Source of the DNA: an uncultured Candidatus Saccharibacteria bacterium
GTDB lineage: Bacteria; Patescibacteriota; Saccharimonadia; Saccharimonadales; JACDBH01
Direction: 5' to 3'
DNA: 64,000 bases
Assembly (NCBI GenBank): GCA_965231105.1
Contig: OZ246417.1
Location: forward strand, 100,094-164,093
Positions 1 to 64,000 of the stretch are shown here, piece by piece; the stretch's first letter is position 1; each line of letters begins with the position of its first letter. Under the pieces are notes generated by a model. That model was not told the DNA's origin. It searched no databases and saw only the letters and a list, made by a program, of their open reading frames with translations. The position numbers and the translations under genes were made by a program.

Positions 1-2
1 AC

Positions 3-980
3 GGTACATTAGATGAAGCAGCGCTTCTTGATGGACTAAAGACCGGACTTGCAAAAGCAACAGGCGACCCGTATACCGAATATTTCAATGCAAAAGATGC
101 GAAGAGTTTTTATGGTGAACTAGAGGGTACCTTTGAGGGTATCGGTGCTGAACTTGGCAAGGAAGATAACAATATAATCATCATTTCACCAATTGCCGGT
201 TTCCCAGCCGAAAAAGCTGGCCTCAAACCGAAAGATATTATTGCTGAGATTGATGGTGAAAGTGCCTATGACCTCACGATTAGTGATGCGGTGAAGAAGA
301 TACGTGGGGAGAAGGGTACGGTCGTGACTCTCACGATTATTCGGGACAACGTGCCGCAAGAAGTGAAGATTACCAGGGAGCAAATAACGGTTCCAAGCGT
401 AAAACATGAGATTAAGGACGGCATCGGCATCTTAACGGTGAGCCGATTTGGGGATGATACGTCAAAATTATCCCAAGAGGCAGCCGTTGCCTTTAAAGCA
501 GCCGGCGTAAAGGGTGTAGTGCTTGATCTTCGTGGTAATCCTGGCGGTCTCTTGGATGCAGCAGTAAAGCTTTCCAGCTTGTGGCTTGATAACAAGGTTG
601 TTTTAACTGAGCGGCGTGGCAATACGATTATTGAAACCTTAAAGTCTCGAGGTACTGCCACATTACGCGGTATACCTACCGTTGTACTTATCAACGGCGG
701 TAGCGCCAGTGCCAGCGAAATTACCGCCGGTGCATTAAAAGATAATGGTGTTGCAACTCTTATTGGTGAAAAGACGTTTGGTAAGGGCAGTGTTCAGCAG
801 CCGATTGACCTTGTAGATGGAAGTCTTCTCAAGGTAACTATTGCACGCTGGTTTACTCCTAACGGCAAGAATATTGACAAGGAAGGTATTGAACCGGATA
901 AGAAAGTGGAACTTACCGAAGAAGATGCAAAAGCAAGCCGCGATCCACAGCTTGATGCTGCGCTCACTCAGCTTCAATAA
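3..980 (+). CDS. C-terminal processing peptidase, S41 family with PDZ domain (5' end cut by window edge)
   Basis: The frame is open from base 3. It shows a PDZ-like GFPAEKAGLKPKDIIAEIDG, then LDLRGNPGG, GGSASASEI (Ser) and GEKTFGKGSVQ (Lys), typical of Ctp/Prc S41 peptidases. Confidence 0.85.
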   Translation, partial: GTLDEAALLDGLKTGLAKATGDPYTEYFNAKDAKSFYGELEGTFEGIGAELGKEDNNIIIISPIAGFPAEKAGLKPKDIIAEIDGESAYDLTISDAVKKIRGEKGTVVTLTIIRDNVPQEVKITREQITVPSVKHEIKDGIGILTVSRFGDDTSKLSQEAAVAFKAAGVKGVVLDLRGNPGGLLDAAVKLSSLWLDNKVVLTERRGNTIIETLKSRGTATLRGIPTVVLINGGSASASEITAGALKDNGVATLIGEKTFGKGSVQQPIDLVDGSLLKVTIARWFTPNGKNIDKEGIEPDKKVELTEEDAKASRDPQLDAALTQLQ

Positions 981-1008
981 ATATAAACCATCAATTTGAC
1001 TTTCTCGC

Positions 1009-1335
1009 ATGAAAAAGTATTATATGAAAATGATTAAAGAAAATATTGTTCATACAACCAAAAAAGTAGCTGTCATTGCTGGTCTCGGCCTTACTGCTTA
1101 CGGATTCGCTCAGTCGGTGTACGCTCATGAAGATAAAGTAGTTGCCGAGAGCAGGGCAGAGACATACGAAGCTTCGGGTAACGAAGCTCTCGCAGGTGCC
1201 TATGCAGTAGAAGCGCTCGATAGTGCGGGTGAGCGTAATAAAAATCTTGGTTTTCTTGCTCTTGGTATCGGGGGAATGGTCGCCGTTATAGGCGCGGATA
1301 GTCTACGCAGAAATCAACCACGCCCGTCTCTCTAA
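1009..1335 (+). CDS. hypothetical small membrane protein
   Basis: 108-aa ORF with an N-terminal hydrophobic segment (VAVIAGLGLTAYGFA) and a C-terminal one (LGFLALGIGGMVAVIG). I recognise no family. Confidence 0.4.
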   Translation: MKKYYMKMIKENIVHTTKKVAVIAGLGLTAYGFAQSVYAHEDKVVAESRAETYEASGNEALAGAYAVEALDSAGERNKNLGFLALGIGGMVAVIGADSLRRNQPRPSL

Positions 1336-1439
1336 GCTCATTGATGTAAAAAAGTGGTTTATGCAGGATAAAAGTTGCAGGCATAACCGGAGTACGATAG
1401 TATCAGTATCATATAAACCGTGAGAGGGCGTATTAGGGC

Positions 1440-3047
1440 GTGGCAAAACGACCAACTAAATTTGTGTTTGTAACAGGTGGTGTGCTTTCCGGAGTAGGAA
1501 AGGGTATCACCGCCGCCTCCATCGGAAACATCTTAAAAGCCCGCGGACTCAACGTTAATCTTCAGAAATGTGATCCATACCTAAATGTGGATGCTGGCAC
1601 ATTAAATCCTCGCGAACATGGTGAATGTTTTGTTACCAAAGACGGTGCTGAAACAGATCTTGATCTCGGTCATTATGAACGTTTTCTCGATCAGGAATTA
1701 ACGCAGAGCAGCAGCCTTATGAGCGGACGCGTGCTCTTGAAGGTTATTCAGGATGAGCGTGCCGGATTATATAAAGGTGAAGATGTGCAGATTATTCCGC
1801 ACCTTACTGCTGCCATTCAAGACTACATCATAGAAGCTGGTAAGGGTTTTGATGTTCATATTGTTGAAATCGGTGGAACGGTCGGAGACTACGAGTCACT
1901 CAGTTTTATAGAAGCAATCCGTGAACTTGGGCTGCGCGTGGGGTTAGAAAACTGCCTCTACGTACATGTTGTCTATCTACCGTTTCTCGGTACCAGCAAA
2001 GAAACCAAAACCAAACCAGCTCAGAACTCTGTGCGAGAACTGCGAGGGCTTGGTATTCAGCCCGACATCCTTGTTGCTCGCAGCGAAGTAATGCCGGTTA
2101 ATGGAGTGCGTGCAAAACTGAGTCTATTTTGTGGTGTTGAACCGAATGCGATCGCTATGCTTCCCAATGCCCCAAGTATCTATGAAGTCCCTCTTACACT
2201 TGAAGATACTGATATCGCTGATGTTATTAGTGAACGATTAGATCTTAAGATCAAGAAACCAGATCTGAAGCAGTGGCGCGAAGTTGTTGAGCGGGCTAAG
2301 ACGAAGCATAAGAAATCGGTAACGGTTGGTATTATCGCTAAATATATGGACAACCAAGACACCTATATGTCTGTTTTTGAAGCGTTACGCAGTGCGGCAT
2401 GGTGGAATGATACGGGTATTAATTTGAAGTGGATTGATGCAGAAAAGTTAGAGTCCAAGCGCGCAGATATGAAGAAAGCCTTGAAGGGTATTGATGGCAT
2501 TGTAGTGCCCGGCGGGTTTGGAACTCGTGGATTAGAGGGCAAAATTAAGGCTGCTCGTTATGCGCTCAAGAATAATCTACCTTACCTTGGTTTGTGCTTA
2601 GGTCTTCAAATGGCGGTGATTGCCGCCGCTCGTAATGCTGGGCTGCAAAATGCAAGCAGCAAAGAACTTGATCCCCATGCTGATGATCTGGTGATTACTA
2701 CTATGGAAGGCCAGGAAGGGAAGGAAAACACCGGGGGCACCATGCGTCTCGGTGATTATGATTGTAAGCTCGTTAAAGGAAGCCTTGCTCGTAAGCTCTA
2801 TAAGTCTGACATGATTGTTGAGCGTCATCGCCATCGCTACGAATGTAGTAATGATTACCGGGATCAGTACGAGAAGTGGGGTATTCTTGCTTCTGGTGTA
2901 TCTCCAGACAATCATCTTGTTGAAATGATTGAAGCGATCGATCATCCATTCTTTATCGCCAGTCAATTTCATCCTGAATTCAAATCACGGCCCAATCGCC
3001 CACACCCAATGTTTGATGGTTTTATCGCTGCACTCATAAAACGCTAG
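1440..3047 (+). CDS. pyrG: CTP synthase
   Basis: GTG start. N-terminal KFVFVTGGVLSGVGKGI, a GATase domain with LGLCLGLQ and HRHRYE motifs, and full length of 535 aa. Confidence 0.95.
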   Translation: MAKRPTKFVFVTGGVLSGVGKGITAASIGNILKARGLNVNLQKCDPYLNVDAGTLNPREHGECFVTKDGAETDLDLGHYERFLDQELTQSSSLMSGRVLLKVIQDERAGLYKGEDVQIIPHLTAAIQDYIIEAGKGFDVHIVEIGGTVGDYESLSFIEAIRELGLRVGLENCLYVHVVYLPFLGTSKETKTKPAQNSVRELRGLGIQPDILVARSEVMPVNGVRAKLSLFCGVEPNAIAMLPNAPSIYEVPLTLEDTDIADVISERLDLKIKKPDLKQWREVVERAKTKHKKSVTVGIIAKYMDNQDTYMSVFEALRSAAWWNDTGINLKWIDAEKLESKRADMKKALKGIDGIVVPGGFGTRGLEGKIKAARYALKNNLPYLGLCLGLQMAVIAAARNAGLQNASSKELDPHADDLVITTMEGQEGKENTGGTMRLGDYDCKLVKGSLARKLYKSDMIVERHRHRYECSNDYRDQYEKWGILASGVSPDNHLVEMIEAIDHPFFIASQFHPEFKSRPNRPHPMFDGFIAALIKR

Positions 3048-3093
3048 ACAAACCTTCTAGGCTTGACGGAAATGGTGTGTTAGGATAAGCAAT

Positions 3094-3492
3094 ATGGATA
3101 ACAACACCCCAGCCCCACAACACCTTAAAAAAATCTTATTCGTGGAGGACGATGACGGCCTCGCACAGGTGTATCTCACGCGACTTGATGCCGAAGGCTT
3201 TCAGGTTAAGCGAGTACCAAATGGTGAAGACGCCCTTGCCGCAGCCCTCGAATTTAAGCCGGACCTTATTTTATTAGATGCCATGATGCCCCAGGTTAAT
3301 GGCTTTGATGTATTAGATATCCTTCGTAATACTCCAGAAACAACCAACGTTAAGGTTATTATGCTTACCGCCCTAAGCCAGGAAACAGATCGTCAGAAGG
3401 CTGAAAGTTTGGGTGTGGATGACTATCTCGTGAAATCGCAAGTCGTGATCGCTGATGTGATCGAAAAGATCAAGCAACACCTCGGTGCCTAA
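3094..3492 (+). CDS. standalone response-regulator receiver domain protein
   Basis: VEDDD acidic pocket, PDLILLDAMMP phospho-acceptor Asp, LTA and K motifs. There is no output domain. It is a paralog of the receiver part of 54679..55653. Confidence 0.85.
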   Translation: MDNNTPAPQHLKKILFVEDDDGLAQVYLTRLDAEGFQVKRVPNGEDALAAALEFKPDLILLDAMMPQVNGFDVLDILRNTPETTNVKVIMLTALSQETDRQKAESLGVDDYLVKSQVVIADVIEKIKQHLGA

Positions 3493-3519
3493 ATAAGTTT
3501 AAATATCCTTAAAACAAAA

Positions 3520-5190
3520 ATGTCAGAAGATACACCTCAGTTTGCACCACCCAATCCAGAAGATTTAGTAGTGCCTGGCTTTGAAATGCCGGCAGCACAA
3601 GTAGCGAGCAATTTGCTTGCAGACTCCGCGCCCGTAACCGCACCGAACGAGGCTCTATCTCATAATGTGCCTAATCCTGAAGCGGTATATACCAATCGTG
3701 GTATGGAAATTGTTCTTGATACGAATGCCGAATTTGATAAGCCCGAGGCATTTGGCATAGATTCAAAATCATTTAGTGGACCCGTATCGATTATTGGCAG
3801 ACTCAATCTTGGGAGCGACGATGATTCTCTCAGTTTTCCTATAGCTAAAACAGTCACCCCCCTTGGCTTTGAGGAGTACTGGCTTGTTCCAAAAAAAGAA
3901 GGCTACAATGACGAGGGTCGAAATGCCTGGATACCCATTGGCGATGCAAGTCGTCGGGGGCACCCTCACGGGATCGGGAGAGACAACGAGAGGAGCACTA
4001 TTGACGGCACCCGTCTCATAGGTCGAGAATTTCCCGATACCGTATCACGAGTGCATTTGGCCGTAGAATCTGTTGATTCAGGAGTAAAGTTCACCGATCT
4101 TTCTACCAACGGCAGTCTTATAGAAGGTACGGTAAAAAGTAAGAAGGTAGTTCATACTGATGAGATAACACAACAGGTCGAAGAAACCGCACGACTGGTG
4201 AACTCCTTTAAACAAAAAGCCAAAGATTTTGTAGGAAGTGCAGGCTATTCAGGAACCGATTATGTCGCACCAAGCGAGTATGGTTTTTCAGATCATACCT
4301 TGATCGATCACATAAAAGATGTGAACGAAATGGCTCAGAATAACTTTCCGCCAGAGTCACTTGAAATTATGCTTAAGTACACTTTTAGGGGCAAAGAGTT
4401 AGCCGATCTCACCCAGATAGCTCGAAGTGCAAAAGATATAATGCAGGTACAGAAAGCTCTGGCCTGGATGTACAAAGAACATCCACGAACTGCTGAAACT
4501 GTTATAGCAAGAGATATTGTGGGCGTGCACGGCACATCCTCGGCTGCCTTGGTGGGAATATTGGAGCATGGTAGCTTATTGGCAGCAGCAGAAGCAAAAC
4601 AGAGAGGCGTAGTCCATGCAACGGGTGAGCATATTTATCAGGAGCCTACTGGTCAGGATACCATAAGTTTTACAACCCTGGCCGATACCGGAAACGCACT
4701 TCATTTTGCAGGACCTATCGCCGGTAAGCATCGTAGCCGAGCTGAGGTGATAGATAGAATAGATAGGACTATTTCTGAACTCGGGAAAGAGCTGAAGGAT
4801 AAACCACATCTTGGACGGAGCTATAGAGGCGTTTTAGAAGTTATGATTAAAGAGCAGGGTCATATAAAAGCTGAAATAGAGCAGAACCCTGATGGCCTAA
4901 TGGCTCAGTTGATGAAAGATGATTTTCCGGTATTGTTTGGTATAAGCAGGGAGTCTCTTTTTGCGGGGAGTGAAAAGAAAAAGCCTAACTGGTCGCCAAT
5001 TAACGGGACATCTGGTGATTATGAAGAAGTTAGAGCTGCACGAAGTGACATACCCCTAGAAGAGATGATTATGGCTGTTCCGGCTACACGAATAGATAAA
5101 GTACGAAAATTGCTAGAGGATTATGGCAAAAAAGGTGTTACAGTGCTGCCGATAGAGGATTTTGTGCCCCAAAATTCAAAGAGAATATAG
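3520..5190 (+). CDS. FHA-domain protein with uncharacterised C-terminal domain (possible ART/PARP-like fold)
   Basis: Clear FHA signature GRDNERS...VSRVHLAV...TDLSTNGSLIEG (nt ~3970-4134). The C-terminal VHGTSSAALVGILEHGSL...GEHIYQE resembles the H..Y part of H-Y-E ADP-ribosyltransferases. Confidence 0.7.
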   Translation: MSEDTPQFAPPNPEDLVVPGFEMPAAQVASNLLADSAPVTAPNEALSHNVPNPEAVYTNRGMEIVLDTNAEFDKPEAFGIDSKSFSGPVSIIGRLNLGSDDDSLSFPIAKTVTPLGFEEYWLVPKKEGYNDEGRNAWIPIGDASRRGHPHGIGRDNERSTIDGTRLIGREFPDTVSRVHLAVESVDSGVKFTDLSTNGSLIEGTVKSKKVVHTDEITQQVEETARLVNSFKQKAKDFVGSAGYSGTDYVAPSEYGFSDHTLIDHIKDVNEMAQNNFPPESLEIMLKYTFRGKELADLTQIARSAKDIMQVQKALAWMYKEHPRTAETVIARDIVGVHGTSSAALVGILEHGSLLAAAEAKQRGVVHATGEHIYQEPTGQDTISFTTLADTGNALHFAGPIAGKHRSRAEVIDRIDRTISELGKELKDKPHLGRSYRGVLEVMIKEQGHIKAEIEQNPDGLMAQLMKDDFPVLFGISRESLFAGSEKKKPNWSPINGTSGDYEEVRAARSDIPLEEMIMAVPATRIDKVRKLLEDYGKKGVTVLPIEDFVPQNSKRI

Positions 5191-5199
5191 GTAGCTCAA

Positions 5200-5472
5200 T
5201 TACTGAACAGTAACTTCAGTACGCCACACAGTTTTGCCGGTAAAAGTCTTTACCTTGCGCTTACGGAAGGTAACAACACCATCGCGGTCCGCATGGATCG
5301 TAAAGTTTCGAGAAAGCTTCGTGCCTTCGCCGGCACGCTTTGTAAGACCAACCTGACGAACAATAACCTGGCCAGTCTTAACTTTTTCGCCACCAAATAA
5401 CTTAACACCTAAACGCTGACCTGCGTTGTTGTGAATGTTTTTGGCTGTACCACCGGCTTTAACGTGTGACAT
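5200..5472 (-). CDS. rpmA: 50S ribosomal protein L27
   Basis: MSHVKAGGTAKN...GQRLGVK...G..IVRQ.G motif pattern, 90 aa. Confidence 0.95.
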   Translation of the reverse strand: MSHVKAGGTAKNIHNNAGQRLGVKLFGGEKVKTGQVIVRQVGLTKRAGEGTKLSRNFTIHADRDGVVTFRKRKVKTFTGKTVWRTEVTVQ

Positions 5473-5481
5473 GTAACTTCC

Positions 5482-6699
5482 TTACTTCTTTTCTAATACG
5501 ACGAGCTCACGTCCAACAACCTGATCTTCACGATGATAGATGAGTGGCTGGCCTCGAGATGCTCGAAAATCTATACGAGTATAGCCTAATTCTGGCAATT
5601 TATCAAGGGTAGAAAGGTGTATAAAACCGTTTTTGCTTTTCCAGGCCGGTACAGCAAGACACATTCGACTGCCGGACCGCATTTGTGCACCAATATTTTG
5701 CAGGAATTTATTATGAAGGCGGCTTATATCATGCACAATTTGACGCATTTTTTGAGGTTCTGGTAATTGGGACAATGGTGGGCCAAGATACGTTTCGCCA
5801 GCGACAGCTTTAAACTCGCGCCACTGCATCTGTGTCGCATCCCCAATATGCACTTCAAAAATGGGGTCTTCTATGTCCCATTTGTCTGTGAGCCACTGCA
5901 AATTCTTCGTGGCATATTCGATCATGCGTGGTTCTTTATCGCTTCCGAGCGCGCTATAACCCATCAGTAGAGCCTCTTGTAAAACCACACCCGTCCCGCA
6001 GAAGGGATCAAGTATATCGAATGGTCCTTCGTACATTTCTTCAGAGGCATCAGTAGTCTTATTTTTAGAAGAGGCGGTTTTGGCGGTAGCAAGATTAATA
6101 ATAATCTGCGCCAACTTTGGCGGTAGCATACCAACTTTTGCATCGCGCATTGGTCGCTTCTGATCGCGAGCGGCATAGGCATCGATGTCTTGTTCGGCTA
6201 CCGTTTGCGCAAGCAATGTTTTTGTACCGTTTTTAACAAGTAGTAACTCCCAGCCAGTAGGACCGGTGAGCTGATTATGCAGCACCTGGGCGCTGTTAAG
6301 GGCAGGAGATTTATTGGGTACCACCCGAACTGAGCGTCCTGCGGCTTTAATAACTTTCTTAAGTCGTAAGCCTGTCTCATTAATCTGCTGGGGACGAATT
6401 TTAAGGCCGTACACACTGAGGCCTAATTTAAACTTTCCTTCAGGCACATACTGAAGATGCTCAGGGATAGTATCGCTCAGGTAACGTTCAATGAGACGCC
6501 AGTCGCTAGAGGGTAACTCCATCAAAACTTTGGCGAGCTTAATACTGCCGCCGAGTCTCGTAAAATTCACATCTTTCGGGTCAACATCCAGAAGAGCAGT
6601 ATTAAAACTCAGCTGGCGCACAACAGAGGCACCGTACAAGCTTTCTAGTTCCGCCAGGCCAAGATCTGGCTGACGGCCCAAAATAAGCAAACTCTTCAT
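5482..6699 (-). CDS. putative SAM-dependent RNA/DNA methyltransferase (UPF0020/Trm11-like)
   Basis: SAM motif I ILDPFCGTGVVLQEALLMGY. The N-terminal domain is of THUMP-like size. The motif IV candidate is only a degenerate YLGPPL. Confidence 0.55.
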   Translation of the reverse strand: MKSLLILGRQPDLGLAELESLYGASVVRQLSFNTALLDVDPKDVNFTRLGGSIKLAKVLMELPSSDWRLIERYLSDTIPEHLQYVPEGKFKLGLSVYGLKIRPQQINETGLRLKKVIKAAGRSVRVVPNKSPALNSAQVLHNQLTGPTGWELLLVKNGTKTLLAQTVAEQDIDAYAARDQKRPMRDAKVGMLPPKLAQIIINLATAKTASSKNKTTDASEEMYEGPFDILDPFCGTGVVLQEALLMGYSALGSDKEPRMIEYATKNLQWLTDKWDIEDPIFEVHIGDATQMQWREFKAVAGETYLGPPLSQLPEPQKMRQIVHDISRLHNKFLQNIGAQMRSGSRMCLAVPAWKSKNGFIHLSTLDKLPELGYTRIDFRASRGQPLIYHREDQVVGRELVVLEKK

Positions 6700-6758
6700 A
6701 TTGCTTAAGTATAGCCGACATTAGACAATGTTAGGGTATAATTTTGTTCTAGTAGTAT

Positions 6759-7838
6759 ATGGTTTCAAGACTCAAAAAAGACTTCAAATTCTGGCTTAAC
6801 ATTCTCACAATAGGGGCCTTATTAGTTTTGGTGATTATTACACGTCACCAGATTGTTGAGGCATTTAAAAAACTTGGTGATCTCAACGCTTCGGCGCTGC
6901 TACTTATGATTCCGCTGCAAGCGCTAAGTTATTATGGTGTTGCGCGCCTCTATAAGGATTACTTCAGAAACCAGGGTGAAGAGATTTCCTTAAAGACGAT
7001 GTACTCGATTGCACTCGAATTAAACTTTGTAAATCATGTTTTTCCCAGTGGTGGTGTGAGCGGTTTTAGTTATCTAAGCCTTCGTTTGAAGCAGCAGGGA
7101 ATTAGTACGGCGAAAAGCACACTGGCGCAGATCCTGCGCTTTGGCCTCACCTTTATTTCATTTATCGGGCTGCTTTTCTTAGGTATGCTATTTTTGGCAT
7201 TGCAGCGGCATACAAGCCCCTTAACGATTCTTGTGGCCTCGAGTATCACCTTTATGACCTTCTTTGGGGTGATTATTGCGGTATATATCATTAGTGACTT
7301 AAAGCGCATTAATGGTTTTGTGAGCTTCCTGCCAAAGGCAGTTAACAGGGTTGTTGGAGTATTTCGGCAGCATAATAAAGGAATTATTAATATTGAGAAG
7401 ATTGAGCATACCATGACTGATCTTCATAATGACTACGTCTTACTTGCTAAAGACTGGAAGCAGCTTAAAATGCCGCTTATTTGGTCTTTGGTAATTAATG
7501 TAGCCGAGGTATTAACTATCTATACCGTTTATATGGCATTTGGCTCGCTGATTAACCCAGGCGCGCTTATTCTTGCCTATGCCGTTGCTAACTTTGCAGG
7601 TCTTATTGCGGTGCTCCCGGGTGGGGTAGGCGTTTACGAAGGTCTCATGACCGCCACGCTGGCCAGTGCCGGTGTAGACAAGGCACTCGCACTCTCTGCA
7701 ACCGTCGTGTACCGTGTTCTTAGTATGGTTGTATTTTTACCGATCGGATACGTTCTTTATCAGCGAGTCATTAAGCGGGTAGGCAGACCAGTACAAAAGG
7801 AGTCCGATGGACCCGTTCCCCCTGTTGTCCCCAGCTGA
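6759..7838 (+). CDS. UPF0104 / lysyl-PG-synthase-TM-region-like (flippase-like) integral membrane protein
   Basis: Multiple predicted TM helices and the family-like motif VLPGGVGVYEG near the C terminus. Confidence 0.55.
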   Translation: MVSRLKKDFKFWLNILTIGALLVLVIITRHQIVEAFKKLGDLNASALLLMIPLQALSYYGVARLYKDYFRNQGEEISLKTMYSIALELNFVNHVFPSGGVSGFSYLSLRLKQQGISTAKSTLAQILRFGLTFISFIGLLFLGMLFLALQRHTSPLTILVASSITFMTFFGVIIAVYIISDLKRINGFVSFLPKAVNRVVGVFRQHNKGIINIEKIEHTMTDLHNDYVLLAKDWKQLKMPLIWSLVINVAEVLTIYTVYMAFGSLINPGALILAYAVANFAGLIAVLPGGVGVYEGLMTATLASAGVDKALALSATVVYRVLSMVVFLPIGYVLYQRVIKRVGRPVQKESDGPVPPVVPS

Positions 7839-8913
7839 GTTTATTGCGCTCGTTAATGCCACCCTCGAGTATGCCTATCCTCGGGTGGTGATTGAAGGTG
7901 AGTTAAGTAACTTCCGGGTGAGTAAGAACCGCTGGGTATATTTTGACCTGAAAGATGATGAAGCGAGTGTGCGCTTTTTTGGTACGGTATACAATCTTCC
8001 TGGTCCGCTTGAAGATGGCATGCTACTTAAGGTGAGTGGAACACCTCGACTTCATCCATTGTACGGCTTCAGCGTTACGATTCAGTCTATTGCGTTGAGC
8101 GGTGAAGGCACAATTAAGAAGGCTTTCGCATTACTGCAGGCCAAGCTCGAAAAGGAAGGCCTCTTTGATGGTATGCGCAAGCGGTCCTTGCCATATCCGC
8201 CGACGCGCATCGGTCTTATTACCTCATCCGAATCAGCTGCTTATGCAGATTTTATTAAAATCCTCAATGCTCGCTGGGGTGGTCTTTCTATTGAGCTTGC
8301 GAATGTACAAGTTCAAGGAGATGCAGCACCGGCTCAAATTGTGCGAGCTATAGAGTTCTTCAACATGGCCGGTAAACCGCCAGAGGTTCTGGTGGTGATT
8401 CGCGGTGGTGGCAGTGCTGATGACCTGCAGGCGTTCAATACTGAAAGCGTAACAAGGGCCGTAGCGGCAAGCCGTATCCCTACACTCGTTGCTATTGGCC
8501 ATGAAGTGGACTTAAGCCTGGCTGAACTTGCCGCTGATGTTCGAGCAAGTACGCCAAGCAATGCCGCTGAGTTGCTGGTGCCGGATAAGACAACTGTACT
8601 TGCTGAACTTTCAAGCTACCAAGCGGAAGTAGGGAGGCTTTTAAGCCAGATAGTGCGCATGAACCAACAAGAGCTTACGGAGCAGACAGAAAGCCTTACG
8701 AGCACTGTTCAAAACCTTCTCAAAGAACGCATGAACTGGCTTGCCCAGACCAGCCAGATACTTGAACTCATTAATCCTCGACATATATTAAGTCGAGGAT
8801 ACGCAGTTGTTCGACAAGAGGGTAAGGTAGTGCGTTCAACAAAACAAGTACATTCTGGGAAGTCTTTAGACATCACAATTGCCGATGGAAGCTTCCAGGT
8901 TAAGGTACAATAA
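7807..8913 (+). CDS. xseA: exodeoxyribonuclease VII large subunit
   Basis: OB-fold N terminus (VVIEGELSNFRVSKNRWVYFDLKD), core motifs VVIRGGGSADDL and GHEVD, and a AAGGAG RBS at 7797. It overlaps the upstream gene by 32 nt. Confidence 0.85.
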   Translation: MDPFPLLSPAEFIALVNATLEYAYPRVVIEGELSNFRVSKNRWVYFDLKDDEASVRFFGTVYNLPGPLEDGMLLKVSGTPRLHPLYGFSVTIQSIALSGEGTIKKAFALLQAKLEKEGLFDGMRKRSLPYPPTRIGLITSSESAAYADFIKILNARWGGLSIELANVQVQGDAAPAQIVRAIEFFNMAGKPPEVLVVIRGGGSADDLQAFNTESVTRAVAASRIPTLVAIGHEVDLSLAELAADVRASTPSNAAELLVPDKTTVLAELSSYQAEVGRLLSQIVRMNQQELTEQTESLTSTVQNLLKERMNWLAQTSQILELINPRHILSRGYAVVRQEGKVVRSTKQVHSGKSLDITIADGSFQVKVQ

Positions 8914-8917
8914 CTCT

Positions 8918-9118
8918 ATGGCAAAACCGGAAAAATCATACAGAGAACTTAAAGAAGAACTCGATACGGTGCTTGAGACGCTTCAGCGCGATGACATTGA
9001 TGTGGATGATGCCCTGAAAGCGTATGAACAGGGCATGAGCCTGGTTAAAGAACTTGAATCACAATTAAAGTCAGCCGAGAATAAAGTAACGAAACTTAAA
9101 GCTAAATTTGACGCGTAG
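8918..9118 (+). CDS. xseB: exodeoxyribonuclease VII small subunit
   Basis: Helical ~66-aa protein (YRELKEELDTVLETLQRDDIDVDDALKAYEQGMSLVKELESQL) directly after xseA. I chose the ATG at 8918 rather than the longer track ORF from 8879. Confidence 0.8.
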   Translation: MAKPEKSYRELKEELDTVLETLQRDDIDVDDALKAYEQGMSLVKELESQLKSAENKVTKLKAKFDA

Positions 9119-9142
9119 AGCCGCTCAGGTACTATTAAGCCG

Positions 9143-9631
9143 ATGAACATTCTTATTCTCATTGGGATTATTCTTGTTTTTGTCTTTGGTGTGGTGGTGG
9201 TATTTGGCGCACCTTACCTTCCAACTCTCAAGGGGCAAACTGACATTGCATTAGACCTTCTTAATTTAAAACCTGGTCAAACTCTCTTAGAACTCGGCAG
9301 TGGGGATGGCAGGGTTCTTAGGGCTGCAGCAAAACGCGGCATTAAGGGCATTGGTTACGAACTTAATCCTCTGCTTGTATGGTATAGCCGGCTGGCGAAT
9401 ATACGTTACCGCAAACTTATTACCTTCAAGTGCCGCAATTATTGGCAGGTAGCCTTACCACCAGCAGATGGTATCTACGTGTTTTTACTTAATCGTTATA
9501 TGACCAAATTGGATAAAAAAATTACTCAAGAAAAACATGGTCCTGTCAAGCTTGTGAGCTACGCTTTTAAAGTGCCAGGCAAGAAGCCCGCCAAAGAGCA
9601 GGGAGGGCTGATGCTGTATGAATATAAGTAG
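9143..9631 (+). CDS. class I SAM-dependent methyltransferase with N-terminal TM helix
   Basis: Motif I LLELGSGDGRVL, followed by an acidic GYELN. Confidence 0.55.
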   Translation: MNILILIGIILVFVFGVVVVFGAPYLPTLKGQTDIALDLLNLKPGQTLLELGSGDGRVLRAAAKRGIKGIGYELNPLLVWYSRLANIRYRKLITFKCRNYWQVALPPADGIYVFLLNRYMTKLDKKITQEKHGPVKLVSYAFKVPGKKPAKEQGGLMLYEYK

Positions 9632-9676
9632 CCCTATACCTTCCACCCGCCTCATATGCTACTATAGTGCTTAAGT

Positions 9677-10336
9677 ATGAAATCACTGCATAAGACAGAA
9701 GTTGGTTCGTTAGTAGTGCCATTTGTTATTGTGCTGCTTCTATTCTTGGCAGCAGCTGGATTTGGTGGCTGGGCGTATATGGAACGCCAAGATTATAAAG
9801 ATAACAGTGACCAAAAGGCTGCTGTTGCTGCTGAGGCAGCGAAGGTAGCTGAGGGTGAACGTAAGGATAAAGAATTTGCGGAAGCAGAGAAGTCGCCTTT
9901 TAAAACATTTAGAGGCTCTGAAACATTAGGAAGTATTTCGTTCCAGTATCCTAAAACCTGGAGTGCCTACATTGCTGAAGACTTACGAACCACCACGCCC
10001 GTACAGGGCTACTTCCATCCAGAATTCGTTCCACTCGTGACTGGCAATACTTTATATGCGCTTCGGAGTGAAGTGGTGAATACCAGCTACACCGATGTTT
10101 TAAAGACCTTTGATTCAGCTGCAAAATCTGGAAAAGCAAAAATCTCTGCCTTCCGTGCCGAAAAAGTACAAAGTGCCTTAGGGGTTAAGATTGAGGGCGA
10201 AGTTGCACAGAACAAACAAGGTATTATGGTGCTCTTACCACTTCGTGATAAGTCGATTAAATTCTGGACTGAGAACAGTGAATTTTATGGTGATTTCAAT
10301 AACACCATTCTTCCTAGTTTGACCTTCATCCCCTAG
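9677..10336 (+). CDS. hypothetical membrane-anchored protein
   Basis: One N-terminal TM helix (LVVPFVIVLLLFLAAAGFGGWAY), a charged linker and a ~140-aa extracytoplasmic domain. No family recognised. Confidence 0.45.
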   Translation: MKSLHKTEVGSLVVPFVIVLLLFLAAAGFGGWAYMERQDYKDNSDQKAAVAAEAAKVAEGERKDKEFAEAEKSPFKTFRGSETLGSISFQYPKTWSAYIAEDLRTTTPVQGYFHPEFVPLVTGNTLYALRSEVVNTSYTDVLKTFDSAAKSGKAKISAFRAEKVQSALGVKIEGEVAQNKQGIMVLLPLRDKSIKFWTENSEFYGDFNNTILPSLTFIP

Positions 10337-10398
10337 ACCTATCCCAAAGCATGGTATAATAAGGGTTACTTCTAGAGAGGGTAGTTTCTGGGGTTGCT

Positions 10399-11121
10399 AT
10401 GGGGAGATCAAGAGCGCCTAAAAAAACTGAAGCCGATTTATTGTTCCGTAATTTAGCGGAGCAGGTTAAGTTACCTTTTATTCAAATTGCCCATGCTGCC
10501 GAACTATCTCGCATGCATCCATCGGAAGAGAAGCAGTATCAGCTTTCTCAAACTATTTCTTTGACATCTGCTGCTGCACTTAAAATGATTGACGGCTATT
10601 TGCTGAGCGTCGCACTACAGGCAGAAGGACGGCTTAATCTTGAGCCTGTTTCTATTTCATCGGTTCTCTATGATACCGCTCAAACACTTGATGCGTATGC
10701 GCGTGCCCATGATTGTGAGATCCAACTGGAAGTAGGCGGCAAATATCAGCCGGTTATGGCTCAGCGCGAAGCGGTAGAATCCGCCTTAACCAATCTCGGC
10801 TACAGCTTTATTGAGGCAGCTTCAACGGCCGGTAAGCGATCGCGTATTACCCTGGCTGTGCGCCGTACGTCTCGTGGAATCAGTACGGGAGTTTTTTCGG
10901 AAAATAATACCTTAAGTACGGGCCTGTTTAAGCAAGCCAAGGCCTTAAAGGGAATGGTTAAGCAGCCATTTAGTGAGTTTAGCCCTGGTAGTGGAGCGGG
11001 TGTGTTTGTAGCGGATGCTTTATTTATGCGATTAGAAAGCGCAATGCATGTTGCCCGACTTCATTCGCAGCGTGGCCTTGCTGCCACCCTTACCCCCAGT
11101 TTGCAGCTAAGTTTAGTATGA
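10399..11121 (+). CDS. degenerate histidine-kinase-like protein (no TM, no recognisable G1 box)
   Basis: H-box-like IQIAHAAELSRM, N-box-like ESALTNLGYSFIEA and G2-like GSGAGVFVADAL, but no DxGxG. Its stop overlaps the start of the next gene (ATGA). Confidence 0.45.
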   Translation: MGRSRAPKKTEADLLFRNLAEQVKLPFIQIAHAAELSRMHPSEEKQYQLSQTISLTSAAALKMIDGYLLSVALQAEGRLNLEPVSISSVLYDTAQTLDAYARAHDCEIQLEVGGKYQPVMAQREAVESALTNLGYSFIEAASTAGKRSRITLAVRRTSRGISTGVFSENNTLSTGLFKQAKALKGMVKQPFSEFSPGSGAGVFVADALFMRLESAMHVARLHSQRGLAATLTPSLQLSLV

Positions 11122-11513
11122 GTAAAATCCTTTTATTAGAGCCAAATCGTTTATTGGCCCAACAGTACATGGCCTTGCTTCAAGGTATGGGTCATGACGT
11201 AGAGTGGAGCGAGGATGCCCAAACCGGCATTACTTCTGCCGACGAAACAGTGCCCGACCTTATTATCATCGAACTGCTCTTAGCAGGGCACAGTGGCATT
11301 GAGTTTTTATACGAATTTCGTTCCTATCCAGAGTGGCGGGATGTACCCGCTATTGTCTTAACTTCTGTAGCTCCCCGCGACATTAAGGCTTCAGAGCAAA
11401 TCTTGCGTGAGCTTGGCGTTGCAATGCTGCTGTATAAGCCAGACACCTCACTTACGATGCTAAGGCATCATGTAAAGCGAGCGCTTCAGGTAGCACCTCA
11501 GGAAACTCGATGA
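11118..11513 (+). CDS. atypical receiver (pseudo-receiver) domain protein
   Basis: Receiver-like layout, but the phospho-acceptor position reads PDLIIIELLL (Glu instead of Asp). The N-terminal acidic pair is replaced by LLLEPN. Confidence 0.6.
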   Translation: MSKILLLEPNRLLAQQYMALLQGMGHDVEWSEDAQTGITSADETVPDLIIIELLLAGHSGIEFLYEFRSYPEWRDVPAIVLTSVAPRDIKASEQILRELGVAMLLYKPDTSLTMLRHHVKRALQVAPQETR

Positions 11514-12202
11514 AACAATTTACCACCAAGGGCATTGTGCTCGCACGGGTGGATTATGGCGAAGCCGACCGTATCACAACCTTTTTAACCCCACAGCATG
11601 GCAAAGTACGCGCAATGTGTAAGGGGGTGCGGAAGCCGAAAAGTAAGCTTGCGGGTGGCATTGAGCTCTTTAGCCTCAGTGACCTCACCCTTATTAAAGG
11701 CAGGGGTGACATGGACACGCTAGTATCGAGCCGGCTCGAAAAACACTTCGGTAATATTGTTACCGACATTAATCGCACCATGCTTGGTTACGACCTCCTT
11801 AAAATTATGAATAAGATCTTAGAGGATGAGGGAGGGGAAGAATTCTTTGAGGTTATGCAGGACAGCCTTGAAGCGCTGAATAATCTTGATATGCCTCCTG
11901 AGTTGGCTGAAACGTCTTTTTTAATGCGGCTCATGCAACTTTTAGGCCATCAGCCTAACCTTGTAACAGATCTGGAAGGCAATAAACTCACTAAAGAAGA
12001 TGCATACCAGTTTAGCTTTGAAGACATGGCTTTTTCTCCTCATAAAAACGGTAACTTTGGCCAAAATCACATTAAGCTGTTAAGGCTACTTTCATACAAT
12101 AAACCAGCGGCTCTCCTGCAGGTAAAAGAACTGGGCGCCTATGTACGGGAGCTCGCCCCACTGGTTCGCAATATCTCGAGACAATACGTTGTAAATTTCT
12201 AA
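11510..12202 (+). CDS. recO: DNA repair protein RecO
   Basis: N-terminal OB-fold signature GIVLARVDYGEADRITTFLTPQHGKVRAMCKGVRKPKSKLAG. 230 aa, with an ATGA overlap to the upstream gene. Confidence 0.85.
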   Translation: MKQFTTKGIVLARVDYGEADRITTFLTPQHGKVRAMCKGVRKPKSKLAGGIELFSLSDLTLIKGRGDMDTLVSSRLEKHFGNIVTDINRTMLGYDLLKIMNKILEDEGGEEFFEVMQDSLEALNNLDMPPELAETSFLMRLMQLLGHQPNLVTDLEGNKLTKEDAYQFSFEDMAFSPHKNGNFGQNHIKLLRLLSYNKPAALLQVKELGAYVRELAPLVRNISRQYVVNF

Positions 12203-12237
12203 TGCTTATGCTATAATATACTTTTGGAATTTACATT

Positions 12238-12819
12238 ATGTATGGCATCGAATCACCTCTTAATCGTACTGACGCAATTGGCGTGGGTGCTCGGCTTGAC
12301 TTACGTTTTCCTGAGGCAGTCACCGCAAATCGGCTGTTGAGTGCAAGCTATAGTGGTATCACTATCCCATACCAGTCGCCGGTGAGGACAAAGCACATCA
12401 ATTTAGGTAGCCCGACAGATGCTAAGATGCTGCCAAAACTCCGTGCCAATCTGCATGTAGTGATGCGCAGACAGGAAGCTGGAAGGGCGCTCTCCATCAT
12501 GCTTAGCGATTTTCGTACACTTACAGGGCGGCCTACTACTGTAGGGCGGCCTATGAGCAATATGAGGCAGAGTGAGTTCGGCGGAAGCTATCTTCATTAT
12601 GAAGCCTATGACGCCCTGCAACTTGTGGGTGATGAGGCGACGGGTGCGCTTGAACTAAAGGGGAAATATGTGGGTGAAGACGCCTGGAATGTGCTGGTAA
12701 ATAACAATCGGAATACACGAGAAGTTCGCTCTAATCCTGGAGATCCGTTTGCATTTGCTGCGGCTTGTATTGTAGCGATGAGCAAAACCAGTGTAGAGCC
12801 AGTAGTAAGTGTGCAGTAG
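12238..12819 (+). CDS. hypothetical protein
   Basis: 193-aa ORF preceded by a TGCTATAAT extended -10. No family recognised. Confidence 0.4.
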   Translation: MYGIESPLNRTDAIGVGARLDLRFPEAVTANRLLSASYSGITIPYQSPVRTKHINLGSPTDAKMLPKLRANLHVVMRRQEAGRALSIMLSDFRTLTGRPTTVGRPMSNMRQSEFGGSYLHYEAYDALQLVGDEATGALELKGKYVGEDAWNVLVNNNRNTREVRSNPGDPFAFAAACIVAMSKTSVEPVVSVQ

Positions 12820-12831
12820 ATAGCCACAAAC

Positions 12832-12860
12832 TTGACAAATCCGCTTATGCTTGTTATAAT
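12832..12860 (+). promoter_or_regulatory. sigma-70-type promoter (TTGACA-17-TATAAT)
   Basis: Perfect consensus hexamers: TTGACA at 12832-12837, a 17-nt spacer and TATAAT at 12855-12860. It lies 28 nt upstream of the ORF at 12889. Confidence 0.6.
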
Positions 12861-12888
12861 GTGTCAGTTATCAATTAAATAAAAAGAT

Positions 12889-13239
12889 ATGAAACACATT
12901 CCAATCCAAGAACCAAAAGTGCACGTAGACAACATTAGAGTAATGCCTAAGCCTTATGATCATGAAAATGAGCCGGCTATCGTACCTGGACCTGAATATG
13001 TCGTAGAAGACACTGTCGGCGGGGAAACGCATGTTGTGGACCTTCCTCCTGTTGAAGCTGCTCCAGACGAAAGGGAATCTATAAGAACTCGTATTTTTAA
13101 TAGACTAACTGAGGGCGCTGTAAGTCGTCCTCGACTGCACCGTGGTGTAGATGGTATCCGTGATATTGAAAATCATCGTCGTGAGGCACAGGCCTTAGGT
13201 CCTGTAAGCGATGTCAACCTTCGTAAATACAAAGACTAG
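12889..13239 (+). CDS. hypothetical protein
   Basis: 116-aa acidic/proline-rich ORF downstream of a consensus promoter. No family recognised. Confidence 0.4.
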   Translation: MKHIPIQEPKVHVDNIRVMPKPYDHENEPAIVPGPEYVVEDTVGGETHVVDLPPVEAAPDERESIRTRIFNRLTEGAVSRPRLHRGVDGIRDIENHRREAQALGPVSDVNLRKYKD

Positions 13240-13281
13240 TACGTTGTCTCTTTCTCTAAACACCGTATAATATGCGGTAAG

Positions 13282-14577
13282 ATGAGTGAAACAAAAGTTT
13301 CTTTAGAAGATATTGCTAGTTTATGTAAACGGCGTGGTTTTATATACCAAGGTTCTGAAATTTACGGTGGTTTAAGTGGTACGTGGGATTATGGTCCCCT
13401 CGGTGTAGCCTTAAAACGTAACATTCAAAATCTCTGGTGGCAGATGTTTGTTGAAGACCGCGATGATATGTATGGCGTTGATGCCGCTATTCTCATGAAC
13501 CAAAAGGTCTGGCAGGCAAGTGGGCACGTTGATACCTTTACTGACCCGTTAGTTGAGTGCAAAAACTGCAAGGCCCGTTTCCGCGAAGATCAGATTGATA
13601 CCAGCAAATGCCCTAACTGCGGTAAAAAAGATACCTTTGGTCCCGCACGCCAATTTAATATGATGTTTAAAACCAATGTGGGCCCAGTAGATGACGAGGC
13701 AAGTGTAAGCTATCTGCGGCCCGAGACTGCCCAGGGTATCTTTACCAACTATAAGAACGTAGTAGACAGCTTCTACCCAGATATACCCTTTGGTATTGGG
13801 CAAATTGGTAAGGCATTCCGTAATGAAATTAGCCCTCGTGATTTTGTCTTTCGTTCCCGTGAGTTTGAACAAATGGAAATTGAGTATTTTGTACATCCTA
13901 AAAACTGGGAGAAATCGTTTGAGCAGTGGATTAAGGATATTTACGCATTCTTAGAAAAGCTCGGATTACCGAAGGGTAGGATTCACGAGCTTGAAGTGCC
14001 TGATGCTGATCGTGCCCACTACAGCAAACGAACCATAGATTTTGAATTTGATTTTCCGCATGGCCGCAAGGAACTACTAGGCCTCGCGTACCGAACCGAC
14101 TTTGACCTTATGAATATCCAGAATAATTCTGGTAAGAGCATGGCCTATCGAGCCAAAGAGGGCGGTGAACCATATGTTCCACATGTTATAGAGCCAAGTT
14201 TTGGTGTGGAACGGGCTATCATCGCTGTACTCACCAGTGCCTATACCGAGGATGAAGTAGACAATGAAAAACGAGTATACCTAAAACTTCCTGAGCATCT
14301 TGCGCCTATTAAATTTGCAGTGAGCCCGCTTTTAAAGAATAAGCCTGAGTTGGTGAAGAAAGCACGAGAGGTATTTGCGGCCCTTAAAAAGAAACATGGC
14401 AGCGTGATCTGGGATGATAATAGTAACATTGGTAAACGCTATCGACGGAGTGATGAAATAGGCATACCAAAACATATTACTATTGACTTTACAACCCTAG
14501 AAGACGATACTGTTACGGTTCGTGATAGAGATACCACGAAACAAGACAGGATCAAGATAGATGAACTTATCAAATAG
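13282..14577 (+). CDS. glyQS: glycine--tRNA ligase (homodimeric GlyQS type)
   Basis: RRGFIYQGSEIYGGLSGTWDYGPLG, class II motifs (FRNEISPR, GVERA) and a C-terminal anticodon-binding domain. Confidence 0.95.
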   Translation: MSETKVSLEDIASLCKRRGFIYQGSEIYGGLSGTWDYGPLGVALKRNIQNLWWQMFVEDRDDMYGVDAAILMNQKVWQASGHVDTFTDPLVECKNCKARFREDQIDTSKCPNCGKKDTFGPARQFNMMFKTNVGPVDDEASVSYLRPETAQGIFTNYKNVVDSFYPDIPFGIGQIGKAFRNEISPRDFVFRSREFEQMEIEYFVHPKNWEKSFEQWIKDIYAFLEKLGLPKGRIHELEVPDADRAHYSKRTIDFEFDFPHGRKELLGLAYRTDFDLMNIQNNSGKSMAYRAKEGGEPYVPHVIEPSFGVERAIIAVLTSAYTEDEVDNEKRVYLKLPEHLAPIKFAVSPLLKNKPELVKKAREVFAALKKKHGSVIWDDNSNIGKRYRRSDEIGIPKHITIDFTTLEDDTVTVRDRDTTKQDRIKIDELIK

Positions 14578-14851
14578 TACTGAGATACTTGCCCAAGCTG
14601 AAGGAATGCCCTCGCCACTGCAAATAGTTGCTGGTATTGGTGTTGCTGCTATCTACGGGGTAGCAGGGACGCATATTGTACGGGAAAGACGCCGTCAGCG
14701 TGCTGCTGAAGCTGCCCTTAATACACCTGAAGCTATAACAGAACGCCTGGAAGCAGATGAGGCTAATTTTATTAGGGATGCAGAGCAGGGTGCAATTTTA
14801 GACAACATGATCTGGACACTTCGCGAACAGAACGCTAGTCCAAGTAATTAA
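14561..14851 (+). CDS. hypothetical small membrane protein
   Basis: 96-aa ORF with one TM helix (LQIVAGIGVAAIYGVAG). It overlaps the glyQS end by 17 nt and the convergent NUDIX gene by 17 nt. Confidence 0.3.
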   Translation: MNLSNSTEILAQAEGMPSPLQIVAGIGVAAIYGVAGTHIVRERRRQRAAEAALNTPEAITERLEADEANFIRDAEQGAILDNMIWTLREQNASPSN

Positions 14852-15284
14852 AGATCTTTACACCGCGTTTTTCTCTAATATGAGCTTCTACATCTTCCTC
14901 TTGAAGGAAGACGGGTAGAACATGGGTAACTTTAGGATCAACAAACTCAATCTTTTCAATTTCATCTTTACCATGAGAGGTCTGAGAGAGATCGATATTG
15001 GTAAAATCCTCCGGGTTGGTGATATGAAAAAAGAATTCCATTTGCTCAACATCTTTATGAATAAACTGCTGGGCATATAAAAGATCACCCACCTGAGGTG
15101 CTACGCCAGTCTCTTCTATAATTTCTCGCTCAAGGGCAGGGACGAGGGCTTCGCCTGGATCAACACCGCCGCCGGGTGTGCACCAATATGTTGGACTATC
15201 AGCATGCCTATAAGGCTTTAACTGGGCACATAAGATCTTGCCGCCCTGGATGGCAATACCCCGGACTGCTACTCTGCGTTTCAT
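14835..15284 (-). CDS. NUDIX hydrolase
   Basis: Nudix box GGGVDPGEALVPALEREIIEETG. Confidence 0.85.
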   Translation of the reverse strand: MKRRVAVRGIAIQGGKILCAQLKPYRHADSPTYWCTPGGGVDPGEALVPALEREIIEETGVAPQVGDLLYAQQFIHKDVEQMEFFFHITNPEDFTNIDLSQTSHGKDEIEKIEFVDPKVTHVLPVFLQEEDVEAHIREKRGVKIFNYLD

Positions 15285-15364
15285 AGTACTCTACTATACC
15301 GATAAAAAAGAGCTTCCACTACTCGTAATACACGGTTAAATATTGTATAATAAATATATTCATT

Positions 15365-16135
15365 ATGTCAGAAGCAGTTGACCCAGTTTTTGCCAATATT
15401 GGAGACCACAATACTGCGCTCGCAATGAGCGAGTTTTTCGCGGTACCTGAAAAATTCAAAGTAAGAAGCGCCGATTTAGACCCGGCACATTCCGCTGAGT
15501 TTCCCCCAGAGCCTGCTTACCTTACAGGGCTTCAAATAGCTCATCTTACTGCACTGGAAGTAGATGCTCCGATTGCTCAGAAATTGTGGTTTAACCCACA
15601 GGCCTCTTCGGCATTTAGAGCCGGAGAAGAATTTACAGAAGGCTACGACGAAATGGTAGGCGCAATTCATAGATCGTTACCGGGAGAACCAGCGGTGGCC
15701 GTTCAGGGTAGGGGTGCTGATCCGTATCTGCGTATGGTTCTCGAAAAAACTTGTGCTGCTGGTATTCGTACCGTAGCTGCCTTTGCTCTTTTTCAAAGTG
15801 TGGATGACCGACGATTTTATACAGGTCTTGCTATACCTCTGAAAGTGTTTGATGAAACCCCCCTAGCATTTCGCCATGAAATGGGTTCTGCTGCGACAGG
15901 GCTACTAAAAAGAGGATATGAAGACGACATTCTTCCCGAAGACTTAAAAGATGCACAAAAGGCGATAATGCGTAACGATCCTTCCGCGAAAGATATGGGT
16001 TTTCTGTTAGCGGCAAGTTTTTTGCCTGAGGTAAAAACCGTACGAAATGGTATATCGAGGGCAATGCTTCAGCTACAGACGAATGGTGTAGGACTTAATC
16101 GTGAACAGCGCAGACAGCAACGCCGTCAGCGCTAA
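15365..16135 (+). CDS. hypothetical protein
   Basis: 256-aa ORF with a basic RRQQRRQR tail. No family recognised. Confidence 0.4.
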   Translation: MSEAVDPVFANIGDHNTALAMSEFFAVPEKFKVRSADLDPAHSAEFPPEPAYLTGLQIAHLTALEVDAPIAQKLWFNPQASSAFRAGEEFTEGYDEMVGAIHRSLPGEPAVAVQGRGADPYLRMVLEKTCAAGIRTVAAFALFQSVDDRRFYTGLAIPLKVFDETPLAFRHEMGSAATGLLKRGYEDDILPEDLKDAQKAIMRNDPSAKDMGFLLAASFLPEVKTVRNGISRAMLQLQTNGVGLNREQRRQQRRQR

Positions 16136-16157
16136 TTAAATGGTATGATTGTTCCAA

Positions 16158-16622
16158 ATGAATAACACACAAATAGAAAAGATCATTCGAGAATATCTAT
16201 CCAACGTTATACATATGTCCTTAGCGACAAGCGCCAATAACATTCCGTGGATATGTGAGGTGCATTTTGCGGCCGATAACGACCTCAATATATACTTTCG
16301 CTCAAAGACAACCCGAAGACATAGTCAGGAAATTGCTCTTAATCCCCGAGTAGCAGGGAATATTGTTGAGCCTCATGGCTTAACAGACAAACCACGGGGT
16401 GTATATTTTGAAGGCACGGCTGAGCTTTTAGAGAATGTAGATGAACAGCATCCGGCATATCAAGAATACAACGAACGGCTTAACATGGGCCAAGCAATTC
16501 TTGAAGAGGCCATGCAGGATGATGGCCACAAATTCTATAAAATCACCGTTACTGACTTTTACGTCTTTGATGCACGCGAATCAAAGCCAAGCCAGAAGTA
16601 TCACTTACCCTGGAAGCGCTAG
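16158..16622 (+). CDS. pyridoxamine 5'-phosphate oxidase-like FMN-binding protein
   Basis: MSLATSANNIPWICEVHFAADNDLNIYFRSKTTRRHSQEIALNPRVAG matches the PNPOx-like/general-stress-26 pattern. I chose the ATG at 16158; the track uses TTG at 16149. Confidence 0.6.
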   Translation: MNNTQIEKIIREYLSNVIHMSLATSANNIPWICEVHFAADNDLNIYFRSKTTRRHSQEIALNPRVAGNIVEPHGLTDKPRGVYFEGTAELLENVDEQHPAYQEYNERLNMGQAILEEAMQDDGHKFYKITVTDFYVFDARESKPSQKYHLPWKR

Positions 16623-16954
16623 AGCTTATTCTTTAGAGCGTTTGCGTCTTCGGTATTGATTTGTCCGTCGTCATTAATATCAACGGCACTAACGACCTTG
16701 TCTTTCACTGCGCTAGCATCAGCGGCGTTCACTTGACCATCGTTGTTTATGTCAGCGGCACCGGTAACGGCAGTTTTAACCCCACCTAAATCACCAGCAT
16801 TTACCTGACCGTCATTATTAAGATCTGCTTTTGCAGCGAAGTTATCTTTAACTGCGCCAAGATCCTGCGTATTTACTTGACCATCATTATTTATATCGAC
16901 TGCGTCTTTAGCTTTGCCACCAAATAAACCCTTTAATGCACTTAACAAACCCAT
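16619..16954 (-). CDS. protein built from four dockerin/EF-hand-like Ca-binding repeats
   Basis: Four D(I/L)N(N/D)DGQ(V/I)N loops with an exact 72-nt (24-aa) period, starting at nt 16655, 16727, 16799 and 16871. The N terminus is the amphipathic MGLLSALKGLFGG, and there is no obvious signal peptide. Confidence 0.65.
   Translation of the reverse strand: MGLLSALKGLFGGKAKDAVDINNDGQVNTQDLGAVKDNFAAKADLNNDGQVNAGDLGGVKTAVTGAADINNDGQVNAADASAVKDKVVSAVDINDDGQINTEDANALKNKL
16655..16942 (-). repeat. 4 x 72-bp tandem coding repeat
   Basis: The motif ATTTAC/GTTCAC-TGACC(A/G)TC(A/G)TT recurs every 72 nt. Confidence 0.7.
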
Positions 16955-17161
16955 GGTTTCTATATCCTGCTTACGTTTATGTCTTTACTATACACCTATG
17001 CAGAAAAGAAACCGAAAAATCAAACGTTCAGTAAGGGCTGATATTAGCTAAATATTAAAACATTATTAAAACGGTGTATAAGTTTCGTGAAATATTATTG
17101 CGCTTATGTTTATTGTCCGCTTATTATTAAACTAAGCATATAAGAGAAGGGCACAGGAAGA

Positions 17162-20100
17162 ATGGGCCATTATATAAGGTTGCTTAAAGACGCTCTAAAT
17201 AGACTCACAAACCACAATCGCAATCTTATCGCTCTCACTTTTGTTTTTATTCTTTTCTCGAGTATTTTTCTGCCCGCCTACGGCACCTTTGCGCTTGAAC
17301 TGAGTACTCCCCCAGAGACAAGTGCAGGAGTGAAGCCTGCCCAGGAAGAATCTTCAGAAAAGACTAAGAAAGAATTCAAATACCCGCCTGCGATGGAAAC
17401 GGTTACGTCTTCTACTGAAGCCGCCCGGGACGCGAGGCCATCTTCAGGAAATCTTTTGGGAGGGTTCAAGAAAGAGAAGCTTGTAGCTTCTGAGACTCTA
17501 CAGGGTGAGGTGCCTACGACAAAAATTAAAACTGGCGAACTTAAAGAAAAGCGTACTGCCAAATCCACGGTTGAGGTAAACGAGGACGGATCAATTACCG
17601 AAAAGCACTACATGGTTCCGCAGCATTTTCAAAAGGATGGTGTATGGGAAAAGATAGACACTACTCTCGTAGAAGATAAAAATGCTGGCGATTCAGGCAA
17701 CGTATTCGGAAGGGCTCTCGGAACAGTAAAATCCTGGGTCTCTAAAGATAAGACTTTTACAGTTAAAGACAACGGTTGGCAGGCACGTTTTGCCCCAAGC
17801 AACGACAAGGCGGGTCTTTTGAGGGTAAAAAAGAATGATCAGCAGGTTAGCTTCGTGCCTGTAAATGCAAACAGCGTGGATCCTATTATTACTACGAATG
17901 ATCAGGGCCAGCAAACAGTCCACTACTATGATCTCTGGCCAGGAGTCGACGTGGAATACGTCGTTGAAACGGCGACAGTCAAAGAGAATATTATCCTCAA
18001 AAACAAGAACGCATCTCATGGCGTCTCTTTTAAAATGATTGGCGGGACATTAGAGAAAAGGCAAGATGAACCTAATGCAGTTCCATACTATGTCATAAAA
18101 GGAGCGCTTAATGATGAGTTTGCGGTTTCTCCTGCCAACCTTATCCTTAATAACTATGGCTTTGTAAGCGACCAGAGCGTATTTTCGCAAACATATGAAA
18201 ACAGCACCATTACTGCTGAGGTAGACAAGGAATACCTGCAGAATTTACCTGATAATGCCTTTCCGGCGGTGATAGATCCGGGCTTTTTTGACAGTTCTTT
18301 CGGTACTCGTGCTGGCGGTACATACATGTCTTTTAAGACAGATGGCTACATTTGTCCTTCCACGCAATGTAATTTGTATGCCGGATCTTTGTATGACTCG
18401 GGAGGAGCGTTGCAGTACTGGCGCGGCGCATTCTTTGCTCCATACGAACAGTTCCGCGATCCAAACACAAGTCTTATCAGCGCCACGCTTCATCTTGTGC
18501 AACGTTCAAACGAAAGCTTTTGGACCGGTGATTGGGGTACTCATAATTTCCAAGTAGGTCATGCACCCTGTTTAAATAGCTTTAACTGTGTGAGCACCAA
18601 TTCTCATAACGGTAATGTGACGGGAACAGGAAGTATTGATGTTACTACTTTGTATCAAAACCGGATCAGCGCAGGAGATTTTGGTGCGTGGATGATGGTA
18701 ATGGGTGAGGACGGTACGGATCATTCCTTTAAGAATTTCGATCCTGGTACACAGCCAAGCACAGGAACCTATGTGGCTTTTACTCATGGCGGTCCGCCAA
18801 CCGCTCCTAATTTTTCAACGCCAGTGGCGAATCAGGTCTTTACCGACCCCCAACCTTCTTTCCTCGTTAACCTCGTCACCAATCCTAATGGTTCTGCGCT
18901 ATTAAAGTATGAGTTTTCTATTAGCAGCAGCCCAGGAGGTGCGGGCGCACTTATTAATTCCGGTCTTGTAAATGGCATGCAGTGGACAGTACCCGATGGT
19001 ATCTTGCAAGATGGTTCAACCTATTACATACAGGCTAAAAGCCACGATCCTATCACTAATTCTTCAAGTGCGTGGGGTGCGTCGGTACCGTTCCGTATTG
19101 ATATGCGTACAGGTAAAGATGCGACGCAGACGTACGATACGCTTGGCCCTGTTGATGTAGTCCTTGCAACCGGTAATGTAACGACACATGCTACCAGCCA
19201 TACATCATCCGCACTGGGTGGTAGTCTTGGTGTTAGCCTCGACTATAATTCACCCCTAAGATCTCGTAACGGTCTTGTGGGACAATATTGGAACAATACA
19301 ACAAGGAGCGGTACCCCTGTTCTCACAAGAGTAGACCAAAGCGTGAATTTTCGGTGGGATTTAAGCTCGCCAGCAGCCGGGACGGTTAATGATGATAATT
19401 TCTCCGCCAGCTGGAATGGCTATTTTGTTGCTCCAACTACTGGAGACTATTATTTCGGTGGTAGCCATGATGATGATATGACAGTGCTGGTAGATGGTCA
19501 GCAGGTATATAGTAGTTCTATATGTTCGCCCGGACCGTGTTATTACACTGTTCCGATTCATCTGGATGAGGGACAAATCGTACCATTTGTTACCACATAC
19601 ATAGAAGGGCAGGGTTACGCCCATGCCAAAGTGTGGGTAAAGGGTCCGGTAGATGAACAACCATTGCCGCAAGCATGGGTGCAGACCGGTGTAAGACCAG
19701 TGTATAGCAACCGCGGGCTAACCGGCAGCTACTTCGGTAAAAACGACGGAACTAACACGTTCTCAACTGCGAACGCGCAGATTATGAAACGCACCGATCC
19801 ATACCTGAATTTTGATTGGGGCACCGGATCTCCCGTGCCTGATGGACCGGACGGTTTCTTGGTTCGCTGGTCTGGGTATGTAACGGTACCCGTGACTGGC
19901 ACCTATAACTTTGGAGTCAAAAGTGATGATGGCGCAAAGATCATGCTCGGTCCGAACGATACGCCCGTCTATAACGAATGGGTAGATAGGGGAGCAACTG
20001 AATCCTATGGCTCGGGTTTTTCACTTACCGCAGATGTACCCACACGTATAACCATCGAATATTACGATGGTGGTGGAGGTGCAACCTTCCAGTTAAAAGT

Positions 20101-29409: not shown

Positions 29410-30264
29410 ATGAATGAGCAGTTACACGTTCCTTCTATTAACACGGCTATTATTCCGGTAGCTGGGTATGGGACTCGTATGCTTCCGGCTACTAAGGCGA
29501 TCGAGAAGTGCATGTTACCAATCGGTACCCGACCAGCGATTGATTTTATCGTCGAGCAGTGTGCCGGAGCAGGGGTAGAGAATATCGTATTTGTAACGTC
29601 GCCCGATTCGACACAATTACAAACCTATTTTGGTGAAAATAAACCGCTCGAAAGTTACCTAGAAGGTAAAAATAAAACCGCTGAGCTAGAAAGAGTGCGA
29701 GGAACTGGACGAGATCTGCACTTTACGTATGTAACGCAAGATATGAGTAAATACGGCACAGCCGTACCTGTATGGGATGCGCTTGAGAATGTGCCGGTTG
29801 GAAGAAAATTCTTGGTACTGATGGGTGATGACTTTAGCTATCGAGCAGATGACGGAAGCGACCTCGTTGATCTGATAGAGGCAACCAGAGCAGGTTCATA
29901 TGAACATGGCATGCTTGCTGCTACGGTAGCCGACGAAGAAGTTCATAAATACGGTATTTTAGATGTGAATGAGGCATCTGAGTTGCAAGGAATTCTCGAA
30001 AAGCCATCTCCCGAAGCGACTCCCTCACGCTTTATTAATATTAGTAAGTTCCTTTTAGATAGTGAAATCATCCAGCCTTTACTTGAAGATTACATGAACA
30101 CGCCTCGGAGCGGGGAATATATGATTACTGATGTGATTACAGAGGCTGCCCAGCGCGCGCCACTTTTGGTTCATCCAATTCGGGGTACATATATGGACGC
30201 TGGCTCTGAAGAAGGTTTGCTCCATTGTTATGACACAATAGTAAGACCAAAATACGAAAGGTAG
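29410..30264 (+). CDS. UTP--glucose-1-phosphate uridylyltransferase-like nucleotidyltransferase
   Basis: AIIPVAGYGTRMLPATKAIEKCMLPI signature. Confidence 0.8.
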   Translation: MNEQLHVPSINTAIIPVAGYGTRMLPATKAIEKCMLPIGTRPAIDFIVEQCAGAGVENIVFVTSPDSTQLQTYFGENKPLESYLEGKNKTAELERVRGTGRDLHFTYVTQDMSKYGTAVPVWDALENVPVGRKFLVLMGDDFSYRADDGSDLVDLIEATRAGSYEHGMLAATVADEEVHKYGILDVNEASELQGILEKPSPEATPSRFINISKFLLDSEIIQPLLEDYMNTPRSGEYMITDVITEAAQRAPLLVHPIRGTYMDAGSEEGLLHCYDTIVRPKYER

Positions 30265-30270
30265 CATACA

Positions 30271-31587
30271 GTGAGGTTTGAAACCGACGGTATCCGCGGA
30301 GCATATCCAAGACAAATTAATGATGGTGTTGCGTATAACCTAGGCTTAGCCGTAGGTGCTTTAGCAAAGGGACAGGATGTAGTGGTTGGGGGCGATACCA
30401 GAGAATCTACGCCCGAACTTTCGGCGTATGTGCAAGGAGGTCTATATGTTAGTAGGGCGGCCATACGAAATGTAGGTGTCCTACCAACACCGGGCATTGC
30501 CTATGCCAGCACGGTGCTTGATACCTATGCCGTTGCTATCACTGCCTCACACAATCCTTACACAGACAATGGCATCAAGGTCTTTGCACCCGGTGGCAAG
30601 AAAATAGATGATTCAGTTGCGCGTACGATTGAAGAGCAGATAGGTATCACCAGAAGGCAGCCTAAAGGCAAAGATCGGGAGGCTCCTCTCGATAAACAGC
30701 TTCGGGAAGAGTATGAAAATTATCTTCTTCATAGTGCAGGCGATACTCGACCATTCCTTGATATGACCTTTGTGGTAGATAGCGCTAATGGTGCTGGTTA
30801 TGAAATTGGCCCGCGGGTATTGAGACGACTCGGTGCAGAAGTTATGTCGATGGCGAGCCTGCCAGACGGCAGAAATATTAACAGGGAATGCGGTGCAGCC
30901 TATAAGGATAAGTCGCGACTTCTCGGTATGGTGAAGCGATATGAAGCCGACGCCGGTATCACACTAGATGGGGACGCGGATAGGGTTATGCTCATAACCC
31001 CCGAGGGCCGAGTATTAGATGGCGATCGTATCATGTATATTCTGGCGGTTCACGCCAAACAAAATGGCCGAAATATTCCAGCCGTTGTTGGTACGCATAT
31101 GAGCAATATTGGCTTTGAGGTGGCACTGCGCGAGCAGGGCATTGATTTAATAAGAGCAGATGTAGGTGATCGATTTGTATCTGAAAAACTGGATGAGCAT
31201 GCATTGCCCATTGGTGGCGAGCAAGCTGGACATGTGATTCTCAAAGATTATGCTCACTCGGGCGACGGTATCCTCACTGCTATCCAGACAATGCGGGCGG
31301 TACGTGAATTAGACAAAAGTTTGGATGAATGGGCTGAAGCAATGATTGATTATCCGCAAGTACTAGTAAATATTCCTGGCGTAAATAAGCGACGGGTGCG
31401 GAACAAGGAAGTGCTTGAAGCTGTTGCATCGGTGCAGGAGGTGCTCGGAGAAAATGGTAGCGTGAATGTTCGGGCTTCTGGCACTGAGCCACTTGTCCGC
31501 GTAATGGTACAGGCTGCAGACCGAAGCGAAGAAGAGGTGGCGGGACTCGCGACCCACCTCGAGACTGTTATACGCTCCCGTGCGTAA
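30271..31587 (+). CDS. glmM: phosphoglucosamine mutase / phosphohexomutase
   Basis: GTG start. Active-site TASHNPYTDNGIK, metal loop DGDADR and GEQAGH sugar-binding loop. Confidence 0.8.
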   Translation: MRFETDGIRGAYPRQINDGVAYNLGLAVGALAKGQDVVVGGDTRESTPELSAYVQGGLYVSRAAIRNVGVLPTPGIAYASTVLDTYAVAITASHNPYTDNGIKVFAPGGKKIDDSVARTIEEQIGITRRQPKGKDREAPLDKQLREEYENYLLHSAGDTRPFLDMTFVVDSANGAGYEIGPRVLRRLGAEVMSMASLPDGRNINRECGAAYKDKSRLLGMVKRYEADAGITLDGDADRVMLITPEGRVLDGDRIMYILAVHAKQNGRNIPAVVGTHMSNIGFEVALREQGIDLIRADVGDRFVSEKLDEHALPIGGEQAGHVILKDYAHSGDGILTAIQTMRAVRELDKSLDEWAEAMIDYPQVLVNIPGVNKRRVRNKEVLEAVASVQEVLGENGSVNVRASGTEPLVRVMVQAADRSEEEVAGLATHLETVIRSRA

Positions 31588-31614
31588 AACGTAAGCTTTG
31601 CTACAATAGTATGA

Positions 31615-32871
31615 ATGGCAAATTTATTTCCGGATGATTTTTTGTGGGGTGCTTCTACTTCTGCCCATCAGGTAGAAGGCGGAAATTATAACCAATGGAC
31701 CGTGTGGGAGCTTGCCCATGCGAAGGAGCTTGCTGCTACCGCTGATAAGCGCTTAGATTGGATTCCTGGATACGAAAAGTTTAAGGCACAGGCCAATGAT
31801 CCTGATAATTATGTATCAGGTAAAGGCGTTGATCACTTTCATAAATACCGGGAGGATTTTGCGCTTTTAGATAAACTTAATCTGAATTCGTTCCGTTTTG
31901 GTATTGAATGGAGCAGAGTAGAGCCCGAAGAGGGTGTATGGGATAAGAGTGCTTTTGATCATTACCACAATTACATTGCGGAACTTAAAGCTCGCGGCAT
32001 CGAGCCTGTCCTTAATCTCTGGCACTGGACACATCCAATTTGGTTTGAGGATAAGGGCGCGTTTGCCAAGAGCGCAAATATTGGCTATTTCCTGCGTTTT
32101 GTTACCAAAGTCGCAGAAGAGTTTAAGGATGAGGTGCGCTACATCATCACCCTCAATGAGCCCAATGTGTATACATCGCTCAGCTATATGACCGGTGAAT
32201 GGCCGCCACAAAAGAAATCACCGCTCAAGGGCTTGTGGGTGTATTGGAACCTGGTACGAGCTCATAAATATAGCTATGTCATCTTAAAAAGGGAGAATCC
32301 GGAGTTTCAGATTGGTATTGCCGCCCAGCTCTCGCATAACCAGCCAAAACGAAAAGACTCACTGTTCGACAAGCTGGTTGCACGCTTGGCAGGCTATGCC
32401 TGGAACTGGTGGTTCTTAAACCGTATCCGCAGGCACCAAGATTTCTTGGGTTTTAACTATTACTTTGCTGATTATTATGAAGGGCTTAAAAGGAATAATC
32501 CCAAAACCCCTACCAGTGACCTTGGCTGGTATATGGAGCCCTCAGGTGTCGGGGAGGTGGCAACAAAAGTCTGGCTTAAATATCATAAACCGGTGATTAT
32601 TACCGAAAACGGACTTGCCGATCATTCTGACGAGCATCGTCAGTGGTGGCTCAAAGAATCAATGCTGGCCATAATAAAAGCGCGTAAAGCAGGGGTGAAC
32701 TTAATTGGTTATTTTCATTGGAGCCTGCTGGATAACTTTGAATGGAAGTATGGGTGGTGGCCTCGTTTCGGATTGGTTGAGGTAGATCGTGAGCATGGTA
32801 TGAAACGTACGATTCGCCCGAGTGCTAAATGGTGGGGGAAACAGCTGGAAAAGATCAAATCTCTCGAGTAG
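31615..32871 (+). CDS. glycoside hydrolase family 1 beta-glucosidase
   Basis: FLWGASTSAHQVEG, acid/base TLNEPN, nucleophile ITENG and FEW motif. Confidence 0.9.
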   Translation: MANLFPDDFLWGASTSAHQVEGGNYNQWTVWELAHAKELAATADKRLDWIPGYEKFKAQANDPDNYVSGKGVDHFHKYREDFALLDKLNLNSFRFGIEWSRVEPEEGVWDKSAFDHYHNYIAELKARGIEPVLNLWHWTHPIWFEDKGAFAKSANIGYFLRFVTKVAEEFKDEVRYIITLNEPNVYTSLSYMTGEWPPQKKSPLKGLWVYWNLVRAHKYSYVILKRENPEFQIGIAAQLSHNQPKRKDSLFDKLVARLAGYAWNWWFLNRIRRHQDFLGFNYYFADYYEGLKRNNPKTPTSDLGWYMEPSGVGEVATKVWLKYHKPVIITENGLADHSDEHRQWWLKESMLAIIKARKAGVNLIGYFHWSLLDNFEWKYGWWPRFGLVEVDREHGMKRTIRPSAKWWGKQLEKIKSLE

Positions 32872-32884
32872 GCAGGTCATGACA

Positions 32885-32913
32885 TTGACAAATCTGTAAT
32901 AATAGTCTATTAT
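32885..32913 (+). promoter_or_regulatory. sigma-70-type promoter (TTGACA-17-TATTAT), probably giving a leaderless mRNA
   Basis: TTGACA at 32885-32890, a 17-nt spacer and TATTAT at 32908-32913. The ATG of the next ORF sits at 32920, where the TSS is expected. Confidence 0.55.
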
Positions 32914-32919
32914 AGAAGC

Positions 32920-33252
32920 ATGTCTGATTTAGAACAAAAATATGCTTTCACACAAACACCTGAACGCCGTCATCTTCTTCGTGATGCTGTTGTGGTAGGC
33001 ATCGCGTCTACGGCTTTATTGGGTGTAGCAAAAGCTACCGATAACGGAGATAAGCTCCCAATAGTGGGTGATACGAAGCGCATCGTGCATGATCAATTTA
33101 TTGTACCTGTCGCGGGTAAAGTGTTTGAGCTCGGTGATTCAATCGGGTTCTTTGGTTCATCACCTGAGCCCCTTGAGCCTCAAGCGCCGACTCCGATTTC
33201 TCCTGCAGCTCCACAAGGCGGTATTCCACTCAGTCGTTCGGATATTTCTTAG
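32920..33252 (+). CDS. hypothetical protein
   Basis: 110-aa ORF with one hydrophobic segment and no SD. It is followed by a clean terminator. Confidence 0.4.
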   Translation: MSDLEQKYAFTQTPERRHLLRDAVVVGIASTALLGVAKATDNGDKLPIVGDTKRIVHDQFIVPVAGKVFELGDSIGFFGSSPEPLEPQAPTPISPAAPQGGIPLSRSDIS

Positions 33253-33286
33253 TAGCGTCTTAGTAATTTCCTATACCGCTATATAT

Positions 33287-33313
33287 CGAGCCAAACGGCT
33301 CGTTTTGCTATTT
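33287..33313 (+). terminator. rho-independent terminator
   Basis: CGAGCC-AAAC-GGCTCG hairpin followed by TTTTGCTATTT. Confidence 0.7.
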
Positions 33314-33366
33314 CTGTGGATAAATTATAGAAAAGCAGGGGTTTTACTCATAGAATCTACTTGCAT

Positions 33367-33416
33367 GTGGGTAATGGTGGGTAGTATGCTCATGTCAGTG
33401 GGTAATCGTGGGTAAC
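33367..33416 (+). promoter_or_regulatory. four direct GTGGGTA(A/G) boxes, putative MraZ operator overlapping the dcw promoter
   Basis: Boxes start at 33367, 33377, 33398 and 33408, forming two pairs with 10-bp spacing. They lie 67-116 nt upstream of mraZ. TTGCAT (33361) and TAGTAT (33382) are possible -35/-10 elements. Confidence 0.5.
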
Positions 33417-33482
33417 CAAAATAAGTTACCTCGAAGAACAAAAAACAAAAAACCACTAATTTAAAAAATTTAAGGACGACAG

Positions 33483-33836
33483 GTGGACTACTTCGAACGG
33501 AGACTTGACGATAAACGGCGGTTAACCATACCCGCTGAACTTCGTGCAGAGTTTTCGAGCGGCGTGGTCATTACCCGAGGGTTCGGTGAATACCTCCATT
33601 TCTACCCGAAAGCGGTCTGGGATGAAGAGGTTGAGCCAAAGCTTAAAGGAAATATCCTTGATGAGCGAACGGCCGACCTTAACGTACAGTTTCGGATGGG
33701 CCGGGTCGAAAGCGTCATTGACGCCAAGCAGGGTAGAGTAACTCTCGAACAACACCACCTCGATTACGCACACATGACGCGTGATGTCGTTGCAGTCCGT
33801 GCTGGCCGCTATTGGCGTGTTCAAGCAAAGGCTTGA
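33483..33836 (+). CDS. mraZ: MraZ-like transcriptional regulator (compact, 117 aa)
   Basis: GTG start and two half-domains with DDKRRLTIPAELR and DAKQGRVTLEQ motifs. It holds the first position of the dcw cluster. Confidence 0.7.
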   Translation: MDYFERRLDDKRRLTIPAELRAEFSSGVVITRGFGEYLHFYPKAVWDEEVEPKLKGNILDERTADLNVQFRMGRVESVIDAKQGRVTLEQHHLDYAHMTRDVVAVRAGRYWRVQAKA

Positions 33837-34198
33837 GCATATTCCATAGTTTGGCGGTTCTTTAACAATTTATTACGATACAAGTTCATTTAGAAAAACT
33901 AAAAACCGACTCGAGACCAGCGATTCGGCAATCAACACGCGGGACCAACGGGGATAACCGCGTTTAAAAACCCTCGCACCTTACTTTAAAACACCTCCCA
34001 AAACTCCACCTCACATATAAGTCTCTCAAAACTTTGATGATCTAGATCAAGATATTAGACAGTTTCATAACTGGCTCTCGTAAACTATTTTGATCACCAA
34101 ATAATCATCAAAGAGACAACAAAAACAAAAACAACCAAAAAACAAAAAGTTGATTGCTGATTCGGTGGCCTTGTAAAAACAAAAATACAAGAAAAACC

Positions 34199-35095
34199 AT
34201 GTCTATAGTCCAAAATCAAAATAAAAACCAACATCATATTCCAGTCATGCTCGAAGAAGTGCTCGAGTATCTGAACCCACAGGAAGGGGAATCTTACCTT
34301 GACCTGACGGCCGGATACGGCGGACACGCGAGCGTTATACTGGAACGCACCTTAGACGCAAAGAAGGCCGTTTTCGTTGATCGTGATGAAAATGCCATAG
34401 CCTTCTTGCAACAACAATACAAGGGTAGTGGCGCTTATGTAGTCCACACGGATTTTGTCAGCGCAGCCCGAGACCTCCTTACAAAAGGACGTACGTTCGA
34501 CATAATGTTGGCGGATTTAGGCGTGTCGTCACCGCACCTTAACCAGGCGAGTCGCGGCTTTAGTTTTCAGCAAGATGCGCCCCTCGATATGCGGATGGAT
34601 ACCCGGCAGTCACTTACAGCTGACTTCATAGTTAATACCTATGACAAAGCTAGACTGACAGATATCTTGAGAACATATGGAGAGGAACCAAAAGCCAGCG
34701 CAATTGCGGATAGGATCGTTTCCAGCCGTCCTATTCACTCAACGTCGCAACTAGCCCGTGTTGCTGCCCAGGCTTGGCCGGGGCACAGCAAGGTACATCC
34801 GGCGACCCGAACGTTCCAAGCGCTTCGGATTGCCGTGAATGACGAGTTGGGGCTCCTCAAAAAAGCCTTACCGTTATGGGTGGACCTACTGGCCCCGGGT
34901 GGGCGCTTAGTAATTCTTTCTTTCCATAGTTTGGAAGACCGAATTGTGAAGCAATTCTTCAGTGAGAAAACAGGCGATCGGTATGATGCCGAACTCCAGT
35001 TGCTTACGAAGAAGCCCGTTACCCCAAAGCCGACTGAAATCGTTTCCAACCCGCGTGCCCGTAGTACAAAACTGCGAGCCGTTGCAAAAAAATAA
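34199..35095 (+). CDS. rsmH: 16S rRNA (cytosine1402-N4)-methyltransferase
   Basis: HIPVMLEEVLEYL, DLTAGYGGH, ADLGVSSPHL and SFHSLEDRIVK. I chose the ATG at 34199 over the TTG at 34154. Confidence 0.9.
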   Translation: MSIVQNQNKNQHHIPVMLEEVLEYLNPQEGESYLDLTAGYGGHASVILERTLDAKKAVFVDRDENAIAFLQQQYKGSGAYVVHTDFVSAARDLLTKGRTFDIMLADLGVSSPHLNQASRGFSFQQDAPLDMRMDTRQSLTADFIVNTYDKARLTDILRTYGEEPKASAIADRIVSSRPIHSTSQLARVAAQAWPGHSKVHPATRTFQALRIAVNDELGLLKKALPLWVDLLAPGGRLVILSFHSLEDRIVKQFFSEKTGDRYDAELQLLTKKPVTPKPTEIVSNPRARSTKLRAVAKK

Positions 35096-35266
35096 AAACA
35101 AAAAAGAAAGGGGAAGCTAAAACTTATGCCAATCCAGGTAAAAAGCAGCTCCCGTGCGTATAAAGTTAGAGTCCGCGTACTCTAAACCACGCAACAAGCA
35201 GGGTGGGGTAAAACCCACTCTGCACCAAAAAAGAAAACAAACTAAAAAGAAACACAAAAATAAACA

Positions 35267-35614
35267 ATGACATATTCAAGTTCTCTCGCTATGAGCCGTC
35301 AGCGCTATGCGCAGCGCAACCAAAACGTCGTCGGCTTTGCGCCAAAAATCAAAGGCTTTGGCCCAATCAGCAATACGATTGTACTGATTGTCCTGGCCTG
35401 TATTTTAGGTTTGCTTTATCTCACACAAGTTACTAAAACGAATGCCTATGGTTATCAGATCGATGAACTACGTACTCAGGCAACTGCTCTTAAGTCAGAA
35501 CACGATGAACTCGAAGTAGCAGCAGCTCGTTTGCAAGCTCTCGAGCGCGCCAATAGTAGCTCTGCAAACAACGACCTCGTATCTGTAGCGCCCACGGCAG
35601 TAGTACAGAACTAG
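35267..35614 (+). CDS. FtsL-like cell-division protein
   Basis: Single TM helix plus coiled coil (QIDELRTQATALKSEHDELEVAAARLQ). The call rests on its position between rsmH and ftsI. Confidence 0.5.
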   Translation: MTYSSSLAMSRQRYAQRNQNVVGFAPKIKGFGPISNTIVLIVLACILGLLYLTQVTKTNAYGYQIDELRTQATALKSEHDELEVAAARLQALERANSSSANNDLVSVAPTAVVQN

Positions 35615-35649
35615 TGAGTACCTAAAGAAAGGGTATAATAAATTCTCAC

Positions 35650-37452
35650 GTGCCGAACGTTACCCCTAACTACCGAACGAACAGCAGTTCTCGACCCTCA
35701 ATTAACCCGGTAAATACAACGACCCGGGTTCGGTTTATTTATGGCTTTTTATCTTTGATTATGGCGGTATTTCTCTTCCGCCTTTTTTATTTACAAATAA
35801 TTCGTCACGACTATTACCGTAAAGCGGCTTTGCAGTCCCAGCTCAAAGAGTATGAGATCCCAGCAGAGCGGGGTACGATCCGTGCGCATGATGGCGACAA
35901 CACAATCCCGCTGGTATTAAACGAAAAGAAATATACGTTGTTTGCCGATCCAACCTTTGTAAAAGACCCTGAAAAAGAAGCTGCTGCAGTGGCGGCAATT
36001 ATTGGTGGGGACATAAATGAGCTTATGACGAAGCTTAAAACTCCTGATACGCGCTATGTTATTCTGGCAAAGAAGCTATCGAAAGAGCAGAGTACGAAGC
36101 TCAATGATCTTAAATTTGCTGGCATAGGTACCCGAGAAACACCTTATCGTACCTACCCTCAGGGATCACTCGCATCTCAACTCTTAGGCTTTGTGAATGA
36201 TGACGGCGAAGGGCAGTATGGGTTAGAGCAGTCGCTTGATGAGCGTTTACGTGGCCAACCAGGCGAATTAAAGGCCATTACTGATGCCGCTGGAGTGCCA
36301 CTTGTATCTAATACTGATAATATCGTCACCGATCCTAAGGCAGGCGAAGAACTCCTTCTTACGATTGACATTGGGCTCCAAAGGCAGCTAGAAGACCTTC
36401 TAAAGGCCGGACTGGATAAGGCGAGAAGTACCTCCGGAAGTGCCCTGATCATGGAAGTAAAAACGGGGGCAGTGAAAGCAATGGCTAACTATCCCACTTA
36501 TGATCCCACCCACTTACAAGACGTGACTGATTTAAGCGTGCTGGGGAATGCGGTGGTAAGCGCTCCTTTGGAAGTAGGCTCAATCATGAAGCCGCTCACC
36601 GCCGCTGCAGCCCTAGATCAGGGTGTCGTAAACACTAACACTACCTATAACGACCCCGCTCGCATCCGTATCGGCGATGCAACCGTTAATAATATTGAAG
36701 AAGATGGTGGCCCAGGTATTAAAAGTGTGGCAGATATTTTACAGTTGTCGCTTAACACGGGTGCAGTATATCTCTTGCAACAAATGGGCGGCGGCGATAT
36801 TAACAGTAAGGCTCGTGAACGCTGGCACAGCTACTTAACAGACCACTTTAATATGGGGTCTGTGACAGGTATTGAACAGACAGGTGAGGCAACGGGTAGT
36901 GTGCCTGAGCCAGAAGAAGGCTTTGGACTTGAAATTCAGTATGCCAACATGTCTTTCGGGCAGGGTATGTCTTCGACAGTCCTGCAAATGGGCGCTGCCT
37001 TCTCGAGTATCGTAAACGGAGGTACGTATTATCAGCCTTACCTCGTAGAGAGTAGCACTGACTCCAGCGGAAAAACGACCACTACGACGCCAAAGGCAGT
37101 GCGAACATCCGTGTCAGCCGATACAAGCCGAGATATGGTAGGGCTCCTTAAGTATGTATTTGATAAAAACCATGTGTTGTATGGAATGCCAAATCTGCGT
37201 GACGGCTATATGATCGGCGGTAAAACGGGTACAGCTCAGATTCCGGACCTGGAGAACGGAGGATATCACGATGATAAATATAATGGTACTTTTGCAGGAT
37301 TTGTTGGCGGAAGCGCACCCGAATACGTTATTGTGGTGCGGGTTAATGAACCAAAAATCGGTGGTTATGCTGGCTCAAAAGCTGCAGCCCCAATCTTTAC
37401 TTCACTTGTTTCTATGATGATCGATAATTACGGCATAACCCCGGCGCGATAA
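35650..37452 (+). CDS. ftsI: penicillin-binding protein 2 / FtsI-type transpeptidase
   Basis: GTG start, an N-terminal TM helix and a PBP dimerisation domain. The transpeptidase SxxK is at GSIMKP and KTG at GGKTGTAQ. Confidence 0.85.
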   Translation: MPNVTPNYRTNSSSRPSINPVNTTTRVRFIYGFLSLIMAVFLFRLFYLQIIRHDYYRKAALQSQLKEYEIPAERGTIRAHDGDNTIPLVLNEKKYTLFADPTFVKDPEKEAAAVAAIIGGDINELMTKLKTPDTRYVILAKKLSKEQSTKLNDLKFAGIGTRETPYRTYPQGSLASQLLGFVNDDGEGQYGLEQSLDERLRGQPGELKAITDAAGVPLVSNTDNIVTDPKAGEELLLTIDIGLQRQLEDLLKAGLDKARSTSGSALIMEVKTGAVKAMANYPTYDPTHLQDVTDLSVLGNAVVSAPLEVGSIMKPLTAAAALDQGVVNTNTTYNDPARIRIGDATVNNIEEDGGPGIKSVADILQLSLNTGAVYLLQQMGGGDINSKARERWHSYLTDHFNMGSVTGIEQTGEATGSVPEPEEGFGLEIQYANMSFGQGMSSTVLQMGAAFSSIVNGGTYYQPYLVESSTDSSGKTTTTTPKAVRTSVSADTSRDMVGLLKYVFDKNHVLYGMPNLRDGYMIGGKTGTAQIPDLENGGYHDDKYNGTFAGFVGGSAPEYVIVVRVNEPKIGGYAGSKAAAPIFTSLVSMMIDNYGITPAR

Positions 37453-37526
37453 GGAGGGATATATGCCGTTTCTCGTGACTTATAGCGTATAATGTTAACT
37501 AATAAATAGGCTTTCAAGCAACAAAC

Positions 37527-38570
37527 ATGTCAGAAATCATTCACATCTTCGTCCAGCCAAGCACCTTTATTAAGATTTTGCTCTTAGGATTTTCAGGCTT
37601 TTTTGTAAGCATGTTGCTTACGCCGCTGTACACAACCTATGCATATAAACACCAGTGGTGGAAGCGTGCACGCACCTCTGCTGCGACTGGCGAAAAAGCG
37701 AAGGTGTATCAGCAGTTGCACGGTGCCAAACACAGCCGCCATATTCCGACGGCCGCCGGTATCATCTTTGTTATTTCGGTCTTATTGGTGACGGTTATTT
37801 TTAACCTTAATCGAACTGAAACCTGGTTGCCGCTTGCGGCGATGGCAGGGGCAGGGCTGATCGGTTTTGTTGATGACATGTTTAATATTCGCGGCAACAA
37901 CGGCATTGCCGGTATGCAGGCCAAACTTAAGCTGCTACTCATTACAGTTGTAGCGCTTATAGGTGGCTGGTGGTTTTACGATAAACTCGATGTAAGCAGT
38001 ATCTCGATTCCGCTGATCGCCGAACCATTCCATCTTGGCTGGCTCATCATTCCACTCTTTGTATTAGTGGTGGTAGCAACGGCTAACGCGGTAAATATTA
38101 CCGATGGACTCGATGGCCTTGCAGGTGGTCTCGCTGCCATTTCTTTTGGAACATATGCCATTATTGCGTTTCTAGAAGAGCGCTACGGTATTGCGGGTTT
38201 TTGTCTCACGGTCGTAGGCGCGCTTTTAAGCTATACCTGGTTTAATATCTATCCGGCTCGTTTCTTTATGGGTGATGTAGGATCCTTTGCCTTAGGTACG
38301 GCACTCGGTGTGGTGGCTATGCTTACCGACACCGTTTTGATTTTGCCTATTATTGGGCTGGTTTTTGTTGTGGAAGCAGGCTCAAGCTTGCTGCAAATTT
38401 TGTCCAAGAAACTCAGAAACGGCAAAAAAATATTCCGTATTGCACCCATTCATCACCATTTCGAGGCATTAGGCTGGGAAGAAACAAAAGTAACCATGCG
38501 GTTTTGGATCATAGGTCAGGTAGCGAGTGTCTTAGGGCTCGCACTCTTTATGATTGGTAGAGCACTATGA
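37527..38570 (+). CDS. mraY: phospho-N-acetylmuramoyl-pentapeptide transferase
   Basis: NAVNITDGLDGLA, MGDVGSFALG and APIHHHFE motifs. Confidence 0.95.
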   Translation: MSEIIHIFVQPSTFIKILLLGFSGFFVSMLLTPLYTTYAYKHQWWKRARTSAATGEKAKVYQQLHGAKHSRHIPTAAGIIFVISVLLVTVIFNLNRTETWLPLAAMAGAGLIGFVDDMFNIRGNNGIAGMQAKLKLLLITVVALIGGWWFYDKLDVSSISIPLIAEPFHLGWLIIPLFVLVVVATANAVNITDGLDGLAGGLAAISFGTYAIIAFLEERYGIAGFCLTVVGALLSYTWFNIYPARFFMGDVGSFALGTALGVVAMLTDTVLILPIIGLVFVVEAGSSLLQILSKKLRNGKKIFRIAPIHHHFEALGWEETKVTMRFWIIGQVASVLGLALFMIGRAL

Positions 38571-39814
38571 ACATAAACGCTGGCCGTTCTCGCCGCCGGC
38601 CGGTGCTCGGGGAGGGAAACCGGCGAAAACACCGTCCCGACTATTGGCTGCCTCTTTTAGCAACTGGTTTGCTCGCGATTGGACTTGTTGTTGTCTATGC
38701 TATTAGTCCTGGTGTGAGCGTTCAGAAGGGTGTATCTGAAGGTTATTACATATCAAAACAACTCTTTGCTATTGGGCTTGGGGTTGTCGCCTTCTTGGTT
38801 CTTTCGCGTATCCCGTATCAGAAGTGGCGACTGGCGGTAAAACCACTTATTATTGCCTCAGTCCTAGCAGCAATTGCCGTTGCGCTCTTTGGCACAAGAG
38901 TTAATGGAGCGTACCGCTGGGTGCAGATTGGCGGCGTGTCCTTTCAGGCGGCAGAGCTTATAAAATTTACGCTGCTCATTTGGCTGGCTGATTTATTAGC
39001 AAGCCGAAAACAGCAGGGCCAACTTGGCAATGAACAACAAACCTTAAAGCCTATTGTTATTGCGATTGTAGCCGTAGGGGCGGTGGTAGCAGGATTACAA
39101 AGTGACCTCGGTTCTACCGTTGTTATGATGGGTATGGTGGCGGCCATGGTATTTATTGCAGGCGTACCTATGAAAAGACTTTTAACCATTGGCGCTATTG
39201 TGGGGGTAGGGGTGGTGCTTCTTATTGCCTCAACGCCGTATAGACGGGCACGCTTAAGCACGTTCCTTAATCCGGCAGCAGATTGTCAGAATGCTGGTTA
39301 TCAGTCGTGTCAGGCGTTAATTGCGGTTGGATCAGGAGGTATGTTTGGTCTCGGTCTTGGACGTAGTGTGCAGGCGTATGGATACACCCCCGAAGCAGCC
39401 AACGACTCCATCTTTGCCATCTTAGCTGAAATGTTTGGATTTATAGGGGCACTGGTGGTTATCGGCGCATACATCGTCTTTTTTGGACGGATGTCGAAGA
39501 TTAGTGAACGAGCCCCCGATGACTTTGCGGGGCTTTTGGTAATTGGCATCTTAGCCTGGTTTAGCGTACAGACAATGATCAATATAGGTGCCATGATTGG
39601 TATTCTGCCGTTGAAGGGAATCACACTTCCATTTGTGAGTTATGGCGGTACTAGTCTTTTGTTTGTCACCGGCGCATTAGGGTTAGTTTTTCAGATTTCG
39701 CGGTATAGTACCTATATTACCGATAGTAATGCAGGAGGCGTAAGGAATGAAGATACTCCTTACGGGCGGGGGAACGGGCGGCCATATTACACCGCTGCTA
39801 GCCGTCGCTCATGA
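38567..39814 (+). CDS. ftsW: SEDS-family peptidoglycan polymerase FtsW/RodA
   Basis: ATGA overlap with mraY. Shows FQAAELIKF, DLGSTVV, PEAANDSIFA and LPFVSYGGTS motifs. Confidence 0.9.
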   Translation: MNINAGRSRRRPVLGEGNRRKHRPDYWLPLLATGLLAIGLVVVYAISPGVSVQKGVSEGYYISKQLFAIGLGVVAFLVLSRIPYQKWRLAVKPLIIASVLAAIAVALFGTRVNGAYRWVQIGGVSFQAAELIKFTLLIWLADLLASRKQQGQLGNEQQTLKPIVIAIVAVGAVVAGLQSDLGSTVVMMGMVAAMVFIAGVPMKRLLTIGAIVGVGVVLLIASTPYRRARLSTFLNPAADCQNAGYQSCQALIAVGSGGMFGLGLGRSVQAYGYTPEAANDSIFAILAEMFGFIGALVVIGAYIVFFGRMSKISERAPDDFAGLLVIGILAWFSVQTMINIGAMIGILPLKGITLPFVSYGGTSLLFVTGALGLVFQISRYSTYITDSNAGGVRNEDTPYGRGNGRPYYTAASRRS

Positions 39815-40913
39815 ACTTAAAAAGCTAGACCCCACTATTGAGCTTTATGGTGTCTGTGAACGAGACGCCAAATTTGTACACCTTTATGAAGCAGATACGG
39901 CTATTGCGCAAGTATTTCAGATTCCAGCTGGTAAGCTCAGACGTTATGGGGGTGAGAGTGTACTCAAGCGAATTACCGATGTTCGTACGATGCTTCTCAA
40001 TACACGTGATCTCTCGCGTACAGTACGTGGTTTTAGACAGGCTAAGAAAATGCTGAAAGAGCTACAGCCAGACGGTATTGTGATTAAGGGCGGATTTGTG
40101 GGAGTGCCTGTAGGACTTGCAGCGGCCAGTCTTAAAATTCCGTTTATTACACACGATTCAGATTCTGTTCCCGGCCTCGCAAACCGTATCGTAGCTCGTT
40201 GGGCACATAAACATGCTACGGGTATGCCCGCAGAATTTTATACCTATCCTACAGATAAGACGATTTTTACCGGTATCCCTGTCACTAATCAGTTTGTCCC
40301 TGTTACATCAGATCTTATGGCTGAGTACCGGACGTCTACTGGCTTACAAGGCTGCGAGCAGGTACTGACCATAATAGGTGGCAGCCAAGGGGCAGGGCAG
40401 TTAAATGATGATGTGATTAGTATCGTAGGCCGACTTATGCAGCAGCATCCAAAACTTGGTATTGCACACATAGTGGGCGCCTCTCATGAGCAATACATGA
40501 TCCAGCAGTATAAAAAAGAACTACTTGCCGATGAGCTACGAAGAGTAGTAGTAAAGGGATTTGTAGACGATGTGTATCGCTATACGGGAGCAGCAGATGT
40601 GGTAGTAAGCCGTGCCTCAGCTACCGTTTTAGCAGAGTTAGCCATTCAAGGTAAGGCAGTTATTCTGGTGCCGGGACAACTAGCGGGTGGGCATCAATAC
40701 AAAAACGCCAAACATCTTTCTGATAATAACCAGGCAGAAATGGTACCGCATAGTGATGCCGAGGGGCTCTATAAGGCAGTTACTGAACTTCTTAATAACT
40801 CTCAGAGGCGTAATGAAATTAAGACTAATCTGGCAACTTTGGCAAAACCAGATGCCGCGAAAGAACTCGCACAGCTCATTATTGATTCATTTAACAAGGG
40901 CAGTGGGGCATAA
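39747..40913 (+). CDS. murG: UDP-N-acetylglucosamine--N-acetylmuramyl-(pentapeptide) pyrophosphoryl-undecaprenol GlcNAc transferase
   Basis: MKILLTGGGTGGHITP with an AGGAGG RBS. It overlaps the ftsW 3' end by 68 nt. Confidence 0.9.
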   Translation: MKILLTGGGTGGHITPLLAVAHELKKLDPTIELYGVCERDAKFVHLYEADTAIAQVFQIPAGKLRRYGGESVLKRITDVRTMLLNTRDLSRTVRGFRQAKKMLKELQPDGIVIKGGFVGVPVGLAAASLKIPFITHDSDSVPGLANRIVARWAHKHATGMPAEFYTYPTDKTIFTGIPVTNQFVPVTSDLMAEYRTSTGLQGCEQVLTIIGGSQGAGQLNDDVISIVGRLMQQHPKLGIAHIVGASHEQYMIQQYKKELLADELRRVVVKGFVDDVYRYTGAADVVVSRASATVLAELAIQGKAVILVPGQLAGGHQYKNAKHLSDNNQAEMVPHSDAEGLYKAVTELLNNSQRRNEIKTNLATLAKPDAAKELAQLIIDSFNKGSGA

Positions 40914-41822
40914 GTGGCAGCTAGGTTATTTGGTGGGAAGCAAAAAGATGTTCCTCGACGTGGTAGTGTGGAGCGGCTGTCTCGTCGCCCAAGTTTTTCT
41001 TATTACTCAGCAGAAAATACAAATAAAGGAGGGCAGGGAGCTCGTCTTCGCCCCCAGGTGGAAGAGAGAGGGCTGCGTCTTCCTTCGTTACGTTCACTCC
41101 CCACAGTTCTCGCGTTAGGAGCAATCCTAATAAGCATTGTGTATAGTACAACATTGAGTTCGGCTCCCAAAATTCTTTTTGCCGACGGTACATCGCCCTA
41201 TCGTTCTACAGCAGAGTACCAAACTGAAATACAAAAAAAACTTCGAGCTTCTCTGCTTAATCAAAGCAAACTTACTATCGATACGGCCAAGATTGAAAAA
41301 GAAATCCTTGCTCATTTTCCTGAGCTGGATGCAGCCCGATTGGTGCTGCCTATTATTGGACGGCGGCCAGCTTTAACGCTCCATGTTCGTCAGCCAATTT
41401 TGCTCATGACTACCAAAACAAATGCCCTGGTCGTGGACGCCACCGGTAAGGTTGTAAGCACAAGCCAACAACTGTTAAGCAGCGAAGTCGATGCGCTGTT
41501 GCCCGTGCAAGACGAAAGTAGTCTCGAACTGAAGGTTGGAGACCAGGCAGTTACCACTGAAACGGTTGCATTCATACACAACATAGGCCAGCAGCTGGCC
41601 GATAAAAAGCTAGATATAGATAGGCTTATTTTGCCGGCGATTGCCAATGAACTGGATGTGTATATTAAAGGGCAGGCATACTTCGTGAAAATGGACGTCA
41701 GCGGGGACCCACGAGCTCAAGCAGGGACGTTTCTCGCGGCACGCAATAATCTTTTAGAGAACGATAGTTCGCCGGCAGAGTATATGGACGTACGGGTAGA
41801 AGAAAAAGTTTTCTATAAATAG
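40914..41822 (+). CDS. FtsQ/DivIB-like cell-division protein
   Basis: GTG start, a basic N terminus, a single TM helix (VLALGAILISIVYSTTL) and an extracytoplasmic POTRA-sized domain. It sits after murG. Confidence 0.55.
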   Translation: MAARLFGGKQKDVPRRGSVERLSRRPSFSYYSAENTNKGGQGARLRPQVEERGLRLPSLRSLPTVLALGAILISIVYSTTLSSAPKILFADGTSPYRSTAEYQTEIQKKLRASLLNQSKLTIDTAKIEKEILAHFPELDAARLVLPIIGRRPALTLHVRQPILLMTTKTNALVVDATGKVVSTSQQLLSSEVDALLPVQDESSLELKVGDQAVTTETVAFIHNIGQQLADKKLDIDRLILPAIANELDVYIKGQAYFVKMDVSGDPRAQAGTFLAARNNLLENDSSPAEYMDVRVEEKVFYK

Positions 41823-42337
41823 CATTCCCCCGCTACCCCTTCTTATCGTTCGTAATTTGTTCATAATGTATGTTATAGCAAACTAAAAAGTATATAAAGA
41901 TACTAAAATAAGAAATGTCAAACAGTAGGAGAGGGGAATAGGGGAAGGGCGAAAATTTTGTGAAATGTGCCGTGAAAAGTACAGCAAGAGCACACATTTC
42001 ACGACAGGTCAAATATCCATAGCGTGAATTTCACATGTGAGTTAAGGATCATTTAATCCATGTAGTATAGGCTTAATAGGCCTGCGGTACGGTTACGTGG
42101 TTTTTTGTGGGGCCTGAGACCGCACTGCAGGGTCTTTAAGCGCATAAGCACTATTTTCCCCTGTTAGTAGACGTATCGTTAATCATCTCTATTCATATAA
42201 TTAGAGTCGTAAAATATACATTGTGCGACATCTCGTCTATATGCACTTCCAATGCTCTGCTGGTCTTATCATTCCGGCTCTCGGCCACTTTTGTTTTTAG
42301 AAATTTATAAATTTTGTTAATCCCTGCCTTGTTTATG

Positions 42338-42368
42338 CCTTTTATATAAAAAGCGTCCATATGGACGC
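42338..42368 (-). terminator. rho-independent terminator
   Basis: Perfect 16-bp palindrome GCGTCCATATGGACGC (42353-42368), followed on the minus strand by TTTTTATATAAAAGG. It lies downstream of ORF 42416..42979. Confidence 0.65.
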
Positions 42369-42415
42369 TCTGCATGTTCATTATGGGCCTACTGCCCTTG
42401 TTCGTAATTTGTATG

Positions 42416-42979
42416 CTATAGGCCAATATCTATGCCATAAGACTTGGAGAGGTCTCGCGTATATCTGACTGGGGCTACAACGAGGGGCTGATGTCCATGC
42501 CACACATGATCCGGCTGCGTGTTCTGAAGATTAAAAATCGACCTGCCTAACCTGCGATAGCTCGATACATTAAGTACAGGGTACGTATTAAATCGCATAA
42601 CACCGTAATCTGGGGGATAATTTAACCGACTGATATGATCAAACTCCAGAGAAACATCATCTGGAAGCTCTGCGGTAAATTTTAAGCCAGCGGGGCTTAT
42701 CTGCAATACGCTGTCCCTCGGCTCATCAAAAGAAGATCCTTTTTTAAGTCGCTCTAAAACATAGACTCCAAGGGCTCTGTGGTGAACTGCCAGTCCTATG
42801 ACCGACATGTCAGAGTAGCTAGAGTCTGGGACCTCAACATGAGTACTATCTCCAGGCAAAAGTATTTCAGGTTCAGCAAGAACCTGAACCCCTCGAGGGA
42901 GAAAACTGTCAGGATCGATTATGCTTTGTCTCGCCTGGGGTGCAGTACCTTCAGCAAATGCAGGGGCAATCGCAGACAT
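42416..42979 (-). CDS. hypothetical protein
   Basis: ORF with no recognised family. I chose the ATG at 42979, immediately after the upstream stop, over the overlapping start at 43021. Confidence 0.4.
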   Translation of the reverse strand: MSAIAPAFAEGTAPQARQSIIDPDSFLPRGVQVLAEPEILLPGDSTHVEVPDSSYSDMSVIGLAVHHRALGVYVLERLKKGSSFDEPRDSVLQISPAGLKFTAELPDDVSLEFDHISRLNYPPDYGVMRFNTYPVLNVSSYRRLGRSIFNLQNTQPDHVWHGHQPLVVAPVRYTRDLSKSYGIDIGL

Positions 42980-42980
42980 T

Positions 42981-44027
42981 TTATTCACTCTCTGCAAGCG
43001 TATAGGTTGCCTTAGCAACACGCTTAAACTGACTCTTGCCTTGGAGGTTGAGAAGGATGGTGGTTTCCTTTACGTAACGGTTCTTAAGTACGCGCTTAAC
43101 GATTTCGTCGCGGTGGAGGGGCTCCCCTGCCTTCTTGAGAACTTCAGTAATAATATCGGCAACCGTTCCCTTCTTATAGCCCCATTCCTTTAAGGCATAG
43201 ATACCACGGCCAATTAGTACAAAACGATCATCTTTAATCAATTCGTTGTGAATAGCTTGGGTGGTTACGTCCTTGCGCTTGAAAGAAGAGTCTTTAATAG
43301 ACTTAGCGATGTCGTTAAAATGCATGTGCTTGCCACTTTCGTGCAAAATAACGTAGATCTTATCGCGAATATTCTTTGGGTTGACCATAGGCCACTTCGT
43401 AAGGCCCCAACGGCCATTAAGGGTAGCAACAAGCTTGCTCACGCTTGCAAGTGCCTGTACGTGATCTATATTGCCGTTCTTCACTGCCTCGGCAACAGCT
43501 TGGATTTGCGTTGGTTCGCCAATCTTCTTGATGGCATCCACAACTGCATTAACCTTCTCTTTAATACCCTTTTCGTCATGCTCTGCACTAATACCAACAG
43601 CGTGGTAATAGTTATCATTTTCTTCAAGTACAGCAAGTTTAGGGCTCAACATAGCGATAAAAGAGAGACGAGCTTGTTCAAGCTTGTCGTTTTCTTTGCC
43701 AAGCTTTGCGCTTAAGTCACTAATACGAGCTACTTTGCCCATCTCCTGTAAAGCAGTAACAAGTGCCTCTTGGATGGTAAGGATATGAGGGATTTCGCCC
43801 TTAGCAGAACTTGCCTTTAAGCGCGTAACGGCTGCTTTTTCAAGCTGACGAACACGCTCTCTGGTGATACCAAGTAATTCACCGATCTGTTCGAGAGTCT
43901 CGCGACGGTCAAAAAGGCCAAAACGACGTGAAACAATCTCACGCTCCCTTTCCCGCTCAATAGTAGCAAGTATGTCATTAATGACAGTTTCGATCTGTAG
44001 AGTCTGAGCTGTGGCTGTTTCGGCCAT
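42981..44027 (-). CDS. sigma-70 region-4 HTH plus repeated HARE-HTH-like winged-helix protein
   Basis: N-terminal ETLEQIGELLGITRERVRQLEKAAVTRLK (sigma region 4). Three modules follow, ending in GRWGLTKW, IGRGIYALKEW and a C-terminal KATYTLAE, resembling RpoE-delta-type HARE-HTH. Confidence 0.55.
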   Translation of the reverse strand: MAETATAQTLQIETVINDILATIEREREREIVSRRFGLFDRRETLEQIGELLGITRERVRQLEKAAVTRLKASSAKGEIPHILTIQEALVTALQEMGKVARISDLSAKLGKENDKLEQARLSFIAMLSPKLAVLEENDNYYHAVGISAEHDEKGIKEKVNAVVDAIKKIGEPTQIQAVAEAVKNGNIDHVQALASVSKLVATLNGRWGLTKWPMVNPKNIRDKIYVILHESGKHMHFNDIAKSIKDSSFKRKDVTTQAIHNELIKDDRFVLIGRGIYALKEWGYKKGTVADIITEVLKKAGEPLHRDEIVKRVLKNRYVKETTILLNLQGKSQFKRVAKATYTLAESE

Positions 44028-44094
44028 GAATGATTACTCTCTTTCCTTCTGAAAATAATTGAAATAACAGGAGTCATTTCATGCTAATTTAATT

Positions 44095-44123
44095 ATTTTA
44101 ACAGCTAAATTTTTAAATGTCAA
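44095..44123 (-). promoter_or_regulatory. sigma-70-type promoter (TTGACA-17-TAAAAT) on minus strand
   Basis: The minus strand reads TTGACA-tttaaaaatttagctgt-TAAAAT, about 70 nt upstream of the ATG at 44027. Confidence 0.55.
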
Positions 44124-44287
44124 ACATAGTTTTTGCTGATATTATTGTAGCACCAAATAGCCTTTTTAGCACAAACGGTTTATGGCAATATTCCCATAAA
44201 ATATATTAGTAATCTGGTCGAATTGTGGATAAATTGCCTTTTAATGCTCTACTACTCGTAAAAATTATACCACTGAACGGTAACGGG

Positions 44288-46582
44288 CTATTTCTTCTTT
44301 GTAAACTTACGTCTACCGAAGGACTTCTTTGCAGGTGCTGCATCAAGCAATGCCTGTGCTTCGCCCTCTGTTATCTTTGTTGGATCGGCATCTTTTGCGA
44401 TTCGGGCGTTCTTCTTGCCATCAGTAACATATGGCCCATACGGACCACGTAGTATCTTTATCTTACCAAAATCAGCGATATTACGATCGGCTATCTCTTT
44501 TAATTTGGCTGCGAATAGTTCTCTTGCCTTAGCTTCGGTAATAGTAAGAGGGCTATCTTCTTTCAGCGACACGTAGGTTTTCTCTACCTGGATATAGGGA
44601 CCGAAGCGTCCAATGTTCGCTAAAATATCTTTGCCATCATCTGTTTTGCCAACCGTTCGCGGAAGGTCGAACATCGGTAAGGCGGCCTCTAAAGTTACAC
44701 TATCCATATCTGTTCCATCAGGGAGCGGTGCAAAGGCGGGTTTTTCGTCATCAGTTGCCTCGCCTCGCTGTAGCATCGGCCCATAGCGTCCAAAGCGCAC
44801 AACAATAGGCTTGCCCGTCTTTGGGTCAGCACCAAGGGTGCGTGCCTGAGAAGTTTCAGCCCTCGTAACATCGGCAGAGGCTTTTACTAGCGGCTTGAAG
44901 TCGCCATTATAAAACTCGCTGATCATCTTATTCCAGGCAGTTTTACCTTCAGCGATATCGTCAAACTCTCTTTCTGCTTTCACCGTAAAGTCATAGTCGA
45001 CGATGGGTCCAAAATACTTAGTGAGGAAGTCGGTTGTCACTTCGGCAACAGCAGTTGGAATAAGCTTATTTCTGTCCGCTCCAAAGCGTTCTTTGACTGT
45101 TTCGTCATTGATCTTATTCTTAACCAGTTGTAGGACCCGGACATCACGTTCGTTGCCTTCAAGATCCTTCTTTTCTATATAGCCACGGTCCTGGATAGTA
45201 GAGATTGTTGGTGCATAGGTACTTGGACGGCCAATACCCATCTCTTCCAACGCCTTTACAAGAGATGCCTCAGAGTAGCGAGCCGGTGGGCGAGAGAAAT
45301 TTTCTTTTGCAGTCATTTGCTCGAGGCTAACGGTTTGGCCCTGCTTTAGTTCAGGCAGTAGTACATCGTCCTTACCACCGCCATAGACCTTGAAATAACC
45401 ATCAAAGATAAGAACTTCACCTTTGGCAACAAACTTTTCAGGGCGATTGCTGATATCAATACTTACTTCGGTACGATCTACTTCAGCGGCAGCCATCTGG
45501 CTACTGAGTGTCCGCTGCCAGATAAGTTTATAAAGTTTTTCTTGCTGTGAATCATTGCCAGCCACGGTCTTATTAAAATCAGTTGGACGGATGGCTTCGT
45601 GAGCTTCCTGGGCGCTTTCGTTTTTGGTCTTAAACTGACGGCGGTGATAGTACTTAGCCCCAAAGTTAGACATGATATAGTCTTCGGCTGCCTTAAGGGC
45701 GAGCCCTGAGAGTGTAGTGCTATCGGTACGCATATAGGTAATAAGGCCGCTTTCATAGAGTCGCTGTGCAACAGACATGGTCTGTCGAACGCTAAAGCCG
45801 AGACGACGGGCTGCCTCTTGTTGCAAGGTACTGGTAGTAAATGGTGTGCCCGGACTACGGGTGCCGGGCTTCTTTGTAATAGCAGATACCTTGAAAGTAC
45901 TTGCTGTGCAGGCTTCTAAGAATACGCGAGCAGCTGCTTCGTCTTTTGGCTTTTCATTGAGCTCTGCAGGAAACGTTTCTTTGCCGGATGAGAAATCGGC
46001 AGTGACTTTAAAGTCGCTCTGGGTATTGTGGGCACTAATCTCCCGTTCACGCTCCACAATAAGACGTACTGCTACTGACTGTACGCGGCCAGCGCTTAAG
46101 CCAGCTCGGACCTTTTTCCAGAGAACGGGAGACAACTCGTAGCCTACCAAGCGGTCCAATACTCGGCGGGCCTGCTGGGCATCTACAAGATGTAAATCAA
46201 CAGTTCGGGGATTCTCTATAGCGTCTAGAATCGCGGGCTTAGTGATTTCATGAAAAACAATGCGCTTGGTTTTCTTCGTATCCAGGCCGAGGGCAACACA
46301 TAAATGCCAGGCAATAGCCTCTCCTTCGCGGTCTTCATCAGTTGCGAGCCAGACTGCCTCGGCGCCTTTTGCTAGTTTTTTAAGTTCTGAGACTACCTTC
46401 TTTTTATCAGGGCTAATCTCGTATGTGGGTGCAAAGTCTTTCGCCTTATCTATACTAAGACCTTTTTTGGGAAGATCGCGGATATGGCCAAAACTACTTT
46501 TGACCGTATACTCTTTGCCTAAGTATTGTTCAATAGTCTTGGCTTTCGCCGGGGACTCAACGATGACTAAGTTCTTGCTCAT
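44288..46582 (-). CDS. topA: DNA topoisomerase I
   Basis: Toprim N terminus (LVIVESPAKAKTI), ITYMRTDS active-site Tyr, C-terminal GPYGPY repeats and a Lys-rich tail without Zn fingers. Confidence 0.95.
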   Translation of the reverse strand: MSKNLVIVESPAKAKTIEQYLGKEYTVKSSFGHIRDLPKKGLSIDKAKDFAPTYEISPDKKKVVSELKKLAKGAEAVWLATDEDREGEAIAWHLCVALGLDTKKTKRIVFHEITKPAILDAIENPRTVDLHLVDAQQARRVLDRLVGYELSPVLWKKVRAGLSAGRVQSVAVRLIVEREREISAHNTQSDFKVTADFSSGKETFPAELNEKPKDEAAARVFLEACTASTFKVSAITKKPGTRSPGTPFTTSTLQQEAARRLGFSVRQTMSVAQRLYESGLITYMRTDSTTLSGLALKAAEDYIMSNFGAKYYHRRQFKTKNESAQEAHEAIRPTDFNKTVAGNDSQQEKLYKLIWQRTLSSQMAAAEVDRTEVSIDISNRPEKFVAKGEVLIFDGYFKVYGGGKDDVLLPELKQGQTVSLEQMTAKENFSRPPARYSEASLVKALEEMGIGRPSTYAPTISTIQDRGYIEKKDLEGNERDVRVLQLVKNKINDETVKERFGADRNKLIPTAVAEVTTDFLTKYFGPIVDYDFTVKAEREFDDIAEGKTAWNKMISEFYNGDFKPLVKASADVTRAETSQARTLGADPKTGKPIVVRFGRYGPMLQRGEATDDEKPAFAPLPDGTDMDSVTLEAALPMFDLPRTVGKTDDGKDILANIGRFGPYIQVEKTYVSLKEDSPLTITEAKARELFAAKLKEIADRNIADFGKIKILRGPYGPYVTDGKKNARIAKDADPTKITEGEAQALLDAAPAKKSFGRRKFTKKK

Positions 46583-46668
46583 GCTTAATGTATAACGCCT
46601 AGTGTATCAAATTGGATTGCCAGCCTCATACCCTACTTTATTTTTTGACGCTGTACAAGCTCTTTTAT

Positions 46669-47361
46669 TTAAGAAAGCTTTTGTAACTCTTTTATACGAA
46701 GCTCAGGAGGACTTAGTTGTAGGTGCTCTTCTCCTAAGTGACTCTCGATATAGCCGTTAAGTAAATTTCTGGCCTCGGCTATAGCCGGACTTCCTGATTC
46801 GAATGTGCCTACCACGAGAGATCTTATGTATGGGGGTTCCTTAAGTTCCAGTGCCTTACTCACGGTTTGTACTTCTTGCGCCAGGAGTTCTCGAGATGTG
46901 TCGTCGGGGGTGAGGCCTAAGAAGCTTCTGTTGCCTCCGGTAAATTCTGCCACGCGCCATCCACTAAAACGTATAACTTCTCTGGCAGCTGAAGTAACAC
47001 TTCTAAGTCTCTCCAAGGTGCCTTCGAGTCCAAAAAGTCGAACAGCGTGCTGGCCAAGTTTATCATCAAGCAGCTTAACGCGCGGATCAGGATGAAGGAA
47101 TTCTTTAACACTTCTAAAGTCTGGATGATCATAATAGCCCGGACGAGACCCTGTTCTGGCAAGGACAGGGTATTCTTTCACGGGCGTATAAGCACGGGGA
47201 GCTAAAGAAGTAGAGGCAGATGGCTCCCGCTCCCTAACCCGTCTTGGAGTAAAACCATGTGCAGAGTTTTCGTGTACCCAACTGGCAGCTCGCCTTTCAG
47301 CTGCACTACCACCTCTTCCCGGTAACCCGCCTCTTATTTGGGATGGTTTTCTTCGTGTCAT
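46669..47361 (-). CDS. hypothetical protein
   Basis: 230-aa ORF with an Arg-rich disordered N terminus. No family recognised. Confidence 0.4.
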   Translation of the reverse strand: MTRRKPSQIRGGLPGRGGSAAERRAASWVHENSAHGFTPRRVREREPSASTSLAPRAYTPVKEYPVLARTGSRPGYYDHPDFRSVKEFLHPDPRVKLLDDKLGQHAVRLFGLEGTLERLRSVTSAAREVIRFSGWRVAEFTGGNRSFLGLTPDDTSRELLAQEVQTVSKALELKEPPYIRSLVVGTFESGSPAIAEARNLLNGYIESHLGEEHLQLSPPELRIKELQKLS

Positions 47362-47412
47362 GTGATGTCTAGGCTACTATACAAATTACCCAAAAAAAAG
47401 CATAAGTAGTTT

Positions 47413-48063
47413 TTACGATTGTCTCCAACCCAACTCTTCGAAAATATCCTGTACAGAAGTAACGGGGACTGCACCATTTCGAATAAGCTCGTTGCAACCT
47501 GCGCTTAAGGGGCTGGTAATGTTGCCCGGTACAGCAAAGACAGGTTTTCCCAGTTCCAGTGCAAAATCAGCTGTATGAAGCGACCCACTCTTTTCGGCCG
47601 CCTCTATGACAAGCAGCCCATCACTGAGCGCAGCAATAATACGATTACGTGCAATGAAATAATGTTTGTACGGTGTTTCGGAATGCTCATATTCACTGAC
47701 AAGTGTTCCTTCATTCTCGACAATCTGCTTAGCGAGCTTTTGATGCGAGCGCGGATAGATATTTCCTAACCCTGAAGGAAGCACAGCAATTGTTTGCCCG
47801 CCTACTTCTAAGCAGGCTTGATGAGCGATAGAGTCAATACCTAAAGCCAGCCCACTCACGACCACGATCCCCTGTTTAGTAAGCTCCGTAACGAGCATTT
47901 TTGTTACGGCTATACCGTATGAAGTGGGCGTGCGGGTGCCTACAACTCCTATACGGGGTTTTGTTAATAACGCTTCCAGATCTTCTCCGGCGACATGAAG
48001 CGTGCGTGGCTGCTGCGCTAAACCCTCGAACGCCGCTATATCTGTTCCCTGAAGCGTAAGCAT
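47413..48063 (-). CDS. dprA: DNA processing protein DprA (Rossmann core only)
   Basis: GVVGTRTPTSYG, VVSGLALGIDSIAH, ARNRIIAALS and EAAEKSGSLHTA. At 216 aa it lacks the usual N- and C-terminal accessory domains. Confidence 0.85.
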   Translation of the reverse strand: MLTLQGTDIAAFEGLAQQPRTLHVAGEDLEALLTKPRIGVVGTRTPTSYGIAVTKMLVTELTKQGIVVVSGLALGIDSIAHQACLEVGGQTIAVLPSGLGNIYPRSHQKLAKQIVENEGTLVSEYEHSETPYKHYFIARNRIIAALSDGLLVIEAAEKSGSLHTADFALELGKPVFAVPGNITSPLSAGCNELIRNGAVPVTSVQDIFEELGWRQS

Positions 48064-48094
48064 GTTGACAAAATCACCGGATTATTTATAAGTA

Positions 48095-48123
48095 TTGACA
48101 ATATGTCATATGTTTGCTAAAAT
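48095..48123 (+). promoter_or_regulatory. sigma-70-type promoter (TTGACA-17-TAAAAT)
   Basis: TTGACA at 48095-48100, a 17-nt spacer and TAAAAT at 48118-48123. A second TTGACA-16-TATAAG lies at 48065-48092. Confidence 0.55.
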
Positions 48124-48129
48124 GGCAAT

Positions 48130-48467
48130 CCGTAAGTTCCTTATAGGAATTTTATGCACCTTTTACCCCTATTCTAACGCTTATCTGATACAGATAAGAT
48201 TGTTAGGTTGTTTTAGAGCGTGCTTATCTAAGTTGTTACCCTCCACTTTATAAGCTTTCTTTTAAAGAAAGCGCTCTAAAACAGACTAACCCCTTTAACC
48301 CCGCGTTCCTCCCTCGTTTTATTTGAGGCTTTAGAGTGATACGACGGACAACCTATGAGTGGGCCGACGAGTTTCTTGCGAGAGAACTGGTCGGAGGCCT
48401 TCAGGGTGGGTTGAAGGGTGTAATGAGCCTCCAGCGGTGCCCACCCCCTCTGGAGGCTCTTTATTTT
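48130..48467 (+). ncRNA. candidate structured non-coding RNA of unknown class (~340 nt)
   Basis: It is bounded by a consensus promoter and a strong plus-strand terminator, with no ORF over 20 aa. There are several hairpins, including an 11-bp stem GTTTTAGAGCG (48210-48220) / CGCTCTAAAAC (48272-48282). Confidence 0.35.
48425..48467 (+). terminator. rho-independent terminator (plus-strand oriented)
   Basis: GAGCCTCCAG-15 nt-CTGGAGGCTC followed by TTTATTTT. The minus-strand side has no U-tract. Confidence 0.75.
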
Positions 48468-49097
48468 CTAGATAAATTTTCGAGTATCGGATAAAAGACT
48501 ATCGCTGAATACAAACTCAGTTATTAACGAAGCTACCTCAGTTTGCATAGCCTTAAAGTGCCCCTGCTCTTCTTTGCTGAAGGGCTTTAATACAAAGCTG
48601 GCAGCGTCCATCTTGGCAGCATGATCATTCTTGATACCAATACGGAGACGAGCATAATCTTCGCCAATGGCTTTAGAAACTGACTTAATACCGTTATTGC
48701 CTGCACTACTGCCGCCCACCCGAAAACGAAGTGATCCAAACGGGAGGGCAAGCTCATCATGAACCACGAGGATATCTTTGTTGGCTATCTTATAAAACTG
48801 TTTCACTGCCTGAACGGCATCTCCTGAAAGATTCATGAGCGTTGTTGGCTTAATACAAAGCACACGCTTATCTCCTAAGCGAAGTTCTGCTACGTGACAT
48901 TTAAGATCTTTCTTTTCTTTCCATGTCTCACCCTGTTCACTCACAAGATAATCAAGACATATAAAACCGGCGTTATGCCGGGTAAGCGCATAATCTTTGC
49001 CCACATTTCCAAGACCAACAATCAGTTTTGTGCGCTCATTGCTGACGCTGAATAAAGGTGTGGTTATAGGATTGATCTTACGCTGGAACAGGCCCAT
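48468..49097 (-). CDS. pth: peptidyl-tRNA hydrolase
   Basis: LIVGLGNVGKDYALTRHNAGF, HDELALPFG and GGSSAGNNGIKS. It carries a ~24-aa N-terminal extension relative to the usual start. Confidence 0.9.
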   Translation of the reverse strand: MGLFQRKINPITTPLFSVSNERTKLIVGLGNVGKDYALTRHNAGFICLDYLVSEQGETWKEKKDLKCHVAELRLGDKRVLCIKPTTLMNLSGDAVQAVKQFYKIANKDILVVHDELALPFGSLRFRVGGSSAGNNGIKSVSKAIGEDYARLRIGIKNDHAAKMDAASFVLKPFSKEEQGHFKAMQTEVASLITEFVFSDSLLSDTRKFI

Positions 49098-49128
49098 GGC
49101 TAGATTATAGATGAAAATTTCACCAGAC

Positions 49129-49875
49129 CTATTTTATTGAGCTGAAAAAAGAATGGGTCGCAATGAAACCGCTACTTATTACCATGCGGTCATACTTAGA
49201 GTACTGAAAGATACTGTGATGCGGCTCAAGACCTATTTGTTCTGCTGCTGAGTGTCGTGCCAGGAAGGAGAGGCCGATCCCCACGCTTAAAAGCCCGGCG
49301 CAAATACTACTTGTAGGAGTGGGCTGAAATTCATTCATTGCCGTGCTGGCTACGGCAATACCAAAATTAGCTCCTCTCACGCCATCAAGAAGAAGTTTTG
49401 ATTTGTCGCCTCGGGCACGATTCACCTCTCTATTTAGTAAGTATAGCTGCTCCTTTACCGCACGATTCAGGGACTGGGCCTGTGCCGTTGGATCATATTG
49501 TGCGGCAATATCTTTCATATCGTCACGACGTGCGGCGTTATTAATAGTTAAGATACTCGTAGTATCAAATACGTCGTTATGTCTCCTTTGTGTGATGCGG
49601 GTGCCTCGATCCTGCTGACGAGTAACGGCCTGCGCGCTAGCTATGGATCCGTCTGCGAAGAAAGATCCGCTTATAACTGTTTCATCTGCTTGACCCGTTT
49701 CTCCCTGAATAATCAGTGAACTCGTACCGATATGATGAATTACTTTTCTTGTATTGGTGTGGTTAAAGCCAATCCTGGACAAGTCTAGGCCTACCGGTAA
49801 CCCTAGACTGTCTACATCAACGGTAATGTGACCATCTGACGGTAAGTCTGATAAGGGTATGATTTCTCGGGCCAT
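49129..49875 (-). CDS. hypothetical protein
   Basis: 248-aa ORF with C-terminal hydrophobic segments. No family recognised. Confidence 0.4.
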   Translation of the reverse strand: MAREIIPLSDLPSDGHITVDVDSLGLPVGLDLSRIGFNHTNTRKVIHHIGTSSLIIQGETGQADETVISGSFFADGSIASAQAVTRQQDRGTRITQRRHNDVFDTTSILTINNAARRDDMKDIAAQYDPTAQAQSLNRAVKEQLYLLNREVNRARGDKSKLLLDGVRGANFGIAVASTAMNEFQPTPTSSICAGLLSVGIGLSFLARHSAAEQIGLEPHHSIFQYSKYDRMVISSGFIATHSFFSSIK

Positions 49876-49892
49876 GTGTCTGTATTGCTCTG

Positions 49893-51317
49893 CTACCTTT
49901 GGCTTTGTTTTCGACGAGGAATCTGATGAGGACGTAAACGCCGCTTCCAGTCGACACCATCCTTCTTCTCTCTTGGTTCGTGCTGCTCTATGTACCAGAA
50001 CTTTATAGGGGTACCTGCGAAGCCAAAGGCTTCACGGAAAGTTCGTTCGAGATGCCGGCGATACGACCAGTGTAAGAACTTAAGCTGTGAACCGAAGACC
50101 TTAAAGCTTGGGAGGTCCTGACCCTCTTCCTGCACGATATAGCGGAGCTTTGGCTGGCGGTTTTTAAGTCCGGCTGGTGGATGGCGGTCGGTTGTTTTGT
50201 GCAACCAACCGTTAAGCTCGGTTGTTTTAATGCGTTCTAGACGTGTTTGGGCTATCTCTAAGACGATTTCAAAGATCTTTGCGACATTCTGTCCGGTTAC
50301 GCTTGAAGTCACGATCATGGGTGCCCAGGGCACGAAATCAAAATCGGCTTGGATTTGAGGAATCAGCTTATCGTGCGTGAAAGCGTCTTTCTCAACGGCA
50401 TCCCACTTGCTTACCACAATGATAAGACCCTTGCCCGCTTCTTTGATCATGCCAGCGATCTTTTGATCTAAACCTACGCTTAATTCATTGGCATCAACAA
50501 GCAGTAAACAGATATCCGCTTGTTCAATGGCGCTTAAAGAGCGAATAACACTAAAGCGCTCTACTCCTGGTGCAATCTTGCCGCTTCTACGAATACCAGC
50601 CGTATCCATGAGTTCTATCTCGCGGGTCATATATTTGATAACGGTACGGTTAATGTCGCGGGTAGTACCTGCTCTGTCAGCAACAACTGCTTGTTGCTTT
50701 TTGGCTAAGGTGTTAAACAGATGAGATTTTCCAACATTTGGACGGCCCAAGATAGCCAAATGGATACGGTCCGACGCTTCATGAATACTTGCTTTGGGAA
50801 GCTGGGTGGTAGCGGCTTCTAACAACTCTTCAATCCCACTGTTTTGAGTGGTGCTGGTGAGGAAGATATCTTTGATGCCAAGTTTACGGTACGGATCAAG
50901 TGCGTCATCGCCCGAACGACCTTTACGAGAAAGCTGGTCTGCTTTGTTAACTGCCAGAAGAACTGGCTTACGGGTTTTTAGTGCCATAGTGGCCACCCGG
51001 CGGTCTTCCTCGCTAATCGCAGCCGGAGCTTCGATCATAACGATGATTACATCGGCACTATCGGCTGCCTGAGCTATCTGCTCCTGGATGGTAAACTCAA
51101 AATCATCCTCGGCCGCTTTTAAACCGGCAGTGTCCACAAGCCAAAAGTCTTTATCTTCAAAGCTTGCCTTGCCGTAAATACTGTCTCTGGTGGTACCGGG
51201 CTCATTAGCAACAATTGCCTCGCGTCGTCCTAAGACCACATTGAACAAACTAGACTTGCCGACATTGGCACGCCCCACAATTGCGACGATAGGTACCTTA
51301 ACTTTACTCATTAGCAT
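49893..51317 (-). CDS. der: ribosome-biogenesis GTPase Der (EngA)
   Basis: Two tandem GTPase domains (GRANVGKSSL...DTAG; GRPNVGKSHL...DTAG), a KH-like C-terminal domain and a basic tail. Confidence 0.95.
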   Translation of the reverse strand: MLMSKVKVPIVAIVGRANVGKSSLFNVVLGRREAIVANEPGTTRDSIYGKASFEDKDFWLVDTAGLKAAEDDFEFTIQEQIAQAADSADVIIVMIEAPAAISEEDRRVATMALKTRKPVLLAVNKADQLSRKGRSGDDALDPYRKLGIKDIFLTSTTQNSGIEELLEAATTQLPKASIHEASDRIHLAILGRPNVGKSHLFNTLAKKQQAVVADRAGTTRDINRTVIKYMTREIELMDTAGIRRSGKIAPGVERFSVIRSLSAIEQADICLLLVDANELSVGLDQKIAGMIKEAGKGLIIVVSKWDAVEKDAFTHDKLIPQIQADFDFVPWAPMIVTSSVTGQNVAKIFEIVLEIAQTRLERIKTTELNGWLHKTTDRHPPAGLKNRQPKLRYIVQEEGQDLPSFKVFGSQLKFLHWSYRRHLERTFREAFGFAGTPIKFWYIEQHEPREKKDGVDWKRRLRPHQIPRRKQSQR

Positions 51318-51383
51318 TATTATAACAGAGAGCAGCTATTGACAGAAGGATAAAATTATTTCTGAAATTTTTTAGGAAATATT

Positions 51384-52169
51384 ATGCTACACTGGGCACA
51401 TATGGAGCAGACACCGGGTGATGCATATGAATTTGAACATGACCCGTTGCTTGAGCTGCAACTGCATCCCGAAAAGCTTCGTGGTATAGACCAGGAGCTA
51501 GGTCCTAGAGGCATAGGGGCGTTTGTTGTACCGGCCGTTCTTACGCCTTGGCAGGTCAGATATATGCAAGAAGAAATCTTTGATCCGTTCCGTGTAGCCT
51601 GGCGCGATAATCATGATGAATATGTAAATCAACGTGGAGTGACAATAACCGAAAACCACACAGTCTTCGCGCTTAAACTGCACCAAGGAGATCCGTCGTG
51701 GATACGGCGAGTGCCTCGAATGCGCGCCCTTACATACGAAGTAGAAAAGCTAGCAAACAGCCTCTCTGGGGTTTTCCCCAGTCTTGAGGGCTGGCAAGCA
51801 GATGAAATGTCGCTTCATCGCTATGACGATCCTGATGTAGGTCTCAGTTTCCATAGAGATAACCTACGTTTTAGCGGTCTTATTGCTGTCATCACGCTTG
51901 AAGGTGCAAGTGATTTTGCGGTACGGCACGGAGATAGCGGCGAGGAAGTTCGCTTTCCGGTTGGCGAAGGAGACTTGGCGCTCACAAGAGCGACCGGCTT
52001 GTATCCACAGACCGATTCCAAGGGTAGGCCAGTAAATCTTTGTCCCGAACATGCCGTCCTGGATCTCAAAACACCGCACAGAAGTTCATTCATAGTTCGC
52101 GCAAATACCCGTTCTCACGAGTCTCTTCCAGGCTTTACCTTTGATAACTGGTCACCAGACGAAGTATGA
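51384..52169 (+). CDS. putative 2OG-Fe(II) oxygenase-fold protein
   Basis: HxD (SFHRDN), a distal His (CPEHAV) and RxS (HRSSFIVR) occur in the expected order and spacing. This is pattern-level evidence only. Confidence 0.4.
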   Translation: MLHWAHMEQTPGDAYEFEHDPLLELQLHPEKLRGIDQELGPRGIGAFVVPAVLTPWQVRYMQEEIFDPFRVAWRDNHDEYVNQRGVTITENHTVFALKLHQGDPSWIRRVPRMRALTYEVEKLANSLSGVFPSLEGWQADEMSLHRYDDPDVGLSFHRDNLRFSGLIAVITLEGASDFAVRHGDSGEEVRFPVGEGDLALTRATGLYPQTDSKGRPVNLCPEHAVLDLKTPHRSSFIVRANTRSHESLPGFTFDNWSPDEV

Positions 52170-53203
52170 GTGAGGTTGTAGGGACGCGACTCTCCCCTAT
52201 TAAGTGGTTAGCCGAAACATATGATTTGCCCGCTAACCTAAGCGCAGTTCACGCAGATGAATCAACGGCAAAGCGCCTGCATGAAACATACGACCTTCCC
52301 CCCACCATTGGATGCGAGATTGAAGTGCGACGCTCTACCCTGTATCCCGAAGTTGTGGAGCGTTACTTTGGCCAGCCAGACGAATTTGGGCGCTACGCTC
52401 TAGGTTATTCGGATCTCAGTCCTGAAGCACAGAAAGAACTTGATGCTGAATGTGCTGTCTTTGATGATGTGCTAAAACCTCAGTATAAAGCTACTCAAGC
52501 TAACGGTATTCCGGCCGGTAACGATGCATACTGGGAATTTGCACACGAACCTACTTATAGCTGGCGAACATTGGCAACCGAAACCGACCTGCTATTTAAA
52601 AGTGGACTTATACCGGAAGGTTATGATCATTCATTGCATGTGACCCTTGGGGGCATAGCCCAAAAAGGAGGAGGGCCCTGTCTTATCTTAAGCGGTCTTG
52701 AACTGATGAATGTGCCTCCTGAGCGCATACTGTCTGCTACTGTACCAAATAAATATGGAGCTCATACATCGTGGGCTCGCAGAGGCACAGATGGCTTGCG
52801 AACACGTAATTCGGGAGAGCTTCAGCTGAATCAGGTAGAAGCAACTGAAATGCGTACCCTCACAGCACAGACAGCCCAAGACACTGTCGAGACCTTACGG
52901 ACCGCCCAAGTTCTGGCTACCGTTCTAAAGGCGTACCGTGTAAGACATGAAACGCCAGAAAACACCGTGCAATCTATCGCCGGACTGTGGCCGGGTTTTA
53001 GAAGCCTTATGCGTACTCTGTGGGAAAGGCGCGGTCTTCCTATAGAAAGCTGGGGATCTCCTCACCGCAACCCTGGTCCTTGGCGCGGTTGGGCTGAATG
53101 TTTAGCTCGACGTGAAGACACTAACTCTCTAGAACACGAAACGATAGCAGACATTCATAAGGTAGTTGCGAAAGCCGAAGAATATATCGCTACTTTGCGA
53201 TAA
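52166..53203 (+). CDS. putative amidoligase / glutamine-synthetase-like COOH-NH2 ligase fold protein
   Basis: ATGA overlap with the upstream gene. The ordered motifs GCEIEV, WEFAHEP, SLHVTLGG and ATEMRTL resemble Amidoligase_2-type signatures (GxExE ... E..SP ... HVH.G ... ExR), recalled from memory. Confidence 0.35.
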   Translation: MSEVVGTRLSPIKWLAETYDLPANLSAVHADESTAKRLHETYDLPPTIGCEIEVRRSTLYPEVVERYFGQPDEFGRYALGYSDLSPEAQKELDAECAVFDDVLKPQYKATQANGIPAGNDAYWEFAHEPTYSWRTLATETDLLFKSGLIPEGYDHSLHVTLGGIAQKGGGPCLILSGLELMNVPPERILSATVPNKYGAHTSWARRGTDGLRTRNSGELQLNQVEATEMRTLTAQTAQDTVETLRTAQVLATVLKAYRVRHETPENTVQSIAGLWPGFRSLMRTLWERRGLPIESWGSPHRNPGPWRGWAECLARREDTNSLEHETIADIHKVVAKAEEYIATLR

Positions 53204-53954
53204 GTTTATGGTGCCCAGAAACATCATGGACCCGCAAGTAGCGAGCGCCATGTGCTACCGCAACGCGACCAGCTTTAAGGTTATGCTCAATCTTATGGCG
53301 ACCATGATCTCCTAGGAATCGTTTCTTGGAATAACCAATCATCACATCGAAGTCAGGTACGTGTTTGGCGAATTCTAAAAGCTGCCAGTTAAGATCGATT
53401 GTCTTGCCGAAGCCAATGCCGGGATCAAGGATAATATGTTCCTTTGGTATGCCTGCTTCTTGCATCTGCTCTGCTCTAGTAAGCAATTCGTCCAGTACCT
53501 GAGAAACGGTACTAATATCTCGTTGCTGGTGGGCCAGCTGAACATTTTGCCCACAATAGGCAGGAAGATGGCTCACGATGCAGCGAACATCCTGTGCTAC
53601 GGCTGCCTCGATCATTTCGGGGTCACTAAAAGATGTGACGTCATTAATAATAAATGAACCATATCGAGCAGCACGCCTCACAATTTCAGGATGATACGTA
53701 TCAAGGGAGAGCTTCCCGGAGTAACGAGGACCTAGTCTATGTAATATAGGCTCGAGACGCTTCCATTCCTCCTCAGCACCAAGGGCAGTAGCGCCAGGTC
53801 GCGTCGATTCAGCGCCAATATCAACAAGGCTGGCACCATCGGCAAACATTTGTTTTGTTTGTCTTAAGGCTGTGTCTACGTTGTTGTACAACCCGCCATC
53901 TGAAAAACTATCAGGCGTAACATTTAATATCCCCACCAGCTCCACAGATCTCAT
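53190..53954 (-). CDS. folP: dihydropteroate synthase
   Basis: GILNVTPDSFSDGG, DIGAESTRPG and DPGIGFGK. Confidence 0.9.
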   Translation of the reverse strand: MRSVELVGILNVTPDSFSDGGLYNNVDTALRQTKQMFADGASLVDIGAESTRPGATALGAEEEWKRLEPILHRLGPRYSGKLSLDTYHPEIVRRAARYGSFIINDVTSFSDPEMIEAAVAQDVRCIVSHLPAYCGQNVQLAHQQRDISTVSQVLDELLTRAEQMQEAGIPKEHIILDPGIGFGKTIDLNWQLLEFAKHVPDFDVMIGYSKKRFLGDHGRHKIEHNLKAGRVAVAHGARYLRVHDVSGHHKLIAK

Positions 53955-54000
53955 AGGAAAAGTATATCAGACAATAAATGGGCGGAAGCCAATAAACTAT

Positions 54001-54666
54001 TTACGTGTTGAGAAGCTTTTTGAAAGCGCCGCTTTTAAGTTCGTGTAGCTTATAGTCTCCAAACTGGGTACGGTGTAGTTTCTTAACGGTATAACCAAGC
54101 GCACTAAATGTCCGACGGATTTGCCGGTTTCTTCCTTCTTGCATCGTGACCTTGAGCGCTCTTAGGTTTGTACCATCGTGGGATACGATGAGATGACTTG
54201 TTCCATCGCTGAGCTGTATACCTGCTTCGAGTTTTTCTTCATCTGAAAGATCGAGTGGCCTATCAAGTTCAATTTCATACACCTTCGTTTTTTCATATTT
54301 AGGATGCGTGAGCTCATTTGCCAGATGTCCGTCATCGGTCATGAGTAAAAGGCCGCTCGAATCTTTATCGAGCCTACCTACAGGCTTCAGGTGATGTAGC
54401 TCTGGTGGTAAAAGATCATATACTGTTTTGCTTCCCTGTCCAACACGTGAGCACACATATCCTACCGGCTTATACATCATGATCGTAAGGGTGTCGGTGG
54501 GTAAATAGATACGCTTACGATCCACCGTTACTTTATCGGTGGTTGTGGCATGATCACTTAAGCGAGCTGGAATGTCATTAATAAAGACTTTCGAGCCCTG
54601 GATAAGTTTATCCGCCTGCCGACGTGATATGCCGGTCGCGCTCGCGATAAAACGATTTATACGCAT
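54001..54666 (-). CDS. pseudouridine synthase, RsuA/RluB family with S4 domain
   Basis: N-terminal S4 (MRINRFIASATGISRRQADKLI), catalytic GRLDKDSSGLLLMTDDG and GRNRQIRR. Confidence 0.9.
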   Translation of the reverse strand: MRINRFIASATGISRRQADKLIQGSKVFINDIPARLSDHATTTDKVTVDRKRIYLPTDTLTIMMYKPVGYVCSRVGQGSKTVYDLLPPELHHLKPVGRLDKDSSGLLLMTDDGHLANELTHPKYEKTKVYEIELDRPLDLSDEEKLEAGIQLSDGTSHLIVSHDGTNLRALKVTMQEGRNRQIRRTFSALGYTVKKLHRTQFGDYKLHELKSGAFKKLLNT

Positions 54667-54678
54667 CGGTAAGCGGTC

Positions 54679-55653
54679 CTAGAGGGCAATCAAATTTGGA
54701 TCACCATCCTGAGCGGTTGGCGGTGGAGGCGGTGTTGTGGGGGAGATAACCGTGGGAACTGCCTGACTCTTCTTTTCTTCTTCTTCGAGGAGCTTGTTGA
54801 GATCGGGTTTTACCGTCGGGTCATTAATAGGATGTAGGACTTTCTTGCCACCAATTGTGACGGCGGGGCTATCACTGCTTGACGTAGCTACCGGTTCTGG
54901 AGCTGGTGCTGGATCGGCAGGTGGTGTCGCGGGAGGTTCTGGAGCTGGAGAAGATGAGGTGACAAAGTTATTAATTTGCGCATCAACAGCTGCCTGTTCA
55001 GATGAAGCAGATTGGGCATTAGTTACCTCATCTGGAGTTGGTGCTGGAGTGGTGGGCGCTGGGTCAGCAGGCGGCGTTGCGGGAGGAGTTGGGACGGGAT
55101 CAGCAGGAGGAGCTACCACCGGTGTATCAACAACAGGTGTTGGAGTAGGATCGGGAGCGGGCGCAGGAGCTGCTACCGGTTCTGGAGCTGGTGCGGCCGC
55201 GGCAGGTTCGGGTGCTGGCACTGCAGGAGCTGCGGCTGGAGTATCTGTTGGAGCTTGAGCAATGCTTGGTGAAGCTGAAGGGGGTGTACCATCAAGTACT
55301 TCACGAGCAATCTTAGCTACATCTTCAAGGGTAACCTGTGACTTTACAAGATAACGATCTGCGCCAAGTTTATCGGCGCGCGACTTATCTTCTGCCTGAG
55401 ACAAGGCGGTCATCATAATAACCTTGGTATCTTTGGTTTCAGGAGTAGTACGAAGAATATCGAGCATATCAAAGCCGCTAATCTTCGGCATCATGACATC
55501 AGAGATAATAAGATCAGGCTTCTCCTTAACGGCAAGTGCTAACGCTTCTTCACCGTCATGAGCAGAGACAATCTCATAGCCTTCGGCCAATAAGCGGGCC
55601 TCATAAATTTCGCGTAAATTGTTGTCGTCCTCGACGAGCATGATCTTAGCCAT
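54679..55653 (-). CDS. response-regulator receiver fused to ~200-aa Pro/Ala/Thr-rich tail
   Basis: Receiver (VEDDNN, PDLIISDVMMP, MTALS, K), followed by PAPEP/ATPPADPAP low-complexity repeats and a short conserved-looking C terminus. Confidence 0.8.
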   Translation of the reverse strand: MAKIMLVEDDNNLREIYEARLLAEGYEIVSAHDGEEALALAVKEKPDLIISDVMMPKISGFDMLDILRTTPETKDTKVIMMTALSQAEDKSRADKLGADRYLVKSQVTLEDVAKIAREVLDGTPPSASPSIAQAPTDTPAAAPAVPAPEPAAAAPAPEPVAAPAPAPDPTPTPVVDTPVVAPPADPVPTPPATPPADPAPTTPAPTPDEVTNAQSASSEQAAVDAQINNFVTSSSPAPEPPATPPADPAPAPEPVATSSSDSPAVTIGGKKVLHPINDPTVKPDLNKLLEEEEKKSQAVPTVISPTTPPPPPTAQDGDPNLIAL

Positions 55654-55720
55654 GCGTAACTCCCTCTCTTTTCATGTGTTGCTTATGCTTCATTACACGC
55701 ATTGTACCACGTTTAATCAT

Positions 55721-57052
55721 CTATTTCGCCTCTGGTAATACCGAGACCTTGCTGGCTTCTTCGCGCATAAGTTGCTGGGCGCGCTCGGTTGTTAATCGTG
55801 GCAGATTTATATAGAACGTACTTCCCTTACCTACGACACTTTCTACCCAAATGCGTCCGTTGTATAATTCGATAATTTTACGACAAATAAATAGGCCAAG
55901 ACCAGTGCCACCGACGGTTCGGGTGCTGGAGTTATCGACACGGTAGAACTTTTCAAATAAATGCGGAACATCCTCGGCGGGTATACCATGACCGGTATCG
56001 GTAATACGGAGCTGCACCACCGTGTTATCACCAGTAAGGCCCAGGGTAATTTTACCTGTCTCAGTATATTTAACGGCATTATCAAAGAGATTGGTGATAA
56101 CCTCACGCAAACGATCAGGGTCAACGTGGACGTAATAGAGCGGTTTCACCACGTTCCCGCCACTCGCATCAATGACTTGCCCTGGTGCGCCTAAGACAAA
56201 CTCTACGCTCAGATTCTTTTTCTGGGCAGCAAATTTAAGCCCATCGGTTAAGGTCTCCAGGAACTGGCTCACCTCGAGTGTGGCGGGGTGGTTGGTAAGA
56301 CGTCCGTCTTCGGCTTTGGCACTGGTAAGCAAGTCTTGGAAAAGCTCCCCAAGGTGCTGCGTACTTTCATGGGCTTTTTCGAGAAATCCCCGCGCTTTGG
56401 AGTCAAGCGTACTCACCTTGTCATTAAGCGCCAACGCTAGGTAGCCTTCAATTGCCGCTACAGGTGTACGCATTTCGTGGCTGGCTGTGCTCACGAACTC
56501 AGTTCGTTGTTGCTCTTCTTTGCGCTGTTCGCTAATGTCTCGAAACACGCCAACCGCTCCCTGAATATTGCCTGCACTATCTACCAGGGGAGAAACAGTC
56601 ATATCAAGACATAACACCGTCTTAGAACGTGTTCTTAAACAGGCTCGACGGTCACGAATGGTAGCTTTTTCTTGGAATGCTCTAAAAAATGGATTTTTTT
56701 CCTCAAGATATGGTTCGCCCTTATCATCAATCAGCTGTAATACAGCCGCATAATTAAGACCCTGAGCTTCTTTGGGTTCCCACCCGGTAATAACACCTGC
56801 AGCAGGATTGAAAAGCTGAATAGTTTTTTCTGAGTCAATCAGAATAACCCCGTCTTCAATGGCGCGTAGGATAATCTCTGATTTTTGTTTTTCATCCCGT
56901 AAGTTTGAGGCTAAAACATGTGCAGGTCCTTTTGGCTTACTCGGTGTTTTCTTTTTTCGGGCAAATAAAAAAACAACCGCTGCTACAACAATAACGGCAA
57001 AGAGGCCCGCGATGATCAACATGTATTTCACGCTTATGGTTATTCCTGGCAA
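55721..57052 (-). CDS. sensor histidine kinase (TM-PAS-HisKA-HATPase)
   Basis: H box SHEMRTPVAAIEGY, N box NLFDNAVKYT, G1 DTGHGI and G2 GGTGLGL, with a PAS-like segment after a single TM helix. Confidence 0.9.
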   Translation of the reverse strand: MPGITISVKYMLIIAGLFAVIVVAAVVFLFARKKKTPSKPKGPAHVLASNLRDEKQKSEIILRAIEDGVILIDSEKTIQLFNPAAGVITGWEPKEAQGLNYAAVLQLIDDKGEPYLEEKNPFFRAFQEKATIRDRRACLRTRSKTVLCLDMTVSPLVDSAGNIQGAVGVFRDISEQRKEEQQRTEFVSTASHEMRTPVAAIEGYLALALNDKVSTLDSKARGFLEKAHESTQHLGELFQDLLTSAKAEDGRLTNHPATLEVSQFLETLTDGLKFAAQKKNLSVEFVLGAPGQVIDASGGNVVKPLYYVHVDPDRLREVITNLFDNAVKYTETGKITLGLTGDNTVVQLRITDTGHGIPAEDVPHLFEKFYRVDNSSTRTVGGTGLGLFICRKIIELYNGRIWVESVVGKGSTFYINLPRLTTERAQQLMREEASKVSVLPEAK

Positions 57053-57080
57053 TTATTATCGCTGATGTGTCTCTGTTTTA

Positions 57081-57110
57081 CAACAAACAAAAAAGACTCC
57101 GAAGAGTCTT
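57081..57110 (-). terminator. rho-independent terminator downstream of tRNA-Glu
   Basis: The minus strand reads AAGACTC-TTCG-GAGTCTT followed by TTTTGTTTGTTG. Confidence 0.65.
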
Positions 57111-57122
57111 CCTTTACTTATG

Positions 57123-57199
57123 TGGTGACCCCTGCGGGGTTCGAACCCGCGATCTTCAGGATGAGAACCTGATGTCCTGGACCACTAGACGAAGGGGCC
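57123..57199 (-). tRNA. tRNA-Glu (anticodon CTC), CCA encoded
   Basis: A manual cloverleaf fold gives 77 nt in total. Arms: acceptor GGCCCCT/AGGGGTC, D arm GTCT/GGAC and anticodon stem TCAGG/CCTGA with loop TTCTCAT. The T arm is GCGGG-TTCGAAC-CCCGC, followed by discriminator A and CCA. Confidence 0.9.
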
Positions 57200-57236
57200 A
57201 TAAAAACTGGCACGAACAGCTTACCATATCTGTTGG

Positions 57237-57752
57237 CTAGCGTCCATAATGGGGATGTTCGGAAGTCTCCTGAATGAATCCGCTGGCAATATCCCAAATC
57301 TCATTGATCTGCCTTTGCACAGGAGTGCCCCAACTTCTTCGATATCCTTTAATACACATGTCACTCGCTCCTGGTAATCCGCGTGATTTGGGAATAAGTA
57401 AGTTCACTTCTGCAAATCGTTCCTCTAGATTGTGGGGATTGGCAGTATCCCAGCGATATGCGTACGTCACCTGCCCCCTAAATGGTGGCCATAACGTAAT
57501 CCGTCCGGGTTCCAAGTTGGCAAAGTTTTCTAAATAGAGACGATCTCGCACAACAAATCCGCCAATGTGGAGGATAGTACGTTTTAGAGTCCAGTCATTA
57601 TCTCCCGCAAATTCAAAGGTGTCTCGTTGGACTGAGCCCCATTGCTGCATTCTGGCGGGAAGCCCGTCTGCCACAACAAAAGACTGCAGGTGTTCAGACA
57701 CTGAACGGAATAAATCAACCGAGCCTGTTTCGGGTGACCCAAAAGAAGACAT
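57237..57752 (-). CDS. hypothetical protein
   Basis: 171-aa ORF with no recognised family. Confidence 0.4.
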   Translation of the reverse strand: MSSFGSPETGSVDLFRSVSEHLQSFVVADGLPARMQQWGSVQRDTFEFAGDNDWTLKRTILHIGGFVVRDRLYLENFANLEPGRITLWPPFRGQVTYAYRWDTANPHNLEERFAEVNLLIPKSRGLPGASDMCIKGYRRSWGTPVQRQINEIWDIASGFIQETSEHPHYGR

Positions 57753-57792
57753 GCCTTTATTTAAAGCCCGCAGCGTCTATTACGCAATGTGT

Positions 57793-64000: not shown

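Follow-up and report, generated by a model that had tools for sequence, protein, structure and literature searches.

A Saccharibacteria protein predicted to join a divergent FHA domain to a new DarT-like family of the ADP-ribosyltransferase superfamily

The stretch of DNA analysed here (64 kb, hereafter the window) encodes a 556-aa protein, P0001 (3520..5190, + strand), which we regard as probably built of two modules: a divergent FHA domain and a new DarT-like family of the ADP-ribosyltransferase (ART) superfamily. The receiver gene beside it is, on the same reading, a non-obligate neighbor. What the analysis itself shows is domain homologies, conserved residues, a predicted fold and synteny. 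Both the family and its fusion to an FHA domain would be new, and the enzymatic activity is a predicted one.

Gene layout and the FHA module

The open reading frame is intact and ends in a stop codon, and two Logan contigs as well as an NCBI contig of 903 kb encode the same protein. It is preceded by a stand-alone response-regulator receiver gene (3094..3492, + strand, 132 aa), with a spacer of 27 nt (3493..3519, + strand) that was read directly from the sequence. On the other side, the ribosomal protein L27 gene rpmA (5200..5472, − strand; Pfam Ribosomal_L27 on the called gene) is convergent with the FHA-ART-like gene and forms the downstream synteny anchor of a variable slot. Neither a terminator-like nor a promoter-like site was called in the 27-nt spacer, which is weakly consistent with co-transcription; the two genes are probably co-transcribed. 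A check of the sequence confirmed both frames and the spacer as given in the first-pass annotation, together with every peptide string that it quoted and its numbering of H337, Y373 and E478. The GC content at the gene is typical of the region. The window additionally encodes a PA14/RHS giant protein.

The receiver had been described as a standalone domain, and it is a canonical one. It matches Pfam Response_reg (PF00072) at 2.9e-22 and 79.4 bits, above the cut-off of 30.2, and direct reading reveals a full Asp/Asp/Asp/Thr/Lys-type set of phospho-chemistry residues. Specifically, the acidic pocket E18/D19, the phospho-acceptor D62, T92 and K114 correspond to D12/D13, D57, T87 and K109 of CheY. 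The fold signature and these residues are shared with CheY/DivK-like single-domain response regulators; the receiver has no output domain and no adjacent cognate kinase, and the two histidine kinases of the window both lie more than 50 kb away. Metagenome contigs contain 478 relatives of this receiver.

The N-terminal part of P0001 starts with a Pro-rich leader (aa 1–53; 3520..3678, + strand) reading 'MSEDTPQFAPPNPEDL...', which is modelled by AF2 at low confidence (pLDDT 51–71 over aa 1–50); 33 of 137 family proteins start with 'MSE'. The leader is followed by a beta-rich region (aa 54–135; 3679..3924, + strand) that precedes the FHA signature, is conserved together with it and aligns with P0073-type proteins. 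Its predicted strands comprise residues 54–58, 63–67, 89–97, 104–112 and 118–122 (pLDDT >90). The FHA core itself (aa 136–212; 3925..4155, + strand) contains G153-R154, S176-R177-x-H179 and D193-L-S195-T196-N197-G198, with about 20 residues separating the GR from the SxxH element. A poorly conserved linker (aa 213–257; 4156..4290, + strand), partly a long helix (AF2 helix 213–240, pLDDT 63–78), connects this module to the C-terminal domain.

Judged from its sequence profile, the FHA homology of aa 136–212 is real, though divergent, because the profile matches solved FHA domains and the signature residues are invariant. The profile, built from 18 homologues, gave 36 matches among PDB sequences, almost exclusively to FHA domains; Rad53 FHA1 and 3gqs each scored E=1.3e-6, and ArnA, Rv0020c, RNF8, GarA, Ki-67, EmbR and Rv1747 were also matched. 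Within the pThr-binding signature, G153, R154, S176 and H179 are invariant across the 18 sequences, conservation is 90% or higher for D193, S195 and N197, and the query keeps them all. The first-pass annotation was therefore right to recognize an FHA domain, but 'textbook' does not describe it, since neither Pfam nor NCBIfam matched FHA (PF00498) in the query, even with sub-fragments at E≤10. Among the relatives, 6 of 62 match PF00498 independently (best 3.3e-6). The AF2 model of the N-terminal part, examined for the eleven-stranded beta-sandwich of FHA domains, is all-beta (pLDDT 79.6 overall, >90 for aa 50–120 and 160–200), and a Foldseek search of it against the PDB returned no FHA entry among the best 50 matches and nothing below E=0.02; the assignment rests on the profile comparison with PDB sequences in place of this structural one.

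Compared with the FHA proteins GarA/OdhI, Rv0020c/FhaA and Rv1747, the P0001 module shares the signature residues and an unstructured leader ahead of the domain, but differs in a much longer insert between GR and SxxH and in the extra beta-rich region in front. On direct reading, the C-terminal strands usual in FHA domains are not obvious past the N-G element, and the domain is unrecognized by Pfam and joined to an enzyme-like domain. FHA and ART-like fusions recur in the family (P0006, P0008, P0010, P0023, P0046 and at locus L083). At L012, a stand-alone ART-like gene may have a separate FHA gene beside it, seen as an ORF fragment upstream that begins '...DMSTNG'.

The C-terminal family and its relation to DarT

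The C-terminal ~300 aa constitute an unannotated family, matched by 125 of the 137 cluster representatives, which was recovered by an exhaustive search of such representatives. No model in Pfam, NCBIfam or PADLOC covers the domain, and neither whole-protein scans with these collections nor phmmer against the PDB gave a match. A word-indexed homologue search found P0001 itself only, and two proteins only with the alignment as query; genome contigs searched with the single protein and then with a motif alignment yielded no relatives. The family is confined to metagenomic small-genome bacteria. Searching phage and plasmid collections by tblastn detected no homologues, and with the normal GC content this led us to reject a mobile-element origin.

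AF2 models the C-terminal domain with confidence (pLDDT 94.1, pTM 0.91). Ahead of the predicted catalytic core stands a helical sub-domain (aa 258–330; 4291..4509, + strand) with helices at C-domain residues 19–34, 39–47, 65–81 and 83–91 (pLDDT >94) and conserved residues E282, G287, G291, R311, P322 and A325. A helical sub-domain also precedes the core in PARP1–3, a likeness that we take to be an analogy only. The ART-like core begins with a first half (aa 331–399; 4510..4716, + strand), supported by conservation, by its hhalign alignment to DarT and by DarT1 as best PDB sequence match; it comprises β1 with G335-x-H337-G-T-x-S341, a helix, β2, the conserved loop G369-E370-H371-x-Y373-Q374...G378-Q379, and β3 with S383-F384 followed by a helix that terminates at F396. 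The core is then interrupted by a helical hairpin (aa 400–466; 4717..4917, + strand) with AF2 helices at C-domain residues 168–188, 194–216 and 221–227 (pLDDT >95); coiled-coil and S15 matches to this hairpin were rejected as spurious. The second half (aa 467–556; 4918..5187, + strand) contains β4 with F469-P470, a variable ARTT-like loop (482–502), β5 starting at E503, the A-V520-P521 element, a helix and, last, a strand that carries E546. The resulting order in the model, β1(H)-α-β2-loop-β3(SF)-...-β4(FP)-loop-β5(E), matches that of the ART core.

Next, we compared the domain with known structures and families. The best four Foldseek matches of the C-domain model among 350,542 PDB chains were all DarT, but their scores were weak (E 0.1–0.46, TM 0.24–0.44), and PARP structures were absent from the best 50. 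A profile of aa 326–400 retrieved only two matches from all PDB sequences, with DarT1 as the best (E=0.038). By hhalign, the family alignment matched a 37-sequence DarT alignment with 85.0% probability (P=6.4e-6), rising to 87–88% (P=3.1–3.7e-6) with trimmed cores, while the controls gave P=0.18 (reversed) and P=0.03 (best of 60 column shuffles). The confident alignment is confined to 48 columns (H337..SISF) in the first half of the core. The second half alone gave P=0.017, and at low stringency the family's 'sD.gEFr..Ip' was placed on 'PTD.dAEVQV.E.I.P' of DarT. Against a single DarT sequence the family reached P=3e-5 and 73% probability, as opposed to P=0.005 and 7% for its profile against the PARP1 catalytic domain, where hhalign selected exactly the GfHGT.S.AL.giL motif (the PARP1 sequence was verified). 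None of the 62 members reached the threshold of a curated ART model, including DarT (PF14487) and PARP (PF00644), and PADLOC gave no DarT match. Below threshold, PARP was matched weakly by 3 members (best 0.016) and DarT by 1 (0.14); no further Pfam family except FHA was weakly matched by more than one member.

These comparisons leave no single ART test at conventional significance (Foldseek E 0.1–0.46; hhalign probability <95%), and the profile-profile homology to DarT is accordingly suggestive, not conclusive. One may thus ask whether the domain is an ADP-ribosyltransferase at all, or instead another enzyme or a non-catalytic scaffold in which the β-α-β motif 'HGT...L..IL..G.L.S' arose by convergence or chance. 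The Foldseek scores (E >0.1, TM <0.45), an hhalign probability below 90% with 48 confident columns only, the lack of any curated ART match at threshold, and large helical elements that have no DarT counterpart and account for over 40% of the domain are consistent with such a reading. Yet three partly independent methods (the four leading Foldseek matches, the best match among PDB sequences, and hhalign with its clean controls) converge on DarT, the invariant His and Glu sit on the same strands as their counterparts in ARTs, and among weak Pfam matches only PARP otherwise recurs; we therefore hold a non-ART identity to be rather unlikely. Most likely, P0001 carries in its C-terminal half a domain with the ART fold that belongs to the PARP-like (H-Y-E) clade and is distantly related to DarT and PARP. 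The AF2/Foldseek matches and the controlled hhalign comparison support the ART idea of the first-pass annotation, with DarT closer than the PARP1 that it had named.

DarT (PF14487/DUF4433; Thermus 7OMW, M. tuberculosis 7YK3, E. coli C7 DarT1 8BAQ) is the best available match in both structure and sequence. The two families share the β1 'H-x-T' followed by a helix 'L..I...G.L.S', a Ser-rich β3 (SISF here, AVSVS in DarT), and an invariant Glu that opens a late strand, with an Asp before it and hydrophobics after it ('sD.gEFr' here, 'TD..AEVQV' in DarT). In contrast to DarT, the family falls short of the Pfam DarT model, and its domain is ~300 aa rather than ~200 aa owing to the N-terminal helical sub-domain and the 65-aa helical hairpin. 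The R-L-D motif (R51) and the W/C/F invariants of DarT are absent, with a G-E-H/R loop and an invariant F-P in their place. The P0001 gene is FHA-fused and chromosomal, lies in conserved housekeeping synteny and has no DarG/NADAR partner. No macro or NADAR domain was called among the neighboring genes in the window or at L009, L011 and L014, and membership in the DarTG toxin-antitoxin systems was rejected because the antitoxin gene is absent.

Candidate catalytic residues

To locate candidate active-site residues, conservation was counted in 62 homologues of 20–40% overall identity. H337, S383/F384, the aromatic position 396, F469/P470 and E503 are 95–100% conserved, and none is missing from the query. 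H337 (codon 4528..4530, + strand), the candidate NAD-binding His on β1, is conserved in 59 of 62, as the first-pass annotation would lead one to expect. It lies on a predicted strand (C-domain residues 94–101), and hhalign aligns it with the invariant His of DarT and with PARP1 H862. In Thermus DarT, H13 contacts the adenine-proximal ribose (PMC9967889).

The assignment of the aromatic residue is different. Y373 (codon 4636..4638, + strand), the Tyr proposed earlier, occupies a column with Y in 23, F in 17, W in 4 and other residues in 18 of the 62 sequences, so that only 44 (71%) are aromatic, and it falls within a predicted coil (C-domain residues 123–143) rather than on a strand; it is probably not the canonical ART aromatic residue. 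Better placed is F384 on β3 (codon 4669..4671, + strand; F in 60 of 62), with F396 (codon 4705–4707, + strand) as its partner in a column of Y53, W5, F3 and H1 (aromatic in 61 of 62). F384 and the aromatic at 396 are plausible equivalents of the ART β3 aromatic (Tyr), which stacks on nicotinamide; their spacing of 12 residues presumably parallels the 11 between Y896 and Y907 of PARP1. F469 is found in all 62 sequences and P470 in 61.

For the catalytic Glu, E478 (codon 4951..4953, + strand) had been suggested, and its column is not conserved (D20, E13, S9, T4, G4 and others). The invariant acidic residue is instead E503 (codon 5026..5028, + strand; 61 E and 1 D of 62), which starts a predicted strand (C-domain residues 264–266) after an indel-rich variable loop. 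In the extended hhalign alignment, albeit in a low-confidence part, E503 aligns with the invariant Glu of DarT, which deposited DarT structures carry as an Ala substitution and which is E160 in Thermus DarT (PMC9967889). Since conservation and secondary structure contradict both, Y373 and E478 were rejected as catalytic residues, and H337 and E503 remain as the concrete candidates. Tpt1-like chemistry, raised earlier as RNA 2'-phosphotransferase activity, was compared through a Pfam PF01885 search and the conservation of the Glu; it is unsupported and was rejected, because none of the 62 members matched PF01885 at E≤10 and a Glu is invariant in the family, unlike in Tpt1/KptA, whose catalytic tetrad is Arg-His-Arg-Arg with no catalytic Glu.

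The PARP1-like signature reported earlier survives in its first part only. PARP (PF00644; H862/Y896/Y907/E988 in PARP1) and the family share the β1/helix motif 'hHG[ST]....AGIL..G', which hhalign reproduces, and an H...aromatic...Glu arrangement. The match of the Tyr is no more than expected by chance: the Tyr of 'GKGIYFA' has no conserved counterpart in the family, because Y373 is variable and lies in a loop.

The receiver-rpmA slot and a model for the protein

The 27-nt spacer suggested that receiver, FHA and ART-like domains form one signalling module. As first proposed, this would be a dedicated receiver + FHA + PARP-like ART unit with the triad H337/Y373/E478, in which the phosphorylated receiver controls an ART or Tpt1-like enzyme. 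The spacer without a called terminator, the conserved H337 and the repeated receiver-FHA-ART-like order at L009, L011 and L083 would fit it. However, the receiver is 76–80% identical across genomes (orthologues at L009, L011 and L014) where the downstream gene is either missing, only 20–43% identical or joined to another C-terminal domain. Sixteen of the 55 loci with receiver and rpmA have no gene between the two, most others have unrelated genes, and only one occupied slot holds an ART-like domain. ART-like genes also stand alone without an upstream receiver at L015, L016 and L007. The pair thus recurs in order, while the receiver is kept and its downstream gene varies. Because the slow-evolving receiver is retained when the slot is empty or holds an unrelated gene, and with Y373 and E478 not conserved and Tpt1 unmatched at any threshold, we consider a dedicated three-part module improbable. 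The receiver looks like a conserved landmark flanking a hypervariable gene slot, not a dedicated partner. The neighbors pyrG, receiver, rpmA and a methyltransferase are found in the window and at L009, L011 and L014, and rpmA adjoins ART-like genes at L009, L010, L011, L012, L015 and L083.

The variability of the slot raises the question of a conflict or effector cassette, that is, a fast-evolving locus with an N-terminal M-S/T-E leader common to its products, and with P0001 as a DarT-like toxin that ADP-ribosylates DNA or RNA, or depletes NAD+, and is directed against hosts, competitors or phages. The slot holds unrelated proteins, and M[ST][EDN] starts are enriched in proteins encoded in the slot (17/40 versus 10/210, P=3e-9). 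The FHA-ART-like gene evolves fast beside a slow receiver, a PA14/RHS giant protein lies in the same window, and the nearest relative, DarT, modifies ssDNA (PMC9967889). Against this, the similarity to DarT is limited to its NAD-binding half and leaves the DNA-binding elements outside. No ADP-ribosyl hydrolase (macrodomain, NADAR or ARH) adjoins the gene; a DarG-type antitoxin or an immunity-like small gene is likewise not adjacent. Neither a signal peptide nor a known secretion domain was seen, phage and plasmid collections hold no homologues, the GC content is typical of the region, and the FHA fusion suggests intracellular phospho-signalling. Both the toxin activity and the leader-sharing cassette are, in our estimate, unlikely.

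We therefore favor the two-module protein, which would be cytoplasmic. Module 1 (aa ~54–212), the divergent but intact FHA domain, would bind a phospho-threonine, either of a partner protein or of the protein's own leader; no Ser/Thr kinase motif was found within the 64-kb window. Module 2 (aa ~258–556), the previously unannotated ART family of helical sub-domain, ART core and inserted hairpin, would have DarT, within the PARP-like H-Y-E clade, as its nearest recognizable relative. We infer that it uses NAD+, in a cleft that would be lined by β1 (H337-G-T), the G369-E370-H371 loop, β3 and the next helix (S383-F384, F396), and β4 (F469-P470). E503, at the start of β5 past the variable ARTT-like loop, would activate NAD+, and the ADP-ribose would be moved to a substrate, protein or nucleic acid, recruited or gated by the FHA domain. 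The FHA-ART-like gene would be one of many alternative occupants of the hypervariable receiver-rpmA slot, and the receiver a conserved core gene flanking that slot.

A literature search of incomplete coverage found nothing relevant on FHA-ART fusions or on ARTs in Saccharibacteria. If the C-terminal domain is an active ART, it would represent a new family of the superfamily, missing from Pfam, NCBIfam and PADLOC. By combining FHA, helical sub-domain and DarT-like core, it would couple the recognition of phospho-threonine with ADP-ribosylation, a link that we did not find described. More speculatively, and with only a slim chance in our view, P0001 may be the first bacterial phospho-threonine-directed ADP-ribosyltransferase and at the same time one cassette of an unrecognized hypervariable locus in ultra-small (CPR/Saccharibacteria-like) bacteria. 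Ser/Thr-kinase signalling would then license the ADP-ribosylation of a specific target. The receiver-rpmA slot is a hypervariable locus in reduced genomes and could mark genes of the episymbiotic lifestyle. If FHA, ART-like, coiled-coil and many unrelated domains indeed swap behind a common M-S/T-E leader beside a conserved orphan receiver, this would suggest a new type of diversifying host-interaction or self-regulation system.

Gene context of the FHA-ART-like protein

Re-reading of the sequence confirmed both open reading frames, the 27-nt spacer that separates them, all the peptide strings quoted in the first-pass annotation and its numbering of H337, Y373, and E478. The upstream ORF (3094..3492, + strand, 132 aa) encodes a canonical receiver (Pfam Response_reg, 2.9e-22) with residues E18/D19, D62, T92, and K114 present, and the downstream ORF (3520..5190, + strand) encodes a 556-aa FHA-ART-like protein, which had no match in Pfam, NCBIfam, or PDB sequences. 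The gene order is S41 peptidase, pyrG, receiver, FHA-ART-like gene, rpmA (convergent), methyltransferase, LPG-synthase-like membrane protein, and xseA/xseB. Co-transcription of the receiver and FHA-ART-like genes is plausible, since no terminator was called between them. No hydrolase gene adjoins the latter, and a motif search of the 64-kb window saw no kinase motif for phospho-threonine signalling.

No kinases were seen in the window other than two histidine kinases of the PAS-HisKA-HATPase and HisKA-HATPase types (55721-57052 and 58209-59753, both − strand), which flank a tRNA gene (57126-57199) and are candidate partners for the window's orphan receivers. A 240-aa ORF (10399-11121, +), which has no Pfam match and could be an unrecognised phosphotransfer partner, ends with a 4-nt overlap into a second stand-alone receiver gene (11118-11513, +; Response_reg 1.9e-8). 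Three PA14 domains, GLEYA, and an RHS repeat are carried by a giant 2315-aa ORF (17162-24109, +), whose product resembles Rhs-type surface proteins or polymorphic toxins. Directly downstream, at 24001-28000, the GC content is 0.37–0.38 versus ~0.46 elsewhere and the small ORFs have no Pfam matches; this stretch is possibly a cassette of foreign origin or of toxin/immunity genes.

The C-terminal module and its resemblance to DarT

When 1.84 billion cluster representatives were searched exhaustively with HMMER (E ≤ 1e-3), 137 proteins matched, 125 of them over the C-terminal ~300 aa and the remaining 12 over the N-terminal region (~45–212) alone. Many of the C-domain homologues are stand-alone proteins of 320–360 aa, and some carry the same N-terminal module as the query. 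An alignment of 62 C-terminal sequences, at 20–40% overall identity, shows strong conservation of F469 (62/62), P470 and an aromatic residue at position 396 (61 each), G369, F384, and P521 (60 each), G335, S341, L344, and V520 (59 each), S383 (58), and E370 (50), together with E503 (61 Glu and one Asp). Among the three residues singled out by the first-pass annotation, H337 stands, being conserved in 59 of the 62 sequences, but the other two fail: position 373 is Tyr in 23, Phe in 17, Trp in 4, and non-aromatic in 18, and position 478 is Asp in 20, Glu in 13, Ser in 9, and others. The query keeps all the conserved residues except F504, here Val, and for that reason looks active as judged from its sequence.

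The AF2 model built from this alignment (pLDDT 94.1, pTM 0.91) begins with a four-helix sub-domain (aa 258–330), followed by β1 with H337, a helix, and a short β2. It continues through a long conserved loop (G369-E370-H371...G378-Q379), β3 (S383-F384), a helix leading to position 396, a 65-residue helical hairpin, and β4 (F469-P470...), and ends with a variable, indel-rich loop (482–502), β5 starting from E503, more strands, and one helix. The cores of ADP-ribosyltransferases (ARTs) carry His, an aromatic residue, the ARTT loop, and the catalytic Glu in that order, and the order of the predicted elements is the same.

Several searches point to DarT. Ranks 1–4 of 350,542 PDB chains in Foldseek were all DarT (7omy, 7omw, 7omv, and 7yk3_C), with weak scores (E = 0.10–0.46, probability 0.30–0.66, target-normalised TM 0.35–0.44). 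A profile of aa 326–400 had only two matches at E ≤ 10 by hmmsearch against all PDB sequences, the best being E. coli C7 DarT1 (E = 0.038), with fHgtrSgaLagvLehggLlsakel opposite FHFTHSDNLTSILDN-GLMSRSEL. For profile comparison, genuine DarT genes were retrieved from plasmids, and of 50 PF14487 proteins gathered, 37 were aligned. By hhalign, this alignment matched the C-terminal family with 85.0% probability (P = 6.4e-6) over 48 columns, from H337 to the SISF motif, and trimmed cores gave 87–88% (P = 3.1–3.7e-6); the controls gave P = 0.18 for reversed DarT and 0.03 for the best of 60 column shuffles. A single DarT sequence still reached 73% (P = 3e-5). The likeness to PARP1 noted in the first-pass annotation is right in its His-motif alignment, which hhalign picks exactly, but it is faint for the human PARP1 catalytic domain (7%, P = 0.005). 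Among the 62 members, PARP is the only recurring weak Pfam match besides FHA (three members, best 0.016), and DarT was weakly matched by one (0.14). No single test is conclusive; taken together, the ART fold is the best reading of the module, and we consider it likely that it belongs to the PARP-like clade, closest to DarT.

Candidate active-site residues differ in part from those first proposed. F384, together with the aromatic residue 12 positions away at 396 (Phe in the query, Tyr in most homologues), would make a better nicotinamide-stacking candidate than Y373; PARP1 Y896 and Y907 are 11 residues apart. H337-G338-T339 probably corresponds to PARP1 H862-G-S and to DarT H13-I14-T15, which contacts the NAD ribose and the nicotinamide amide (PMC9967889). 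The G369-E370-H/R371 loop appears to sit where DarT has its R51 loop and could take part in catalysis. At a relaxed threshold, hhalign aligned the second half as well, with 'sD.gEFr..Ip' opposite DarT 'PTD.dAEVQV.E.I.P' and E503 opposite the invariant DarT Glu; this part of the alignment is not significant alone (P = 0.017). The DarT Glu is mutated to Ala in deposited DarT structures and is E160 in Thermus DarT (PMC9967889). E503 is the candidate catalytic Glu.

The His-motif region was matched twice in some members (P0067, P0077, P0105, and P0131), suggesting that the first half of the ART-like core was partly duplicated in tandem. One family member had a weak Pfam CRISPR_Cas2 match (3.6e-4).

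A divergent FHA module at the N-terminus

The N-terminal module holds up as a divergent FHA domain on its sequence features. In an 18-sequence alignment, the phospho-threonine-binding loop residues G153, R154, S176, and H179 are invariant, and D193, S195, and N197 are conserved at ≥90%. A profile of aa 136–212 matched 36 PDB sequences, nearly every one an FHA domain, including Rad53 FHA1 and 3gqs (both 1.3e-6) as well as ArnA, Rv0020c, RNF8, GarA, Ki-67, and EmbR. Six relatives pass Pfam FHA unaided; the query did not match it, even as sub-fragments at E ≤ 10. The first-pass annotation was thus correct in the assignment, but its word 'textbook' is an overstatement, because the GR to SxxH distance is ~20 residues, a conserved β-rich region (aa 54–135) precedes the domain, and a Foldseek search with the N-terminal AF2 model (pLDDT 79.6) retrieved no FHA structure.

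Within that preceding region (window 3679-3924), a conserved 'L.kGd.f.iDt' motif at aa ~58–67 resembles the FHA-ending 'L..GD.I.iG' strands, and these usual final strands are not obvious downstream of the N-G loop in the query. The FHA sandwich is possibly circularly permuted or extended, which could be why Pfam and Foldseek miss it.

The N-terminal-only group, such as P0073, has an unrelated coiled-coil C-terminus (L014:2116-3093 for P0073; relatives P0075, P0101, P0107, and P0109). This C-terminus carries a conserved 'EAQxxGDGQxS', aligned by MAFFT opposite the ART-like 'SAxEAKxRG...GQxSISF'; it may have arisen by degeneration of the ART-like domain, or the match may be coincidental. At L012:3-389, the stand-alone ART-like gene P0013 is preceded by an ORF fragment whose first residues, 'SHLDMSTNGEKAE', resemble the end of an FHA 'DLSTNG' loop; the two modules may be separate adjacent genes there.

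A hypervariable slot beside a conserved receiver

The order pyrG, receiver, FHA-ART-like gene, rpmA is also found at L009 (P0006) and L011 (P0010), and its receiver-to-rpmA part at L083. Receiver identity is 76–80% in L009, L011, and L014, the last being where the downstream protein combines FHA with a different C-terminus, and the downstream proteins reach only 20–43%. Using the receiver as probe, we surveyed the 80 metagenomic loci with the best receiver matches, a non-random sample, with naive ORF calling and narrow HMMs. Receiver and rpmA were both present in 55, with a gap of <150 nt in 16, 150–700 nt in 5, 0.7–2 kb in 30, and >2 kb in 4. The slot between them is empty in 16 of the 55, and the others hold 1–3 genes (0.5–3 kb), mostly unrelated to one another. 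With the narrow HMMs, L083 was the only surveyed locus with an FHA+ART-like gene in the slot, a few had FHA-only or P0073-type proteins, and most slot proteins among the called ORFs had no detectable similarity. The receiver-FHA pair does recur in relatives (L009, L011, and L083), but most surveyed slots are empty or otherwise filled. Stand-alone ART-like genes adjoin rpmA without an upstream receiver at L015 and L016, and one lies inside a ribosomal-protein operon at L007. An obligate receiver-ART partnership is unsupported by this pattern. Since the receiver is well conserved and the occupants vary across loci, the slot (L018-L097; window 3493-5199) is hypervariable, and the receiver is a conserved core gene flanking it.

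The L007 gene (6001-7023, P0099), another family copy adjoining ribosomal protein genes, is inserted at the operon head, with an FtsJ methyltransferase gene on one side and rpsJ on the other. Slot proteins often begin with M-[ST]-[EDN] and then a Pro-rich stretch (in the query, window 3520-3570). Such starts occur in 17/40 slot proteins versus 10/210 other ORFs of the same loci (Fisher P = 3e-9), and 'MSE' starts 33 of the 137 family proteins; this start may represent a leader or signal that these proteins have in common, a phospho-site, or a trace of shared descent.

From the homologies, conserved residues, predicted fold, and synteny observed here, we infer NAD+ use, catalytic roles, and FHA-directed targeting for the FHA-ART-like protein. 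The FHA domain would dock on a phospho-threonine of a substrate or regulator, or on the leader of the protein itself, an arrangement known from GarA/OdhI. The DarT-like domain would use NAD+ to ADP-ribosylate a protein or nucleic-acid target, and the helical sub-domain and the hairpin would shape the active site or act as its gate. None of Pfam, NCBIfam, and PADLOC covers the family; it had no homologues in phage or plasmid collections, and the searchable literature contained no description of an FHA-ART fusion. The C-terminal family and its FHA fusion are best regarded as a new family with a new architecture inside a known superfamily.
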